This document shows positions 1-52,113 of a stretch of DNA of 52,113 nt, in pieces. Location of the stretch: contig JBHIFL010000021.1 of assembly GCA_046761065.1 (NCBI GenBank), forward strand, positions 1 through 52,113. The letters are read 5' to 3'. The translations under genes were made by a program, and so were the position numbers. The stretch is from Candidatus Heimdallarchaeota archaeon. GTDB lineage: Archaea; Asgardarchaeota; Wukongarchaeia; Wukongarchaeales; JBHIFL01. The notes under the pieces are model-generated. The model saw nothing but the letters and a program-made list of their open reading frames with translations, searched no databases and was not told where the DNA came from. How positions within the stretch are numbered: position 1 is the first letter of the stretch; the number at the start of each line of letters is the position of its first letter.

Positions 1-2511
1 ATTAAATTGGGAATTCGGATAGAAGCTTGTTGCAGGAAATTCTCCATCACCACTTGTCGACACAGATCCCGTGAGGATATTTTGGCTATTGTCGCTATCG
101 TTGAATCGTACCCAAGCGGTAACTGTGTCACCCAGTGCTGCTGAAATCGGTGAATTCAAACTATGGAGTTCGGAGGGATGGTTGAGATCAAAGGGCTCGG
201 CAATATAGGCCACTTCTGTCCCACTGGTCCAGCTCATAAGGACAGTCCACTCACCCGCTGTCGTCTTCCCAGTTGGGAACGTGAAGGATGGAGTTGTCAC
301 AACGCCGCCCGCGTCGCCCGAAAGGCCCAAGTAATTGAGGAACGTGAGCTGGAACTGTTCATAGTCCATTCCAATCGTGAATGCTCCAGAGTGGGTACCA
401 TAAACCCTAAACCAGATCTCATGAGTTGTATCGTCAATGTATGCGCCAGGATTTGCCGTCATCCACGACCAAGCCTGATCTGTTGTGGGTGCATAGTTAT
501 CGTTTATCTTCTCCCATGTTCCACCCGTAAAATCACGGACATATAAATCTCCATCCGTTATGCTGGTATTATACGCTGCTTCTATCCATAGCTCGAGGTT
601 AGTTACATCCGTTTCCGCGATCCCATCAGCGTCAAGATCATAAGAAGTGTACAAGTCGATCACATTTCCAACACTCTCAATCACAAGATCAGTATCGTCA
701 GAGGTTTGTAAATCCGCTACTGTTCCGCTAATGGGGGTTCCTGTAGTTAAGGTGTAAGCTCCTGGGGGATGTGTTTCATAAAACGTTGTGCCAGCTGGTG
801 TGAACCATGTGACATTGACGGGATTGGGTGTCGAGGTTGAAATCGTGCCTCTTGCACGCGTAGTGTTTGTGGGGCGGAATGTTGTTGCTGGTGACCAAAC
901 ACCAGGAGGATCCTCGATTTGCGTCTGTAAGGATTGAGCATAATTCGGTGATGTTGCCTTAATGTGCCAATATCCGTCCGGAGCAGGTGATATTGAGGGG
1001 ACGGGTACCGTCAGCACGCCAGGGGTTGCTGTATCACATTGGGTGACATTGTTCAAAGTCGGATTCTGTGGTTCCGAGACCCATGTGATTGTCCAGTCTG
1101 TGGGGAATGTAACATTGAACTGCGTTTCTGTGTATCCTGTAGGAACCGAAACATAGACATAGAAATCCCAATCTACGGTCGTGTCTCCATCATTTACATC
1201 ATAGTTAGTCCCTTCCGAAGTTGCATCCAACTCATATAAAGTATCTGGACTATCTTTTCTAACATATAGATCAGCACTGTAATCGAACTCCACGTCATAA
1301 GATCCCGTTCCATACTGCGATGGTAAAGAGACGATCGCATCGAACACCATGTTTACAGGGCTTGTTGTCCAAGTACCTGTCTCGGTGATACTTCCTTGTC
1401 CCCAAGTGCCCCCATCAGTAATATTGGCTGTGTTCATACGTAGCCCAATATCTGACGGAAAGACCTCTGCAGTGAGAATTAGATTGAAATTGTCTACCCA
1501 GATCTGCTGGTATTCAATATCAGTGAATCCTTGTGAATAACTAGCACTGTCTGAAGTGTATTCAAACCTCAATTCGATATCGACAGTTCCATTAACTGGA
1601 TCAGTAAATACATTTGTCGAATTGTCCCATGCCCCGACTGGAACGTACCTGCTTTGCCACACATTGTATCCTGCATCTCTGAGCGTTTTTAATCCTCTTG
1701 CATAGACAATGACGCTGTTTATCCTAACTGAGAATGTCCATGAGTCAAACAGGGCGGCGTGGTCCACAAAGATGTCAAATGTTATTGCAGCATCCACGAC
1801 AGTTCCACGAGGGACGTTTGTTGTCTGAGTCCAGTAGCATCTGTCTCCGTTGTCATAACTGTAATAATTAGTCATATAATCATCATCGCCCTGGATATGT
1901 AGTTCTAGGGCATTGTCATGTGGATCCAGATAAGCTACGGTGTCGTTACCTTCATAATTCCCTGCGAATGCAACATTGCGAGGGCCAACATCAGTGTAGC
2001 CAAAACTCCATGATGTCACATTTACATCGTCATTTATATTGACATCACCGACGTCGTTAGGCCATTCGTAGCCGTCATGAGTCCCCGTATCACTGAAATC
2101 AGGATTTAAAACCCAATTGCGGATGTCGTGTAGGTTACTGATCGTGTTGTCAATCCTATAGCCCTCCCAACCTGACCCTAGGATTAATGGTTCGGTATCG
2201 GATGTTCCTTGAGTAAATTGACTTTGTCCAGTTGTTGTCGAGTCAGCTAATTGCACAACTTCTAGAGCAGTTCCTGTTCCTGAAAAAGTAGGTGGAGTCC
2301 ATGGACTCATCATTTTGCCTGGCATGAAGTTATGGTTAGATGTATCATATTGGTATCTTTGATTTTGCTCTTGAAGGGGATTTAACGTACCCTTCTGAGT
2401 TTGGAGATCGGAATCAAGAGCAGGATGAGATTGTGGGAAAATAGATATGTTTAACATAAAAATTAGGAGAAGTCCAACTGACCATATATGTGGAATTCGT
2501 ATTTTATACAT
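1..2511 (-). CDS. Large secreted/cell-surface protein, 5' part only (837 codons, continues past the left edge)
   Basis: Missing from the ORF track because no stop falls in the window. Hand translation from ATG at 2511 gives MYKIRIPHIWSVGLLLIFMLNISIFPQ (signal-peptide-like), then T/S/D/N/W-rich sequence (GSGWEGY, RNWVLNPDF, YWTQTTNVPRG). No in-frame stop down to base 1. Confidence 0.85.
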   Translation of the reverse strand, partial: MYKIRIPHIWSVGLLLIFMLNISIFPQSHPALDSDLQTQKGTLNPLQEQNQRYQYDTSNHNFMPGKMMSPWTPPTFSGTGTALEVVQLADSTTTGQSQFTQGTSDTEPLILGSGWEGYRIDNTISNLHDIRNWVLNPDFSDTGTHDGYEWPNDVGDVNINDDVNVTSWSFGYTDVGPRNVAFAGNYEGNDTVAYLDPHDNALELHIQGDDDYMTNYYSYDNGDRCYWTQTTNVPRGTVVDAAITFDIFVDHAALFDSWTFSVRINSVIVYARGLKTLRDAGYNVWQSRYVPVGAWDNSTNVFTDPVNGTVDIELRFEYTSDSASYSQGFTDIEYQQIWVDNFNLILTAEVFPSDIGLRMNTANITDGGTWGQGSITETGTWTTSPVNMVFDAIVSLPSQYGTGSYDVEFDYSADLYVRKDSPDTLYELDATSEGTNYDVNDGDTTVDWDFYVYVSVPTGYTETQFNVTFPTDWTITWVSEPQNPTLNNVTQCDTATPGVLTVPVPSISPAPDGYWHIKATSPNYAQSLQTQIEDPPGVWSPATTFRPTNTTRARGTISTSTPNPVNVTWFTPAGTTFYETHPPGAYTLTTGTPISGTVADLQTSDDTDLVIESVGNVIDLYTSYDLDADGIAETDVTNLELWIEAAYNTSITDGDLYVRDFTGGTWEKINDNYAPTTDQAWSWMTANPGAYIDDTTHEIWFRVYGTHSGAFTIGMDYEQFQLTFLNYLGLSGDAGGVVTTPSFTFPTGKTTAGEWTVLMSWTSGTEVAYIAEPFDLNHPSELHSLNSPISAALGDTVTAWVRFNDSDNSQNILTGSVSTSGDGEFPATSFYPNSQFN

Positions 2512-3194
2512 TTAGCATACCCCATAAAACATTTAGAGCGCAAATGATGCGACAACCAGGTTTAATCATTTCTACTATATTTGTCATACCTATCTCTTTT
2601 TTCCTTTTAAATATTGGCTTTCTTTCTATGGATGGATATTGGAAACTCGTTTCTGCTCGTTTCGCAAAATAATTTCGGCTTTAATGATGATATTTTACTT
2701 AGTAGAATGGCTGGAGAATGTTATAGATGTATTACCATAAATACCATTCTTGCCATTTATTGCATTAACACCATAAATAAGTCATTATCGAATTAATCGA
2801 TCTCTAGAATTATATAAATTCCAGATAGCCGCAAATATAGTAAGGAGATTTCTTTTAGAAAATCAAACCCCACGATTTGTTTAAACCCATGTGTTTTTAA
2901 AATCCAAGACCTACCTTTCATTGAATCCATTTGATTCTCTGGATGGACACCCACTGAGTCCCACGAACCCTATGCCCCTCTCGGGTCTTGAGGTATGAGC
3001 CAATGGATGCCGTGATCCAGACGTTCCTTTCCGAATTGGACGCGTTGTTTTCGAAGTGGCGGGAGCGAGAGTGGCCGCCCAAGGCGGATCATACAACCCG
3101 TCAAGAAGTAACCCAAGAAATTGACTAGCTATATGACCCATTTGTAAATACCTTAGACCACCAATTCAAAGATTATTCAAGAGATCATCTGTTC

Positions 3195-4730
3195 ATGAAT
3201 GAGGATTTTCTTCAGTTTATTCGTCGATATGCTACTCATCAGGAGTGGAAGCCCCGGGCCTTGATTTGTATATTTTTGGGGTACCTTTACACTTTTACCT
3301 GTTCGGGCATAACTGAAGGGAAGTATCTCGAGCTAGACCGGCTACTGTGGTCCCTGCACCGCGACCCCGAGTCACGTGTGGTGGAGTTGTTTTTAAACTA
3401 TAAGATCATTCTTTCAATGCGAAGGTGGAAGACAGGGATCGATCCCACGATCCCTATCTCCCTCTCGGATCTAGAGACCCTATTTCTTACCCTGAGTGAC
3501 AAAGGGTTCCCCCAACACCCGGGTCCGTTTCCGCTATCTGCAGCCGAAAATATCAGAGCTGCCATTAAAGAGGTTGTCGTAAAATTAAAAGTTGAAAAGC
3601 TCGACACCCTCCTCCCGTTTATTGACCACTACTTACCCCACCAAACCTGGGAGCTCCGGGTGTGTGCCATTATTTTCCTCGCCATCCTGCTGGATCGCCG
3701 CCACTGGGAAACCCCCGAGCGAGAAGGAGATATGCGTAGCAAAATGAAATTTGAGTGGTTAGGATATAGCCAATTCGAGGCCCAACCCTATTTAGATCAG
3801 GTGACCGCGCGGTTCTGGGGGGTGTTAGGCGCCCCCGACCCCTGCGTGCTCGAGTACTGGGCGCGCAGCCTCTACGAAATAAGAAGGGCCGATTGGAATA
3901 TTTGGTTGAACCCGGAATCCGGCACCTTTGCGTCCCTGCCCCTCAGCGCGGCCCAGCGCCAGGCCATTGACGTAACCATGTTGAGCCAGACCATCCCCCT
4001 CCTGAGCCCCGAGGCCCGCCCCGAATGTTTCTGGGCCACGACCTGCCTGGTCGCCGAACGGGTCCGCCGGGGAGAGGAGACGGAAATGACGCCCGTCCTC
4101 CTCCAGCTCCTCGCGATGGCCCTCCAGGAGGGGGGGCACGTCTGGAGAAAAGAGGGTAGGGGGTACTGTGATCAGGAGGAGGGGGAGCTGGTCGCTGAGT
4201 TAATTGAGCTGATAGGGCAGATCTCCCCTTCGCATATTACGCGGGACGTGGTCAAAGCGGCCATAGATCCTTCCATTCCTGCGAACCTTGATCAACACCT
4301 CATTCGCTTACGAGACCTCGAGTTACTCGTCTCCTTTTTAACTGATTATTATAGCGATTATGGAAGTGAGGACTACGATGATTATGTTGAGCATATCAGC
4401 AAAGATATCGATACTTTGTTTCAGCTGGCCCTTGAAGCGGAGTGGGACGAAGGCGCCCAGTTCTTGCTCGCGTACGTGATCGGCATCACCGCCAGGTATT
4501 ACCGCTGGGGGCCAAAGGGGATGTGGGCTGAGCAGACGCTCACCAAAACCACCACGAAGCTTCTCAAGCAGTACGTCCGGCGGAACTTACCGTGGGATCG
4601 CCCCCTGTTGGAAAGGTTGGCTGAATGGTACAAAGCTAGTCTCGATTTACGGTTCCTTGAAAATGAAGAAGGGGTGAAGTGGTTTAAGACGTCCCTTATT
4701 TCGGTGGGCCAGCTCATTGAACAGCAATGA
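3195..4730 (+). CDS. Alpha-helical hypothetical protein (middle segment of the interrupted HEAT-repeat gene)
   Basis: 511-aa Leu/Trp-rich ORF with internal similarity FLQFIRRYATHQEWKPRALICIFL / LLPFIDHYLPHQTWELRVCAIIFL. Confidence 0.6.
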   Translation: MNEDFLQFIRRYATHQEWKPRALICIFLGYLYTFTCSGITEGKYLELDRLLWSLHRDPESRVVELFLNYKIILSMRRWKTGIDPTIPISLSDLETLFLTLSDKGFPQHPGPFPLSAAENIRAAIKEVVVKLKVEKLDTLLPFIDHYLPHQTWELRVCAIIFLAILLDRRHWETPEREGDMRSKMKFEWLGYSQFEAQPYLDQVTARFWGVLGAPDPCVLEYWARSLYEIRRADWNIWLNPESGTFASLPLSAAQRQAIDVTMLSQTIPLLSPEARPECFWATTCLVAERVRRGEETEMTPVLLQLLAMALQEGGHVWRKEGRGYCDQEEGELVAELIELIGQISPSHITRDVVKAAIDPSIPANLDQHLIRLRDLELLVSFLTDYYSDYGSEDYDDYVEHISKDIDTLFQLALEAEWDEGAQFLLAYVIGITARYYRWGPKGMWAEQTLTKTTTKLLKQYVRRNLPWDRPLLERLAEWYKASLDLRFLENEEGVKWFKTSLISVGQLIEQQ

Positions 4731-4838
4731 AACACCACCCTCCTTGACTTCTGCCTTGCCATCAAGTTTCTACCCCTCTTACAGGGGGCGCTTGAGAGCG
4801 CCATCACTGCAAGTAATCAACCGTGGATCCGAAAAATC

Positions 4839-6029
4839 ATGGGGTCCCTCTTAGAGAGCTACATCCCCCTCAGGGAACACGACCTAGCCTCCGTAGTGCA
4901 TTTCGAATTTCTTTTTCTTAAAAAACCAAGCGAAGCAGTGAGAGAAATTTGGACAATCAAACGCCAAGACGATTTTATCCAAAGAAAGAGGTACCTCCAA
5001 GTGTTCGCTGACCTTCTCCTCCTCACGGCTCCTACTTATCCCACCCTTTGGGACACAACACTCCGCCGCCTGTACACCGCCCATGGGATCTGGGTGCTCC
5101 GCTGGCTGGTCGACCTCCTCCTTTATATCATCCATACTTCTGAGGATGAGTATTGGGACGTTAGCAGAGAGGAGACGCTTGGTACAAAGAATTGGGCTGC
5201 CGGCATAGAGGTGATTGGAACGGTATGGGCCCGGGCCTCCATCCCCTCCCAACCGACATCCCCTCTAGAGGCTAGCGATACTAGGTTGTTCATGATCCTG
5301 CAAGGCTGTGCTGCCGATCCCACCACCCATGCGTTGTTGATCCAGCACGCTACAGCACCCACCACTCCCCTTCTCCTCCGGAAATTGTTATTAGTTATAC
5401 AGATCCGCTTCGGTTCGAAGGCTGTAGATTCGTTGGTCCCACTCGAGAAGTGGGATCATTTGGATGAGGATTATGTGGATTATTATAAGCTTAATAAGGT
5501 AAAACCCTTACGAGAAGTGGCGGCTTGGGCATTAGGAGTCATCCGAGACACACGTGCCGTGCCCACTCTGTTGGACAGCCTGCGCGATGAATCCCCCAAA
5601 CTGCAGGCACGATGTGCCTGGGCCCTCGGCGAAATTCGCGATTCCTGTGCCGTTAAATCCCTACGAGAACTTCTTGAGGATCCCACAATCCCCGATCTAA
5701 TCGAAATAGAAGTATTAAGGGCGTTGGCAAAACTAAGAGCGGTTGAGCTTCTCATTCAAGCGTTGCAGAGTGCATATCCCAATGTACGAGCGGGAGTCGC
5801 ATGGGTTCTTGGGAGGATAGGAGATGCGCGAGCAATCGCACCCCTCATTCAGGCGTTGGGGGATAAAGAAGATAGTGTTCGAAAGGCCGCTGCTAGGGCG
5901 CTGGGAGAAATAGGAGATGCGCGAGCAATTGCCCCGCTTACTGAAGCGTTGCAGGATCCCATTCTTTGTGTTCAAAAAGCGGCGAAAAAGGCGCTAGCAA
6001 AGCTTCCTCGACCAGACTCAGAAAAGTGA
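4839..6029 (+). CDS. HEAT repeat domain-containing protein (C-terminal segment)
   Basis: About five to six PBS-lyase HEAT-like repeats (REVAAWALGVIRD, QARCAWALGEIRD, VRAGVAWVLGRIGD, VRKAAARALGEIGD). Confidence 0.85.
   Translation: MGSLLESYIPLREHDLASVVHFEFLFLKKPSEAVREIWTIKRQDDFIQRKRYLQVFADLLLLTAPTYPTLWDTTLRRLYTAHGIWVLRWLVDLLLYIIHTSEDEYWDVSREETLGTKNWAAGIEVIGTVWARASIPSQPTSPLEASDTRLFMILQGCAADPTTHALLIQHATAPTTPLLLRKLLLVIQIRFGSKAVDSLVPLEKWDHLDEDYVDYYKLNKVKPLREVAAWALGVIRDTRAVPTLLDSLRDESPKLQARCAWALGEIRDSCAVKSLRELLEDPTIPDLIEIEVLRALAKLRAVELLIQALQSAYPNVRAGVAWVLGRIGDARAIAPLIQALGDKEDSVRKAAARALGEIGDARAIAPLTEALQDPILCVQKAAKKALAKLPRPDSEK
5811..5960 (+). repeat. Two near-identical HEAT-coding DNA units, 93-bp period
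   Basis: ataggagatgcgcgagcaat occurs at 5817 and 5910. Confidence 0.75.
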
Positions 6030-6111
6030 TGGATATTGTATAATGACAACATACGCCCCATATTTCTTCTTTTTTTGAGGTCTACAAGTTTTAGTTATCT
6101 TATCAGGTTAA

Positions 6112-6432
6112 ATGGTAAGCTGCGTAGTGATCTGAGTATGTCTCCGCCATCTCCTTGCAGATCCTGAACCCGAGGTTCGCATCGAAGGGATTCGGGCTCT
6201 AGGAAAACTGGGAGATCCCCAAGCAGCGAAGCCGCTCTTAGACGTGTGGGAGCGTTTAAGGTCACAGACAAGAATGATAGGCGAGTATCTAACGGAAGTG
6301 CCGTGGCGAATGGACATCCCCATCACATGAGAGAAAACGGTCAAGGCGGTGCGAGAAGCCCTCCACCAGTTAGGGGTTAGTGTTCCCCCGTTGACCGCCA
6401 AGGAGGCTTTGGAAACACAAGGATTGAAATAA
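6112..6432 (+). pseudogene. HEAT-repeat gene remnant with two in-frame TGA
   Basis: Translates as MVSCVVI*VCLRHLLADPEPEVRIEGIRALGKLGDPQAAKPLL...IT*EKTVKAVREALHQLG...; TGA at 6133 and 6328. Confidence 0.65.
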
Positions 6433-6643
6433 AAGGGTGCACGCTATTTAAGGGATCAAATACAAGGGCAATGAACAATCCAGCGGATTTCACTACGCCA
6501 CCAGATCACATTGTAGCAATTTGACCGACTTTTGGTTGGAAAGGAAATAGAACCATACTTCAACTGCAAAATTCAGATAATGCTTGAGCCGGTAATTGCT
6601 AATCTAGTTTCTAGGGCACGGAACCGACCGCATAAGCCCCTCA

Positions 6644-7681
6644 TTACTGTTCCTTGAAGTAGGGGATGATCTGCTCACCATAGACCTTGTAGACATGCTG
6701 CACGTCCGGTCCCCGGTTCAGCACGACCAAGTGGGTCAACCCCGCTTTAATGAACCGGTCGATCTTCTCGAGAACCTCCTCTCCCGTTCCAATCACGGTC
6801 AAATCAGTAATTATCGTGTCCGTGATCTTCTCAGCGACGTTCTGGAGCTTCCCGACAAATTCGGAGGAGGGCGTTGCTTGGCTGATGTTGAGCTCTTCCT
6901 CTAGGTGTAGGCCGTACCCTTCCTCCAGTTTGTGGGTGTCCGCAGCAAAGACCATCCGCGTTAGCTCCACCCGTCTGAAGGCGCTTTTGAAATCGTCTGC
7001 GATGGCAGTGTAAGTCATAAGGGCGTAGTCGAGATCCGTCGACGATCGTCCCGCGCGCTGGGCACTTTGAGCAACTTCTGCGGCATGCTTTTTATACAGG
7101 GCAGGCGATTCGCCCATTGGGAACCAGCCGTCGCCTAGTTCCCCGGTGATTTGGCGTGTGCGAGGGCGATTCCCAGCTATATAGATAGGAATCTGCTCTC
7201 GAATTAAGGGGTCAATGAAGAGCCCTGCGTTCTTCAGGTGAAAGAACTCCCCCTTATAGGTGACGGATGGCTCTGCCCACAGCTGGCGCAGGATCGTGAT
7301 CGCCTCCACCATTCGGGCGACAGGGCGGTTCCATGGGATCCCGTAGGGGTCAAGGTTCATGGCTTCCCCAGGCCCGATTCCTAATACCATCCGTCCCTGG
7401 CTCATTTGATCCAGGGTTGCCAGAGTCTGGGCGAGCAACACTGGGTGGCGGCGGTGGGGATCCGTCACCCCCGTTCCGAGCATCACGGATTTAGTGGAGA
7501 GAGCTAGACCTCCGAGGATACTCCAGACCTCGGGGCAATAGCCGACCGGAAGCATCGCCAGGTGGTCTGCGAGCCAAATCGAGTCGAAACCCGCCTTTTC
7601 CGCGGCTTGAACCGATTGAAGGATGGTGGGGAGCTTAAAGGCGGGCGCCGGAATATAGTTCCCAAATTTAATGTCTGACAA
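6644..7681 (-). CDS. LLM-class (luciferase-like, probably F420-dependent) oxidoreductase
   Basis: AEKAGFDSIWLADH, LGTGVT, RHPVLLAQTLATLDQMSQGRMVLGIGPG and IPIYIAG motifs; TTG start after AGGTGA. Confidence 0.9.
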   Translation of the reverse strand: MSDIKFGNYIPAPAFKLPTILQSVQAAEKAGFDSIWLADHLAMLPVGYCPEVWSILGGLALSTKSVMLGTGVTDPHRRHPVLLAQTLATLDQMSQGRMVLGIGPGEAMNLDPYGIPWNRPVARMVEAITILRQLWAEPSVTYKGEFFHLKNAGLFIDPLIREQIPIYIAGNRPRTRQITGELGDGWFPMGESPALYKKHAAEVAQSAQRAGRSSTDLDYALMTYTAIADDFKSAFRRVELTRMVFAADTHKLEEGYGLHLEEELNISQATPSSEFVGKLQNVAEKITDTIITDLTVIGTGEEVLEKIDRFIKAGLTHLVVLNRGPDVQHVYKVYGEQIIPYFKEQ

Positions 7682-7974
7682 ATCCCATCACCTTGTGAAT
7701 GTTTCATCTGTTCTTTAGTGCTTTTGTTGGGAGGATGTTAAAAACCTATCTTCTAATTTAGATCAGCTCCAATTGAGATGAATAATATGACTGAAACGTT
7801 TAGTTGTTCAACTGACATTCATAGAATTGGAGCATATCCTTTCCTGGCCCTAGGAAGTACTAATAGCTTAAAAATGCTTAAGAAGCAAATTTGGCAATAC
7901 TCAATAGAATATCATCTTACCAAATAATAAAAGCCTTTTGAGGGAAGGGAGTAGGGAGTTGATATTCACCACAA

Positions 7975-8352
7975 TCAGGGTTTTAGCAAGAATGTTTCCA
8001 GTTTGTGCAGTAATAGGATCACCTCTTCGCTATATTCAGCAAAGGTTTCCTTATCCAGCCAAGTGTGATAATAATTGGCATGCAGCGCTTCTCCCTTCTT
8101 AAAACCTTCGAAGATTTCTCGGTCTTGAAATTCCTGAGCCAGGTGTTTAACAAATTCCTTCATTTTGCCGTGCGTATTCAAGATGTCCCCAGCGAGGAGG
8201 GCTTTTGCCTTCAATAATTTGACCAATGCTCCCCACAGGAACTCACCGGCTTTAGCCTGTTCTCCTGCCTTTAAAGATTTCTTAAAATTGTTGAAATACT
8301 CACCACTCTCATCCCGGCATGTTGCAATTTCATTCCATGCTTCTGAACTCAA
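7975..8352 (-). CDS. PaREP1/HEPN-fold protein
   Basis: KAGEFLWGA...H...LHANYYH pattern typical of PaREP1. Likely TTG start at 8352 after GGTGA; the track start is 8373. Confidence 0.75.
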   Translation of the reverse strand: MSSEAWNEIATCRDESGEYFNNFKKSLKAGEQAKAGEFLWGALVKLLKAKALLAGDILNTHGKMKEFVKHLAQEFQDREIFEGFKKGEALHANYYHTWLDKETFAEYSEEVILLLHKLETFLLKP

Positions 8353-8608
8353 GCACCTCACCCGAGGCCGCATCGATCGTTATCTTGAATAATTCGCGTA
8401 TTGCTGAGACTAACACGATCCATTTTGATCCTTCTTTTTTTGTTTCCCGAACAAAGTAAAAGTAATATCCAGCGGTATCCATCGTTTCTCTGGCAATCTT
8501 GTTGGCGTCATTGACGTCCTTCACTCCATTCCCACTTTGCCGGCTCATGAGAGAATTCTCTCCTTTTGTTGTTTTTGACTCATCCTTCCTTGTTTTGTCG
8601 TTGTCCAA
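8330..8608 (-). CDS. Small PepSY-like protein
   Basis: C-terminal WIVLV...FKITIDAASGEVL motif; overlaps the PaREP1 gene; the true start may be ATG 8548. Confidence 0.6.
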   Translation of the reverse strand: MDNDKTRKDESKTTKGENSLMSRQSGNGVKDVNDANKIARETMDTAGYYFYFVRETKKEGSKWIVLVSAIRELFKITIDAASGEVLEFRSME

Positions 8609-8834
8609 TAAAAGGTATTAATATTAGCATATTAACACCTCGTAGGACGGTTACCCGAAGAGGCAAACTCAATTGTTATATCATCCTATCATTTGAGCAA
8701 GGTCTTTGTTGGATAGCTCAACAATTCGGATTTTTGTTCCTCGCATGAGCAGCGGTCTATTCTGTGCATAAGGCAAGTAGATTAATGAAGTTTTACAGAA
8801 AGGGAAGTATCCGAGAGGCTATTGCTGCCAAACG

Positions 8835-9279
8835 CTAGTCTAGCTTTTCTTTCTCCGATTTCTGTTGTTCAATAAACTCTACAATATACTTTGCATACTG
8901 TTCCAGGTCCCCAACCACCGTTTGTAAGATGTCATATACAATGTCGAGGTCTAAATCTAGATACGCATGCATCAATATGTTTCTGAACCCTGCCATTTTG
9001 GCAATATTTGTGGCAAAAGAGGGTGGGGTGATTCCATGGTCTCTTATATTTATGAAAATGTCTTGGTACCACTCTGGTTTTCTTAAACCCAATCGGGAAA
9101 TCAGGTGAGTACCGATGTCAAGGGCGGCTTCAATACCAGCTGGAGGTATCTTTCAGCCAGACCATGATGTCTGTAATCATTGAAGGATGTTCTGTCCACA
9201 TTCTTGCGGATTTCTTTCATATCTGGCTGTATTCGCCTAATTTTAACAAGATTGTGCAAAGCACTTTAGTATCAATCAT
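8835..9279 (-). pseudogene. hepT: HepT-like (DUF86) RNase toxin, frameshifted
   Basis: ATG 9279 overlaps the MNT stop. MIDTKVL...EYSQI* ends at 9217, AERYLQL lies in a second frame, and IEAALDIGTHLISRLGLRKP...GFRNILMHAY (Rx4H) in a third. Confidence 0.8.
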
Positions 9280-9712
9280 CGTCCTTAGCCCCCCAACTTC
9301 TTATCGCTTCAAATAGGGCATTCTTATATTCGGAATAGATTTTTTCCAAATCAAGATACGTGTCAATTACCCTCGTCTCAAACTTAACACGTTCTTCTTC
9401 ATTCCGACAATAGATGACGACACCTTTGATTATGTTGTAGCTGAGTAGCGGTGGTGCGTGATTCAAAATCACGCGATCGACTTTGTCTGTCGACAAGATA
9501 GCAGAAATTTTATCTATTGATTCTAGTTGTCGCATGAAAAGTTCAGTTCGGCTAGTTAATCGATCAAAGAGGAGTCCAAAGTCGATGTCGCTCAAGTCCG
9601 AGGGTCTGGACAACTGAGAACCGAAAAGATATACGCAAATCAATTGATCGACTGATTTGAAAAGATGATCGAGGTCTTCTGCCCGTTCTTCAACCCTTTG
9701 GAGGAGGTTCAA
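9272..9712 (-). CDS. mntA: Minimal nucleotidyltransferase (MNT) antitoxin
   Basis: YLFGS...SDIDFG motif and VDRVILNHAPPLLSYNI; adjacent to the DUF86 gene. Confidence 0.88.
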   Translation of the reverse strand: MNLLQRVEERAEDLDHLFKSVDQLICVYLFGSQLSRPSDLSDIDFGLLFDRLTSRTELFMRQLESIDKISAILSTDKVDRVILNHAPPLLSYNIIKGVVIYCRNEEERVKFETRVIDTYLDLEKIYSEYKNALFEAIRSWGAKDDD

Positions 9713-9946
9713 CTCTTGTAGCCTCCGTCTCTAGCTGTCAATCACCCATTCTCTTTTTTAATGAGCTGTATATTGTATGGAAAAAGATCAATTCCTTTGG
9801 TTCAACCACATCCCAAGTTTAGCAGGAATGAGCTGTAAATTGCAATTTCACCTAAAACGGTTCATTCAGTGGAGACTAGTTAATAGTTAGGAGGTGTCCA
9901 TGCTGTCTTCAGCTCAGCTGGGAGTGGGACAATTGTCACTGGGGGC

Positions 9947-10252
9947 TTATGCGATAGCAAGGCGGATAAGGACTTCGTTTCGCCCGTCGGAACTCCTTCT
10001 TGAGATACAAATCTCTCTCAGGTCCCTGGTTTAGTTGCCACACTCTTTTTCCCTCTTCGTCGTCTCCACAATCGCTATAACTTCCCCAACTTCAATTTGA
10101 TCTCCGACACTCATGTTGATTTTCAGGGCTCAACATGGCATTGGGGCTACTAATTGGTCCCCTGGAATGGGAGCGTGTGGAGCCATCAAGCCCTCAGGGG
10201 TTGGTACCTCATGAAACGAGACCGAAGGCCTTTTGGGTTCTAACTTGAGGGT
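9947..10252 (-). pseudogene. Decayed biotinyl (BCCP) domain of a biotin carboxyl carrier protein
   Basis: In frame after the 10253 stop: ...LVAPMPC*ALKINMSVGDQIEVGEVIAIVETTKREKECGN*...; APMPG and EAMKM motifs are degraded, with stops at 10130 and 10031. Confidence 0.8.
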
Positions 10253-10513
10253 TTACCATTCTTCTAGCTCGATTTTTATGTCTTCTCCATCTATTGTAAT
10301 CTGAAAAGGTTTATTGAGTGCGATCCCTTCCATAATACTGATTTCATAGGTCAGTTCACCAATTGTGGCTTTAATGGTGTTCTCATCCGGCATGGAAGTG
10401 ATAATCTTCACATTAAAGGCTTCGTCGTTTAGTTTGACGAGGGCTTCGCTGTTTATGACCTCTACTTCTAGAATATAGGGAACCCCCTCAACTTTGATCG
10501 TATACTTCTTCAT
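10253..10513 (-). CDS. N-terminal beta-rich domain of the biotin carrier subunit (truncated BCCP)
   Basis: MKKYTIKVEGVPYILEVE start is typical of BCCP/MmdC-like subunits; intact 86 aa directly after the 5S gene. Confidence 0.7.
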   Translation of the reverse strand: MKKYTIKVEGVPYILEVEVINSEALVKLNDEAFNVKIITSMPDENTIKATIGELTYEISIMEGIALNKPFQITIDGEDIKIELEEW

Positions 10514-10529
10514 GGTGGGTCCCTGAGCC

Positions 10530-12086
10530 TCATTGTAGGTTCAGCATCCCCTGGTGTAACTCCTGTCTCCCAGCCAGCCCCCAGATGTTGAGGAATCTAA
10601 TAGGTGGTCTTGCCACAGGGACGATTAGGGGAGGTACACGTTGTTGGTGAAGCTGTCGAATAACAGCAGCGGAGATGGCGGCAATTTTCGCGAGGTTCAC
10701 CTTCTCGGGCATGGTTCTTTCTTTGAGCCACTCTATAGTCACTTCGGGGAAGAGGGCATAAGAAATCGCATCTTCGTCCTTCTCGGAGTACTGCTTTATC
10801 GCGTTTCGAGCGTCATCGAGCATGGGAGGCAAGAGATCCGCCGGTCTCACGGATATCGGCTCTTCATCTCCAATCGCCTTCTGCTTGATACCTTCATCAA
10901 TCGGCGCTGGCGGTCGCCCATAGTAGCCGCGGATGTATTGGGTGACTTCTTTAGGGATGATCTTCCAGCGGTCTCCGGTCACCACGTTTAAGACGGCCTG
11001 AGCCCCCACCAATTGGCTAGTAGGGGTGACCAAAGGGCACCAACCGAGTTCCTGCCGAACTTTTGGGACCTCTCGGAGGACTTCTGGAAGTTTATCCAGG
11101 GCGTTTTGCTCTTTTAGTTGGGTGATAAGGTTGGAGTACATGCCGCCGGGGATTTGATACAGAAGCACATTGGTATCGACCCCGACAAGGCCGGATTCAA
11201 AGGTGTGGTATTTTTTGCGTACTTCACGGAAGTATTGGCTAATTTCAGAAAGCAAGGTCAAACTAAGGCCAGTATCTCGCTCTGTCCCCTGGAGGGTCGC
11301 CACGAGGGGTTCACAGGGGGGTTGGGAGGTAAGCATAGCTAGAGATGAGATTGCCGTGTCGACCACGTCAACACCAGCTTCCACAGCTTTTAGGTACGCC
11401 ATAGAAGCCATGCCGCTGGTATAGTGACTATGGAGTTGGACCAACGTTTTCTTATCGAGTTCTTCCTTCAGCCGCCGGACCAATTCGTAGGTCGTCGTGG
11501 GATCGATTAAGCCCGCCATATCCTTAATACAGATCGAATCTGCGCCCAACTCCTCCAAAGTTTTCGCATCTTCCACAAATTTGTCGATGTTGTGAACCGG
11601 GCTGGTCGTGTAACAAACGGAGGCTTGGACATGGGCCCCTTCTCGACTGGCAATCTTTATGGCAAATTCCATGTTTCTCGTGTCATTGAGGGCATCAAAA
11701 ATGCGGAATATATCTAAGCCACAACTGATGGCATTCACGATAAACTGTTCAAGCACATCATCTGGGTAATGCTTATACCCAACAATGTTCTGGCCTCTGA
11801 GCAGCATCTGGAGTTGTGTGTGGGGGATATGCTCCCGGATAAGACGGAGGCGCTCCCAAGGGCTTTCCTTGAGGTATCGTAGGGCACTGTCGAAGGTGGC
11901 TCCCCCCCAGACCTCCAGTGAGTGGTAACCAACTTGATCAATTTTCTCGGTAATGGGGAGCATGTCGTCGGTCTTCAACCGGGTAGCGAGTAAGGATTGA
12001 TGGGCGTCACGCAGGGTCGTATCAGTAATTCTCAGTGGTTGCGACGAGAACACCTCCCGAAGTTGGCTATAGGGGGATATTCCCAT
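10530..12086 (-). CDS. Pyruvate/oxaloacetate carboxyltransferase (transcarboxylase 5S / OadA / PycB family), no biotinyl domain
   Basis: [54 protein letters not shown] and PLVTPTSQ motifs. Start uncertain (ATG 12086 or GTG 12053). Confidence 0.92.
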
Positions 12087-13620
12087 GTTTTCGGGGTGGG
12101 CGTTGTTCGCGTTTGGTGGCAACGGTTTCTAACGCTTGGATTAAAAGCGGTCTCGTGTCTTTGGGTTCGATAACCGCATCGATAAACCCGATCTCTGCCG
12201 CCTTCCAAGGGTTCGCAAACTTTTCGATATACTCTTGGATTTTAACTTCCCGATACGCGTCGGGATCTTTAGCTTTTTGAATTTCGCGCCGAAAGATGAT
12301 GTTAGCTGCCCCGGAAGGCCCCATGACCGCACATTCGGCGGTTGGCCATGCGTAAACAATATCTGCCCCACTATGGCGGCTTGCCATAACATCGTACGCT
12401 CCGCCATAGGCCTTTCGTGTAATTAACGTGATTTTCGGGACGGTGGCTTCACAGAATGCGTAAAGCAGCTTCGCACCATGGCGGATGATGCCACCGTGCT
12501 CTTGGGTTGTGCCTGGTAGGAACCCCGGGACGTCCATAAAGGTAATCAGTGGAATGTTGAAGGCGTCGCAGAACCGCACGAATCGAGCTGCTTTATCCGA
12601 CGAGTTGATGTCGAGGGTCCCTGCAAGAAAGGCCGGCTGATTGGCAACGATTCCTACAGAGCGTCCATTGAGCCGAGCAAAGCCCACGATAATGTTTCGG
12701 GCATAGTGCTCATGGACCTCAAAAAAATCGCCATTATCGACGACCTTCCGGATGACCATTTTCATATCGTAGGCTTTCGAACTTTCATCTGGGATGATTG
12801 CATTTAAGGAATCGTCCGTCCTATTTGGGTCATCTGTGGGTTCAACAAAGGGAGGATCTTCCAGGTTATTATTAGGAATAAAACTCAAGAGCTTTCGAAT
12901 CATGTCGAAGCAGGCATCCTCGTTTTTCGCAGCAAAATGGGAAACTCCTGAGGTCTGATTGTGGACCATTGCTCCTCCAAGGGTTTCAAAGGTGACTTCT
13001 TCTCCTGTAACGGTTTTAATGACCTCTGGTCCCGTGATAAACATGTAACTTGTGCCTTCTGTCATAAAGATAAAATCGGTCATGGCCGGAGAATAAACGG
13101 CACCACCTGCATTCGGACCAAGAATCGCCGAGATCTGAGGTATCACGCCGCTAGAGATTACATTCCTGAAAAAGATCTCCCCATACGCTCCTAATGCGAC
13201 TACGCCTTCTTGGATACGGGCTCCTCCGGAGTCATTGAGGCCAATAATTGGGGCGCCAGCTTTAAGGGCTGCATCACAGATCTTGACGATCTTCTTGCCC
13301 CATTGCTCACCACAGGTCCCACCAAAGACGGTAAAGTCTTGGGAAAAGACATAAATAGGCCTTCCATCAATTGTGCCGAATCCAGTAACCACACCATCTC
13401 CAAGGATTCGCCGCTCGAACATTCCAAAGTCATGCACTTGATGCATTGCGAATTTGTCGGTTTCCACAAAAGATCCAGGATCCAACAATTTCTCAATGCG
13501 TTCTCTGGCGGTGTACTTGCCCCGTTTATGTTGTCTTTCAATCCGCTCTTTCCCTCCGCCCAATTCGGCGTGTTCATTTTTCTTCCGGAATTCTTCAAGT
13601 TTTTTCTGCGTGCTCACCAT
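12067..13620 (-). CDS. pccB: Acyl-CoA carboxyltransferase beta (PccB / MmdA / transcarboxylase 12S)
   Basis: [43 protein letters not shown] and C-terminal KHGNIPL. Confidence 0.95.
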
Positions 13621-13759
13621 TTAGAAACCTCATTTCGCTTTACTTAATATATTCATGCCTTGAGAAGCGTGTTTTAACCTGAGGAGAAGCTCACAATATT
13701 CCCAACGAGGTTCAAATTATTCACAGCTTATGGAAACACTCTGAAATTCGAGGAACCGG

Positions 13760-14566
13760 CTAAATTCTTTTCGAATCGATAACTTCGCCAGATATAATTC
13801 GCTGTACCGAATTATCAGCAAGCTTCAGGATCAAGCCACCATCCGGATCTATCCCTTGAGCGATGCCCTCAAATGTGTCGTGTGTCGTTGTAATGCGAAT
13901 CCACCGCCCCGGTGTGACAAGTAACGTGTTATAGGTATTGAGAAGTGGAAAGAGGTCATTCTTTTGGAATTCTTCATATAAACGTTCAAATTCTTCCAAG
14001 AAATTCTGAATAAACGCTGTCAGAGAGATTTCAGTTTTCAGCTCCTCCTTAATGGAAGTTCCGGTTGCTCGAACCTCCTTAGGTGATGCCTTCAGATCTA
14101 CATTAGCGTTGATCCCTAAGCCGACTATTAGGTATTCAAGACGGCCGCCTTTTGTACCGCCTTCGGTAAGCACCCCGCAGATTTTCTTGTCGTTAACCAA
14201 GACATCATTTGGCCATTTTACTCCGGCATCCAACTGATATTTGATTTGGAGGAAATTAGCCATTGCAATTGCGCTGACTAACGCTATCTTTGGAGCTTGA
14301 TGGGGAGCAATTGGGGGTTTTAAAATGATTGAAATATAAACGCCTCCCGGTGGCGAGAACCATTTACGGGGCTGACCACCATGAAACCGTCCCCGCCCAT
14401 GAATTTGTTCTTTCGCAATAATTACGACACCTTCATTCGCGCCAGCTTCTACAAGTTCTTTTGCTTTATCATTTGTAGAGTCGATTCTTTGATAACAGAT
14501 TACCTCATGACCAATAACTTTTGTTCTCAGCCCGTTTTTAATTTCAAGAGCCCATGCGGGTTCCAT
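13760..14566 (-). CDS. birA: Biotin--protein ligase (class I, no HTH)
   Basis: DSTND, QxHGRGR, KWPNDVLVNDKKICGVL and GLGINAN motifs. Confidence 0.95.
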   Translation of the reverse strand: MEPAWALEIKNGLRTKVIGHEVICYQRIDSTNDKAKELVEAGANEGVVIIAKEQIHGRGRFHGGQPRKWFSPPGGVYISIILKPPIAPHQAPKIALVSAIAMANFLQIKYQLDAGVKWPNDVLVNDKKICGVLTEGGTKGGRLEYLIVGLGINANVDLKASPKEVRATGTSIKEELKTEISLTAFIQNFLEEFERLYEEFQKNDLFPLLNTYNTLLVTPGRWIRITTTHDTFEGIAQGIDPDGGLILKLADNSVQRIISGEVIDSKRI

Positions 14567-14651
14567 TGTGCGCCCCAGCTTTTGCCCTATTCTGGGATTA
14601 GATGCGGTTGTAGCATACTTACCCTATCTCAGGCAGTAAATTGCATAGAAG

Positions 14652-15065
14652 TTAGTCTGTGGCCTCCATGAACTCGAAGAGGACTCCTCTGGTACTTCTT
14701 GGATGTACAAATGCAATTTTAGTCCGATGTGCTCCAATTCTGGGTTTTTCATCTATTAGGGTTACTCCTTGCTCTTTAGCCCGTTGTAGAGCGGTCTTTA
14801 TATTGTCAACTTCTAATGCAATGTGATGGATACCTTCTCCACGGCGTTCGATATGTTTGGCAATAGGAGAATCTGGTGTGGTCCCTTCAAGCAATTCGAT
14901 ATGTGTCTCCCCTATGGGGAGAAACGCAATTTTCACGCGTTGCTCTTCAACTCTCGAAATGTCCTCGCATTGGAGTCCTAATGCTTCAGAATAAAGCTTT
15001 GCTACCTCTTCAGCATCTTTAACAGCAATTCCAATATGAGCTATCTTCTTTATCATACCAATCAA
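14652..15065 (-). CDS. mce: Methylmalonyl-CoA epimerase (VOC family)
   Basis: HIGIAV, IELLE, RGEGIHHIALEV and IAFVHPRSTRGVLFE motifs. Confidence 0.93.
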   Translation of the reverse strand: MIGMIKKIAHIGIAVKDAEEVAKLYSEALGLQCEDISRVEEQRVKIAFLPIGETHIELLEGTTPDSPIAKHIERRGEGIHHIALEVDNIKTALQRAKEQGVTLIDEKPRIGAHRTKIAFVHPRSTRGVLFEFMEATD

Positions 15066-15346
15066 CTCATTTGTTTTGAAAATAGGTTAAGTTATGATCA
15101 CCGCTCTTTAAAAGCTTCCATTAACTCTTTCTAGGGGTATCATTGCACCTAATCTTGTTCATGTTGAACACTTATGGAGTAGTATTTTAATGAAATTATT
15201 AGATCACCTAATTTCAGCATTTATATGTACTGAAAAAGGGTCGATTTTCTTAGAATGGCTCCGATCTTTGGGATCATCTATCCATCGATGAAGGGAAGAG
15301 CTCAACATAGCTAGTAGCAGTTTCAAAGCCGTTAATTGTGCGGTTA

Positions 15347-15595
15347 TCATACTAAGGGAGCGGTTGCGTGAATCAGAGTGTGGATGCCCCGTAAAATCGT
15401 CCGACAGCTGTCACACACATAGTAGACTTCTTCAGCGGTTTCCTCGGAAATCCGCATGATCTTTATTTTTCTAGTAGACTCTGATATTACGGTGTCTCCT
15501 TCCATTTCAACACTTGGGACTTCTGCCCCCTCTTGCCTGTGGCACAACCAGCATTGCTTAGGATCTCCTACGAATTGAAAAAGTTCTTTACTCAT
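15347..15595 (-). CDS. Small zinc-finger-like hypothetical protein
   Basis: CWLC...CDSC cysteine pairs; AGGTGG upstream of ATG. Confidence 0.7.
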   Translation of the reverse strand: MSKELFQFVGDPKQCWLCHRQEGAEVPSVEMEGDTVISESTRKIKIMRISEETAEEVYYVCDSCRTILRGIHTLIHATAPLV

Positions 15596-15955
15596 TTTTA
15601 AACCACCTGTGAATCATTTTGTATGTTAAGAACAAAAACATTTCGCGTGATTCTGTTGAATGATAAGTTGACAATATTTCAAATAAAAAGTAGTTATACA
15701 TATTTAGTTATTAGGACGGGTTTAAAGCGGTAATAAATTGAAATGGGAGCAAATTGGTTCTCCTAATTGTAATTTAGAATAAGTTGTAATGAGCAAGGGC
15801 AATCCGAGTTTTCTCCCTCTTATTTATCCTGTTTGGTTTCATGACTTAACCGAAGTGATGGGCCATTGGCTCTAGGTTATTCTTATATTGAAGAATGGAA
15901 AACCTTTTTGGCATAACAGAAGTGAATGCATAAAAGCTCCCGGAGTTTTGAACCG

Positions 15956-17401
15956 ATGTTTCTTGACAAGTTCATAAATGCCGAAGAGATTTTCACATTT
16001 TCTGATCTCATCCTTTTACCGAGAAAGACTAGCATTGCTCCTTGGGAACCCGATGTCCAGACCCAAGTTACAAACAATTGGCGTATAAATATCCCACTCG
16101 TTTCTTCTCCCATGGATACGGTGACTGAGACGCAGATGGCAATCTCCCTCGCTCGATGTGGGGGAATGGGAGTTCTGCATCGAAATTGCAGCATTAAAGA
16201 TCAAGTAGAAATGGCTCGTCAAGTAAAACGCGCTGAGTCTTTTATTATCCGAGATGTAATTACAACGACCCCGGACACTACTGTGAGAGAATTAAAAGAG
16301 GCAATAGCCCAATACAAAATCAGCGGGTTCCCTGTGGTTGGTAAGGCGGGAGATCTTGTTGGGATCGTAACTCTCCGCGATGTACGGTTTGCTTCTGAAG
16401 CGTTAACAGTTCAAGATGTTATGTCGAAAGAAGTTGTCACTGCCTCAGAAGAAACGTCTCTTGAGGATGCGAAAAAGCTAATGCACGAACATAGGATTGA
16501 GAAACTCCCTATCGAACGGGAGGGAAAACTTGTCGGGCTAATTACGTTGAAAGATCTGGATCTCCGGGGGAAGTTTCCTGACTCTTCCCGAGATGAAGAA
16601 GGACGACTACTCTGCGCTGCAGGGATCTCCCCCTTCGATCAGAAACGGGTGGAGAAACTGGATCGTTACGTGGATATTTTTGTTTGCGACGTGGCGCATG
16701 CTCATAATGAGGAAGTCATGAGAGCGGTTAAAAGTTTAGCAGCGAGGTGCGCAGCAGCCTTGATTTTTGGGAATATCGGAACCTCAGAGGCCGCCGAAGA
16801 GGCTCTTACAAGACTTGAACGGTTGAATGGCTTTCGAGTGGGCCTCGGCAGTGGCTCTACGTGCAAAACAAGTGTTGTTACAAAGGCAGCGGCACCGACG
16901 CTCTATGCGACTGCGAGGGTAGCCGAAACGGTTTATGAATATGGTGCCCTCGAGCAGATTCCGATCATTGCAGATGGAGGGATTCGAAACCCAGGAGATG
17001 CATCCTTAGCGCTGGCTGCAGGGGCTTCTGCGGTTATGCTGGGTAATATTTTTGCAAGTTGCCGAGAAAGTCCAGGACGTTTAGTTGCTCTTGAAGGGAA
17101 ATATTGGAAAACGTTTCGAGGAATGGCTTCGCAGGCAGCTCTGCAGAAACGCTTCGCAATTGACCGATATGGGCATACACGGATACCTGAAGGAATAGAA
17201 GGGTTCGTCCCATTTCGAGGTCCTGTCAAAGAGGTCGTCTCCGAATTTATTGCAGGTATTAAAGCATCTTTTGCTTATTGTGGCGCAAACACCATTGCAG
17301 ACATGTGGAAAAAAGCAAGGTTTGGGAAAATAACCAATGCAGGCATCAAGGAAATGCAACCACATGACATCCTGATGCCAGGGAGGGCTGAAACCAGTTA
17401 A
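15956..17401 (+). CDS. guaB: IMP dehydrogenase with tandem CBS domains
   Basis: TFSDLILLP, SSPMDTVTE, GGMGVLHRN, catalytic loop GSGSTCKT, IIADGGIR, RGMAS, flap DRY and PEGIEG. Start taken at the second Met. Confidence 0.93.
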   Translation: MFLDKFINAEEIFTFSDLILLPRKTSIAPWEPDVQTQVTNNWRINIPLVSSPMDTVTETQMAISLARCGGMGVLHRNCSIKDQVEMARQVKRAESFIIRDVITTTPDTTVRELKEAIAQYKISGFPVVGKAGDLVGIVTLRDVRFASEALTVQDVMSKEVVTASEETSLEDAKKLMHEHRIEKLPIEREGKLVGLITLKDLDLRGKFPDSSRDEEGRLLCAAGISPFDQKRVEKLDRYVDIFVCDVAHAHNEEVMRAVKSLAARCAAALIFGNIGTSEAAEEALTRLERLNGFRVGLGSGSTCKTSVVTKAAAPTLYATARVAETVYEYGALEQIPIIADGGIRNPGDASLALAAGASAVMLGNIFASCRESPGRLVALEGKYWKTFRGMASQAALQKRFAIDRYGHTRIPEGIEGFVPFRGPVKEVVSEFIAGIKASFAYCGANTIADMWKKARFGKITNAGIKEMQPHDILMPGRAETS

Positions 17402-17607
17402 ATACGTACAATTTTCACGATTAGCCCATAGTATACAAATGTGATGAAGAATCAGGAGCCCTCATTTAAAATTCACAATATAAATAAGATTTTACTAAGT
17501 ACAAAGTGATAACGGCCTAATATTTGGTATACACGGATTTAGATCCTCTTTCTCATCTTACAAAACATTTAGTTTTCTATTAGGAAGTTAGAAGGGTTAA
17601 AGATTGA

Positions 17608-18636
17608 TTAGTAGGTCCTATCTACGATAAACTCCACAAGGTCAATGAGCAATTGTTTTGCCTCAGAATCTGGAAAAACTGCTATTGCATTCTTTGCTTC
17701 TTCTTCTAGGCGTTTCGCTTCTTTTTTTACGCGAACTGGTCCATTAGTGGATTTCAAAGTTGAGATGACCCAAGAAACATCTTTTTGATCAGGTTTCTCT
17801 TGGCGAATGATGTTGAGAAGCTTGTTCCTCCTCTCTTCCTCGAGCTCCTCAAGCGAGTAAATAATAACAAGGTTCCCGAGCTTGTGTTCCTTGATGTCTT
17901 TCCCGATCTCTTTTCCAAATTTTTCTTCTTGAGCAAACAGATCTAAATAATCATCTATAAGCTGAAAGGCTAGGCCCGCATTCCAGCCATATTTACCAGC
18001 GGTAGTAAGTAGTTCCTTGGATGCATGATAGGCACAAAGGACACCTGCTTGACAGGCAACTTTGATGATTTCGGCGGTCTTACGGCCTATCATATCAAAA
18101 TATGCGTCTCGTGTAACATCTTGATACCGATGTTGGAGGATATATGGTTCAGTCCGTCCTGCTTGCTCGAAAAGGATATCTAGTCGCTCTCCTTCAATCA
18201 TTGCTCGTATTGCTTGAGAAAACAATTCATTGATCTGTTCTGCATTATGAACTTGCTTAGTGGCTTCGAAAGCAGCTTCACGGTAATGCATTCCTATTAG
18301 GAGTGCGATTGGAATGCCATATTTTTTCCAGACAGTAGGGTTTCCCCTACGTAACGTTGAATTATCAATAATGTCGTCCATAATAAGACTATAGTTGTGA
18401 AGTAATTCAATACCTGCTGCGGGACCATATGCTTCTTTTCTAATGCCTCCAGCCGCTTCGCAGAATAAAAGCGTCAAAGCAGGGCGAACCCTCTTTCCTC
18501 CGGTCGTAATTAGGAATTTTACTGCATCAAAAAAGTTTTCACTGCTCTCTTTTTCAAGGAGGTTATATATTGTCGCATCTGTCATGCTACCTATTTCTTT
18601 AAGAACTTCTATCATGTCTTTTTCTTTTTGCCTCAT
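17608..18636 (-). CDS. idsA: Polyprenyl diphosphate synthase (GGPP synthase-like)
   Basis: GGKRVRP, FARM YSLIMDDIIDNSTLRRG, KT and SARM FQLIDDYLD. Confidence 0.9.
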   Translation of the reverse strand: MRQKEKDMIEVLKEIGSMTDATIYNLLEKESSENFFDAVKFLITTGGKRVRPALTLLFCEAAGGIRKEAYGPAAGIELLHNYSLIMDDIIDNSTLRRGNPTVWKKYGIPIALLIGMHYREAAFEATKQVHNAEQINELFSQAIRAMIEGERLDILFEQAGRTEPYILQHRYQDVTRDAYFDMIGRKTAEIIKVACQAGVLCAYHASKELLTTAGKYGWNAGLAFQLIDDYLDLFAQEEKFGKEIGKDIKEHKLGNLVIIYSLEELEEERRNKLLNIIRQEKPDQKDVSWVISTLKSTNGPVRVKKEAKRLEEEAKNAIAVFPDSEAKQLLIDLVEFIVDRTY

Positions 18637-18744
18637 CTACCCCACATCAAACATATTATTCTCTAAAATTTATGATAATTGTCAATTGAGTTTGCATTTA
18701 CCCAGAAAATCACCTTAAAGCGAGTGGCCAGATTCCCCTTCTCG

Positions 18745-19584
18745 CTATTGAAGAAAACCTGAAATCACACCGTGAATTGCACAGAGACTATAAATGGCTT
18801 TTCGTTCTAATGAAAAATCTCGGGTTTCGGAACAAAAAGACATTGAATAGAGATTTGGGTTTTTTAAGTCGTCCCAATGCCTCCCATTGAATCGTTCCAC
18901 TCTTCGAATTAGTTCGAAGGCTTCAAGATCCCAACTTTCTTTCATGTGTTCGAGTTGGAATTTTGTAAGTTCTTCCTCTTTCAGTAAGGCTTTTCTATAG
19001 ACAGTCAGAGCTGTGGGATTTTGGATTAGAGTTGTCGGAGTTCTATCAATCTCTCGAAGTACTTTTCTTTCTTCTTCTGTCAATTCCAAAATTGTTGCTA
19101 GTGTTTCTTTGAATTCAATGATTTTAGAAATGGTAAAGAAACTAAATCTCCCTTCTCCCATGTTGGAGACAAATTTTTTTACTTCCACATCACTTAATGC
19201 CATTAATGCACGATCAGGATAGTTACTCTCAACTTCAAAGGAAGGAGGAATTCCTAATATATTCGCTAATTGACTTTGTTTAGAGAACATATCTGTTTTA
19301 TGGATTATTTGCAACCAAAATATGTCGTGTTGCTTCTTGTTTATAAAGACCCCAGACGCCACTAAATAGGAAGGAAAACCTAAGAGAAGATATGTACCCT
19401 TGTTTTTATCTTCTGCCATGGAAATTTGGGCCAGTTCAAAATCAATTCTGGTAATCTCTGTGACGTCATCTATATTTTCTTCGATGGCCTTTAGAATGCG
19501 ATCCAAGATCTCTGCGCGCTTTATTCGTTCTTTTTCTGAGACTTCAACGCTTTTGGGGAAAAGCATTAGGCTGCTTGGGAACAA
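18745..19584 (-). CDS. Hypothetical protein
   Basis: 279-aa ORF, TTG start after GAGGTGA; no recognised motif. Confidence 0.75.
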   Translation of the reverse strand: MFPSSLMLFPKSVEVSEKERIKRAEILDRILKAIEENIDDVTEITRIDFELAQISMAEDKNKGTYLLLGFPSYLVASGVFINKKQHDIFWLQIIHKTDMFSKQSQLANILGIPPSFEVESNYPDRALMALSDVEVKKFVSNMGEGRFSFFTISKIIEFKETLATILELTEEERKVLREIDRTPTTLIQNPTALTVYRKALLKEEELTKFQLEHMKESWDLEAFELIRRVERFNGRHWDDLKNPNLYSMSFCSETRDFSLERKAIYSLCAIHGVISGFLQ

Positions 19585-20130
19585 GCAATCACCTCTGTGA
19601 TATGGAATGATACCAGTATTGGAAGCCTATGTTACTTGGATTTGGGACATCTAACTCGATAGATAGAAACCAACCCATTGATACACATAACTCATATAGA
19701 TGAGTGGAAGTTGGTAGAGTTGCTTATTCAACTTTTTTAGGTCATAATAAATCTCAAAGCTGCAAATTAAATATCTGCATATGGGAAAGCCTTCCCTTAG
19801 CATCAACTTATAATAATAGGTAAATTCGATTGACTTTATCTCTTTGTGGTGTCCTCCGTATCACAAATAGTATTTGCTCTCCTAAACAATTACCCTTAAG
19901 TCGAGCCAAATAAATTTTTAGACTTAAAAAACAATTATCGGGGCTTTTTCGTTTTATTATTTTCTAGACCAAGATCGTTTACACTATCTTAGCTTCTAAT
20001 AGCATGTTATATAAGAAAATTTGATCATAAAAGTTTATTACAAAGTTTTAGTATTATATTCGTTCTTGATAATTAAGGAAAAGAGGGTTTAAATATTTTG
20101 AAAGGATATACTTTGTTTAGATATATAGCA

Positions 20131-20349
20131 TTAATCAGATTTCTCCAAGACAATTTTTTTATCTTTCCAATCAATTTTTACAACTATTTCTCCAAAGTAG
20201 AGAGACATTTCTCCTCCAAATGGTTCGCATTTACTGCAAAAATCCAAATTTTCCATAGCATCCCTGATTTTATGTAAAAGACACTTATTCCGTTCGCCTA
20301 ATGCATCACTTTCAACCTTGAACAGTTTATCTCCTATGATTTGGCACAA
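20131..20349 (-). CDS. Small Cys-containing hypothetical protein
   Basis: Strong GGAGGTGA ribosome-binding motif before TTG; CxxC motif. Confidence 0.65.
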   Translation of the reverse strand: MCQIIGDKLFKVESDALGERNKCLLHKIRDAMENLDFCSKCEPFGGEMSLYFGEIVVKIDWKDKKIVLEKSD

Positions 20350-20579
20350 ATAATTTCACCTCCCCTCCCGTCCTGATTAAACTAGAAAAAGACAACCAAC
20401 ATCTGGAAAAACGTTATGAGCATATCCGCATAATACCTGAAGTAAACAGACCTAGAAATGCTAACATTCATTTTTAATGTCGTAACATCACTCTAAACTT
20501 CTAATTTGCCCATATACATGTTTTGTTGGGTAAATTTTTAATCTTGGGTACTTCCGTCTATGAAAAACAACCAAATTAT

Positions 20580-21548
20580 CTAATATTTAGATGATCCAAT
20601 TGAGATTTCTTTGTTAATTTCACGAATGTAAGCGAACATTAGTTCGGTGTTTGCAGCTTTATCATCCGTTTCTTCCTTCACATCGAGCACTATAATCCTT
20701 TTAGGAAAAATATAAGAGAGTATTTGTTTATAAACTGCTTTAAGATCCATTTCTCCCTCTTTTGGGAGCAGTCCTTTCATAGTAAAACCCCGAACATTGC
20801 TCAAATAAAAAATTTCAGTGAATTCTGCTAAATCTCGCATTGTTCGAGAGATATTGGGAGAGATTTCGATACCCATCTGCTCAATCCATGCTAACTTTTG
20901 AGTTCCTTCATGGGCTGCTCTCCAAGCATTCCTAAAAAGATAAGCATTAGGAATATCGAATGCCATCCAAGCACGTGTTACTGCGCCAAGCTTTCTGATG
21001 GTTTCATAGACTTCTGATACGGTGGAAAGTCCATGAAAAGCTCCAATGGCCGGTCCTGGTTCGACTAGAGGGGGCGCATTCTTCAGGCAAAGGAGAATCT
21101 TAGCACTAGCGGCTTGATCAGCGAACCGCTCAAGTTCTCTCAAGGTTCGATGTCGTGCTAATGTCAATAGTGTTGTTGGGTCCTGTGTTTGGATTTGATT
21201 TTGATCAATAAAAGGGGGGAGTGTCACGACAACTCGGGGAGCACCTATCGAAGCAGCAACATTAAGTGCCGCTTCCACAATTTCTACACCTGCTCTTCGG
21301 TTTTCTTCATCGAAAGAGGCGAAATCCACTGGTTGGCCATTTGATCGGAGCTCTGGAACATGTAGGCTGACAATTTCTAAGTCATACTCATCTATATTTC
21401 GTTCAAGTTCTCCTGCAATTTCTACTCGACGCCCAATCAGAAGCATTTCTGGCATCCGAATTTCTATATGATGAAAACCTCTTTCATATCGGTCTCTCAA
21501 GTCTTCTCTGAAGGGGTTAGATGTAGCTCCAATAGTAACAGAACGCAT
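20580..21548 (-). CDS. Xylose-isomerase-like / AP-endonuclease-2 TIM-barrel protein, divergent
   Basis: GFHHIEI, IVSLHVP, FASFDEENRRAGVE...AASIGAPRVVV and EGEMDLK. Start at ATG 21548 after GGAGG. Confidence 0.8.
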   Translation of the reverse strand: MRSVTIGATSNPFREDLRDRYERGFHHIEIRMPEMLLIGRRVEIAGELERNIDEYDLEIVSLHVPELRSNGQPVDFASFDEENRRAGVEIVEAALNVAASIGAPRVVVTLPPFIDQNQIQTQDPTTLLTLARHRTLRELERFADQAASAKILLCLKNAPPLVEPGPAIGAFHGLSTVSEVYETIRKLGAVTRAWMAFDIPNAYLFRNAWRAAHEGTQKLAWIEQMGIEISPNISRTMRDLAEFTEIFYLSNVRGFTMKGLLPKEGEMDLKAVYKQILSYIFPKRIIVLDVKEETDDKAANTELMFAYIREINKEISIGSSKY

Positions 21549-21832
21549 TCGAAATCCTCCCAGATTGATAATGCATATATGATACTGCCTTGCATAAAAG
21601 TATTGCTCATGAGAGTCGCAGGTTCTTATGTTCTTAGAAATTCCATGATCGACTGTCAATTATTCAACGCTTCTACTTTTCCCCTTCGGATCGTTAAACA
21701 CACGATTTGCAGGGTATCTGAAGATATTGACAAATAAAAATACAAACGTAAATTTTCAATGTATTTTTGATAAGCATGAAATACTGCTCTCTCATACTGC
21801 CCTCCCATACTGATAAGGTATTCAAGAAGTTT

Positions 21833-23065
21833 CTATCTTATTTTCTGAGTGTTCGTAGCCAACTGCCGAGCGAATTCTACAAATTTGTGAGAATCTTCAA
21901 GGTTGAATGAAGGCGCTCCCCTTGTTATTAATAGGTACATTTCATTTACCTTAGTGATTGCCACATTTGAATCAATTAATTCGATAATAAGTTGCTCGAG
22001 TCCTTCTGGGACATGTTTTGCTGCCGATTCAAAAGCCCTTTGTGCAATAATAATGGTTTCATCGAATTGTTCTAAGTCCTCCCCAAGCTTGATGACATGT
22101 TTTCCATCAAGAGTTAATAAACTGATAGCAGAAAGATGAAGTGTCTCCCGTGTTTGGTCTAGAACTTCCCGAAGTTCTTTTAGCTCATAGGGCTCTTTTA
22201 TTTTTGTATGTTCGGTCTGGGTTGCTAAATCAACTCGATCTTCAATGGATGGGGTGGTTTCGAGGTTCATCGGAGGATTAGGTATAGAAGGGATGGGTAT
22301 ATCAGAGAATGGACCATCTACGGGTGGAATTATTTCGGATTGGGTTTTTTCGGGTTCAATTTCGAGCTCCAACGCCTTTTCACCAGGACGAGGTGGTTCA
22401 TTATCCATTGTAATCATTTTCGCTTCTTGTGTTGAAATCATACTCAACTCTTCAAGGCGTGCTCCGATTTGTTTTTCAGCATCTGGCATAATTTCTCCGA
22501 GTACGGCTAGGAAAGCTTCATTGGCACTATTATCATGAATTGTTGTCTCATAAAAACCAATGGCATCTTCTACCTGGTTTTGAAAACGCTCTTTTAATTG
22601 TTTCACCCTCTTTTGCTTTTTATTTGAGGATGAACTCAAGTCGATCTTATTCAGGAAAACAAAGATCCTTGCTGAAGGGCTGTAATCCTGGATCCTCTGC
22701 AGGACAAGCTTATAATATCTTAAAGCTGTATCGTAGGTGTTCTCCTCTGAGATATCAACCACAAAAAGAAGCGCCTGGATTCCAAAGAATGCCGAGGAAC
22801 TAAGGTTTAAAATAAATTTTTCAAGAGCTGACCATCGCCCTCCAAGCTCTAAGATGGTGATGGTTGGACTATCGGGTTCTTTCGTTAAATGCCATTGAAA
22901 ATAGCTCAGAACTGCACCGTTGTCCTCCATCCTTCTGGTTTCTCTGCCTTTGATTGCCATCTTGCGAATTGAGCTTCGTCCCGACTCATCTAGGCCACAA
23001 AGTAGGATTCGTTTTACAAATCGACTTGTCCCCCGGGATTTCATGTGCTCGGACATTCGAATCAC
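21833..23065 (-). CDS. Rag/Gtr-like small GTPase with acidic Pro-rich linker and C-terminal roadblock/LC7-like domain
   Basis: ILLCGLDESGRSS (G1), ELGG (G3), LLFVVD, FVFLNKID (G4) and FYETTI (G5). The C-terminal LSAISLLTLDGKHVI pattern is roadblock-like. Confidence 0.8.
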   Translation of the reverse strand: MIRMSEHMKSRGTSRFVKRILLCGLDESGRSSIRKMAIKGRETRRMEDNGAVLSYFQWHLTKEPDSPTITILELGGRWSALEKFILNLSSSAFFGIQALLFVVDISEENTYDTALRYYKLVLQRIQDYSPSARIFVFLNKIDLSSSSNKKQKRVKQLKERFQNQVEDAIGFYETTIHDNSANEAFLAVLGEIMPDAEKQIGARLEELSMISTQEAKMITMDNEPPRPGEKALELEIEPEKTQSEIIPPVDGPFSDIPIPSIPNPPMNLETTPSIEDRVDLATQTEHTKIKEPYELKELREVLDQTRETLHLSAISLLTLDGKHVIKLGEDLEQFDETIIIAQRAFESAAKHVPEGLEQLIIELIDSNVAITKVNEMYLLITRGAPSFNLEDSHKFVEFARQLATNTQKIR

Positions 23066-23289
23066 TAATTTGAGTTACTTAAACCCAGCAGATCTCCTAC
23101 TACTCATACTCACCTAATTAATAAATAATTTGCTCTTCAAAAATTAACACAAATTGTCTTTTAAATGGTTTTGGCTAGTTAAATCGCACTAAATATTACA
23201 AAGATATCAGACCATCGTTGTCAAGTCTTGATATCAGCCAAATTCTTATCTGTTTAGGAATACAAGAATTTAAATCTTACAATCGGGGA

Positions 23290-24024
23290 TTACAGGGAGC
23301 TGAGAAGTTCTGGTAATTCTATCAAACTGGATACCCGATAATCAGGAAGAGGATTTAGTTCTTGTGGGATTTTTTGCTTTCGATCAAGTAAGATAGTAAT
23401 GATTCCAGCTTTTGTGGCACCTACTATATCGGTTCTATGATTATCCCCAATAAAAACGGCTTCGTATGGCTTGATCTTAAATAGGGAAAGGGCATGAAAG
23501 AAAATTTGCAGAGCTGGTTTGTATGCTTGAACAGTATCAGGACCAATTATATGTTGGAAAAAATTCTCAATCCCTGCTTTCTCAAGCTTGCGTGTAGTCG
23601 CCTGAATAGACATATTTGAAATGATTCCTAACACATATTTTTTGTTCAGAATAGCCAGAACTTCTTTTGTTTCAGGATACAAACGTGATTGGGTACAAAA
23701 TCTTTCAATTGTTTGTTCAGCAATTTCTTTGGCATCAGACTCGGAGAACAAAATGTTCCGACGCGCAAATACTTTGATGAGACTTCGAGCAAGGGTCTCT
23801 GGAGGAGTTAAAAATTTAGCCGAGTTTGAATTGTCACGTTGGAGCTTTTCATCTTCGAGATCCCACTCTTTATGAACTTCTTCGGCATCCAAATGCTTTT
23901 GAAGTTTCATAGACTCCAATAGTTCCTTTACTACTCCATCATGGATCCCTGTGACATCGAAAAGGACTCCATCGGCATCGAACAAAACAACTTTGATCTT
24001 GGTTGTATTATCTTGTATAGGCAT
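23290..24024 (-). CDS. HAD-superfamily hydrolase (subfamily IA)
   Basis: LFDADGVL, IISN, KP and FIGDNHRTDIVGA motifs. Confidence 0.93.
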   Translation of the reverse strand: MPIQDNTTKIKVVLFDADGVLFDVTGIHDGVVKELLESMKLQKHLDAEEVHKEWDLEDEKLQRDNSNSAKFLTPPETLARSLIKVFARRNILFSESDAKEIAEQTIERFCTQSRLYPETKEVLAILNKKYVLGIISNMSIQATTRKLEKAGIENFFQHIIGPDTVQAYKPALQIFFHALSLFKIKPYEAVFIGDNHRTDIVGATKAGIITILLDRKQKIPQELNPLPDYRVSSLIELPELLSSL

Positions 24025-24344
24025 TCAGATCCCCGAAAATCTATAATCTTCCTAAATAACTAAATATTCAAGAGTTTGATAGCGCATTCACTGACATTCT
24101 GATTCTTTGCTATGAAATATAACTATATCATGCCCATTTTGTCATTTTATACTTTAGTTGTTAGGTTATTGGTTAGTAATTATCCACAAGGTATAAACAG
24201 GAACTTGTGTTTAGTAAAAAGTTTCTCAAACTATTATTCTGAATCTGGTCGCTTAGAGTGCTGATAAAAATCTTTAGGCAGGCTTACTTTCCTTTCTGAA
24301 TTTTTTTATTCACCCAACGATTTTTAGGAGCTATACTCGTTGTT

Positions 24345-25604
24345 TTATAGTACATTGATTGAGGATTCTCTCAGAGGGAGAAAAATTCTGAAAAACAAAA
24401 TGGCACCAAGAAATTGTATCCCTGCTGTTAGAATAAAAGTCGCTTCTAGACCATAGAGCGAAGCTAGTATTCCCAACACCAATGATGCTGTGGTGCGACC
24501 AACTGCCACAAAGGCTCCCCAAGTCCCTAAGGCGACACCTCGATCAGTTTCAGGAACTCTAAAGAGGAGGGCTTTACTTAGTGCTGGAAATCCAATTCCA
24601 AATGCAATACTGATCGCCATAAGAAGCACTGTATAAGCCAACATGCTGAATATAAAGGGTATTGTAAAGAGAGAAAGACCAATTATCATGAAAGTAATGA
24701 TTGTAGGAATGAAGGAGCCGTATCGGTCAGAGATTTTTCCCAAAGGGATATAGAATATCCAAGGGAAAAAACGTCTTACTCCCATGATCATTCCAATATT
24801 ATCCTTAGTAAGACCTCGATCATCTCCTAACAGGGGAAAAAACGTCCCTATAAGTATCATAGGAAATCCCAAGAAGAAAATAGCGATATTTGCCGCAAAA
24901 GCACTTCTACTGTGAATCAAACTTCTAGCTCTGGTGAAGCTTTTTTGAAAATTTGAACGGAATAGCTGAATAAAACTATTATATTTCATTCTGTGCGATT
25001 CAGGGAGGGAATCCTTCATAAAGAGCAGTGTTACGATAAATCCGACAGAAACAATCATCATATCTAAAGCGAAAAGCGTTTTGTATGAAAAGCCAAATCT
25101 TTCTGAACTGAGGAGCTTTCCTCCAATTATTGGTGCGATGAATGCTCCTCCGTCTAACATCATAAAGAATTTCCCGAAACCCGCCCCAATTTCTTCAGGA
25201 TAACAATCACCAACCAATGCAAAGACAGCTGGATACAAGTTGGACATTCCTATCGCATGCACTAATATCCCTAGAATCAAGTGTGTCCAGTGTTGAGTTG
25301 TGACGAAGATGCCTAACGCACTTGCATAGCAGAATAAACCAAGGAGAATCATTTTTTTCCGCCCCACATAATCACTTAAAGCGCCAATTGGAACCCTTAG
25401 AAAGACTTGTGCGAGGTGCCGTATTGCAATAATGGAACCAATTAGTGCCAAATCGATTGTTAGGCGTTCTCTCGCAAAGAGAGAGAGAAATGTATCCGCC
25501 ATCATAAAACCAAAACTTGCGGAAAAGACCGCAAATCCAGCTAATCCAAATGTTCTTAACTGTTTCATCAAGATCCCTTCATTTTTCACTCTCTTTTCCC
25601 TCAA
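24345..25604 (-). CDS. MFS transporter
   Basis: About 12 hydrophobic segments; motif A GALSDYVGRK and GKISDRYG. Confidence 0.92.
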   Translation of the reverse strand: MREKRVKNEGILMKQLRTFGLAGFAVFSASFGFMMADTFLSLFARERLTIDLALIGSIIAIRHLAQVFLRVPIGALSDYVGRKKMILLGLFCYASALGIFVTTQHWTHLILGILVHAIGMSNLYPAVFALVGDCYPEEIGAGFGKFFMMLDGGAFIAPIIGGKLLSSERFGFSYKTLFALDMMIVSVGFIVTLLFMKDSLPESHRMKYNSFIQLFRSNFQKSFTRARSLIHSRSAFAANIAIFFLGFPMILIGTFFPLLGDDRGLTKDNIGMIMGVRRFFPWIFYIPLGKISDRYGSFIPTIITFMIIGLSLFTIPFIFSMLAYTVLLMAISIAFGIGFPALSKALLFRVPETDRGVALGTWGAFVAVGRTTASLVLGILASLYGLEATFILTAGIQFLGAILFFRIFLPLRESSINVL

Positions 25605-25682
25605 TCCATTCTCCCTCCAGTATATCTCGTCATATTAGGTAATGAGATTATTTTGATAGATTTCAAACACTGTTTAGCCAAA

Positions 25683-27461
25683 TTATCTAAAGACTCGAAA
25701 AATTTTTCTAACCTTTTTGATTTTCTTCTTCCGTATTATTAGAGTAAAGAGAAGTCCAAATGTAAAAGATATGCTTAAAATCGACCTACTGAACTCGAAC
25801 ACTGCTATTTCTTGAATTTTAAACTGCTGCAATTCCCTTATCTCCCCGCCTGCGGTATTCCCCCCAATATCTGACGCTAAAACGTAGTAGGTGATGATCG
25901 TCTCAGCCGGAAATGGCCCAATTGTGGCAATATAGAGCTTTTCCGTGAGCAGCATTGGTACAGATTTCCAAGTGGCCCCTCCATCCAGTGAGTATAGAAG
26001 TATAACACTTGTGATAGCCAGGTTATCATCCACCCTTGCCTTCACATCTATCTCATCCTGCTCAGTCGGTTGACTTGGGGTGTGTTGCACCGTCAAAATC
26101 GTCGGTGGATGGGTATCTACTAAGATTTCAGCAACAGCTGTACTCGCCGAGTTTTTCCTCATATCTGTTGCACTTACATAAAACGTAATCCAGTATCCCT
26201 CTTCCAATGATTCAATCGAAGTCATATACTCGGATGAAGTTGCAGTCATGGCTTTGATTGACCACGATACCCCCCCATTTGTTGAATAGTGAAGCATCAC
26301 AGCCTTAACTTCTATGTTATCTACCACACGTGAAATGAATATGACTTCTCCGACATTATAAGTGAAGTGTGTCACGTTTAAGATCACAGGGGATGTGGTA
26401 TCTAAGAGATCCACGAAGCAGTAGGACTGTAAAACAAGGCCTGTTAGCACCCCTGCATCTCTTAGATTCGCTGGATCCGTTAAATCCGGTATATCTTGTG
26501 GAGAATGATAGTAGGGGTGAGATCTCGTGATATTACTGATGGTATCCCAAAAAACAAGGACAGCGGGGATTCCTGCTCTATAAGCAGAATAGTGGTCTGA
26601 TCGCCCACCCATACTTGTATTATGGACTGGAATTCCCGAAATTGCGCTTGCCATCTCAAACTTTTCATAAAGTTCTGGGAAGTCTGTTCCCCCTTCGATC
26701 TCAAATCCAAAATTTTCTGTCCTTAAGCCCCCAACCATGTCCAAATTGATATTGAGCACCGTTTCTTCTAAGGTAGAATTTGTTGAGTTATAATAATACC
26801 TGGAGCCATAAAGGCCTTCTTCTTCTCCTGACCAGCATGCAAATAGAATTGAACGATCAGGGAGACCGTATCGGGTGATATATTCTATTAGCAATCTGGC
26901 TAATTCTAGGAGGACCGCAACTCCAGAAGCATTGTCATCGGCTCCTGCGTATAACCCTTTCTCTTCTCTTGCAAAAGGAGGTGTTTCGTTTACCCAGTTA
27001 CCCAAATGATCATAATGGGCACTTATAATCACCCTCTCGTCGCTTTTGCCCTGCAGCCATCCTAGGACATTCTTTGTAGAGCCATTTGTCCATTTCCCTT
27101 CCTGGACGGATAGGGCGAAGTTTTGGAAGTAGGAACGCGTCTCTTCGTCGCTTTTAACCGGATCTCCGGCTGGGAAAAGCCCGATTTCTTCAAACTGCTC
27201 GGCAATAAAATTAGCTGCACGATGCTGACCACGAGTTGCTGTTAATCTTCCCTCAAACGAGGCATTCGCCAGGCTATTAACAATTTGCCATGCTCGATTT
27301 CCATCAAACTGATCCAGAAAATAGCTCTCATAGGAGGAAGTAGTCACATAACTTTCTGAAATGGGCGAAATAACTGGTTGAATGTTACTGCTCATAAAGA
27401 CTGTTGCAAGAAGTATAGTGAACACCCATGTTTTTTTACAAATAAACAACGGAAGATCCAC
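25683..27461 (-). CDS. Secreted M28 metallopeptidase with two Ig-like modules and C-terminal membrane anchor
   Basis: ISAHYDHLG, GADDNASG, GEEEGLYGS, NLDM, RSDH and YHSPQD. DTTSP/DTHPP repeats; VFEF-TM-RKKK tail. Confidence 0.92.
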   Translation of the reverse strand: MDLPLFICKKTWVFTILLATVFMSSNIQPVISPISESYVTTSSYESYFLDQFDGNRAWQIVNSLANASFEGRLTATRGQHRAANFIAEQFEEIGLFPAGDPVKSDEETRSYFQNFALSVQEGKWTNGSTKNVLGWLQGKSDERVIISAHYDHLGNWVNETPPFAREEKGLYAGADDNASGVAVLLELARLLIEYITRYGLPDRSILFACWSGEEEGLYGSRYYYNSTNSTLEETVLNINLDMVGGLRTENFGFEIEGGTDFPELYEKFEMASAISGIPVHNTSMGGRSDHYSAYRAGIPAVLVFWDTISNITRSHPYYHSPQDIPDLTDPANLRDAGVLTGLVLQSYCFVDLLDTTSPVILNVTHFTYNVGEVIFISRVVDNIEVKAVMLHYSTNGGVSWSIKAMTATSSEYMTSIESLEEGYWITFYVSATDMRKNSASTAVAEILVDTHPPTILTVQHTPSQPTEQDEIDVKARVDDNLAITSVILLYSLDGGATWKSVPMLLTEKLYIATIGPFPAETIITYYVLASDIGGNTAGGEIRELQQFKIQEIAVFEFSRSILSISFTFGLLFTLIIRKKKIKKVRKIFRVFR

Positions 27462-27669
27462 CTCTTTCAGGTTAATACAATTTAAAATTCCTTTAATTAT
27501 ATAAGATGTCTTTGTAACGGTCGAATAATTGGTTTATTCTTCAATCGCATGTTTTGTAGCTTAAGATAGAGTCGTATTTTAATTTCTCTTTTATATTATC
27601 GATTATCTTTTTTCTCTAATTTGGTTACTTTTAATTGGTAAATACTCACAGTTTTAGCTGGGTATCAAT

Positions 27670-27906
27670 ATGGCCCGAAGGCAACTTTCACTTTTCTTAT
27701 TTTTAATGACCTTGTGTCTAGGTATTTGGAGCTACATTTTAAGTGTTAATCGCGATCTGAATGGGCAGCCACTATTGCCTACAAGGCTACCACGATATGG
27801 ACTTTCCCTCCTCTACGTCACAGTGGTGGTAGGGCTGCTTTTTCTAATTTCATTATTCCTTGGAAGGAAAAAACCCATGGAGACCCTTCTAACACAACAA
27901 AGGTGA
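27670..27906 (+). CDS. Small two-TM membrane protein
   Basis: Two hydrophobic stretches; stop overlaps the next start (GTGA). Confidence 0.7.
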   Translation: MARRQLSLFLFLMTLCLGIWSYILSVNRDLNGQPLLPTRLPRYGLSLLYVTVVVGLLFLISLFLGRKKPMETLLTQQR

Positions 27907-29210
27907 TATTTATGGGGGAACACTCCAATGAATACAAGTGGATGCTTGTTGAGGATGAACTCATTCCTGAAGATTTCAGTGAAGCAATTGGAAGAATTCG
28001 TCGGATTTTCACCCTGCGAATTAATATCCCTTATAATCTTATCGTTGCAGCAGTTATCACGTATTTTGGAGCCTTATTAGTTCGGTTTCAGTATATCGGG
28101 CTTATCAAGATCCCTTTGATTAGCCGGGTAACAGGGGATCCAGGAATTAACTTCATTGCCATGAGTTTCTTTCTTTTATTCCTGCTCTTAACATTTTTAA
28201 CCATGTTCCCAACCGGAATCGATCTGTTTCACGGTCCAACGCGCTTTTTTCTTGTGCGAATCGTGAGTACTTCGGTTCTCTATATTTTTGTTATTGGTCT
28301 TCTGCTTTTGGTTTGGCGGGTGTTCTCGAACACGGTTACACTTTTGATGCTTCTGATTGTATTTTTCTGGCTTATGTTTCAAGTTTCTTTCCTTTTTCGT
28401 GGGTGTAAGTCAATCGCTTTCAGAATTCATCATCGGCGAGGGTCAAAATTCCTTGCGTTTCTAGCGTTTTTAGCTGCTATCGTTGCCACAGGAGTTGTCT
28501 GGCTCTATTCCAACAATTTGATTGTTGATTTCTGGATTCACCAAAGACTTCCCAATGTGCCCAGCTTGTTGATACAACCCTTTGGTAGTCGCATAACTGT
28601 TACTTTAGCTTCTGGGGCTATCCTGCTTATTTTTGGGGTGTTTTCATTCTTCGCTTTAATTAGAAGAAGACTACTTGAGTTTCTCCTTTTTTGGTTCTAT
28701 CTCCTATACCATTATGGTCTGTTTGCGATGAATTTGGCGCGAAATATTGATCCATCACGAGCTTTTACTGTATCACCTATCTCAGGTGTTGAATTTGAGC
28801 TTCCAGTTCGCTTCGTAGATCTTATTCTCATGGTTGTAACAATTATCTGGGTTGTTCACAGTTTGGCTTATCAGGCTGCAACAACGAGTATCGCATCTCG
28901 GTGGTACACAATTAATGACTTTTCTATGACCCATTTCTTCTTTTCCATGGCGATTGTCTATATTGCTGGTCTTTTATTCTTCAATGCGACTGAATTCATA
29001 ATCCCTGGGTTGCCTCATGCCTCTTTGAAACTCATCCAAGCGGGAATTCATGGAGTGATGGTTGCGATCGGACTGCTCTTTGTTGCTGGGGAGACGATCA
29101 TTTGGATTGTAAGTCTTCCTTTTCGGGTGCTTTATTGGCTTCTCAAACACCCTGGGGTGTTTCTTGTCCTTGTATTCATTGGTGTATTCATAATACAATT
29201 TATAATATGA
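27903..29210 (+). CDS. Polytopic membrane protein of unknown function (~11-12 TM)
   Basis: 435 aa, highly hydrophobic; translationally coupled to its neighbours. Confidence 0.85.
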   Translation: MIFMGEHSNEYKWMLVEDELIPEDFSEAIGRIRRIFTLRINIPYNLIVAAVITYFGALLVRFQYIGLIKIPLISRVTGDPGINFIAMSFFLLFLLLTFLTMFPTGIDLFHGPTRFFLVRIVSTSVLYIFVIGLLLLVWRVFSNTVTLLMLLIVFFWLMFQVSFLFRGCKSIAFRIHHRRGSKFLAFLAFLAAIVATGVVWLYSNNLIVDFWIHQRLPNVPSLLIQPFGSRITVTLASGAILLIFGVFSFFALIRRRLLEFLLFWFYLLYHYGLFAMNLARNIDPSRAFTVSPISGVEFELPVRFVDLILMVVTIIWVVHSLAYQAATTSIASRWYTINDFSMTHFFFSMAIVYIAGLLFFNATEFIIPGLPHASLKLIQAGIHGVMVAIGLLFVAGETIIWIVSLPFRVLYWLLKHPGVFLVLVFIGVFIIQFII

Positions 29211-29215
29211 AATAG

Positions 29216-30127
29216 GTGCTTCTCATGACACCTCGAGAAGTGTATTCTCGTAAAGGGAATCCTTATGGAACAAGCGGCATTGAGGTAACGATCCCTGGTA
29301 TTGAACCACAAAAGTATTTGGTGTTTTCTCTAATTAAACCATCACGGAAACTCACTGAAAAAATCTATAGCGCGGCTCGGAAACAAATTAAAATCTCTTC
29401 CCATCGGGATCTACTCAAGTACCGCGATCTCCTAGCGACTCTTGTCAGTTCTCATCTCCATGTCCACAAAGATCAAGCCTTGCAACCTACGAACCTTGCC
29501 GAATACTGTATACGTAAGAAGCTTCCGTTTCTCCCTTATGAACTTTATGGAGAATTCCTATGTGCGGCCTCTCAATGGGGAGAGATTGAACAGGGGTTCA
29601 AATTAAAAGGTCCTATGACCATTCTATTTTCTAATGTGGCTAATGTTATAGATAAGCCCTTAGTGGATCCTGAAAAAGGTGTCTTGGGCTATGTGGATGG
29701 GATTTCTCAAGCCAAAAATGGAACAATCTTACTTTCTGTCTTAGTAAAGATCCCGACGGGTGATACCTTTCACAACCTGCTCAGAGCTTGGGTAGCCAAA
29801 AAGAATCCCGAGAAGAAGATCTCAAAGCGTCTCAAAGTCTCCCGAAAGGCAGCACTCACTTGGCCAAATATCATGCGGTATAGAATTGTAAACGGCCATT
29901 TTCGAAACTTGGAATCTTTCAACCATTTTAGAGAAGAAGTCTTTCAGCCAACGATGGTTCCCTTTAAGGGGGTATCACGGATTGAGGAAAAATGTGTTGT
30001 ATATGGCACTATTACTAACGAAACGCTTTTGAGTAGCGACACACGCCCTTCTGGAGACATCGCAGTGGAATCTTCTGAGGGAGAAGTTTTTTATTCCTTT
30101 GAAGAGGCACTAGACGCAGATTCATAG
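29216..30127 (+). CDS. Hypothetical protein, possibly with split PRC-barrel-like motifs
   Basis: EVYSRKGNPYGT, VIDKPLVDPEKGVLGYVDGI and MVPFKGVSRIEEKCVV resemble PRC-barrel elements (weak). Confidence 0.7.
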   Translation: MLLMTPREVYSRKGNPYGTSGIEVTIPGIEPQKYLVFSLIKPSRKLTEKIYSAARKQIKISSHRDLLKYRDLLATLVSSHLHVHKDQALQPTNLAEYCIRKKLPFLPYELYGEFLCAASQWGEIEQGFKLKGPMTILFSNVANVIDKPLVDPEKGVLGYVDGISQAKNGTILLSVLVKIPTGDTFHNLLRAWVAKKNPEKKISKRLKVSRKAALTWPNIMRYRIVNGHFRNLESFNHFREEVFQPTMVPFKGVSRIEEKCVVYGTITNETLLSSDTRPSGDIAVESSEGEVFYSFEEALDADS

Positions 30128-30133
30128 GCATTT

Positions 30134-30661
30134 ATGATGGGACCAATAAAGGATTTCATTTTCAAAATAATTCTTGTTGGAGATATGGGAGTAGGACGAA
30201 CATCTTTAATGAGAAAATACATGGGAGGGGCTTACTATCTGACGTATGATTTGCGAACTAACATTGCTAGCCCATATAGTAAAGAGTTAATCGTTGCGAA
30301 TCAAAAAGTTAGTTTGCGGTTTTTTGATTGGGAAGGACCTGCTCTTCCTTTCTGGGTCCGTGATTCCTACTTTCACAACACAGATGGTGCTGCACTTGTT
30401 TTTGATCTCACAAATTTGAATTCCCTTCATAATCTGGAAAAATGGTTTCGCAGAATAAACAAGACCTGTGGACAAATTCCTTTAGTCATCATCGGAAATA
30501 AAATAGATCTAATCGACCCCTGTGTTATCCCATCTGGGAAAGGTGAGAAATATGCAAGGAAGTGGGGCACGAAATATTTTGAAACATCAGCAAAATCAGG
30601 AAAAAATATCGAAGACGCCTTTATGTTTCTTATTAAGCAAATAATTGAAGCTAAGAAATAA
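30134..30661 (+). CDS. Rab/Ras-like small GTPase
   Basis: FIFKIILVGDMGVGRTS, DWEG, LVFDLT, GNKIDL and FETSAK; no C-terminal prenylation Cys. Confidence 0.92.
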   Translation: MMGPIKDFIFKIILVGDMGVGRTSLMRKYMGGAYYLTYDLRTNIASPYSKELIVANQKVSLRFFDWEGPALPFWVRDSYFHNTDGAALVFDLTNLNSLHNLEKWFRRINKTCGQIPLVIIGNKIDLIDPCVIPSGKGEKYARKWGTKYFETSAKSGKNIEDAFMFLIKQIIEAKK

Positions 30662-30728
30662 AATGGTTGAATAAATTAAGATTCTCTTTATTGAAACTAC
30701 TTACATTGTTTAATCCGAATGTGGGCGC

Positions 30729-30745
30729 AGAAAAAAAAGAAGAGA
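30729..30745 (-). terminator. Oligo-T terminator after the histone gene
   Basis: CTCTTCTTTTTTTTCT on the minus strand about 20-35 nt after the stop. Confidence 0.5.
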
Positions 30746-30764
30746 GGGGTTTATTCCGCGTCTT

Positions 30765-30971
30765 CTATCCTTTTGCAGCTTCCGCGATGTCTCCGTCCAT
30801 GATTGTTACACGTTTGGCTGCTTTTGCAAGCCCATCCGCGTTTTTGGCGAGCTTCTTCCCTTCTGCTGTTAGGATATCATTGAGTGCGGTCACTGCGGAT
30901 TTCGAGACGCGAAATTTGGTACCAATACTCTCTTTAATAAGTTTTTTAACTCGTGAGGCGCTAAAGGCCAT
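30765..30971 (-). CDS. Archaeal histone (HMf-type histone fold)
   Basis: RVSKSAV...KRVTIMDGDI aligns without gaps to HMfB RVSDDAR...GRKTIKAEDI. ATG 30971, or GTG 30980. Confidence 0.9.
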   Translation of the reverse strand: MAFSASRVKKLIKESIGTKFRVSKSAVTALNDILTAEGKKLAKNADGLAKAAKRVTIMDGDIAEAAKG

Positions 30972-31377
30972 TTTTCGCACATCCAGATTTCTTTTTTGCT
31001 ATTCCATTTTTTTGGTACGTCCTATCATACTTTCGCGAGTACACCAAAATATGATGGAACTCAGACCTGTTATGTGCCACACTTGCATATAAACATTGCG
31101 CCTTGATGATTATTCGTTTATTGGTGGTGGGAACTATGATGGGTTGAGTTCAAAATGGTTCTGCATAAAATTAAGTGGATCGCCCAAAATTGATTTTAAT
31201 TTCTGGATATCTAAGGTTTTTAATAACAGAAAGTTAATTTTTTAATGAAAGGGTAATGGAACCGATCACCATGGATTAAATTTACTTATATGGCATTTCC
31301 AATTAGTATTCAAATTCACTCATTTATGTCGGGGCATTAAGAATAATATACCCACATTACCAATTATTCTAATATTT

Positions 31378-31662
31378 CTAATGTTCAGGAACGTGAGTTA
31401 TGATTAGTTTTCTCTTATCGCTGCGTGAAAGCTTTTTGATTTCTAATTCCCTTTGAATGGCTTCTTTCCGTGTTTGATGTCTTTCAATGTGGACTAATTT
31501 GACTGGGAGTCGATTGCGGGTATATCTTCCCCCTATTCCGCTGTTATGTTCTTGCACCCGTCGATCAATATTCGTGGTGTGTCCAGTATAGTAGGAACCA
31601 TCCTGACATTGTAAAATGTAGGTAAAATATTGCTTTTTGGATCTTCGGGGCATAAACCTCAA
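31378..31662 (-). CDS. GIY-YIG nuclease family protein (UPF0213/YhbQ-like)
   Basis: YILQCQDGSYYTGHT, RVQEHNSG, YTR and RELEIKKL motifs. Confidence 0.92.
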   Translation of the reverse strand: MRFMPRRSKKQYFTYILQCQDGSYYTGHTTNIDRRVQEHNSGIGGRYTRNRLPVKLVHIERHQTRKEAIQRELEIKKLSRSDKRKLIITHVPEH

Positions 31663-31851
31663 ACCTCGCCTAGTTAACCAAGTTTCTTCTCCAGTGTTTT
31701 TTAAATGGGAGTTCTCTAGTACTACGTGATGACACTAAAGGGGTTCCTTCAAAAACTTTATCGTTGAATATTTAGGAGTGAAATCGCAGAAGTCATATCA
31801 TTTATGTGCAGAAGACATACTGCCATATCAGATTCATGAAGGGCTAAAACA

Positions 31852-32673
31852 TTGTTTGTTGGTATTCTAGTCATTGGGAACGAGGTGTTGGATGGTATTA
31901 CTTTGGATACCAATTCAAACTGGTTAGCAAGACGTTTAATACCTCTGGGGGCAAAGATAAAGACACGGATCACTGTTCGTGATGATATTAGAGCCATATC
32001 CAAAGCCCTTCTCCATTTGATCGAACTGGGATGCAATGTTATCTTTGTTTCAGGAGGTCTTGGCCCTACGCACGATGACATGACTTTACAAGGAATTGGC
32101 CATGCACTGGAGATAGAACTTGAGCTCAACCTCCAAGCGCTGGCTATTGTAGAGCGGCAATATCAATGGCTGCATGAAAAAGGACTCGTTGATACTCCTG
32201 AAATCAATGAACCTCGAAAAAAAATGGCCAACCTCCCGAAGGGTGCTATTCCATTGGATAATAGGGTTGGGGGGGCCCCTGGAGTTCTAATAAAACGAAA
32301 TAATATTCTGATTTTTGCTTTACCAGGGGTCCCAGCTGAACTAAAATCGATATATAAGGCAAAGGTAGAACCATTCCTCTTAAAGAAGCGTTCAAGATTC
32401 TATTCGGAAGCGGTAATTGAGCGGGAAGTCAAAGATGAGTCGATGATTGCACCTTTGATTGACCAACTCATGATCCAGTTCCCAAATCTCTGGGTGAAAT
32501 CCCTCCCACCAGCTTATGGGACTTCGAATAAGATTCGGTTTTGGTTTTCCCTCTCCTCCGATCAAAAAGATCCGGAAATTCTTCATAAAACTATTGACAG
32601 AGCGATTAAAACATTTGATGAATTATTGAAGGAGCAGACCTTCGATTCTGAAAAAAGGAGCAAAAGTTCTTGA
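31852..32673 (+). CDS. CinA-like molybdopterin-binding domain protein
   Basis: IGNEVLDG..LDTNS, SGGLGPTHDDMT and ALPGVPAE motifs. Confidence 0.9.
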   Translation: MFVGILVIGNEVLDGITLDTNSNWLARRLIPLGAKIKTRITVRDDIRAISKALLHLIELGCNVIFVSGGLGPTHDDMTLQGIGHALEIELELNLQALAIVERQYQWLHEKGLVDTPEINEPRKKMANLPKGAIPLDNRVGGAPGVLIKRNNILIFALPGVPAELKSIYKAKVEPFLLKKRSRFYSEAVIEREVKDESMIAPLIDQLMIQFPNLWVKSLPPAYGTSNKIRFWFSLSSDQKDPEILHKTIDRAIKTFDELLKEQTFDSEKRSKSS

Positions 32674-32851
32674 TATCCTCTTTATTTTTTACTAGACATT
32701 CCTAAAAATTGCCATAAATAGTTATAGAACATACTAACGTTCAGCAAAAAATCTTATTTTAAGTCCTCATTTTATTGGATAACCGTAGCTACGTATGTTT
32801 TGTGGATCTCTCCGAAATTCTCTAGTTCTGAAGAAAAGAAGGAAAAGCTAT

Positions 32852-33109
32852 TCAGGACTCTCTTTTATGTTTAGGCATCGAAAGTACCCGGCCTCCATGA
32901 GTACTCTTTATATGAGGGAAATTATAAAGATCTCTGTCAGCATTTACTTCAATCTTCAAGAGCCCTTCGGTCAGAAAGAGATTGAGGAAGAACTTTTTAC
33001 CACATGTTGGACAAAAAGTGTTCACAGTATGTTTTCCTCCTCCTTGATCAGGGACTGAGAGTAATGTATTACAAATGGAGCAATGAAATGTGATCTTATT
33101 GAGTTTCAT
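32852..33109 (-). CDS. Small zinc-ribbon protein
   Basis: CSIC...CPTCG; AGGAGG upstream of ATG. Confidence 0.7.
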   Translation of the reverse strand: MKLNKITFHCSICNTLLSVPDQGGGKHTVNTFCPTCGKKFFLNLFLTEGLLKIEVNADRDLYNFPHIKSTHGGRVLSMPKHKRES

Positions 33110-33551
33110 GAAAACGACCTCCTATTCCATAGGAAAAAATTTGCAGTAATCCTGCCCGCCATATAGACTTAAACAAGTCAACCAATTACTAATCAAATTT
33201 GAAAATAGATTGAATCAATTTTATTGATTACCAATATCAACCATCAGATTGCCCTTTCCCCGGCTCCAATCCTATAAAAGGGTATCGGTAAAGCGTATTT
33301 TGTAAATATAAAATATTGAAGAGTAAAACCGATTATAATTGGGAATTTATTTTTTAGTTATACCAAAAAAGTGTCCCTTACCACTCATCGGGAAAATAGA
33401 TCCTCTGTTGTTCCCATTAGCCTTTTTAATTCAAGTTTATGTTAAACCAAATATATTAACAGTGGCGTTCTTAAAGAAAGGAAAAAAACATGGGTTAAAA
33501 CGAAAAGGTAGCCATAAATAGATTAATGGTTACTTTTACTAATGTTTTCAT

Positions 33552-33558
33552 AAAAAAA
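33552..33558 (-). terminator. T7 tract terminator
   Basis: Seven T on the minus strand 6 nt after the peptide stop codon. Confidence 0.5.
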
Positions 33559-33564
33559 GGCGAC

Positions 33565-33702
33565 CTAAAGAGGCGTGGGAAGCATTGTAGCACCAAGAGC
33601 TCCGGTCGCCAAGAGAGCTGCTAGGACGATCATTATTGCCATCCCAATTAGAAAACTCGTACTTACTGGAATTGTAAACTTATGAGTTCCAATAGTTGCC
33701 AT
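33565..33702 (-). CDS. Unannotated 45-aa hydrophobic peptide
   Basis: MATIGTHKFTIPVSTSFLIGMAIMIVLAALLATGALGATMLPTPL*. GAGGT motif upstream, starts 37 nt after the S26 stop, T-tract after; below the 60-aa track cutoff. Confidence 0.7.
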   Translation of the reverse strand: MATIGTHKFTIPVSTSFLIGMAIMIVLAALLATGALGATMLPTPL

Positions 33703-33739
33703 ACTTAATCAACCTCAACAACTTCTTTACAGTTAATCC

Positions 33740-35044
33740 TTAAAAAATTTGTTTTTCAAGATCTTTCTCATTCTTCTGAGAAAAAAGTGATTGTTCGATT
33801 TTCCAATACCCCAGCCCGATAAGAACAGAAGCGATGCTGATGAACAAAAGATGAGGTAACACATATGGGTGAACAATCATTCGATATTCATATTTTCTTA
33901 AATACCCCACCGGTGAAAACCAATATCGCTCACTATAATCCCATTTCTGCATATCTTGCACGAACTGCAAGGATTCTTCCCCGTTGATCCCATTAGATAC
34001 TCGTTGGGCTGAATATGCAAAAGCATTTACAACAATATAGCTTGCATTCACTGAAGTAATAAACGGGAAATAAAAGCCTAAATATTCTGAATTCACTCGA
34101 TTTGAGATAATAACTAGCCCTAGGTGATTAATTGTCAGCCGTTCGGTGTAGTTTATATCCTTAATTGTACCATTTGACCATTGTTTGACCTTTTTTGTTA
34201 ACTGTATTATTATATATTGTGGGATTTTTGCAAGTATTTGGATCTCAATTGTTCCACCCGTAGGGGAGGTAGGTCCCCAGACCTGTTTTATCTCCCCAGA
34301 AATCTGGTAAATTGCGCTCTCGCCGGGTTCGATTGTCTCTCCAAAGCCATTTGTTGAAAGTTCAATGACTTCTGTTACGTGGCCGCCACTCAAGCTAAAT
34401 CCTTGCATTATTACCAACATTACAAAGGAGGAGCCTGCAAGTCCCACCAGCCCTTTTTTCTTTAAACGAATGGATCTCACATAGAAAACCCAATAAAGGA
34501 AAGCTGCAATGAAAATAAGTGCAAAAAGGCCGTCGAATGAAATTAGGATTGCGATTGGCCAGCCAAGATATCGGAGCTTATAAATAACTTGGCCTTTGAT
34601 TGTCTTGGCTGGGACTAGCGAAATGATAATCCGCCTCCCATTGTCATCGAAGGCGGGTTTGTGAATAACGTCTTTGGCGCCTTTATGCACGTCAGGTCTG
34701 CCGTTCAATTCACCATAGAGCGCAAAATATCTTATCCCATCAATGATTGAGATATTCCAGACTTGGTGGAGAATTCGTTCTTGGAAGGTGCCATAATCGA
34801 TCTCATAGATGATGATATCCCCAACCTTCAGATCTACAGGGTCCACTTTCTGTACTATGAGCAGATCACCCACTTCATAGTAGGGGGACATACTTGGAGA
34901 CATGACCACCTCGAATGGTCTGGGATTAGAGGTCCCAATAGCAATAAGAGCATAGCTCACCAAAAAGAAAATAACTGGCGCAACAAACGCCATGCGTGAT
35001 CTTTTCTCCTCTTTTTCGTGGGGATTGTCCCTACTCATATGCAA
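33740..35044 (-). CDS. Signal peptidase I-like (S26, ER/Sec11-type) multi-pass protein with C-terminal extension
   Basis: VMSPSMSP (Ser), GDLLIV, LKVGDIIIY, ILHQV (His), GELNGRPD and IKGQV...YLGW; additional TM segments and a ~180-aa extra domain. Confidence 0.8.
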   Translation of the reverse strand: MHMSRDNPHEKEEKRSRMAFVAPVIFFLVSYALIAIGTSNPRPFEVVMSPSMSPYYEVGDLLIVQKVDPVDLKVGDIIIYEIDYGTFQERILHQVWNISIIDGIRYFALYGELNGRPDVHKGAKDVIHKPAFDDNGRRIIISLVPAKTIKGQVIYKLRYLGWPIAILISFDGLFALIFIAAFLYWVFYVRSIRLKKKGLVGLAGSSFVMLVIMQGFSLSGGHVTEVIELSTNGFGETIEPGESAIYQISGEIKQVWGPTSPTGGTIEIQILAKIPQYIIIQLTKKVKQWSNGTIKDINYTERLTINHLGLVIISNRVNSEYLGFYFPFITSVNASYIVVNAFAYSAQRVSNGINGEESLQFVQDMQKWDYSERYWFSPVGYLRKYEYRMIVHPYVLPHLLFISIASVLIGLGYWKIEQSLFSQKNEKDLEKQIF

Positions 35045-35075
35045 GTTATTCCTCTACCTGCTGCCTATCATGAGT

Positions 35076-36197
35076 TCAAATCTGGATTAAATCCTCGCTC
35101 AACAGCTTAATCGCGAATTTCACCCGTTTTTTGTACATTTCTTTGGTTCTTTTGTTTTTTCCATAGCGTTCGAGGATGTCCAGCCCTTCGATTAGAAGGG
35201 CTACACTAACATCGAAATTAATGGGAAATCCATCCGGGTAGAGGCTGTGTAGGCTGGGTGCTCCCCACATCTGAAGAGTGGTGTCATAGTCTCGTAAGAA
35301 GTGTTTTAAGAGGTTTTGAGTCTTTGAAATGCTATTTGTTCTTTCATATTCCTGGAAAAAGAAAATTGAGAAGAATATTCCAATATCTTCAAATCGAGAA
35401 ACACTACTTGAAGTGTCTTCTAAATATTCCGGATCAATTATCCATATGATTGGATTCTCTGATCCTAGGTATTCTTGTTTTCCTCCTAAATCTGAAGAGG
35501 TTGACGAAAAAAGAATATTTCCATCATGGAAATCTCCAAAAGGGGTGGTACCCCCAAGGGAAGTGGTCAACAGCTTCATTTGTTTCCCGAACAGGTCCAG
35601 AAAGATATCTTTCAGCTTTATCCCAGCTCCAGGGAGCTGCACGGTTGCCATGGTTACAAGTCCTTCATAACGAGCTATGTTTATTTCGCGAATATCTGGT
35701 CCATGAATAGCCGCTAAGGCCCTACCTGCTAGACTTGCTTTTTTTGAGGGAGGGAGTTTCGTATCATTATATTCTGTTCCATCAATCCCCTCATAAACTA
35801 ATAATCCTAATTTTGGATCTGAATGCAACAATTTAGGTGTTTTTATATCTGGTACAGGAGGTTGGCGGTTTTGAAGACGCTCTCGAAGAATGTTTGCTTT
35901 TCTAGCCTCCTCCAAGGTTTTCTCAGACGTTTTGAAAAATTTTATAGCAATTTTTGAAGTCTGCTTTCCCATCTCTGTGCTGTATTGGACTGAAATGAGG
36001 TTGATCATTCCCGATCTGCCAAATTTTTTTACTCGCGAGACATCATTTATTGCAAAAAACCTGGGCCTTTGACCAGTTTGAGCTTCGAATTGATCGAAAA
36101 AATATTCTTGAAAGTGTTCAGCAATTTGACTAAGGGTTTCTTCTAAATGGATTTTTTGAATGATTCGCTTTGTAGTATCTGATTGATGTTCTGACAT
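35076..36197 (-). CDS. Protein-kinase-like / APH-family phosphotransferase
   Basis: IAIKFF, LVYEGIDG, LAAIH, FGDFHDGNILF (catalytic loop), IIDPE and RFEDIG. Confidence 0.85.
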   Translation of the reverse strand: MSEHQSDTTKRIIQKIHLEETLSQIAEHFQEYFFDQFEAQTGQRPRFFAINDVSRVKKFGRSGMINLISVQYSTEMGKQTSKIAIKFFKTSEKTLEEARKANILRERLQNRQPPVPDIKTPKLLHSDPKLGLLVYEGIDGTEYNDTKLPPSKKASLAGRALAAIHGPDIREINIARYEGLVTMATVQLPGAGIKLKDIFLDLFGKQMKLLTTSLGGTTPFGDFHDGNILFSSTSSDLGGKQEYLGSENPIIWIIDPEYLEDTSSSVSRFEDIGIFFSIFFFQEYERTNSISKTQNLLKHFLRDYDTTLQMWGAPSLHSLYPDGFPINFDVSVALLIEGLDILERYGKNKRTKEMYKKRVKFAIKLLSEDLIQI

Positions 36198-36341
36198 GGT
36201 CTTTTCCCCACTTACACTTCACCAGAACATCACTTACAGATTTGAAATCATCATTTCTTTATTACTTCCTCCTTCTGTTTACAGGTCCTCCTAGCGCAGT
36301 TACATGATTTCATTCGTCAATCTATTTCATTATATTTTATC

Positions 36342-37073
36342 TTAGGTCTTCTGTTCTGCTTTGGCTAATGTCTGGATCTGTTGCGCATCCTCTGCCAGAT
36401 TTGATAAGCGGGTTTGAGCTTCTTGTAGGCCATCTCCTTCTAATAGTCTTACTGGTGAGCCATCGGTGAGGGGCAGAAATATCGCTTGTATAAACACCTC
36501 AAGCCGATCAAGTAAGTCCGATAGACCATGAAATTGTTCTTTAAAGGTGGCTATTTCTCCTTTTTCCGGCATGATCATCGCCACGCCCGCAGAGGAATCA
36601 ATTGTTTGTTGCATTCCACGGTGGACGATTTGAATAGTACTTATAATTCGGTCAAATAAAATTTCTAATTCACGAGTGGCTTCAGGGCTTTTTCTTTTTA
36701 GTTGGGTTTTTGCTTCTTCAAAGCGTGGAACGAGCTCCTTTATTCGGTTAAGATCTGATTTTATCCGATTAATGGTCACAAAGACCCGGTTTCTATCCCA
36801 TTCAACCCCCACTCCTTCTCGCTTTTCAAAAAACCATAGTGGTAGATTTCTAGTTGTATCAATGATCGAACGGATGGCTCGATATTCTTCAAGATAACTT
36901 TTCACTTTTGCCTGATCTATTCCGATCGTGGAACGAAGGAGACGCTTCTCTTCACTCATAAATTGTTTCTCACGGAGTAAAAAATTTAGGATTTGCGTGT
37001 TTCCATGTTCTTGAAACAATTTAGGGTGTGTAATGATCACTTCTAGGATTTGCTCTATCGGATCTTGCTCCAA
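36342..37073 (-). CDS. Alpha-helical/coiled-coil hypothetical protein
   Basis: 243-aa ORF, TTG start after AAGGAG; heptad-like composition. Confidence 0.8.
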   Translation of the reverse strand: MEQDPIEQILEVIITHPKLFQEHGNTQILNFLLREKQFMSEEKRLLRSTIGIDQAKVKSYLEEYRAIRSIIDTTRNLPLWFFEKREGVGVEWDRNRVFVTINRIKSDLNRIKELVPRFEEAKTQLKRKSPEATRELEILFDRIISTIQIVHRGMQQTIDSSAGVAMIMPEKGEIATFKEQFHGLSDLLDRLEVFIQAIFLPLTDGSPVRLLEGDGLQEAQTRLSNLAEDAQQIQTLAKAEQKT

Positions 37074-37402
37074 TTATTCTAACTCCTTATGTGGTTTATA
37101 TTACATTTTTACCTAAAAAACCTTTCAAACAGAACCCAGCTATCTAGGGATCTTGGGAAATGGCAGACATTCTTTTTCATGGCGTGTCATTCATAAAAGC
37201 CTATCATATTAATATTTAGTTAAGAAGATTATAATAAGACATTTTGTTAAAATCTTCATTACCTATCTTCAAGCAACCCTTACTATACTGAATACGTAAT
37301 AATAAAATGGATAAATCCATTTAAACACCTACCCGAATACTGTTGGGAACTACTGACACATCATCCTACTTCTCATGCTATCTGCGGGGAAATATGAAAT
37401 GT

Positions 37403-38473
37403 CTAAAGTAATTTCTGTGCCCCTGCAATTAATCCTGCAGGTCCTGCCATCATTTGATCTCCAAATGGAGCTGCATGATGAAGGCGTTCCAAAGGCGAGA
37501 AGTTCATTTTGTGTTTTTGAGGACCAAGGATAGCTATGATTTCGATATTGCCTGATCCAATTGGCTCTTGGGTAAACGCCCCATGGCCACCACTCTTAAA
37601 AACTTCTTCATTTGGTAATTCGCCATCAGCCAAAGCCAACAGATCATTCTTCGCTTTTAGACCATTCATCAAGCCAGTATGCTGCTCATAGATTGCCATC
37701 AGTCGTTTTTTAACTATTATGCCCCCTAATGTGTGCTGATTGCCGAAATTCAAGATGCCAACATATTCTTTGGTTTTCAGGATCTCATCTTCTAGGGCTC
37801 CAAATAACACCGCTGGTCCAGTATCCATGACCAGACCGTCGCATCCTCTTTCTGTAATCTGTCGCGCGACCGCGCGCATCCTGGTAAATTCTGGAAGGAC
37901 TTGTCCTGTTTTAAATGCAAACTCCTCTATCCTGCCTCCTGCTTCAATCCCCGGTCTGAGGAGTCTTTCAAACCTAAATCTCCGCTCACTCTCACCTTTT
38001 GGAGCTTCTCCATGATCTTGGACTGCTACTGCAATCCCATCTACGGATCCAATGGAAATCCCAAAGTAAGCAAATGCCCTCTCTAGCGCATCCAGATCCA
38101 GATCACCCGTTCTGAGGCGCACATACCCTTCGCCTTCTAGCTTGTCAACCAATGCATCTGAGATGATCTCGATGCTCATCTCCCGAACAATATCTAAGTT
38201 GTCTCTAATGGTTCTTGCCGCTTTTGGTGTCATCGCTACATTAAACCCTGCTTCTAGATGCTTCTTGATTGATCGCGCAAATGGAAAACCCCCCATTGTC
38301 TCTCCATCGACCACAATATTCTTTCTTAGGCGCGTGAGCTTATCGACTTTTGCGGCTAAAAGTTTTGGTTGGGAAGGTAGAACCGCTTTCACGGCATTGC
38401 CAATTTCATTGTAGCTGTCATATAGGAGGATGTCTTGGGTTCCTGCCCCGACATCAATCGCTAGCAATCTCAT
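37403..38473 (-). CDS. DUF1786 family protein (ASKHA/actin-like fold)
   Basis: LAIDVGAGTQDILLYD, GETMGG, AVQDHG, MDTGPA, GNQHT, EQHT and GGHGA. Confidence 0.85.
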   Translation of the reverse strand: MRLLAIDVGAGTQDILLYDSYNEIGNAVKAVLPSQPKLLAAKVDKLTRLRKNIVVDGETMGGFPFARSIKKHLEAGFNVAMTPKAARTIRDNLDIVREMSIEIISDALVDKLEGEGYVRLRTGDLDLDALERAFAYFGISIGSVDGIAVAVQDHGEAPKGESERRFRFERLLRPGIEAGGRIEEFAFKTGQVLPEFTRMRAVARQITERGCDGLVMDTGPAVLFGALEDEILKTKEYVGILNFGNQHTLGGIIVKKRLMAIYEQHTGLMNGLKAKNDLLALADGELPNEEVFKSGGHGAFTQEPIGSGNIEIIAILGPQKHKMNFSPLERLHHAAPFGDQMMAGPAGLIAGAQKLL

Positions 38474-38551
38474 TTATACTCACCACCATCAGGTTCTTTT
38501 AAACATCTAATCAAAGATTTGAGTGTTCTAGGGCTACTTCTCGGACGGTTT

Positions 38552-39955
38552 TTAGAAGCTGTCGCTTTTGGAAAGAAGACAAAAGGGCGGCGGCGGTCGC
38601 AATTCATATAAAACAAAATGTTTGGCCTCAATTATTTTAGTGGCACCTGGTGGTATAGGTGGAACTCTCAGAGAAAGCTTGTCGATTAAAATCAGTACAT
38701 GCTCATAGTTTTCCCATAGCTCATGTGAAAGCTTTTTGGCTATATTACAATTTGTAATATACTGAACCCAATATCCAAGACGCAAATCACCAACTATAAC
38801 AGAGTTTGAAGGAATAAAACTTCCAATAAACTCTAGCTCATGATAATCTACCTCTCGAATCGTTGGCTTAATGGTCTTCGAAGTCGCAACTCCCTGCAAA
38901 ACAAGTGGAAGGAGACATAAAAGCAGAAATATTGCAGAGATCAATTTTCGTTTTATTTTTGACACAGCAAAACCCAAGACAAAAGCTATTGGAATAAATT
39001 CCATCAAGAGAAAACGCCACAACCACTCTTGGGGAATGAAGGGGAGAGAAAGAAAAACGCCTACGATGGTGACTGTGGAAATAGCTAAGGCGGTTTCTCT
39101 TTTTTTCGTGCGCCACTCATAAAAAGATAAAACAACTCCGGTTGCAAGGATTGGTATTATAAATAATCCACCTGAAGGTTCGAAAATAAATCCCATGGGG
39201 TTTGTCTCGCTTGTCTCAGTAAACAAATCTCTGAGAAACGCTAATCCCTTATAGAAATCTGTGAAAAAAGATGGAAAAACCACGAATGCTGAAATAGCGA
39301 AAACTAGAACGACTAAACTAAGGATTCCCGGAGTTTTTACAATGGATTTCCAGTCTTCACCAATAAAGCAGGCAATTAACGGGTAAAGAAACAGGAAGAG
39401 AAGAGCCACTCCAAAGTCTAAAATATGAGTTGCCCCAGTTAAAATTAGAAAAAAGGCGGCAAAAAACATGCTTTTCTTGGTTCTGTTGAAGCTGGAACAA
39501 TGGAGATAATAGATGAAACATAGTAAGAAAAACGCTCCAACTGAATTTTTGAGTAAGTCGTTCATTAATCTTATGTGTGGCGCCGAAAAGATGCATGCAA
39601 CCATAGCAACATATCCCGAAAGAGGAGAATGCGTGATTTGTTTCATCCATAAATAAAGTGGAAGGGCTGTTAATGCAGAAAAAATAGCAAGTCCCACTCT
39701 GATTCCCAGAGTGATATCTCCTCCTACAATTAAAGTAAAAAAGGTAAATATCAAAAAAGCTAGGGGAGGGTCCCCATATTTTAGACGTCCACTTTCCAGT
39801 AAACTTCTAACCTGAATCAGATAGTAGGGACCATCTATTCCATAAATAAGAGGATACCTCGTCAAGATATAGAGATAAAAAATGAAACTTGAAATAAGAA
39901 TTAGAATTAAAATTGCACTCTCTTTTCTCAAAGAATTACTTTCGGGGTTCATCAC
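38552..39955 (-). CDS. Polytopic membrane protein, GT-C glycosyltransferase-like
   Basis: First loop GIDGPYY, YGDPPL, about 11-13 TM, and a soluble C-terminal domain with YWVQY. Confidence 0.75.
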   Translation of the reverse strand: MMNPESNSLRKESAILILILISSFIFYLYILTRYPLIYGIDGPYYLIQVRSLLESGRLKYGDPPLAFLIFTFFTLIVGGDITLGIRVGLAIFSALTALPLYLWMKQITHSPLSGYVAMVACIFSAPHIRLMNDLLKNSVGAFFLLCFIYYLHCSSFNRTKKSMFFAAFFLILTGATHILDFGVALLFLFLYPLIACFIGEDWKSIVKTPGILSLVVLVFAISAFVVFPSFFTDFYKGLAFLRDLFTETSETNPMGFIFEPSGGLFIIPILATGVVLSFYEWRTKKRETALAISTVTIVGVFLSLPFIPQEWLWRFLLMEFIPIAFVLGFAVSKIKRKLISAIFLLLCLLPLVLQGVATSKTIKPTIREVDYHELEFIGSFIPSNSVIVGDLRLGYWVQYITNCNIAKKLSHELWENYEHVLILIDKLSLRVPPIPPGATKIIEAKHFVLYELRPPPPFCLLSKSDSF

Positions 39956-40330
39956 ATTATTTTAGTGTAAATATTTGTAATAAATTCTCTCATTCAAGTT
40001 GGAAGTTCTATCTTTCAGTGCAAATAGAGTGAGTGCAGCACAAATGAACTTGTTGAAGCGCGCGTAGATTTTTTTGATTACATTGGACATATTGGATTCT
40101 CAAAGGAGGAATTTTCATATAGAAATAAGATTTTTCACTCAGGAGAATTTTATCGATCTTTCTTCTCTTCTGCGTGCCCATTTGAGCGATGATTCTTCAA
40201 GCTCTGGCGGTGTCAGAGGAGGTGGCTAGACATCAAAAATGTCTGGGAAGAGGTCCTCCAAAATTTTCTTTATCTCTTTAGTCAATAACGTATTGATCGC
40301 TTCACAGGGTGGTCTTAGAAGTCTTTTTCG

Positions 40331-40357
40331 GAATTGATCGAGGCGAATTGATCGAGG
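40331..40357. repeat. Direct tandem duplication (13-bp unit, 14-bp period)
   Basis: gaattgatcgagg-c-gaattgatcgagg. Confidence 0.8.
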
Positions 40358-40492
40358 TTCTGGATGTGTCAATCCACTAAGACAAATAAGGCTGTGTTGA
40401 TCCTGCTAGGAAAAGATAAAAAAGGCACACTGCTGTAGCAAGGGCTAAAGATCAACCAATTCCTTGATACGCAATTTCATAGGGGTTTTTCA

Positions 40493-40905
40493 ATGCTAGA
40501 CTTACGGAAAGTGGACTTCTCATCGATTCTCAAAAACAGTGATATTGACCTGATAATTTTATTTGGCTCTGCAGTTGTTGATCAAACCACGCCCTTAGTG
40601 ACGTGGATATAGCCGTGTTTTTTTCTTCGAAAATAGCTCCCTCCGATCTTTTTAATAACGGTTTGATGGTTTCTTACAAGTTCGAAAAGTTGCTAAAATC
40701 TGAGAATATCGATTTAGTTGTTTTAAATATGGCTCCTCCCGCACTGAAATATGAAATTATGACAAAATGCGTTCCAATATATCGTAAGACCCCCGAATTA
40801 TTTGAAAGGTTCTTCTCTGTCGCAATTCGTGAGTTCTTGGATTTTCGATATTTTTCGGATGTTCATACGAAGACCGCATTCGACTACTTGGAGCGTGGCA
40901 CGTAA
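40493..40905 (+). pseudogene. mntA: MNT nucleotidyltransferase antitoxin, frameshifted
   Basis: MLDLRKVDF...LIILFGSAVVDQTTP in one frame, SDVDIAVFF...IDLVVLNMAPPALKYEI in another; shift near 40590-40597. Confidence 0.8.
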
Positions 40906-41329
40906 TTGGCCAACCTAGGGAATACAGAACGTGTCAAGAGACTAGCTGACACTCTCAAAAAGCTTGAGCGAATTCAAAAAATACCTCTTGAGCAATTCTT
41001 GGGGGATCTTTTTCTTTCCGATGCGGCGGAACGGAATCTTCAGGTTTCCATAGAAATTTTACTCGATTTAGGAAATAAGTTGATCGCTAAAAGAGAGCAA
41101 ACAAGACCCCAAACACTTGCTGATGTTTTCGTGATTCTTTGCGATTGCGACATTTTGCCTCATTCCTTGAGGAATGATCTAGTTCGAATGGACCGGTCGG
41201 AACCTGCTTGTCCACAGTTATGCAAAAATTGACAAGACGCAGGTATATAGGATTGTTCAAAATAGAATCGATCAATTGAAGACTGTTGGAAATCTACTGG
41301 CAAAAGCTCTCGAAGAAAAATCAAAATAA
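40906..41329 (+). pseudogene. hepT: HepT-like (DUF86) toxin, frameshifted just before the catalytic motif
   Basis: AAERNLQVSIEILLDLG in the ORF frame; RNLLVHSYAKID...EEKSK* (Rx4H) in a shifted frame from about 41195 to TAA 41327-41329. Confidence 0.8.
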
Positions 41330-41683
41330 TTACCACTTCTGTGTGGCTTTCAGAGTGCCTCCAAGTTTTTGGAATCCCTCTCAAACTCACCTGTCATTAA
41401 GAGATGGCATTTTAAGAGAGTTCGTAAGAATCTACTCGAATAACGATTACATTTAGAATTCTATTGATATTCCTTTAGAATTCTAATAGAATTCTATTGG
41501 TATCAGCAACGAGGCTTGCTATACGCGGTTTATCAACGTTGGTATTTTCTTCTGTGTCGATTTGCGGGCGGGAGCCGAAGATATTCTATCTGGGCTGTTG
41601 GAACCTCCTCGATCGACTTGAGTACGACGATTCTGGAAGATCACGAGAAGTGGTTGCACCCACAATCTTGTCTCCCTCCATAT

Positions 41684-42433
41684 TTAAACGGAAAAACCAA
41701 GCTGTTGAAGTACTTGGACGCCTCTTTCTGGATAGTTCGTTAAAATTCCGTCGATTTTTAGATCTCGAAAAAGATGGATCATTTCCTTCGGATCATCTGT
41801 CCAAAAGAAATTGGCTTTGATACCTTGCTCGTGAAATCGTTCGACCCACTCGCTCGTCGCTGCCGATTTTCTAATTTGAACAATTGGAAGATCCCACTTG
41901 CAACACAGATCTAACGCTTCTTTTGGCGTCCTTTCTTTTTGCAAAAGACCTAACGGACAGTCAGGGGACAATTCTTTGAGGAGAGGAATAGTTTCAATGT
42001 GCTTAATGGCTAGATATCCTCTATGGGGGAGGTGGTGCTCCAAGGCAACGTCTAGAACTGACCGCTCAAACCAGTCCTCATGGGGTGAATGATACTTGAG
42101 TTCGAGGTTCAAGTTTATAGATCTTGGCAGCTTCTCTAAGATTTCGTGGAGGAGTGGAACTCTCGTTCCTTCCCACTGGGGGGCTTTCCATCGTCCGACA
42201 TCAAGTTGCTGGACTTCTCGCCATGCCAGCTCGGATATTTTTTGGGGGATGCCAACAATGCGTTCCAGAGTTTGGTCATGGAAGAGGATTAACTTTTTGT
42301 CAGCAGTCGGTTGAATATCCATTTCAACACAAGTAGCGCCCAATTCTACGGCTCCTAAAAACGATGGAAGTGTGTTTTCTGGGTAATGCCCCGAAGCTCC
42401 GCGATGGGCAATAATCCAAGGTAATTGGCTCAT
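41684..42433 (-). CDS. Glycerophosphodiester phosphodiesterase (GDPD)
   Basis: IAHRGAS..YPENT, EMDI, FHD, NLELK and DGILTNYP motifs. Confidence 0.93.
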   Translation of the reverse strand: MSQLPWIIAHRGASGHYPENTLPSFLGAVELGATCVEMDIQPTADKKLILFHDQTLERIVGIPQKISELAWREVQQLDVGRWKAPQWEGTRVPLLHEILEKLPRSINLNLELKYHSPHEDWFERSVLDVALEHHLPHRGYLAIKHIETIPLLKELSPDCPLGLLQKERTPKEALDLCCKWDLPIVQIRKSAATSEWVERFHEQGIKANFFWTDDPKEMIHLFRDLKIDGILTNYPERGVQVLQQLGFSV

Positions 42434-42810
42434 GTTTTCACCTTTTTGCTGATTTTAAGAGGTATTAACGTGCTTATTAGAACTGGAACGTACCTCGTGA
42501 ATAAAGTCCTCCAAATCGAATAAGATTCTTTAAATATCCCTCTAATTTTGCTGATAAAAGCGCAAAACCAACTTGGATTCCATTGCCTTGTTTTGATTCC
42601 TAATGAGGAAAAAAGATCCTGCATTATGGCAAAAGCTTTCAATCTGGAAGAATATTGAAATGTATGAAGCTTCAGAAATGGCAATTTAACACTTCAATTC
42701 ATCTCCTGCTGGATATGTGAACAGAAGTCTCCTGCTTAAAGACGTTTACTCGGTCATATGGATGTGATCCCATCTCAACGGGGCTTTTAGATCCCAAGGA
42801 GCGACGACCA

Positions 42811-43887
42811 ATGAAGCAAAGGGATCCAATCCGGAGGACCCATCAATCCCCTGAAGAAGAGCTTGCACCAGACGTATATCCGACCCTACAAGAACTCCAT
42901 GATTGCAAACTCTGCTCCTGGAAGTGCAGCGTGGATCGCTTAGCTAATGAACGGGGTGTTTGTTTACTGGGTCTTCCCGAAGTCACTTCGTTTCAGCTCC
43001 ATCCGGCACCATCGGCTTCATTTACAGTGTTTACGGTCTCCTGCAATTTCAAGTGTTTGAATTGTCAAAACTGGAAGATCGCTCACGGCTATCTTCGTGA
43101 TCCTACCCAATCACTGGGCTGGGTCGCCCCCCGGCTTATTGCGAAAGAGGGGCTCCGTTCTATTCATTCCATCTGGGGAAAATTGATTGCCGCGGATCGA
43201 TTATTTTTCAGTGGGGGCTCTCCCGCCGTTGCTCTGCCCTGGGTTGAGCATATGGTTTGGGAAGCCAAACAAATTGATCCCTCTGTCAAAGTGAACTTTG
43301 ATACGAACGGCTTTCCCACTCCAGAGAGTTTTAAGCAGATCCTTCACCTCTCCGATTCCATCACTTTTGATATCAAAGCGGCCAGCGACTTACTCCACCG
43401 AGAACTGACCGGTGCACCTGTCGAACCCGTGCTACGAAATGCGGAAACGATGGCCCGCTACCGGGACAAGCTGTGGGAATTCCGCATCCTCGTGATCCTC
43501 GGCATCATTGACCAGCATGAAATTACGAATATTGTGGAATTCATTCTGAGTCTCGATCCTTCGCTCCCTGTGTGTTTTTTGGCCTTTCGCCCCAATTTTT
43601 GTCTTGACCTTCATCTCGGAGCAACTACAAAGCTCATGAAACAAGCTGTCCACCTTGCGAAAGGACTAGGACTTGAAACAGTGAGCTGGGCTGGGTTCAC
43701 CGATATCTCGGGAACCCCGATTCCACCCGATCTTTCCCTCCAAGCGAAGTATCAGCGAGCAGAAGAACAGATGGCTGCCACTTACGCAAGGCGTGCAGGG
43801 TGCTGGACTACTCCAAGAGCGTGTGGCACATGCGTCAGAAAGCTAGATTGTCCCCTGAAGAATTATGTGTCCTTGAGAAGTACCTGA
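42811..43887 (+). CDS. Radical SAM protein, PFL-activase/PflX-like, with extra Cys clusters
   Basis: CNFKCLNCQN (CX3CX2C), N-terminal CKLCSWKC...GVC, FSGG, DTNG, FDIKA and C-terminal C...CGTC...C. Confidence 0.88.
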   Translation: MKQRDPIRRTHQSPEEELAPDVYPTLQELHDCKLCSWKCSVDRLANERGVCLLGLPEVTSFQLHPAPSASFTVFTVSCNFKCLNCQNWKIAHGYLRDPTQSLGWVAPRLIAKEGLRSIHSIWGKLIAADRLFFSGGSPAVALPWVEHMVWEAKQIDPSVKVNFDTNGFPTPESFKQILHLSDSITFDIKAASDLLHRELTGAPVEPVLRNAETMARYRDKLWEFRILVILGIIDQHEITNIVEFILSLDPSLPVCFLAFRPNFCLDLHLGATTKLMKQAVHLAKGLGLETVSWAGFTDISGTPIPPDLSLQAKYQRAEEQMAATYARRAGCWTTPRACGTCVRKLDCPLKNYVSLRST

Positions 43888-44014
43888 ACTGAAGAAAAAG
43901 TAAAATAACTATATAATCAACTAATAACAAAGGAATTCAGTACGTATATTTATAGCTATCAATATTACGATAGGGTTAAAAGTACCCGCTCTAAAGGCAG
44001 ATTGAGGCAAGCGT

Positions 44015-45208
44015 ATGACATATTTAATCGGTGAAGCGCTCACCGGTTCCGGTGATGAGCTGGCTCATATTGACTTATGTATAGGCGATAAAGAAGGTGC
44101 AGTAGGACAAGCGTTTGCAGAAGCCCTGGCAAACCCAACAGCTGGCCATACCCCGCTGCTAGCGGTCATCCGCCCCAACCTTCCCCCCAAACCCCATACG
44201 CTTGTCGTTCCTAAAGTTACAGTTAAGGACATGGACGATGCGGGGAAAATCTTTGGTCCGGCACAAGCTGCGGTCGCCAAAGCGGTGGCCGATGCCGTGG
44301 AGGAAGGGGTCATCCCCAACGCCAAACTCGATGAGTGGGTCATAATCTGTGGGGTCTTCATCCACCCGAAAGCCACAGATTATTCCAAGATCTATCAATA
44401 CAACTATACAGCCACTAAACTCGCGCTCAAACGGGCCATGCAAAATTACCCACCTCTCGAGAAAATCCTTTACGAGAAAGACCGCGCGAAACACCCCATC
44501 ATGGGCTTCCGCCGCCCTCGTTTGTGGCGCCCCCCTTATTTGCAGATCGCTTTAGATGTCCCCAGCATGACCGCGGTTGAACGGCTTTTGCTCCAATTAC
44601 CGGATAGTGACCGTTTAATCCTTGAGGCGGGGACCCCCCTCATCAAGAAGTATGGCGTCAGCGTGGTTACTAAGATTCGTGCGTTGAAACGCGATGCCTT
44701 TATCGTTGCCGACCTCAAGACCATGGATGTTGCGAAGGTGGAAGTGGATCTCGCCTTTGAGGAGTCGGCCGATGCGGTTTCCGTCTTAGGGACCGCGGCA
44801 CTCCCCACCATTGACAATGCGATTTATGAAGCCGATCGCATGGGCATCTACTCGATCTTGGACACCATGAACATTGACGATCCCGTGGCTCTCATTGAAA
44901 CCTTGAAAACGCCACCTAAGATCGTCCTGCTCCATCGCTCCGTGGATGTGGAGCGTGCCGGGGGGGAAACGGCTGATAAACGCTGGCAATTCTGTAAAAC
45001 CCTTAAAGCAACTTACCCGCAACTCCTCGTCGCCGTTGCCGGCGGGCTCCGTCCTGATAACGTGTCCGACGCTCTAAAGCGCGGAGCGGACATCCTCGTC
45101 GTTGGTCGCTACATTACCCAGTCCAAAGACGTCCGCCTGTCCGTTGAGGAGTTCCTCGAGCAGTTTAAAGAACGAGAAATCGACCTCTTCCGCGAACACG
45201 TCGAATAA
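44015..45208 (+). CDS. fae-hps: Bifunctional formaldehyde-activating enzyme / 3-hexulose-6-phosphate synthase
   Basis: IGEAL..G.ELAHIDL, GHTPLLAVIRPN and FGPAQAAVAKAVAD (Fae); LQIALD, LEAGTPLIK, ADLKTMD and VAVAGG (HPS). Confidence 0.95.
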   Translation: MTYLIGEALTGSGDELAHIDLCIGDKEGAVGQAFAEALANPTAGHTPLLAVIRPNLPPKPHTLVVPKVTVKDMDDAGKIFGPAQAAVAKAVADAVEEGVIPNAKLDEWVIICGVFIHPKATDYSKIYQYNYTATKLALKRAMQNYPPLEKILYEKDRAKHPIMGFRRPRLWRPPYLQIALDVPSMTAVERLLLQLPDSDRLILEAGTPLIKKYGVSVVTKIRALKRDAFIVADLKTMDVAKVEVDLAFEESADAVSVLGTAALPTIDNAIYEADRMGIYSILDTMNIDDPVALIETLKTPPKIVLLHRSVDVERAGGETADKRWQFCKTLKATYPQLLVAVAGGLRPDNVSDALKRGADILVVGRYITQSKDVRLSVEEFLEQFKEREIDLFREHVE

Positions 45209-45358
45209 CCGCTTCTTGGTGTACGAAAGCTCCGGAGAGCGGGGTTTGCGTCTATTCCGTCGAGTACGTGTCATGTCGCATGGGATTCACCACGAAACGG
45301 ATGGCTCATTTGTGTTCCGGGGATCTTCCGTCTCGACAGAGTCAGGAATTGCACCTGG

Positions 45359-45814
45359 CTATCCAGCTAGGGGTGCCGAAGCAGGGAGGGAAGTTGAGGT
45401 CGAAGTTCGTAACAGGAACAGAGCCCAATTAGCCACGCCGACCAAGCGATTGCGGAGGGTTTCAATGGGCTGAGCTTTCGAAGCTGTGAAACTGTTGAGC
45501 TCCTGTGAGTGATAGATGAGGGAATAGAGCTGGTAGACGGAGCGGTGAGCGGCCTGTTCGAGATGTTGGATGAGCTGATCGATATTAATGGGAGCCACCT
45601 TGCGGCGGCGCGTCGGGAGGGAGAGGAGGCGGGCGTAACGGGAGGTGCGCGAGTTGGCTTCTTGGAGGAGCTTGAGTTTCGGATAGGTGGGGTGGACCTT
45701 AGAATGGTGGTGTTCATACAACCATTGGACATAAGGGTCCGGGATTGTTATAGTCCGGCCTAATTTGGAGGGGTGGAGGGCAGTATCCACGAGATCGTGA
45801 AGGAGGGCGGCCAT
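45359..45814 (-). pseudogene. N-terminally truncated HD-domain gene fragment
   Basis: Begins at AALLHD, followed by HHH and LQEAN (expected AD). The first HD-family His is absent, and only ~50 nt separate it from the upstream gene. Confidence 0.55.
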
Positions 45815-45863
45815 GACGAGAGAAAATCAGGAACCTGATTTTCCTACTCCGATTGCTAGTCTG

Positions 45864-46835
45864 CTATTTCTTCAAGGTGTTGATGGCCTTTTTCGCCCAA
45901 TCCGGGTCCTTTAGAAATGCGCGACCTACCGCAACTAAATCAACCTGGCCCTCTTGGATTACTTTGTTCGCATACTCAGGATCTGTGATTCCTCCAACCC
46001 CAATTACCGGGCTATCTATCACTTCTTTGATTTTTTGGGCTTGTGGGATGAAATACCCTTGGTGTCCTTGTAATTGAGTAGGTCGGCTACCGCTCAACCC
46101 CCCTGATATATCTAAGATATCCACCCCGGTGTCTTCTAGCTTTTTTGCAAATTTTTGAGAGTCTTTGATCGTTGTCCCCTCCGGCATTAGATCGTCGGCA
46201 CCTAACCGGTACAGGATCAACCTTCCCCCTACCTGATCTATCACGCGTTCTACTACTTCTAGGGGGAATCTCATCCGGTTTTCTACCGCTCCGCCATACT
46301 GGTCCTTACGTTGATTGGAGAGGGGCGAAAAAAACTGGTTTAAAAGAAACCCATGTGCCCCATGAATTTCTACGCCGTCATACCCCGCCTTCACTGCTCT
46401 TTCTGCGGCCATTACGAAGGTTTCAGCAAGGGAGTCCAGCTCTTCTACTTGAAGCTCTCGTGCCGCGTCGGTTGGAGAAGGGGCAACCGGTTGCATCCCC
46501 GTTATCTCCTGCGTTGTGGTTCTTCCGGCGTGGTTTAGCTGAATTACCACAGGTGTGCCTGTAGCATGAACCTGGCTCGCAATCCGTTCCAAACCCGGAG
46601 TCAATCGGTCATCGTATATCCCAAGTTGCTTTTCCGCGAGCTTTCCTTCCAGAGACACGTAGCTATGCTCGACGATCATAAGGCCGAGGCTTCCTGAACG
46701 GCGCACATAGTGATTCACGAGCGCATCCGTTACCATTCCCTCCGTGGTCGCCAAACTGTTTTGCATTGGGGGCATTACAATTCGGTTTTGCAGCGTTATC
46801 CCTTTTACTTCTAACGGGTCTAAGAGGCTAGTCAA
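45864..46835 (-). CDS. NADH:flavin oxidoreductase (Old Yellow Enzyme family)
   Basis: LQNRIVMPPM, IQLNHAGR, GYDGVEIHGAHGFLLNQFFSP..N.R.D.YGG..ENR and VAVGRAFL. Confidence 0.95.
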   Translation of the reverse strand: MTSLLDPLEVKGITLQNRIVMPPMQNSLATTEGMVTDALVNHYVRRSGSLGLMIVEHSYVSLEGKLAEKQLGIYDDRLTPGLERIASQVHATGTPVVIQLNHAGRTTTQEITGMQPVAPSPTDAARELQVEELDSLAETFVMAAERAVKAGYDGVEIHGAHGFLLNQFFSPLSNQRKDQYGGAVENRMRFPLEVVERVIDQVGGRLILYRLGADDLMPEGTTIKDSQKFAKKLEDTGVDILDISGGLSGSRPTQLQGHQGYFIPQAQKIKEVIDSPVIGVGGITDPEYANKVIQEGQVDLVAVGRAFLKDPDWAKKAINTLKK

Positions 46836-47868
46836 GATAATCCGTCCTTTACACTTTTTTTTGATAGCCTATCTACTTTATTGTATGTTATCGGTTATTT
46901 TACTCTTTCGGGGAGAAAAAGTATCCGTGTGGACGGGCTTACTTATTTCTCATATGGTAAGATATCTACTTATTAGCTTACTTTTTGTGGAAGATTGAAA
47001 ACTAGCTCAGAAACCGCAGTTATCCCTTCTTTGTGAAATATTCCCTCAGTATCCTTTGCTGTTGCACTTTCAGCAGGAGGGTTGATCCTCGCGTCCATAC
47101 CGCTAGGGGAATCTTCAACCGCGCCTGGATATCACTCAGCGCCTTGCTTAATATTGTGAATTGTTTGGAAGCTTTAGCTAGCGCGTGACGGGCATTTCCC
47201 GAGATAACCAGACTCCAACCGGCAAATAATATGCTTCCGAGAATTCCCGCTTCCGGGACTTCGAGACTTCCGGCGGATAATCAAAACATAACCGCCTTCC
47301 TTCAAAGCAAATTAAGGTCTAAAGGGTACTCACTCTCGATACTACCAGTTAGGTAGGTCAGAATTCGCTCAACGCGGCACTAATACCGGAAGGATTAAAA
47401 ATCGAGTATTGGCACAATTTAGATTTGATGAACTCCTTTCAGTGACCCCTAGCAACGGATACCGGATCGTGTAAAGGCGGATTCTCATGATTCCGTCATC
47501 CGGTGGCTTGGTAGTGAAAACAATCCCTACCCCGCAGGCTACAGCGCCATCCCTGTCAGTAATTCCCTAATCGACGAACCTGGCCTCTTATCCAACGTAG
47601 ATATCGAATTCTAGGATGGAATCTCAAGGGTTTTAAGGTCGGAGGCCGAGTAAGCCTTTCACTTCCTGGGCAAAATACCGCACCACCTGGAGGGCCTAGT
47701 TCGCTTCCCGCTTGGTGGGGCGTTTTAGTTCATAGTAGAGGTCATTTCGCAGGATTCTTAGCCATCGAAGCCCCTTTTCCGATCACAAGCGGACTCCGAT
47801 ATTGCGCAATGTCGGGATCACGATCCAACCACAATCTATCACGAGGGTGGGAGTTCTCCCGTGGATAG

Positions 47869-49060
47869 CTTATCCGGGCTGCCGAGGATGATATCCTGTT
47901 GCTATTTGATTTTCACGACAGTGTGAAAGCTCTTGCGGACAATGGCCCGCGCTCGCAGCTCCCCCAGATCTCCCCTGATGTCTTCTTGGAAGCCTTCTAT
48001 ACCCAAGCCCTTTCTGTCCGTTCTCTCAGTGATACGGAAAAAACCATCATTGCCCGCACCATTGCCCTCAACTGCGCAGACGCCCAACACTTTGGGACGG
48101 AGCTGCACCTCCCCCGCTCCACCGCTTACCATGTCGTCAAACATTGCGTCATGAAACTCCACCTGGAAGAACGCCGCTATTTGAAGCAGTACTGTATCGG
48201 CCTTGAACCGACCCTACTCTTCTTCTTGCACATGCGGGAGCAAGCCACGGCCCGTGTTGACCAGTACTTTCGGGCCAGCCCCTCTACAATGCGGCCCGCC
48301 TGCTCCCCCCGGGAAAGGAGCAGTCCGGTCAAGATGGCCTGACCCTCCTCATCAGTCTCTGGTTCCCCGGTCTTATTGCCCACAAGCTCATGACACGCGT
48401 GAAGCACTTTACCGCAACCCACGGCTTTCCTGGGGTCCATTGGTTCCGATATGACGGTTTTACCACGGTTTTGTGCTCCGACGGTTCGGCATTGACGTGG
48501 AAACTTCTCGCGCCTTTAATTTACGCGGTGGCGTCGTGGCAACCCGTGTGGCTCTCCACCCGGGTGACTTGGCCATTCCCGGACAACGGCTCCTGACCCG
48601 CCCCGCGCGCCCTTTGCGCGAGGTTGCCCGGGCGACTGGATTTTCTATCAAGCGCGCATTTGCTACGAAGAAGCGCTTGCTGTCTGAGTTGATCGCCGGG
48701 GACGATGTCGCCGTCCTCCTAGAGCACTTCTTATCAGTTCGAGAGTTCCGCCTCTTCATCAGGGCCCAGACGCCCGACGAAGTCGCATATTTCCGGACGG
48801 CGTTTCCCGAGCATTATTGTTTCTGTGATGTGAACGATCAGGAACTCCATGTCCTGTTGCTGGTGCCCGACAGGCAAACCCGTGACCTCAAAGCCTTTGT
48901 AGCGAAGCGCGCGGAGCGTGTGGTTCTGGCTGGGTTCAACTGTGGCCCCTTGTACAACTACATCTTCAACCTCGCTGACTTAGAAGCGGAGTATGACTAT
49001 GGCACCGACGAATGGAAAGACCCCTTCCGGTCGCCGGACCGGTGGGACTGGCTGCACTAA
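47869..49060 (+). pseudogene. Tandem winged-HTH (Lrp/AsnC-like) regulator, frameshifted
   Basis: HTH1 LSDTEKTII...ELHLPRSTAYHVVK and HTH2 RPLREVARATGFSIKRA...KKRL lie in different frames (47899-48342, 48390-48596, 48473-49060); in-frame TAG at 47866. Confidence 0.6.
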
Positions 49061-49246
49061 CAGCTCTCATATACAAAGTCTAAAATATACACCTAGGAAA
49101 CTTTGAGCGAATACAAGCGAGAGGTGGTACCGCGAAGCAAGCACGTATTTGCATTTCAAGTTTTTTCTGACAGGATCCTCGGCTCTCATAGCAACACCGA
49201 GAGGCCAGCAAATTGAAACTTCGGATGGGGGAACCGTGATATGATG

Positions 49247-49783
49247 TTAAGTCGAACGATGTGGCCAACACGCTGAAAACTCATCTAAAGCGTGGTAATT
49301 AATCACGAGGTCCCAGAATCCCCACTCCACCCAACATCCCATCTCCACTAATCTCGCCTTTAAATCTTTTGAGGGACGGTCGATCCATTGAGATGCGATC
49401 ATCCGCCTTGTTCTTTTTGTGCGAATCCGAGGCAGCGATTGGACCACTCGATTGATTTCAGGGGGAATTTCTGCGGAATTTTCAGGGAAAAGTTGTGTCA
49501 ACATTTTGGAAAGGAAAACGGCTAACCGCGCTTTGGAAGGCGATTCGCCAATTCCTTTACTCCAGAGCTCTTCCACTGTTGTAACGAGCTCTTCTACTGT
49601 TGAAACATCCCGTCGCTCACACAGCACCCCCTTCTTGAGAAGATCCACATCAGCCGGCAGCACATGATGGAAGCGGGTTGTTCGTGCGATAAGACGAAGA
49701 GAAGTATCAGGGGATCCAGGAATCGGTTCTAGGATCACGGGCGGAGTTAAAATTTTTTTATATGGGATCTTCAATTGCCACAC
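49247..49783 (-). CDS. Hypothetical protein, possibly 3'-truncated
   Basis: 178-aa ORF preceded by an AT-rich, TATA-like region; no motif recognised. Confidence 0.55.
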   Translation of the reverse strand: MWQLKIPYKKILTPPVILEPIPGSPDTSLRLIARTTRFHHVLPADVDLLKKGVLCERRDVSTVEELVTTVEELWSKGIGESPSKARLAVFLSKMLTQLFPENSAEIPPEINRVVQSLPRIRTKRTRRMIASQWIDRPSKDLKARLVEMGCWVEWGFWDLVINYHALDEFSACWPHRST

Positions 49784-50197
49784 CCGCGAATTGCCTTTAC
49801 TATTATATAATACATTCTTATAATTTAATATTTCAATTCTTCAGGCTTCAATATTTGATCTCAATTTGAATGGAACTTGCTCCCAGCATCATTCTAAATC
49901 GAAAAAGAAAGAAATTGTCAGCTTTTAGAACTTTAACAATCCACTAGAGAGATATTTGAACAAATCCCGCCCCCCGCGGAAATCTGAGGATACTTTTTAT
50001 ACAGGTCTCCATTTTGTTTATATCAAAGCTATGCATTGGTTAAAATCTGTAATCATCGAAATTGTGGATCAAATTGAAAATAGCAGTTTATCTCCCAGTC
50101 AAACTAATGAGGACGTGTTGCCTGAGCTTTTTTATGTCCAGATTAATTACATATCTCTTAATGCAACAATAAGAAACTCGATTTAATGGCTAGTCAT

Positions 50198-51655
50198 CTA
50201 ATTCTTTTTGATTTTTCGCTTTTTCAATAGTTTTGTAGTTGCTATAAAGAAAAAAGTGGCAAGGGTTAGAACAGGCGTGATCCAAGGGATTGTTAATTCG
50301 TCAGTGGGAATTGGGGGGATTGTGGACTCTGTAACCCACGTCCTTCCCCCCGTGCTGAAGCTTCTTAGCGCAATTCCGTCAGCAAAGATAAGATCCAAGA
50401 ACCCATCCCTTTCAACATCAGCTACGTCAAGATCAGTAATACTGTTGAATGTAGAAATCGTTGTGAGAATCTCGCCCATTTTACCATCTAAGATATAGAT
50501 AGTATTATCACTTGCCCCGATTACTGCATCCGAGATGCCATCCCCATTGAAATCACCGGTCTTAACAATACGAATCCACCCACCTACTTTAGCAGTCGTC
50601 CAGAGCTCAGTTCCATCCATTCCATTGATGGTAGTAACTGTCTGGTTGTAAGAACCTGTTAGAATATCATTTTGCACCCCATCTCCATCAAAGTCCCCAA
50701 GAGCGATGCTTCGGATGACACCCCCCACCGTAAACTGCCAAATTTCTTGCCCCGTCCTCCCATCAAAGACATAGAGCTTACCATCCGCACAAGCGGCAAG
50801 TACCTCTATGCGGTGATCTTTATTGATGTCCGCGGCAATAAGGCTCCAAACCCCCGCTCTAGGCGCAGGATTCCTCCACATGAGTTCTCCATCCGCACCT
50901 TTGTAACTAAACACATTGGATGCGTCACCAATAACAATGTCTATTCGGGAATCATTATCTAAATCACCTAAAGCAATTGCGTAGGAGAGATTGATTATAA
51001 CCTCTTCCTTGGGGCGTCGCCACAAAAGGGTCCCATCTACTCCATCGATGCAGTAAATGTGCCAGTCATCTGATCCGGCGATGATATCATCGATGCCATC
51101 TCCAGTAAAATCCGCGGTTTCTATAGTTCTGATAACTTCTTGGGGGGCGTTCTCGCTCTTACCACCAAATTTCCAAAGGAGAGTGCCTGTTGCCCCTTGA
51201 ATTGCAGTAACATTTCGATCAAACCCCCCGGCAATCACATCTTCCTTTGCATCCCCATCGAGATTGCCTATCGATAGACTGAAAACGCGACCAACAGGGT
51301 CGGTATTGTTCCAGATCATGCTCCCAGTTCGTCCATCTATGGCAACGACGTACGACGAGGCCCCTGCAACTACATCAAGTAGCTGATCCCCATTGACATC
51401 TCCAAGCTGGATAGTTAAAAACGCATTAGCGGCGTCCATCCAGACCCATTTAGGTTGCAGTTTTAACAATAGACTCTGTTGACTCCTGATCGATCTCTCA
51501 GTAACATATAATGAATGATTTTTGTCGATCTTTGTGGACAGCAGGTCACGACTTGAATGAGCTCCTGGTGACGTAGGAAAAGGGTTCATAATAGTGATAT
51601 GGAGCATTGTTGTGGTAATAAATAGTAATAGCAACGTTTTAATTTTCAGCTTCAT
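50198..51655 (-). CDS. Secreted FG-GAP/PQQ-like beta-propeller protein with C-terminal membrane anchor
   Basis: Signal peptide; eight DxxGDG.xD-type motifs, most followed by IDG.TG..LW; TM followed by KKRKIKKN. Confidence 0.92.
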   Translation of the reverse strand: MKLKIKTLLLLFITTTMLHITIMNPFPTSPGAHSSRDLLSTKIDKNHSLYVTERSIRSQQSLLLKLQPKWVWMDAANAFLTIQLGDVNGDQLLDVVAGASSYVVAIDGRTGSMIWNNTDPVGRVFSLSIGNLDGDAKEDVIAGGFDRNVTAIQGATGTLLWKFGGKSENAPQEVIRTIETADFTGDGIDDIIAGSDDWHIYCIDGVDGTLLWRRPKEEVIINLSYAIALGDLDNDSRIDIVIGDASNVFSYKGADGELMWRNPAPRAGVWSLIAADINKDHRIEVLAACADGKLYVFDGRTGQEIWQFTVGGVIRSIALGDFDGDGVQNDILTGSYNQTVTTINGMDGTELWTTAKVGGWIRIVKTGDFNGDGISDAVIGASDNTIYILDGKMGEILTTISTFNSITDLDVADVERDGFLDLIFADGIALRSFSTGGRTWVTESTIPPIPTDELTIPWITPVLTLATFFFIATTKLLKKRKIKKN

Positions 51656-52113
51656 ACCCTCGATCCTTTTCCATCAATCATGAGATCGCATAGGGATAAT
51701 CCTGATAAACAAAAAAGAGTTTCGCTTTGTTGATCAGATCTAAAACCACTTTTATATGCCGGATTTTTTAATGATGTTTTTGAAAAATTGCTTTTAAGGG
51801 CTTTCACGACACACACCATTCACAAACTGGCTACCACAAAGTAGATGATCCATCTGGAGATTACAATAACCTATAAACCCCATATGAATTTTCCCAAAAA
51901 TTTGGAAGACATTTAAGAGAAATCTAACCACCACAAGATCAATGTCTTAAGCAAGTGTGATCATAGTATCTTTCGGGGTTCCAATTTATACAAATGACGA
52001 CCATGAAACTGAAAAATACCAGAGCGTCTGAGCGTCGTTAATTATAGAGTAGCATTTATGACTAGTGCTCTGTTACACTCACAATGAGGGGGGGGATATA
52101 TATCTAGATATTA

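Follow-up and report, generated by a model that had tools for sequence, protein, structure and literature searches.

A transcarboxylase-type carboxyltransferase cluster with a broken biotin carrier gene in a Heimdallarchaeota genome

Introduction

Does a gene set of two carboxyltransferases and a biotin carrier suffice to define a methylmalonyl-CoA:pyruvate transcarboxylase? The question is raised by a stretch of 52,113 nucleotides from a Candidatus Heimdallarchaeota archaeon (GCA_046761065.1, JBHIFL010000021.1:1-52113; in the following, the window), for which a preliminary description reported a co-oriented run of methylmalonyl-CoA epimerase, biotin ligase, 12S-type and 5S-type carboxyltransferase (CT) and biotin carrier genes (mce-birA-12S-5S-BCCP) and proposed ATP-independent carboxyl transfer.

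The transcarboxylation reading of the Asgard cluster is already published: in the relevant passages of Imachi et al. (2020; PMC7015854) the Asgard genes are read as methylmalonyl-CoA transcarboxylase-associated. The conservation of biotin ligase and BCCP across Asgard phyla is taken there as propionate fermentation, as it is in passages of PMC8163825, according to which Hermodarchaeota carry the same cluster. On this reading rests the published view of propionate fermentation as a trait ancestral to Asgard archaea. The same passages of both papers mention neither a dead carrier, a BT-like domain or a 5S tail, nor the coexistence of OadB/OadG and AccC in a genome of the Heimdall/Hod group, and our literature search found nothing on these groups in connection with oxaloacetate decarboxylase or methylmalonyl-CoA.

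Results

Four intact genes in operon-compatible arrangement

The epimerase, biotin ligase and both carboxyltransferase genes proved to be real, intact and co-oriented (Table 1). Gaps of 85 nt (mce-birA), 139 nt (birA-12S) and 16 nt (5S to the next ORF), together with a 20-nt overlap of the 12S and 5S genes, make the spacing compatible with an operon. The epimerase scores above the cut-off of its equivalog model (TIGR03081, 161.6 versus 114.95 bits; Glyoxalase_4, 95 bits) and shares 89% identity with orthologues of 134 aa in two close relatives (loci L169 and L171; dN/dS 0.10), and birA (dN/dS 0.15) keeps its position in Asgard and Bathyarchaeia operons. Besides, a small co-oriented ORF with two CxxC pairs upstream of mce is a candidate member of the operon. 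It occupies the same position, with 87% identity, in L169, L170 and L171, and by inspection of the loci rather than a dedicated search no such ORF was evident at the corresponding position in Thor- and Hermod-type loci.

Table 1. Features of the cluster; positions are counted from the first letter of the window.
Feature	Position	Strand	Remarks
Methylmalonyl-CoA epimerase (mce)	14652..15056	minus	134 aa from ATG 15056; mechanical ORF start at TTG 15065
Biotin protein ligase (BirA), 268 aa	13760..14566	minus	BPL_LplA_LipB 69 bits, BPL_C 46 bits
12S-type acyl-CoA (propionyl/methylmalonyl-CoA) carboxyltransferase, 517 aa	12067..13620	minus	Carboxyl_trans 666 bits
5S-type pyruvate/oxaloacetate carboxyltransferase, 518 aa	10530..12086	minus	HMGL-like and PYC_OADA; without fused biotinyl domain
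Carrier N-terminal ORF, 86 codons	10253..10513	minus	predicted BT-domain-like eight-stranded beta-barrel; ends with TAA 10255-10253
Decayed carrier linker and biotinyl domain	9947..10252	minus	same frame as the 86-aa ORF; original stop TAA 9949-9947
Small 82-aa ORF, two CxxC pairs	15347..15595	minus	co-oriented, 281 nt upstream of mce; no Pfam hit

Similarity does not identify the reaction

Neither PDB nor NCBIfam scores separated transcarboxylase from OadA, PycB, PccB and MmdA. The 12S protein is a 12S-type acyl-CoA carboxyltransferase, although 1VRG (714 bits) and PccB (681 bits) outscore the transcarboxylase subunit 1ON3 (630 bits), and it matches the mmdA subfamily model TIGR01117 with 852 bits, below the cut-off of 998.8. 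The 5S protein has no Biotin_lipoyl domain, and the motifs of its active site (RDAHQS, KDMAG and HxH) line up with those of OadA (2NX9), PycB (5KS8) and the transcarboxylase 5S subunit (1RQB). Its bit scores to these three (518, 515 and 442, respectively) count against the transcarboxylase reading, as does its score of 548 against the NCBIfam 5S equivalog NF008984 (cut-off 827).

Both carboxyltransferase genes are under strong purifying selection. The 12S protein is 95% identical to that of close relatives (dN/dS 0.04), the 5S gene shows a dN/dS of 0.08-0.10, and neither contains a stop; these ratios are averaged over the entire branch to the relatives, so that a very recent relaxation would escape detection.

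In a 5S tree, built with FastTree only and without characterised reference sequences, the window sequence falls, together with close relatives and Hermod-type sequences, into a clade of mostly 12S-adjacent loci with weak support (86), and the OadB-adjacent sequences of Bacillota make up another clade (support 100); the 12S proteins were compared by pairwise identity only. Close 5S homologues occur in three different gene contexts. The closest are found also in Bacillota clusters of the order CT-BCCP-OadB-5S, whose CT is 61-63% identical, and some close homologues adjoin a biotin carboxylase gene.

The biotin carrier gene is a pseudogene

The carrier announced for the end of the run is not intact. 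Positions 10513..9947 form a single frame with three in-frame stops (TAA 10255-10253, TGA 10132-10130 and TAA 10033-10031), which in the alignment stand where orthologues have E87, R128 and K162, and one codon is deleted. When read through (P0001), the sequence can be aligned over its full length with the intact orthologues P0002-P0004, and its 86-aa N-terminal ORF shares 59-70% identity with residues 1-86 of the intact 189-aa proteins. In the biotinyl domain, PMPG of the intact orthologues has become PMPC and the motif E-(A/S)-M-K-M-E reads E-T-T-K-R-E, i.e. (S/A)MKM has changed to TTKR. The Pfam Biotin_lipoyl match of 18.8-20 bits stays below the cut-off of 22.1 and covers profile positions 2-42 only, and dN/dS rises to 0.29-0.41 as compared with 0.11 between intact relatives. 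Three stops and one indel have accumulated in the roughly 100 codons of the 3' part, while the 12S and 5S genes have none. In consequence, the window lacks the intact dedicated carrier subunit of a transcarboxylase. The close relatives L169, L170 and L171 have syntenic clusters with an intact carrier, a 189-aa protein at the corresponding position among neighbouring genes that are 87-95% identical.

An assembly or sequencing error as the cause of the stops was rejected, as two independent Logan assemblies, one each for runs SRR29324585 and SRR29324587, contain the same 567 nt base for base, and the damage consists of substitutions. Stop-codon recoding was discarded as well, since two different stop codons would be involved, these sites are occupied by E, R and K in orthologues, MKM and one codon are lost, and TGA terminates the 5S gene 16 nt upstream.

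A predicted BT-like barrel in the carrier and a tail on the 5S subunit

The surviving 86-aa ORF is predicted to adopt the barrel fold of the BT domain in propionyl-CoA carboxylase (PCC), a feature that is new in this analysis. Its AlphaFold model (pLDDT 86.5) retrieved only BT domains of PCC, MCC or ACC in the top 28 rows of a PDB comparison, among them residues 558-641 of human PCC alpha (Z 9.6, rmsd 1.8 Å, 84 aligned residues), whereas the next unrelated barrels reached Z scores of at most 5.2. In the predicted model of the intact relative P0003, the barrel is placed before the linker and the biotinyl domain. The BCCP domain is therefore predicted to be preceded immediately by an eight-stranded beta-barrel, with Z scores of 9.6-9.7 to PCC alpha BT barrels. 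The models contain strands only, without the central helix and hook by which BT domains touch the CT subunit, and the structural matches begin at the barrel, e.g. at PCC alpha residue 558.

The 5S protein has a C-terminal tail (about 10530-10730) with a W-x-x-AGR motif, for which no Pfam or PDB sequence match and no detectable match in 1RQB was found. In all 20 loci whose 5S protein ends in a W-x-x-(A)GR tail, the carrier is of the long type, a co-occurrence that is likewise new in this analysis.

Both features could belong together. In this tentative and rather unlikely scenario, the Asgard/Bathyarchaeia-type enzyme would have a split BT domain. The Ala-rich segment and W-x-x-AGR motif of the 5S tail would supply the helix or hook that the carrier barrel lacks, the barrel would clamp 5S to the 12S core, and in the present genome the barrel would persist as a stand-alone 86-aa assembly subunit with another BCCP bringing the biotin. 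If so, a single CT pair could work in turn in a transcarboxylase, a sodium-pump and an ATP-dependent mode.

No alternative partners found in other cluster-bearing Asgard genomes

We surveyed 100 other Asgard genomes (101 with the present one) and found the 5S gene in 30 of the 100, namely in 15/15, 12/14 and 3/3 genomes of families f6, f12 and f13. Clusters of the order mce-birA-12S-5S-BCCP, orthologous by synteny, occur in the Thor- and Hermod-type families and in f13, where they often adjoin methylmalonyl-CoA mutase. OadB was detected in none of the 100 genomes and biotin carboxylase in none of the 32 sampled genomes of f6, f12 and f13, so that all 30 other cluster-bearing genomes lack both in our searches and two carboxyltransferases sharing one carrier are the only partner set found there. 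Of the 101 genomes, the present one alone has OadB, and no other 5S-bearing genome among them has a biotin carboxylase. Orthologous operons with a biotin carboxylase, which the preliminary description had named as evidence against its reading, do exist for part of the family: two Bathyarchaeia operons have the order accC-BCCP-mce-MFS-birA-12S-5S-BCCP.

Partner genes elsewhere in the genome

The reported absence of a biotin carboxylase and a membrane beta subunit holds inside the window, where neither biotin carboxylase nor OadB was found, but not for the 4.4-Mb MAG as a whole, whose genome-wide inventory, other contigs included, yielded AccC and OadB on other contigs. Contig C11 encodes AccC (NF006406, 639 bits) followed by a long BCCP of 215 aa with a partial N-terminal match to the profile of the BT-like domain (hhalign probability 76%), and this pair adjoins enoyl-CoA hydratase and acyl-CoA genes. 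Contig C12 encodes OadB (PF03977, 470 bits; TIGR01109, 418 bits) and OadG (PF04277, 35.4 bits), both intact, contig C10 a short stand-alone MmdC-like BCCP, contig C66 a second MmdA-like CT (777 bits, 54.5% identical to 12S) and contig C23 a divergent CT. The other parts of the methylmalonyl-CoA pathway are present in the genome, with two mutases, which the preliminary description had suggested looking for, MeaB, succinyl-CoA synthetase, FrdA/SdhA-like proteins and a CoA-transferase. Separately, FrdA/SdhA-like copies with in-frame stops were observed on C105 and C117.

Contamination is an unlikely source of OadB, AccC and the C10 BCCP. Their tetranucleotide composition is typical of the bin, copies with 76-90% identity occur in Hod/Heimdall-labelled MAGs and in a metagenome with an intact operon, and the best OadB matches in the scanned species-representative genomes are bacterial and only about 50% identical.

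Since OadG and OadB as well as AccC and BCCP are encoded in this genome, decarboxylase or carboxylase complexes are possible. An unlikely though still appreciable alternative is that 12S and/or 5S act as alpha subunit of a sodium-pumping methylmalonyl-CoA or oxaloacetate decarboxylase together with OadG and OadB from C12 and the short BCCP from C10, and that the carrier loss marks a shift from transcarboxylation. The membrane beta subunit and its anchor are present and intact, albeit on C12 and not in the operon; they lie among archaeal-type neighbours on contigs of bin-typical composition and have an 89% identical syntenic copy in metagenome ERZ23499022, which is also home of the intact operon L170. 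A Promethearchaeota MAG contains a gamma-BCCP-beta operon with a short BCCP, and the Bacillota clusters unite homologues of CT, BCCP, OadB and 5S. However, no CT gene of this genome is linked to beta/gamma: none was found within about 5 kb on each side on C12, within 8 kb upstream in the syntenic relative (whose contig ends just downstream of OadB) or within 8 kb on each side of the Promethearchaeota locus. The C66 CT could be the pump alpha instead, and 5S falls into the clade with tails and not into the OadB-linked one. Close relatives hold pump genes besides an intact operon carrier, which indicates coexistence and not replacement.

It is less probable still that AccC and the long BCCP from C11 carboxylate biotin for ATP-dependent enzymes, with 12S as propionyl-CoA carboxylase and 5S as a PycB-like pyruvate carboxylase. 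The partial BT-like N-terminus of the C11 BCCP, the accC-BCCP start of both Bathyarchaeia operons and the biotin carboxylase genes next to some close 5S homologues would fit, but the C11 pair is unlinked to the cluster and may serve the C23 or C66 CT, and no biotin carboxylase was detectable in the 30 other cluster-bearing Asgard genomes of the sample.

A cluster in decay, i.e. an enzyme inactivated by the carrier loss with its other genes not yet visibly degraded, would agree with the lesions in the carrier and the broken FrdA/SdhA-like genes, but is very improbable, as relaxation of the biotinyl domain spans about a quarter of the divergence from the relatives (estimated from the dN/dS values above) and over that span the mce, birA, 12S and 5S genes, about 1,300 codons together, acquired no stop or frameshift (dN/dS 0.04-0.15).

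Discussion

The transcarboxylase reading is supported by descent, i.e. by orthology to Thor- and Hermod-type clusters in genomes without biotin carboxylase and OadB. In its proposed form it is not supported for the present genome, in view of the carrier pseudogene, the partner genes on C10, C11 and C12, the Bathyarchaeia accC operons and the Bacillota OadB clusters. Here, the cluster is not a self-contained transcarboxylase, as its carrier is broken and an ATP-using carboxylase and a sodium-pump module are encoded elsewhere in the genome. Because of the dead carrier, these partner sets and the homologues linked to biotin carboxylase or OadB, sequence alone does not define a transcarboxylase.

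On balance, we lean towards a methylmalonyl-CoA-pathway CT cluster that was inherited vertically in the Heimdall/Hod-group lineage and whose ancestral mode, and the most probable one, is transcarboxylation without ATP, with a carrier from elsewhere; the reaction is what we infer from gene content and relatives. In such an enzyme, 12S would move CO2 from (S)-methylmalonyl-CoA to the biotin of the carrier and 5S would hand it to pyruvate to give oxaloacetate in a reversible reaction, while BirA would biotinylate the carrier and the epimerase would form the link to methylmalonyl-CoA mutase. In its normal form the carrier has three parts, a predicted BT-like barrel that presumably docks it to the enzyme, a flexible linker and the biotinyl domain, and nonsense mutations have trimmed it back to the barrel in this genome. 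Since 12S and 5S remain under purifying selection despite the dead carrier, a carrier encoded elsewhere must serve both, putatively the short BCCP on C10 or the long BCCP beside AccC on C11. A C10-type BCCP coexists with an intact operon carrier in GCA_046758425.1, so carrier redundancy is older than the loss.

Our survey supports the published transcarboxylase reading, as neither an ATP nor a sodium-pump module was found in 30/30 other cluster-bearing genomes. The present genome is a counter-example with the same carboxyltransferases beside both alternative partner sets and with its own carrier lost, so that pathway calls from the presence of 12S, 5S and BCCP can mislead. Besides, the predicted BT-like domain links transcarboxylases structurally to propionyl-CoA carboxylase, and together with the 5S tail it offers a testable model for holding together a transcarboxylase without a 1.3S-type anchor.

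Comparison with known systems

The Asgard genes in the relevant passages of PMC7015854 and PMC8163825 belong to the same family and context as those of the window, with orthology demonstrated by synteny and the 5S tree.

The BT domains of propionyl-CoA, methylcrotonyl-CoA and acetyl-CoA carboxylases (7YBU, 3N6R, 6YBP, 5CSA) are likewise eight-stranded barrels directly before linker and biotinyl domain, and superimpose on the 86-aa model with Z 9.6-9.7 and rmsd 1.8-2.5 Å over 82-84 residues. In contrast to these, the Asgard carrier barrel has no biotin carboxylase domain upstream and no predicted central helix or hook, and identity is only 8-19%.

With the Na+-translocating decarboxylases (OadABG, MmdABCD; 2NX9) the window shares a 5S protein most similar to the OadA CT domain and a 12S protein matching the mmdA subfamily model, and the genome encodes beta, gamma and a short MmdC-like BCCP. 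Unlike there, the alpha-type genes are unlinked to beta/gamma and 5S is not fused to association and biotinyl domains as OadA is.

The transcarboxylase of Propionibacterium freudenreichii (EC 2.1.3.1; 12S, 5S, 1.3S; 1ON3, 1RQB) is alike in the pairing of 12S-type and 5S-type subunits and in having, immediately behind 5S, a carrier gene of its own. Further likeness lies in the window operon being without biotin carboxylase and beta subunit, in its linkage with the epimerase (and with the mutase in relatives), and in the conserved 5S active-site motifs. The 1.3S subunit is a protein of 123 aa whose N-terminal part is no more than a short peptide, whereas the carrier is broken in the window and, where intact in relatives, has 175-216 aa with a BT-like barrel; the window 5S protein differs from its counterpart by the W-x-x-AGR tail and by scoring nearer to OadA and PycB.

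A cluster with a broken biotin carrier

The minus strand between 15065 and 9947 holds a tight run of genes, in which the 12S-type and 5S-type carboxyltransferase genes overlap by 20 nt and the remaining gaps measure 85, 139 and 16 nt. Of the five-gene mce-birA-12S-5S-BCCP operon given in the preliminary description, four intact, co-oriented genes stand, while the fifth, the biotin carrier, is a pseudogene with three in-frame stops. Its frame is open for only 86 codons from 10513 and runs on in the same phase to the original stop (9949-9947), and Pfam finds only half a Biotin_lipoyl domain, under the cut-off. Used as query, the read-through retrieved three intact 189-aa proteins (58-64% identity); in the alignment the stops stand at their E87, R128 and K162, a single codon has been lost, and the motifs PMPG and (S)MKM have become PMPC and TTKR. 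A MAG artefact as the source of the stops was ruled out, since the Logan assemblies made from two separate runs contain the same 567 nt. By our own calculation all three stops would fall after codon 86 by chance with a probability of about 0.16, (103/189)^3, and therefore the retention of the 86-aa barrel ORF is suggestive only.

Features of the cluster, its surroundings and possible partners in the same MAG, and structural matches of the 86-aa ORF
Feature	Location	Strand	Remarks
mce	15056 (ATG)-14652	minus	methylmalonyl-CoA epimerase equivalog TIGR03081, 161.6 bits, above cut-off
birA	14566-13760	minus	BPL_LplA_LipB, BPL_C
12S-type carboxyltransferase	13620-12067	minus	517 aa; Carboxyl_trans, 666 bits
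5S-type carboxyltransferase	12086-10530	minus	518 aa; HMGL-like, PYC_OADA, no biotinyl domain
Carrier, in-frame stops	TAA 10255-10253; TGA 10132-10130; TAA 10033-10031	minus	
Polbeta/MNT-type nucleotidyltransferase	9272-9712	minus	146 aa
HepT-like ORF	8835-9092	minus	
FrdA/SdhA-like copies	C105:3218-3553; C117:7008-7313		Succ_DH_flav_C; in-frame stops
AccC, then BCCP	C11		BCCP 215 aa
OadG, OadB	C12		
Stand-alone MmdC-like BCCP	C10		163-aa ORF (protein ~150 aa)
Carboxyltransferase	C66		54.5% identical to 12S
Carboxyltransferase	C23		33% identical to 12S
BT domain, human PCC alpha	residues 558-641		Z 9.6, rmsd 1.8 Å, 84 aligned
BT domain, M. extorquens PCC	residues 498-580		Z 9.7
BT domain, yeast ACC	residues 618-697		Z 7.6-7.8

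GC content is 0.48-0.50 in the operon (10001-14000) against 0.41-0.42 in the immediate flanks; beyond 18 kb it is mostly 0.37-0.42, below the operon, with further GC-rich blocks at 4-8 kb and 42-50 kb. The nucleotidyltransferase/HepT-like pair sits immediately downstream of the broken carrier and is absent at the corresponding site in two close relatives (L169, L170); with 85 aa here versus 146 aa in a third (L171), the HepT-like toxin partner appears to be truncated. The extra FrdA/SdhA-like copies carry one TAA in one case and two TAG plus two TAA in the other, and the genome therefore contains several nonsense-mutated paralogues besides the carrier.

The intact-carrier loci, taken from ENA metagenomes and one MAG labelled Candidatus Heimdallarchaeota, share the gene order of the window (polyprenyl synthase, IMPDH, orf82, mce, birA, 12S, 5S, carrier, luciferase-like gene), the neighbouring genes being 83-95% identical and the carrier 57-63%. 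Against these relatives the four intact genes have dN/dS values of 0.04 (12S), 0.08-0.10 (5S), 0.10 (mce) and 0.15 (birA); for the biotinyl part of the carrier the value is 0.29-0.41, versus 0.11 between the two intact relatives, from which we estimate neutral evolution over roughly a quarter of the divergence. As the carboxyltransferases stayed clean over this span, 12S and 5S are probably still in use. Between L169 and L171, polyprenyl synthase, IMPDH, mce, birA and 12S are 96-98% identical and the 3' end is lower (5S 91%, carrier 74%, luciferase-like gene 81%), which suggests recombination or faster turnover there.

The cluster in other Asgard archaea

The locus is a member of a known Asgard transcarboxylase-type cluster. 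In other Asgard families it recurs as mce-birA-12S-(inserts)-5S-BCCP, often adjoined by methylmalonyl-CoA mutase subunits and with intact carriers of 175-216 aa; the nearest named contigs are from Hermod- and Thorarchaeota, then Bathyarchaeia and Chloroflexota. Imachi et al. (2020; PMC7015854) read the Asgard genes as transcarboxylase-associated, and the Hermodarchaeota paper (PMC8163825) lists the carboxyltransferase. At locus L036 (G036:C61, ~10344-12704) the N-terminus of 5S is present a second time as a 95-aa duplicate with stops close by, upstream of the full 5S gene and separated from it by a 598-aa ORF; an insertion seems to have displaced the start of the gene and duplicated it.

Among 100 sampled Asgard genomes (completeness at least 80%), PYC_OADA is confined to the families f6 (15/15), f12 (12/14) and f13 (3/3). 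OAD_beta was found in none of the 100, and Biotin_carb_C in 25, none of them among the 32 of these three families. With neither ATP module nor pump module found there, one carboxyltransferase would have to load biotin and the other to unload it, so that transcarboxylation would be the only route left; for these lineages the outcome favours the proposed transcarboxylase.

Possible partners of 12S and 5S

What sets this locus apart is its state, with the carrier cut back to its putative docking barrel, and its background, a genome encoding all three biotin-enzyme modes. The MAG (4.42 Mb; completeness 91.5%, contamination 8.2%) contains two mutases, MeaB, succinyl-CoA synthetase, FrdA/SdhA-like proteins and a CoA-transferase. 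The absence of biotin carboxylase and OadB noted for the window does not extend to the genome, in which three partner sets are available to 12S and 5S. Their contigs are of bin-typical composition; for OadB and the C10 BCCP, copies of 76-90% identity occur in metagenomes and Hod/Heimdall-labelled MAGs; a syntenic OadG-OadB copy shares a metagenome with an intact operon, and GCA_046758425.1 combines an intact operon carrier with a BCCP of the C10 type. Together these observations indicate that the extra partners are probably native to the lineage and older than the carrier loss.

Similarity cannot choose among the three sets. The 5S motifs RDAHQS, KDMAG and HxH align with counterparts in OadA (2NX9), PycB (5KS8) and transcarboxylase 5S (1RQB), with bit scores of 518, 515 and 442, and only the generic PycB domain model is passed. 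Homologues 55-67% identical lie in 12S-5S-BCCP clusters, in Bacillota CT-BCCP-OadB-5S clusters or beside biotin carboxylases. We consider it somewhat probable that 12S and 5S still perform transcarboxylase chemistry in the methylmalonyl-CoA pathway with a carrier encoded elsewhere. Their use by a sodium-pump decarboxylase, to which OadG and OadB on C12 and the close Bacillota homologues point, is rather unlikely. In a FastTree phylogeny of 89 sequences the OadB-adjacent Bacillota 5S form a separate clade (support 100), and the 5S of the window falls together with those of its close relatives and of Hermod type in a weakly supported clade of mostly 12S-adjacent loci. (A Promethearchaeota MAG, GCA_048938655.1, has an OadG-BCCP(134 aa)-OadB operon at L174:7164-9710, whose beta subunit has 569 aa and so exceeds the forms in the window's lineage and in bacteria (386-412 aa) by ~170 aa.) An ATP-dependent carboxylase would draw on AccC and the 215-aa BCCP, and two Bathyarchaeia operons do begin with accC-BCCP, contrary to the expectation that orthologous operons are devoid of biotin carboxylase; as no biotin carboxylase was found in the 32 sampled genomes of f6, f12 and f13, we regard this use as improbable. 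These two operons (L066:964-3014, L081:807-2878) have a first BCCP of 193-194 aa at the start and a second after 5S, so that a single cluster encodes a pair of carriers plus an ATP module. A decaying cluster is very improbable, as the carboxyltransferases stayed clean over the span for which the biotinyl domain is estimated to have been neutral.

Resemblance to the BT domain of carboxylases

The intact carrier of a relative is modelled as an all-beta N-domain (1-86, pLDDT ~85) joined through a disordered linker (89-117) to a biotinyl domain predicted with confidence; the window's 86-aa ORF alone gives eight strands (pLDDT 86.5). The structures that match this ORF best are without exception BT domains (BC-CT interaction domains) of propionyl-CoA, methylcrotonyl-CoA and acetyl-CoA carboxylases, and after 28 such matches unrelated barrels start at Z 5.2. 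In a survey of 88 loci, a 5S tail W-x-x-(A)GR adjoins a long carrier (at least 165 aa) in 20/20 tailed loci and occurs in 0/30 short-BCCP and 0/9 fused-BCCP loci, a count that overstates independence because the loci are related; in Chloroflexota and Acidobacteriota the tail takes a variant form, PWK.A.R, and the carriers measure 156-203 aa. As in the carrier, the BT barrel of these carboxylases directly precedes the BCCP domain, and structural work on PCC has established that it makes the contact to the carboxyltransferase subunit; unlike theirs, the barrel predicted here has no central helix. For carboxylases without this helix, Lombard and Moreira (2011) proposed replacement by a helical AccE subunit. 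By analogy, one idea is that the 5S tail might supply the BT helix or a hook in trans.

Follow-up and report, generated by a model that had tools for sequence, protein, structure and literature searches.

Organization of the locus

The locus lies on the minus strand of a 52,113-nucleotide stretch of DNA (contig JBHIFL010000021.1 of a Candidatus Heimdallarchaeota archaeon), referred to here in its whole length as the window. Between positions 33565 and 36197 the ORF list gives three co-oriented genes, for a kinase, a signal peptidase of family S26 (S26-ext) and a peptide of 45 amino acids (aa), and a gene for a helical protein lies upstream of them. The features discussed below are:

36342..37073, minus strand: helical protein, 243 aa, 144 nt upstream of the kinase gene; no family match at threshold
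35076..36197, minus strand: APH-fold phosphotransferase (the kinase), 373 aa, upstream neighbour of S26-ext (PF01636, fold match)
33740..35044, minus strand: S26-ext, divergent archaeal/ER-type signal peptidase I paralogue (TIGR02228, AF2 model, tree)
34565..34930, minus strand: S26 catalytic domain, about residues 37-158 in ATG numbering (profile alignment, fold match)
34892-34894, minus strand: codon of S26-ext Ser49 (ATG numbering)
34766-34768, minus strand: codon of S26-ext His91 (ATG numbering)
34691-34693, minus strand: codon of S26-ext Asp116 (ATG numbering)
34394..34537, minus strand: TM2-TM3 helical hairpin with a basic RLKKK loop (hydropathy and model)
33863..34384, minus strand: antiparallel beta domain, predicted to be extracellular, about residues 219-392 (model; motif LQF[VI]QD[ML])
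33797..33859, minus strand: TM4, C-terminal membrane anchor; the short Lys-rich tail behind it is predicted to be cytoplasmic (hydropathy, model, sequence)
33565..33702, minus strand: 45-aa microprotein, signal-peptide-like, predicted to be tail-anchored (conserved length, pN/pS, pairing)
33589..33600, minus strand: Ala35-Leu36-Gly37-Ala38, the [AV]-L-G-[AS] motif, invariant in an alignment of 13 peptides
33552..33558, minus strand: T7 tract, six bases 3' of the peptide stop codon (sequence)

The kinase stop codon is separated by 31 nt from the TTG start of S26-ext, and the S26-ext stop codon by 37 nt from the ATG of the peptide gene. GAGG-type ribosome-binding motifs are found upstream of both the S26-ext start and the peptide start. 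The T7 tract is likely to be an archaeal oligo-T terminator. A first-pass annotation, made from the letters alone, had described three co-oriented genes with these two gaps and a terminal T7 tract, and the ORF list and the sequence bear out that description. The S26-ext and peptide genes are not in frame with each other.

The S26-ext peptidase

S26-ext is 434 aa long from the TTG, or 432 aa if translation begins at an ATG at 35038. It scores 59 bits against TIGR02228 (sigpep_I_arch, cut-off 51.85), or 61.3 bits in the genome search; Pfam PF10502 alone gives 14.3 bits, below its threshold of 22.9. In a profile alignment with human SEC11A, its SPSMSP aligns to SGSMEP and its ILHQV to IVHRV. Across 73 S26 sequences Ser49 and His91 never vary, and Asp116 (the distal Asp in GDNNxxxD) is kept in at least 90% of them; within the S26-ext family Asp116 does not vary either. 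The position of the catalytic base holds His (in an H-[RQ]-V box), not Lys. The start of the GDNN box varies, since the window clade reads GELN (GELNGRPD, the first Asp being replaced by Glu110) and the distant clade GDAN (GDANxQPD); the first Asp is reportedly dispensable in Methanococcus voltae.

A first AF2 run on 5 close sequences reached a pLDDT of 50 and was discarded in favour of a model based on the 73-sequence alignment (pLDDT 87.8, pTM 0.80). Both the S26 fold and its N-terminal anchor in the membrane are present in this model, which matches SEC11C (7p2q_A) with a Z-score of 11.5 and an rmsd of 3.9 over 146 aligned residues, and 7p2p_A in Foldseek with an E-value of 6e-5. S26-ext looks active, because Ser49, His91 and Asp116 are kept, the fold matches SEC11A/C and the TIGR02228 score exceeds the cut-off.

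The same genome encodes a second S26 enzyme, an ordinary Sec11-type gene on another contig (C138:348-1421) with GSMQP, VHRIV and GDNP boxes, and has one S26-ext gene. In the tree, all S26-ext sequences fall into one clade of their own (SH-aLRT support 98%), while the C138 gene groups with the remaining Asgard S26 genes. S26-ext is an accessory paralogue and not the housekeeping enzyme, because a second S26 is present and the two fall into separate, well-supported clades. The earlier proposal of an atypical, dedicated S26 paralogue, which is not the sole signal peptidase of the genome, agrees with these results.

The part of S26-ext beyond the catalytic domain begins with the TM2-TM3 hairpin, which hydropathy places at residues 159-192 and 198-218 (TTG numbering) and the model at 170-190 and 193-215 (ATG numbering). 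Lys/Arg-rich segments occur at the N-terminus, in the TM2-TM3 loop and after TM4, and the RLKKK loop is predicted to face the cytoplasm. We infer from the positive-inside rule that S26-ext crosses the membrane four times, with both the catalytic and the beta domain on the outer face.

The beta domain has at least 10 strands in the model, where most 10-residue blocks have a pLDDT of 74-96 and residues ~331-340 are poorly modelled. It is specific to the S26-ext family, a profile of the region giving 4 clear matches in 400 Asgard genomes, and no kinship with the C-terminal domain found in the housekeeping S26 enzymes of Asgard archaea is detectable (hhalign probability 10-18%). Fold matches are weak and mixed: LmcA (7n3v, Z 7.6, 151 residues aligned), KdgM (Z 8.2), LolA, fHbp and dirigent proteins, all from a search with the whole model and all below Z 8.5, a range that the tool calls common. 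No fold family is assigned to the domain, because only these weak and mixed barrel-like matches were obtained. The fold matches of the whole model include no SPCS3 chain, an Atlas feature search with residues 216-395 gave no usable match, and no protein combining all the parts of S26-ext came out of the Atlas fold search.

Genes beside S26-ext

The 45-aa microprotein consists of a polar, Ser/Thr-rich N-tail of 16 aa, a hydrophobic core of 16 aa, a TGALG c-region and a tail of 8 aa (ATMLPTPL). Ser and Thr account for 9 of its 45 residues and there is one hydrophobic span, in keeping with the Thr/Ser-rich hydrophobic peptide noted at first. It has 45 codons in 6/6 related loci, with 73-89% identity (the enzyme, 60-82%), and its pN/pS of 0.19-0.47 indicates purifying selection. 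A chance ORF was considered and rejected on the pN/pS values and the fixed length. The microprotein matches nothing in Pfam or NCBIfam, including the Peptidase_M73/TasA and SPC-subunit families. It is the sole ORF of its kind among the 58,309 ORFs of at least 35 aa in the genome, where no further protein ends in a hydrophobic span plus [AV]-L-G-[AS] motif.

In the alignment of 13 peptides, a helix breaker (Gly, Ser, Asn or Pro) stands 1-3 residues ahead of the motif. Beyond the motif Gly, the window-clade peptides have exactly 8 more residues and the distant-clade peptides exactly 6. Type I signal peptidases follow a -3/-1 small-residue rule, and a cleavage site is predicted at Gly37|Ala38, with small residues at -3 and -1 and the helix breaker Gly34 at -4. 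Two orthologues (L026, L028) read ALGAP, which for a Gly|Ala cut puts Pro at +2, where it is tolerated. Within the window clade the N-tail and the core are better conserved than the tail. The N-tail is Ser/Thr-rich in this clade only and acidic in the distant peptides.

All of the evidence comes from metagenome assemblies, and the S26-ext family is known from 13 loci only, namely those of the window lineage and seven distant ones. In every one of the 13 loci a 45-49-aa single-helix ORF directly adjoins the S26-ext gene on the same strand, as had been anticipated for orthologues of the enzyme. The ORF lies downstream of S26-ext in the window lineage and upstream of it in the seven distant loci, so the pairing has been kept despite reversed gene order and divergence of S26-ext to 18-23% overall identity. 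At two of the loci (L031, L041) both neighbouring genes are on the opposite strand, and at a third (L030) the downstream neighbour is. This strongly suggests that S26-ext and the microprotein form a conserved two-gene module. In the distant loci the pair has no conserved neighbour that encodes a receptor, an exporter, another signalling protein or a further candidate substrate, and none of the S26-ext loci examined contains transfer (conjugation) genes. The module is found in Heimdallarchaeia (Hodarchaeales-type genomes), S26-ext being present in about 4 of 400 Asgard genomes. A search for related loci with the S26-ext alignment returned two known genomes and nothing further from the species collection, and from metagenomes three ordinary short S26 genes and no new family member. 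No published description of the pair was found in the literature.

The kinase scores 25 bits against PF01636 (APH, cut-off 23.2), and 34 homologues show little or no variation at K86, E97, D222-x-H224-x-x-N227 and D255; the phosphotransferase first annotated, with its catalytic D/N/D, is thus upheld. Its Atlas model resembles APH, EcKL and choline-kinase clusters (TM 0.65-0.69), a search of PDB sequences gave nothing significant, and hydropathy found no hydrophobic span. It is a cytoplasmic enzyme of the APH (eukaryotic-like-kinase) fold. The match to the LxmK model NF038156 covers 90 residues only and scores 19.6 bits (E 3.9e-4), the cut-off being 315.

The kinase gene adjoins S26-ext only in the narrow lineage of the window, whose loci are 60-85% identical, and in two of these loci (L025, L028) a SAM methyltransferase gene lies between the two. 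The linkage of kinase and S26 genes that the first-pass annotation called for in relatives therefore holds within this lineage and fails in 7/7 distant loci; in two genomes (G107, G108) a kinase homologue and S26-ext are on different contigs. Because the six linked loci represent one narrow lineage, their shared gene order carries little weight. Homologues of the kinase occur in 79 of 400 Asgard genomes, and at 28 further kinase loci there is no S26 gene within 1.5 kb. The neighbours sampled were HIT, fumarase, ABC-2, GH125, dCTP deaminase, PMT_2, amidohydrolase and MFS genes, together with metallophosphoesterase (twice), and no consistent partner gene was found among them. The kinase is a local, lineage-specific addition outside the conserved pair, and its link to the pair is weak.

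Of 400 Asgard genomes, only two (G000 and G090) were found to contain the helical gene, which had been suggested as a further member; they are also the two with window-type S26-ext. The gene lies upstream of the kinase gene in L025, L027 and L028, and it is at most a candidate member of the system. In G090 a single contig (C121), the only one in 22 genomes to do so, carries genes for the kinase, the helical protein, S26-ext or the peptide, or the flanking DUF1786 gene. This contig has probably been mis-binned or transferred whole. Because it alone carries any of these genes, the genus of G090 is uninformative as a test of gain in one block.

Possible functions and related systems

The reading preferred here, with a chance that we consider about even, is that S26-ext cleaves the microprotein at the outer membrane face and frees its tail of 6-8 residues. 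The microprotein is too short for co-translational targeting. It would most likely be inserted tail-anchored, with the N-terminus kept inside; the c-region (T-G-A-L-G|A) would then lie at the outer surface, where S26 active sites work. A cut after Gly37 (or Ala38) would release a hydrophobic product of 7-8 residues, (A)TMLPTPL, outside the cell and leave a 37-residue remnant in the membrane, and the fused beta domain may hold the microprotein or its product. The kinase would be co-transcribed with the pair in the window lineage only, and its target, if it has any in the system, would be the Ser/Thr-rich cytoplasmic N-tail. Against cleavage, it would be unusual for an S26 substrate to yield a product as small as 6-8 residues, and the better conservation of N-tail and core than of tail also fits a stable subunit. 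A more elaborate version, in which the dedicated paralogue frees a hydrophobic 6-8-mer as a secreted oligopeptide signal, the beta domain binds it or passes it along and, in the window lineage, the kinase tunes the output by phosphorylating the N-tail, seems improbable.

It is also conceivable, though rather unlikely, that the microprotein is never cut and stays permanently with S26-ext as a small subunit or regulator, in which case the true substrates of the enzyme would be exported proteins of other kinds. Such a partner might pack against the membrane helices of the enzyme, as SPCS1 does in the eukaryotic signal peptidase complex, occupy the substrate groove as a pseudo-substrate or guard a membrane partner like SafA. 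One peptide gene per enzyme gene would suit such a role, as would the conservation of the window-clade peptide above that of the enzyme, the conservation of N-tail and core within each clade and the fixed tail length. There are also precedents, in SafA, a small TM protein that blocks signal-peptidase cleavage through an exoplasmic motif (PMC9282373), and in the accessory membrane subunits of eukaryotic SEC11 (7p2p/7p2q). However, the sole invariant feature of the microprotein, exactly where the hydrophobic core stops, is a textbook signal-peptidase site, no small-xxx-small helix-packing motif runs along the helix, the peptide matches no SPC-subunit family, and no other candidate substrate accompanies the pair. 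A transpeptidase, which would drop the C-terminal tail and pass the acyl-linked 37-mer to an amine of a lipid, surface protein or peptide, is the least probable of the schemes considered. It would account for a large retained N-terminal part with a tiny leaving group of fixed length and would mirror the loss of a few C-terminal residues in TraF/TrbC and TrhF/TrhA (PMC12037004), and the beta domain beside the active site weakly resembles lipid- or lipoprotein-binding barrels (LmcA, LolA). Those barrel matches stay below Z 8.5, though, no acceptor is evident, and TraF-type enzymes differ in catalytic type (see below). Head-to-tail cyclisation of the TraF/TrbC kind, raised in the first annotation, is contradicted by the single span of the peptide, which would put its two ends on opposite sides of the membrane.

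The first annotation also read kinase, peptidase and precursor as a RiPP-like pathway, in which the kinase would phosphorylate the peptide, perhaps towards dehydration, before S26-ext removes the leader. Several features point that way: the genes run in the same direction and their 31-nt gap has no room for a separate promoter, and the kinase is linked in 6/6 window-clade loci, with its catalytic residues intact and a weak LxmK match (E 3.9e-4). The N-tail, moreover, is Ser/Thr-rich only in the clade that has the kinase gene and acidic in the distant peptides. Such a pathway is not supported, however, since the linkage is limited to one narrow lineage (0/7 distant loci) and unlinked homologues with diverse neighbours are common (79 of 400 Asgard genomes, against about 4 for S26-ext), and the LxmK score is far from its cut-off. 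The microprotein has a leader-like part and a short tail with Thr in the window clade, but a cytoplasmic kinase would reach the N-tail only and not the tail to be released, which is predicted to lie outside the cell after insertion. We regard this pathway as quite improbable, and the first interpretation as a whole is partly supported.

Dedicated signal-peptidase paralogues such as SipW and TraF are known, but to our knowledge none is paired with a protein consisting of hardly anything beyond a signal peptide; nor do we know of any peptide-processing or peptide-signalling system described in archaea. This compact two-gene system leads to a clear prediction, namely that cleavage at [AV]LG|[AS] depends on Ser49. 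Heimdallarchaeia are the archaea nearest to eukaryotes, and S26-ext belongs to the type of enzyme from which the eukaryotic signal peptidase complex acquired its catalytic subunit. If the microprotein is uncut, it would represent an accessory membrane partner of an archaeal signal peptidase, with a bearing on the origin of the multi-subunit eukaryotic complex. The negative result for the kinase keeps the locus from being labelled a RiPP cluster on gene order alone.

One close comparison is with SipW, the archaeal-like signal peptidase that Bacillus subtilis dedicates to TasA and TapA, substrates encoded beside it (PMC10269814). Both cases combine an extra ER/archaeal-type S26 paralogue with an adjoining protein of signal-peptide architecture, and in both the genetic pairing implies specificity. 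In contrast to the TasA-type fibre subunit of ~260 aa, the partner here has 45-49 aa, with 6-8 residues past the site, and no Peptidase_M73/TasA domain. S26-ext also adds three membrane helices and a 170-aa extracellular (predicted) beta domain, and it scores only 19 bits against the SipW equivalog model (cut-off 190). Dispensable Sec11 paralogues are known in archaea (PMC6098224). With Sec11a/Sec11b and SEC11A/C, S26-ext shares the Ser of SxSMxP, the His of H-[RQ]-V, the distal Asp, the N-terminal anchor and the fold (Z 11.5). It differs from them in the change of GDNN to GELN or GDAN, in the sub-threshold PF10502 score, in its separate clade among Asgard S26 enzymes, in the C-terminal half fused to it and in the microprotein gene that always adjoins it.

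TraF-type enzymes are of the Ser/Lys S26A type, whereas S26-ext has Ser/His/Asp. The likeness to TraF/TrbC lies in an S26-family enzyme acting on a small membrane protein with the removal of a few C-terminal residues, a step that is conjectural here. In the RP4 (TraF/TrbC) and R27 (TrhF/TrhA) systems, a signal-peptidase homologue attacks the pilin at its C-terminus, which loses a few residues (PMC12037004). Those enzymes belong to conjugation clusters and cyclise a two-helix pilin, in contrast to the single helix, the lack of transfer genes and the His base of the present system. The precursor size, an active product of 5-9 residues that would derive from the C-terminal part and the nearby membrane protease recall AgrD (46 aa), Phr, SHP and ComS. 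We know of no peptide pheromone in archaea. Unlike the Gram-positive pheromone systems, the S26-ext pair has no linked receptor or transporter; the AgrD leader is removed by MroQ, and SpsB cleaves it poorly (PMC9388083). SafA is encoded downstream of an actinobacterial sortase, which it protects from LepB2 (PMC9282373). Like the microprotein, it is a conserved small TM protein with a conserved motif on the outer side, encoded right beside the gene of a membrane enzyme; it is not signal-peptide-like and has no sequence similarity to the microprotein, whose neighbour, in contrast to that of SafA, is the peptidase itself.

Gene layout around the S26 peptidase

Three co-oriented genes, separated by gaps of 31 and 37 nt, encode a kinase, a divergent paralogue of S26 signal peptidase I (S26-ext; catalytic residues are numbered from the ATG) and a short peptide.

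35076–36197 (−): kinase, 373 aa
33740–35044 (−): S26-ext, 434 aa from a TTG start, 432 aa from the ATG at 35038
33565–33702 (−): peptide, 45 aa
33552–33558: T7 run after the peptide stop codon

Coordinates and sequence agree with the layout described in the first-pass annotation, including the two gaps and the T7 end. GAGG-type ribosome-binding motifs precede the two downstream genes (S26-ext and peptide), and the 144-nt gap 5' of the kinase holds an A/T-rich, TATA-like stretch. Given the spacing, these motifs, the T7 run and the TATA-like stretch, it is plausible that all three genes lie on a single transcript. Past the T7 tract, 455 nt downstream of the peptide and on the same strand, is a gene for an 85-aa zinc-ribbon-like protein (32852–33109, −), and ORFs of similar size occupy the same position in the related loci L025 (79 aa) and L026 (86 aa). 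Further genes upstream on this strand (37403–39955, −) encode a DUF1786 protein (237 bits) and a multi-span protein of 467 aa that weakly resembles the putative glycosyltransferase family NF047440 (19.6 bits, cut-off 200). In relatives, DUF1786 is preceded by a GDPD phosphodiesterase; an ORF matching it in length (249 aa) is found farther upstream in the window (41684–42433, −). These surroundings may reflect a lipid or glycan context that is unrelated to the peptidase.

S26-ext and the housekeeping S26

The catalytic triad and the S26 fold are both retained in S26-ext. It scores 59 bits over residues 23–162 against TIGR02228, the archaeal signal peptidase I model (curated cut-off 51.85), and in a profile alignment its SPSMSP and ILHQV segments align to SGSMEP and IVHRV of human SEC11A. 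Ser49 and His91 occur in all of 73 S26 sequences and Asp116 in at least 90% of them; in the window protein, GELN stands in place of the usual GDNN box. The AlphaFold model built from a 73-sequence alignment (pLDDT 87.8, pTM 0.80) matches SEC11C over residues 6–170 (Z 11.5, 146 residues aligned), with E 6e-5 in Foldseek. The catalytic domain is followed by a helical hairpin, an antiparallel beta domain of ~170 residues and a fourth membrane helix. The N-terminus, the hairpin loop (RLKKK) and the stretch beyond the last helix are rich in Lys/Arg; because the positive-inside rule places these inside, the catalytic and beta domains are both predicted to face outwards. For the beta domain, fold searches gave only weak barrel-like matches (LmcA, KdgM, LolA, fHbp and dirigent proteins, Z ~8 or less), and no family was assigned.

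The genome carries a second S26 gene (C138:348–1421) with the boxes GSMQP, VHRIV and GDNP. In a maximum-likelihood tree of 93 catalytic domains (quick search), the 13 S26-ext sequences group in a single clade (98% SH-aLRT) together with a fragment almost the same as P0164. This clade is divided into a window lineage and a distant lineage, and the C138 protein clusters with S26 genes of other Asgard genomes. The second gene and the separate clade lead us to reject S26-ext as the housekeeping signal peptidase of this genome, and its earlier description as an atypical, dedicated paralogue stands. Housekeeping-type S26 proteins are also extended at the C-terminus, both in this genome (357 aa) and in two relatives of the same order (L018:1336–2490, 384 aa; L021, a 407-codon open frame). 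Their extension consists of a membrane helix, a charged loop, a second membrane helix and a beta-rich outer domain of 130–150 aa, without a final helix; this domain has no detectable relationship to the beta domain of S26-ext (hhalign probability 10–18%).

The conserved pair and the kinase

Full-length relatives of S26-ext are very few, as judged from word-based and exhaustive profile searches. Five close loci (L024–L028) encode proteins 60–82% identical to it, and in all of them the kinase gene is followed by S26-ext and then by the 45-codon peptide. Two of the six window-clade loci have a class I SAM methyltransferase (Methyltransf_25) between kinase and S26-ext (L025:5010–5753; L028:11194–11970), a gene without a close homologue in the window's genome (best 23–25% identity). 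Seven distant proteins (P0015, P0018, P0023, P0041, P0163, P0164 and P0165) are 18–23% identical to the window protein overall; they have the same architecture, with the LQF[VI]QD[ML] motif and a final helix. Directly upstream of each, on the same strand, is a single-span ORF of 45–49 codons, and the gene lists of all seven loci lack the kinase. Since both flanking genes are on the opposite strand in L031 and L041, as is the downstream flank in L030, the S26-ext/peptide pair can stand alone. In three interrelated distant loci (43–56% identity), a ubiquitin-like gene is found one to four genes away (L032:7714–9413; L039:9129–9422; L040:4709–6402). It has Rad60-SLD or ubiquitin-like Pfam matches in L032 and L039, whereas the L040 gene is of the same size but has no Pfam match; L032 and L040 also carry a ThiF/E1-like gene. 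Given the relatedness of these loci, common descent rather than function may explain the neighbourhood.

The peptide, expected beside S26 homologues, is present at all 13 S26-ext loci. Across the window clade it is always 45 codons long and 73–89% identical (pN/pS 0.19–0.47), and is intact in L026 and L028 even though gene calling missed it there. Purifying selection acts on it.

The kinase matches Pfam APH (25 bits, threshold 23.2), and the ESM Atlas model of this same sequence can be superposed on clusters of APH, EcKL and choline kinases (TM 0.65–0.69). Across 34 aligned homologues, K86, E97, D222, H224, N227 and D255 show little or no variation, upholding the reported retention of catalytic residues (D222, N227, D255). 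On these grounds it looks like an active cytoplasmic phosphotransferase. Membership of the lanthipeptide kinase family LxmK was rejected because the match is weak (19.6 bits, cut-off 315). The kinase family, which includes the window gene and loci L044–L071, also has an invariant R268-x-E270-D271 motif, is restricted to a subset of Asgard families, and adjoins a calcineurin-like metallophosphoesterase in L052 and L060.

Occurrence in 400 Asgard genomes
S26-ext C-terminal half (profile): 4 clear genomes (G000, the window's own; G090, G107, G108)
Kinase family: 79 genomes, usually 1–4 copies each
Helical gene, 36342–37073 (−): 2 genomes (G000, G090)

Linkage of kinase and S26 in relatives was confirmed only in part. 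It holds at the six window-clade loci and fails at the seven distant ones; G107 and G108 each carry the kinase homologue and S26-ext on separate contigs, and at 28 loci from outside the window lineage none of the S26, helical, DUF1786 and methyltransferase genes lies within 1.5 kb of the kinase. Kinase neighbours at the sampled loci are diverse. Contig G090:C121 is the only one in its 22-genome genus with any of these genes, including the flanking DUF1786, and was probably mis-binned or transferred whole between lineages. From its isolation it follows that the six kinase-linked loci represent one narrow lineage, and their shared order weighs little. Over more than 10 kb, this contig (loci L033, L043, L078 and L079, as well as L025) has the same gene order as the window, with orthologues of DUF1786 (71%), the helical gene (54%), the kinase (62%), S26-ext and the peptide; contamination of the G090 genome is ~8%.

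Proposed processing and known systems

The window peptide has a polar, Ser/Thr-rich N-tail of 16 residues, a hydrophobic core of 16 residues, T-G-A-L-G-A, and then seven residues, TMLPTPL. Aligned with the other 12 peptides (six window-clade and seven distant in all), it shows a common plan of short polar N-tail, hydrophobic core, helix breaker (Gly/Ser/Asn/Pro) and invariant [AV]-L-G-[AS]. Distant-clade N-tails are acidic (M-[IL]-[KR]-D-A-D); those of the window clade lack acidic residues and are rich in Ser/Thr. The tail past the Gly has a fixed length in each clade: six residues in every distant peptide and eight in every window-clade one. The c-region recognized by type I signal peptidases has small residues at −3 and −1 and a helix breaker at −4 to −6. 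As this pattern is present, the natural predicted cut is Gly|Ala. Two orthologues have ALGAP, where Pro would be at +2 after such a cut, but at the disfavoured +1 if cleavage followed the Ala. A scan of 58,309 ORFs of the window's genome for a terminal hydrophobic span plus the motif matched the peptide and one spurious-looking ORF, so peptide and enzyme are matched one to one.

A dedicated signal peptidase encoded with its own partner is a real finding, and the two very probably function as a pair. The peptide, too short for co-translational targeting and with Lys/Arg flanking the N-side of its core, would insert post-translationally as a tail-anchored protein, N-terminus inside. [AV]LG[AS] would thereby come to lie on the outer face, the side that holds the S26 active site, and a cut there by S26-ext would free a hydrophobic 6–8-mer; the fused beta domain may bind substrate or product. 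We give cleavage of this kind an even chance. The main rival, that the peptide is an uncleaved subunit or regulator of S26-ext, is rather unlikely: it fits the high peptide conservation and has precedents in the accessory subunits of the eukaryotic signal peptidase complex and in SafA, a small membrane protein that is encoded beside a sortase and uses an exoplasmic motif to block signal-peptidase cleavage (PMC9282373), but the signal-peptidase-like site is better explained by cleavage.

TraF-like transpeptidation (cf. PMC12037004) is a weakly supported alternative; head-to-tail cyclisation is impossible for a single-span peptide. The distribution speaks against the original proposal of kinase, peptidase and precursor as one RiPP-like maturation unit: what is conserved is peptidase plus microprotein, with the kinase linked in one narrow lineage. 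Only the operon layout in that lineage, and the switch there from an acidic to a Ser/Thr-rich N-tail, speak for a RiPP-type pathway that includes the kinase, yet they amount to a single evolutionary event, and we regard such a pathway as improbable.

The value of the pair, limited by the small number of loci, lies in the lineage that carries it and in the ease of testing it. Literature searches turned up no description of it, and a review of the archaeal cell surface covers paralogous archaeal signal peptidases but nothing similar (PMC6098224). In size and layout the peptide resembles Gram-positive pheromone precursors such as AgrD, but no receptor is linked to the pair, and the AgrD leader is removed by MroQ, not by a signal peptidase (PMC9388083). 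Closest in working is SipW/TasA, a dedicated archaeal-like S26 encoded beside its own substrate (PMC10269814), from which S26-ext differs in that its partner is a microprotein rather than a fibre subunit, and in bearing a fused membrane and beta-domain half.
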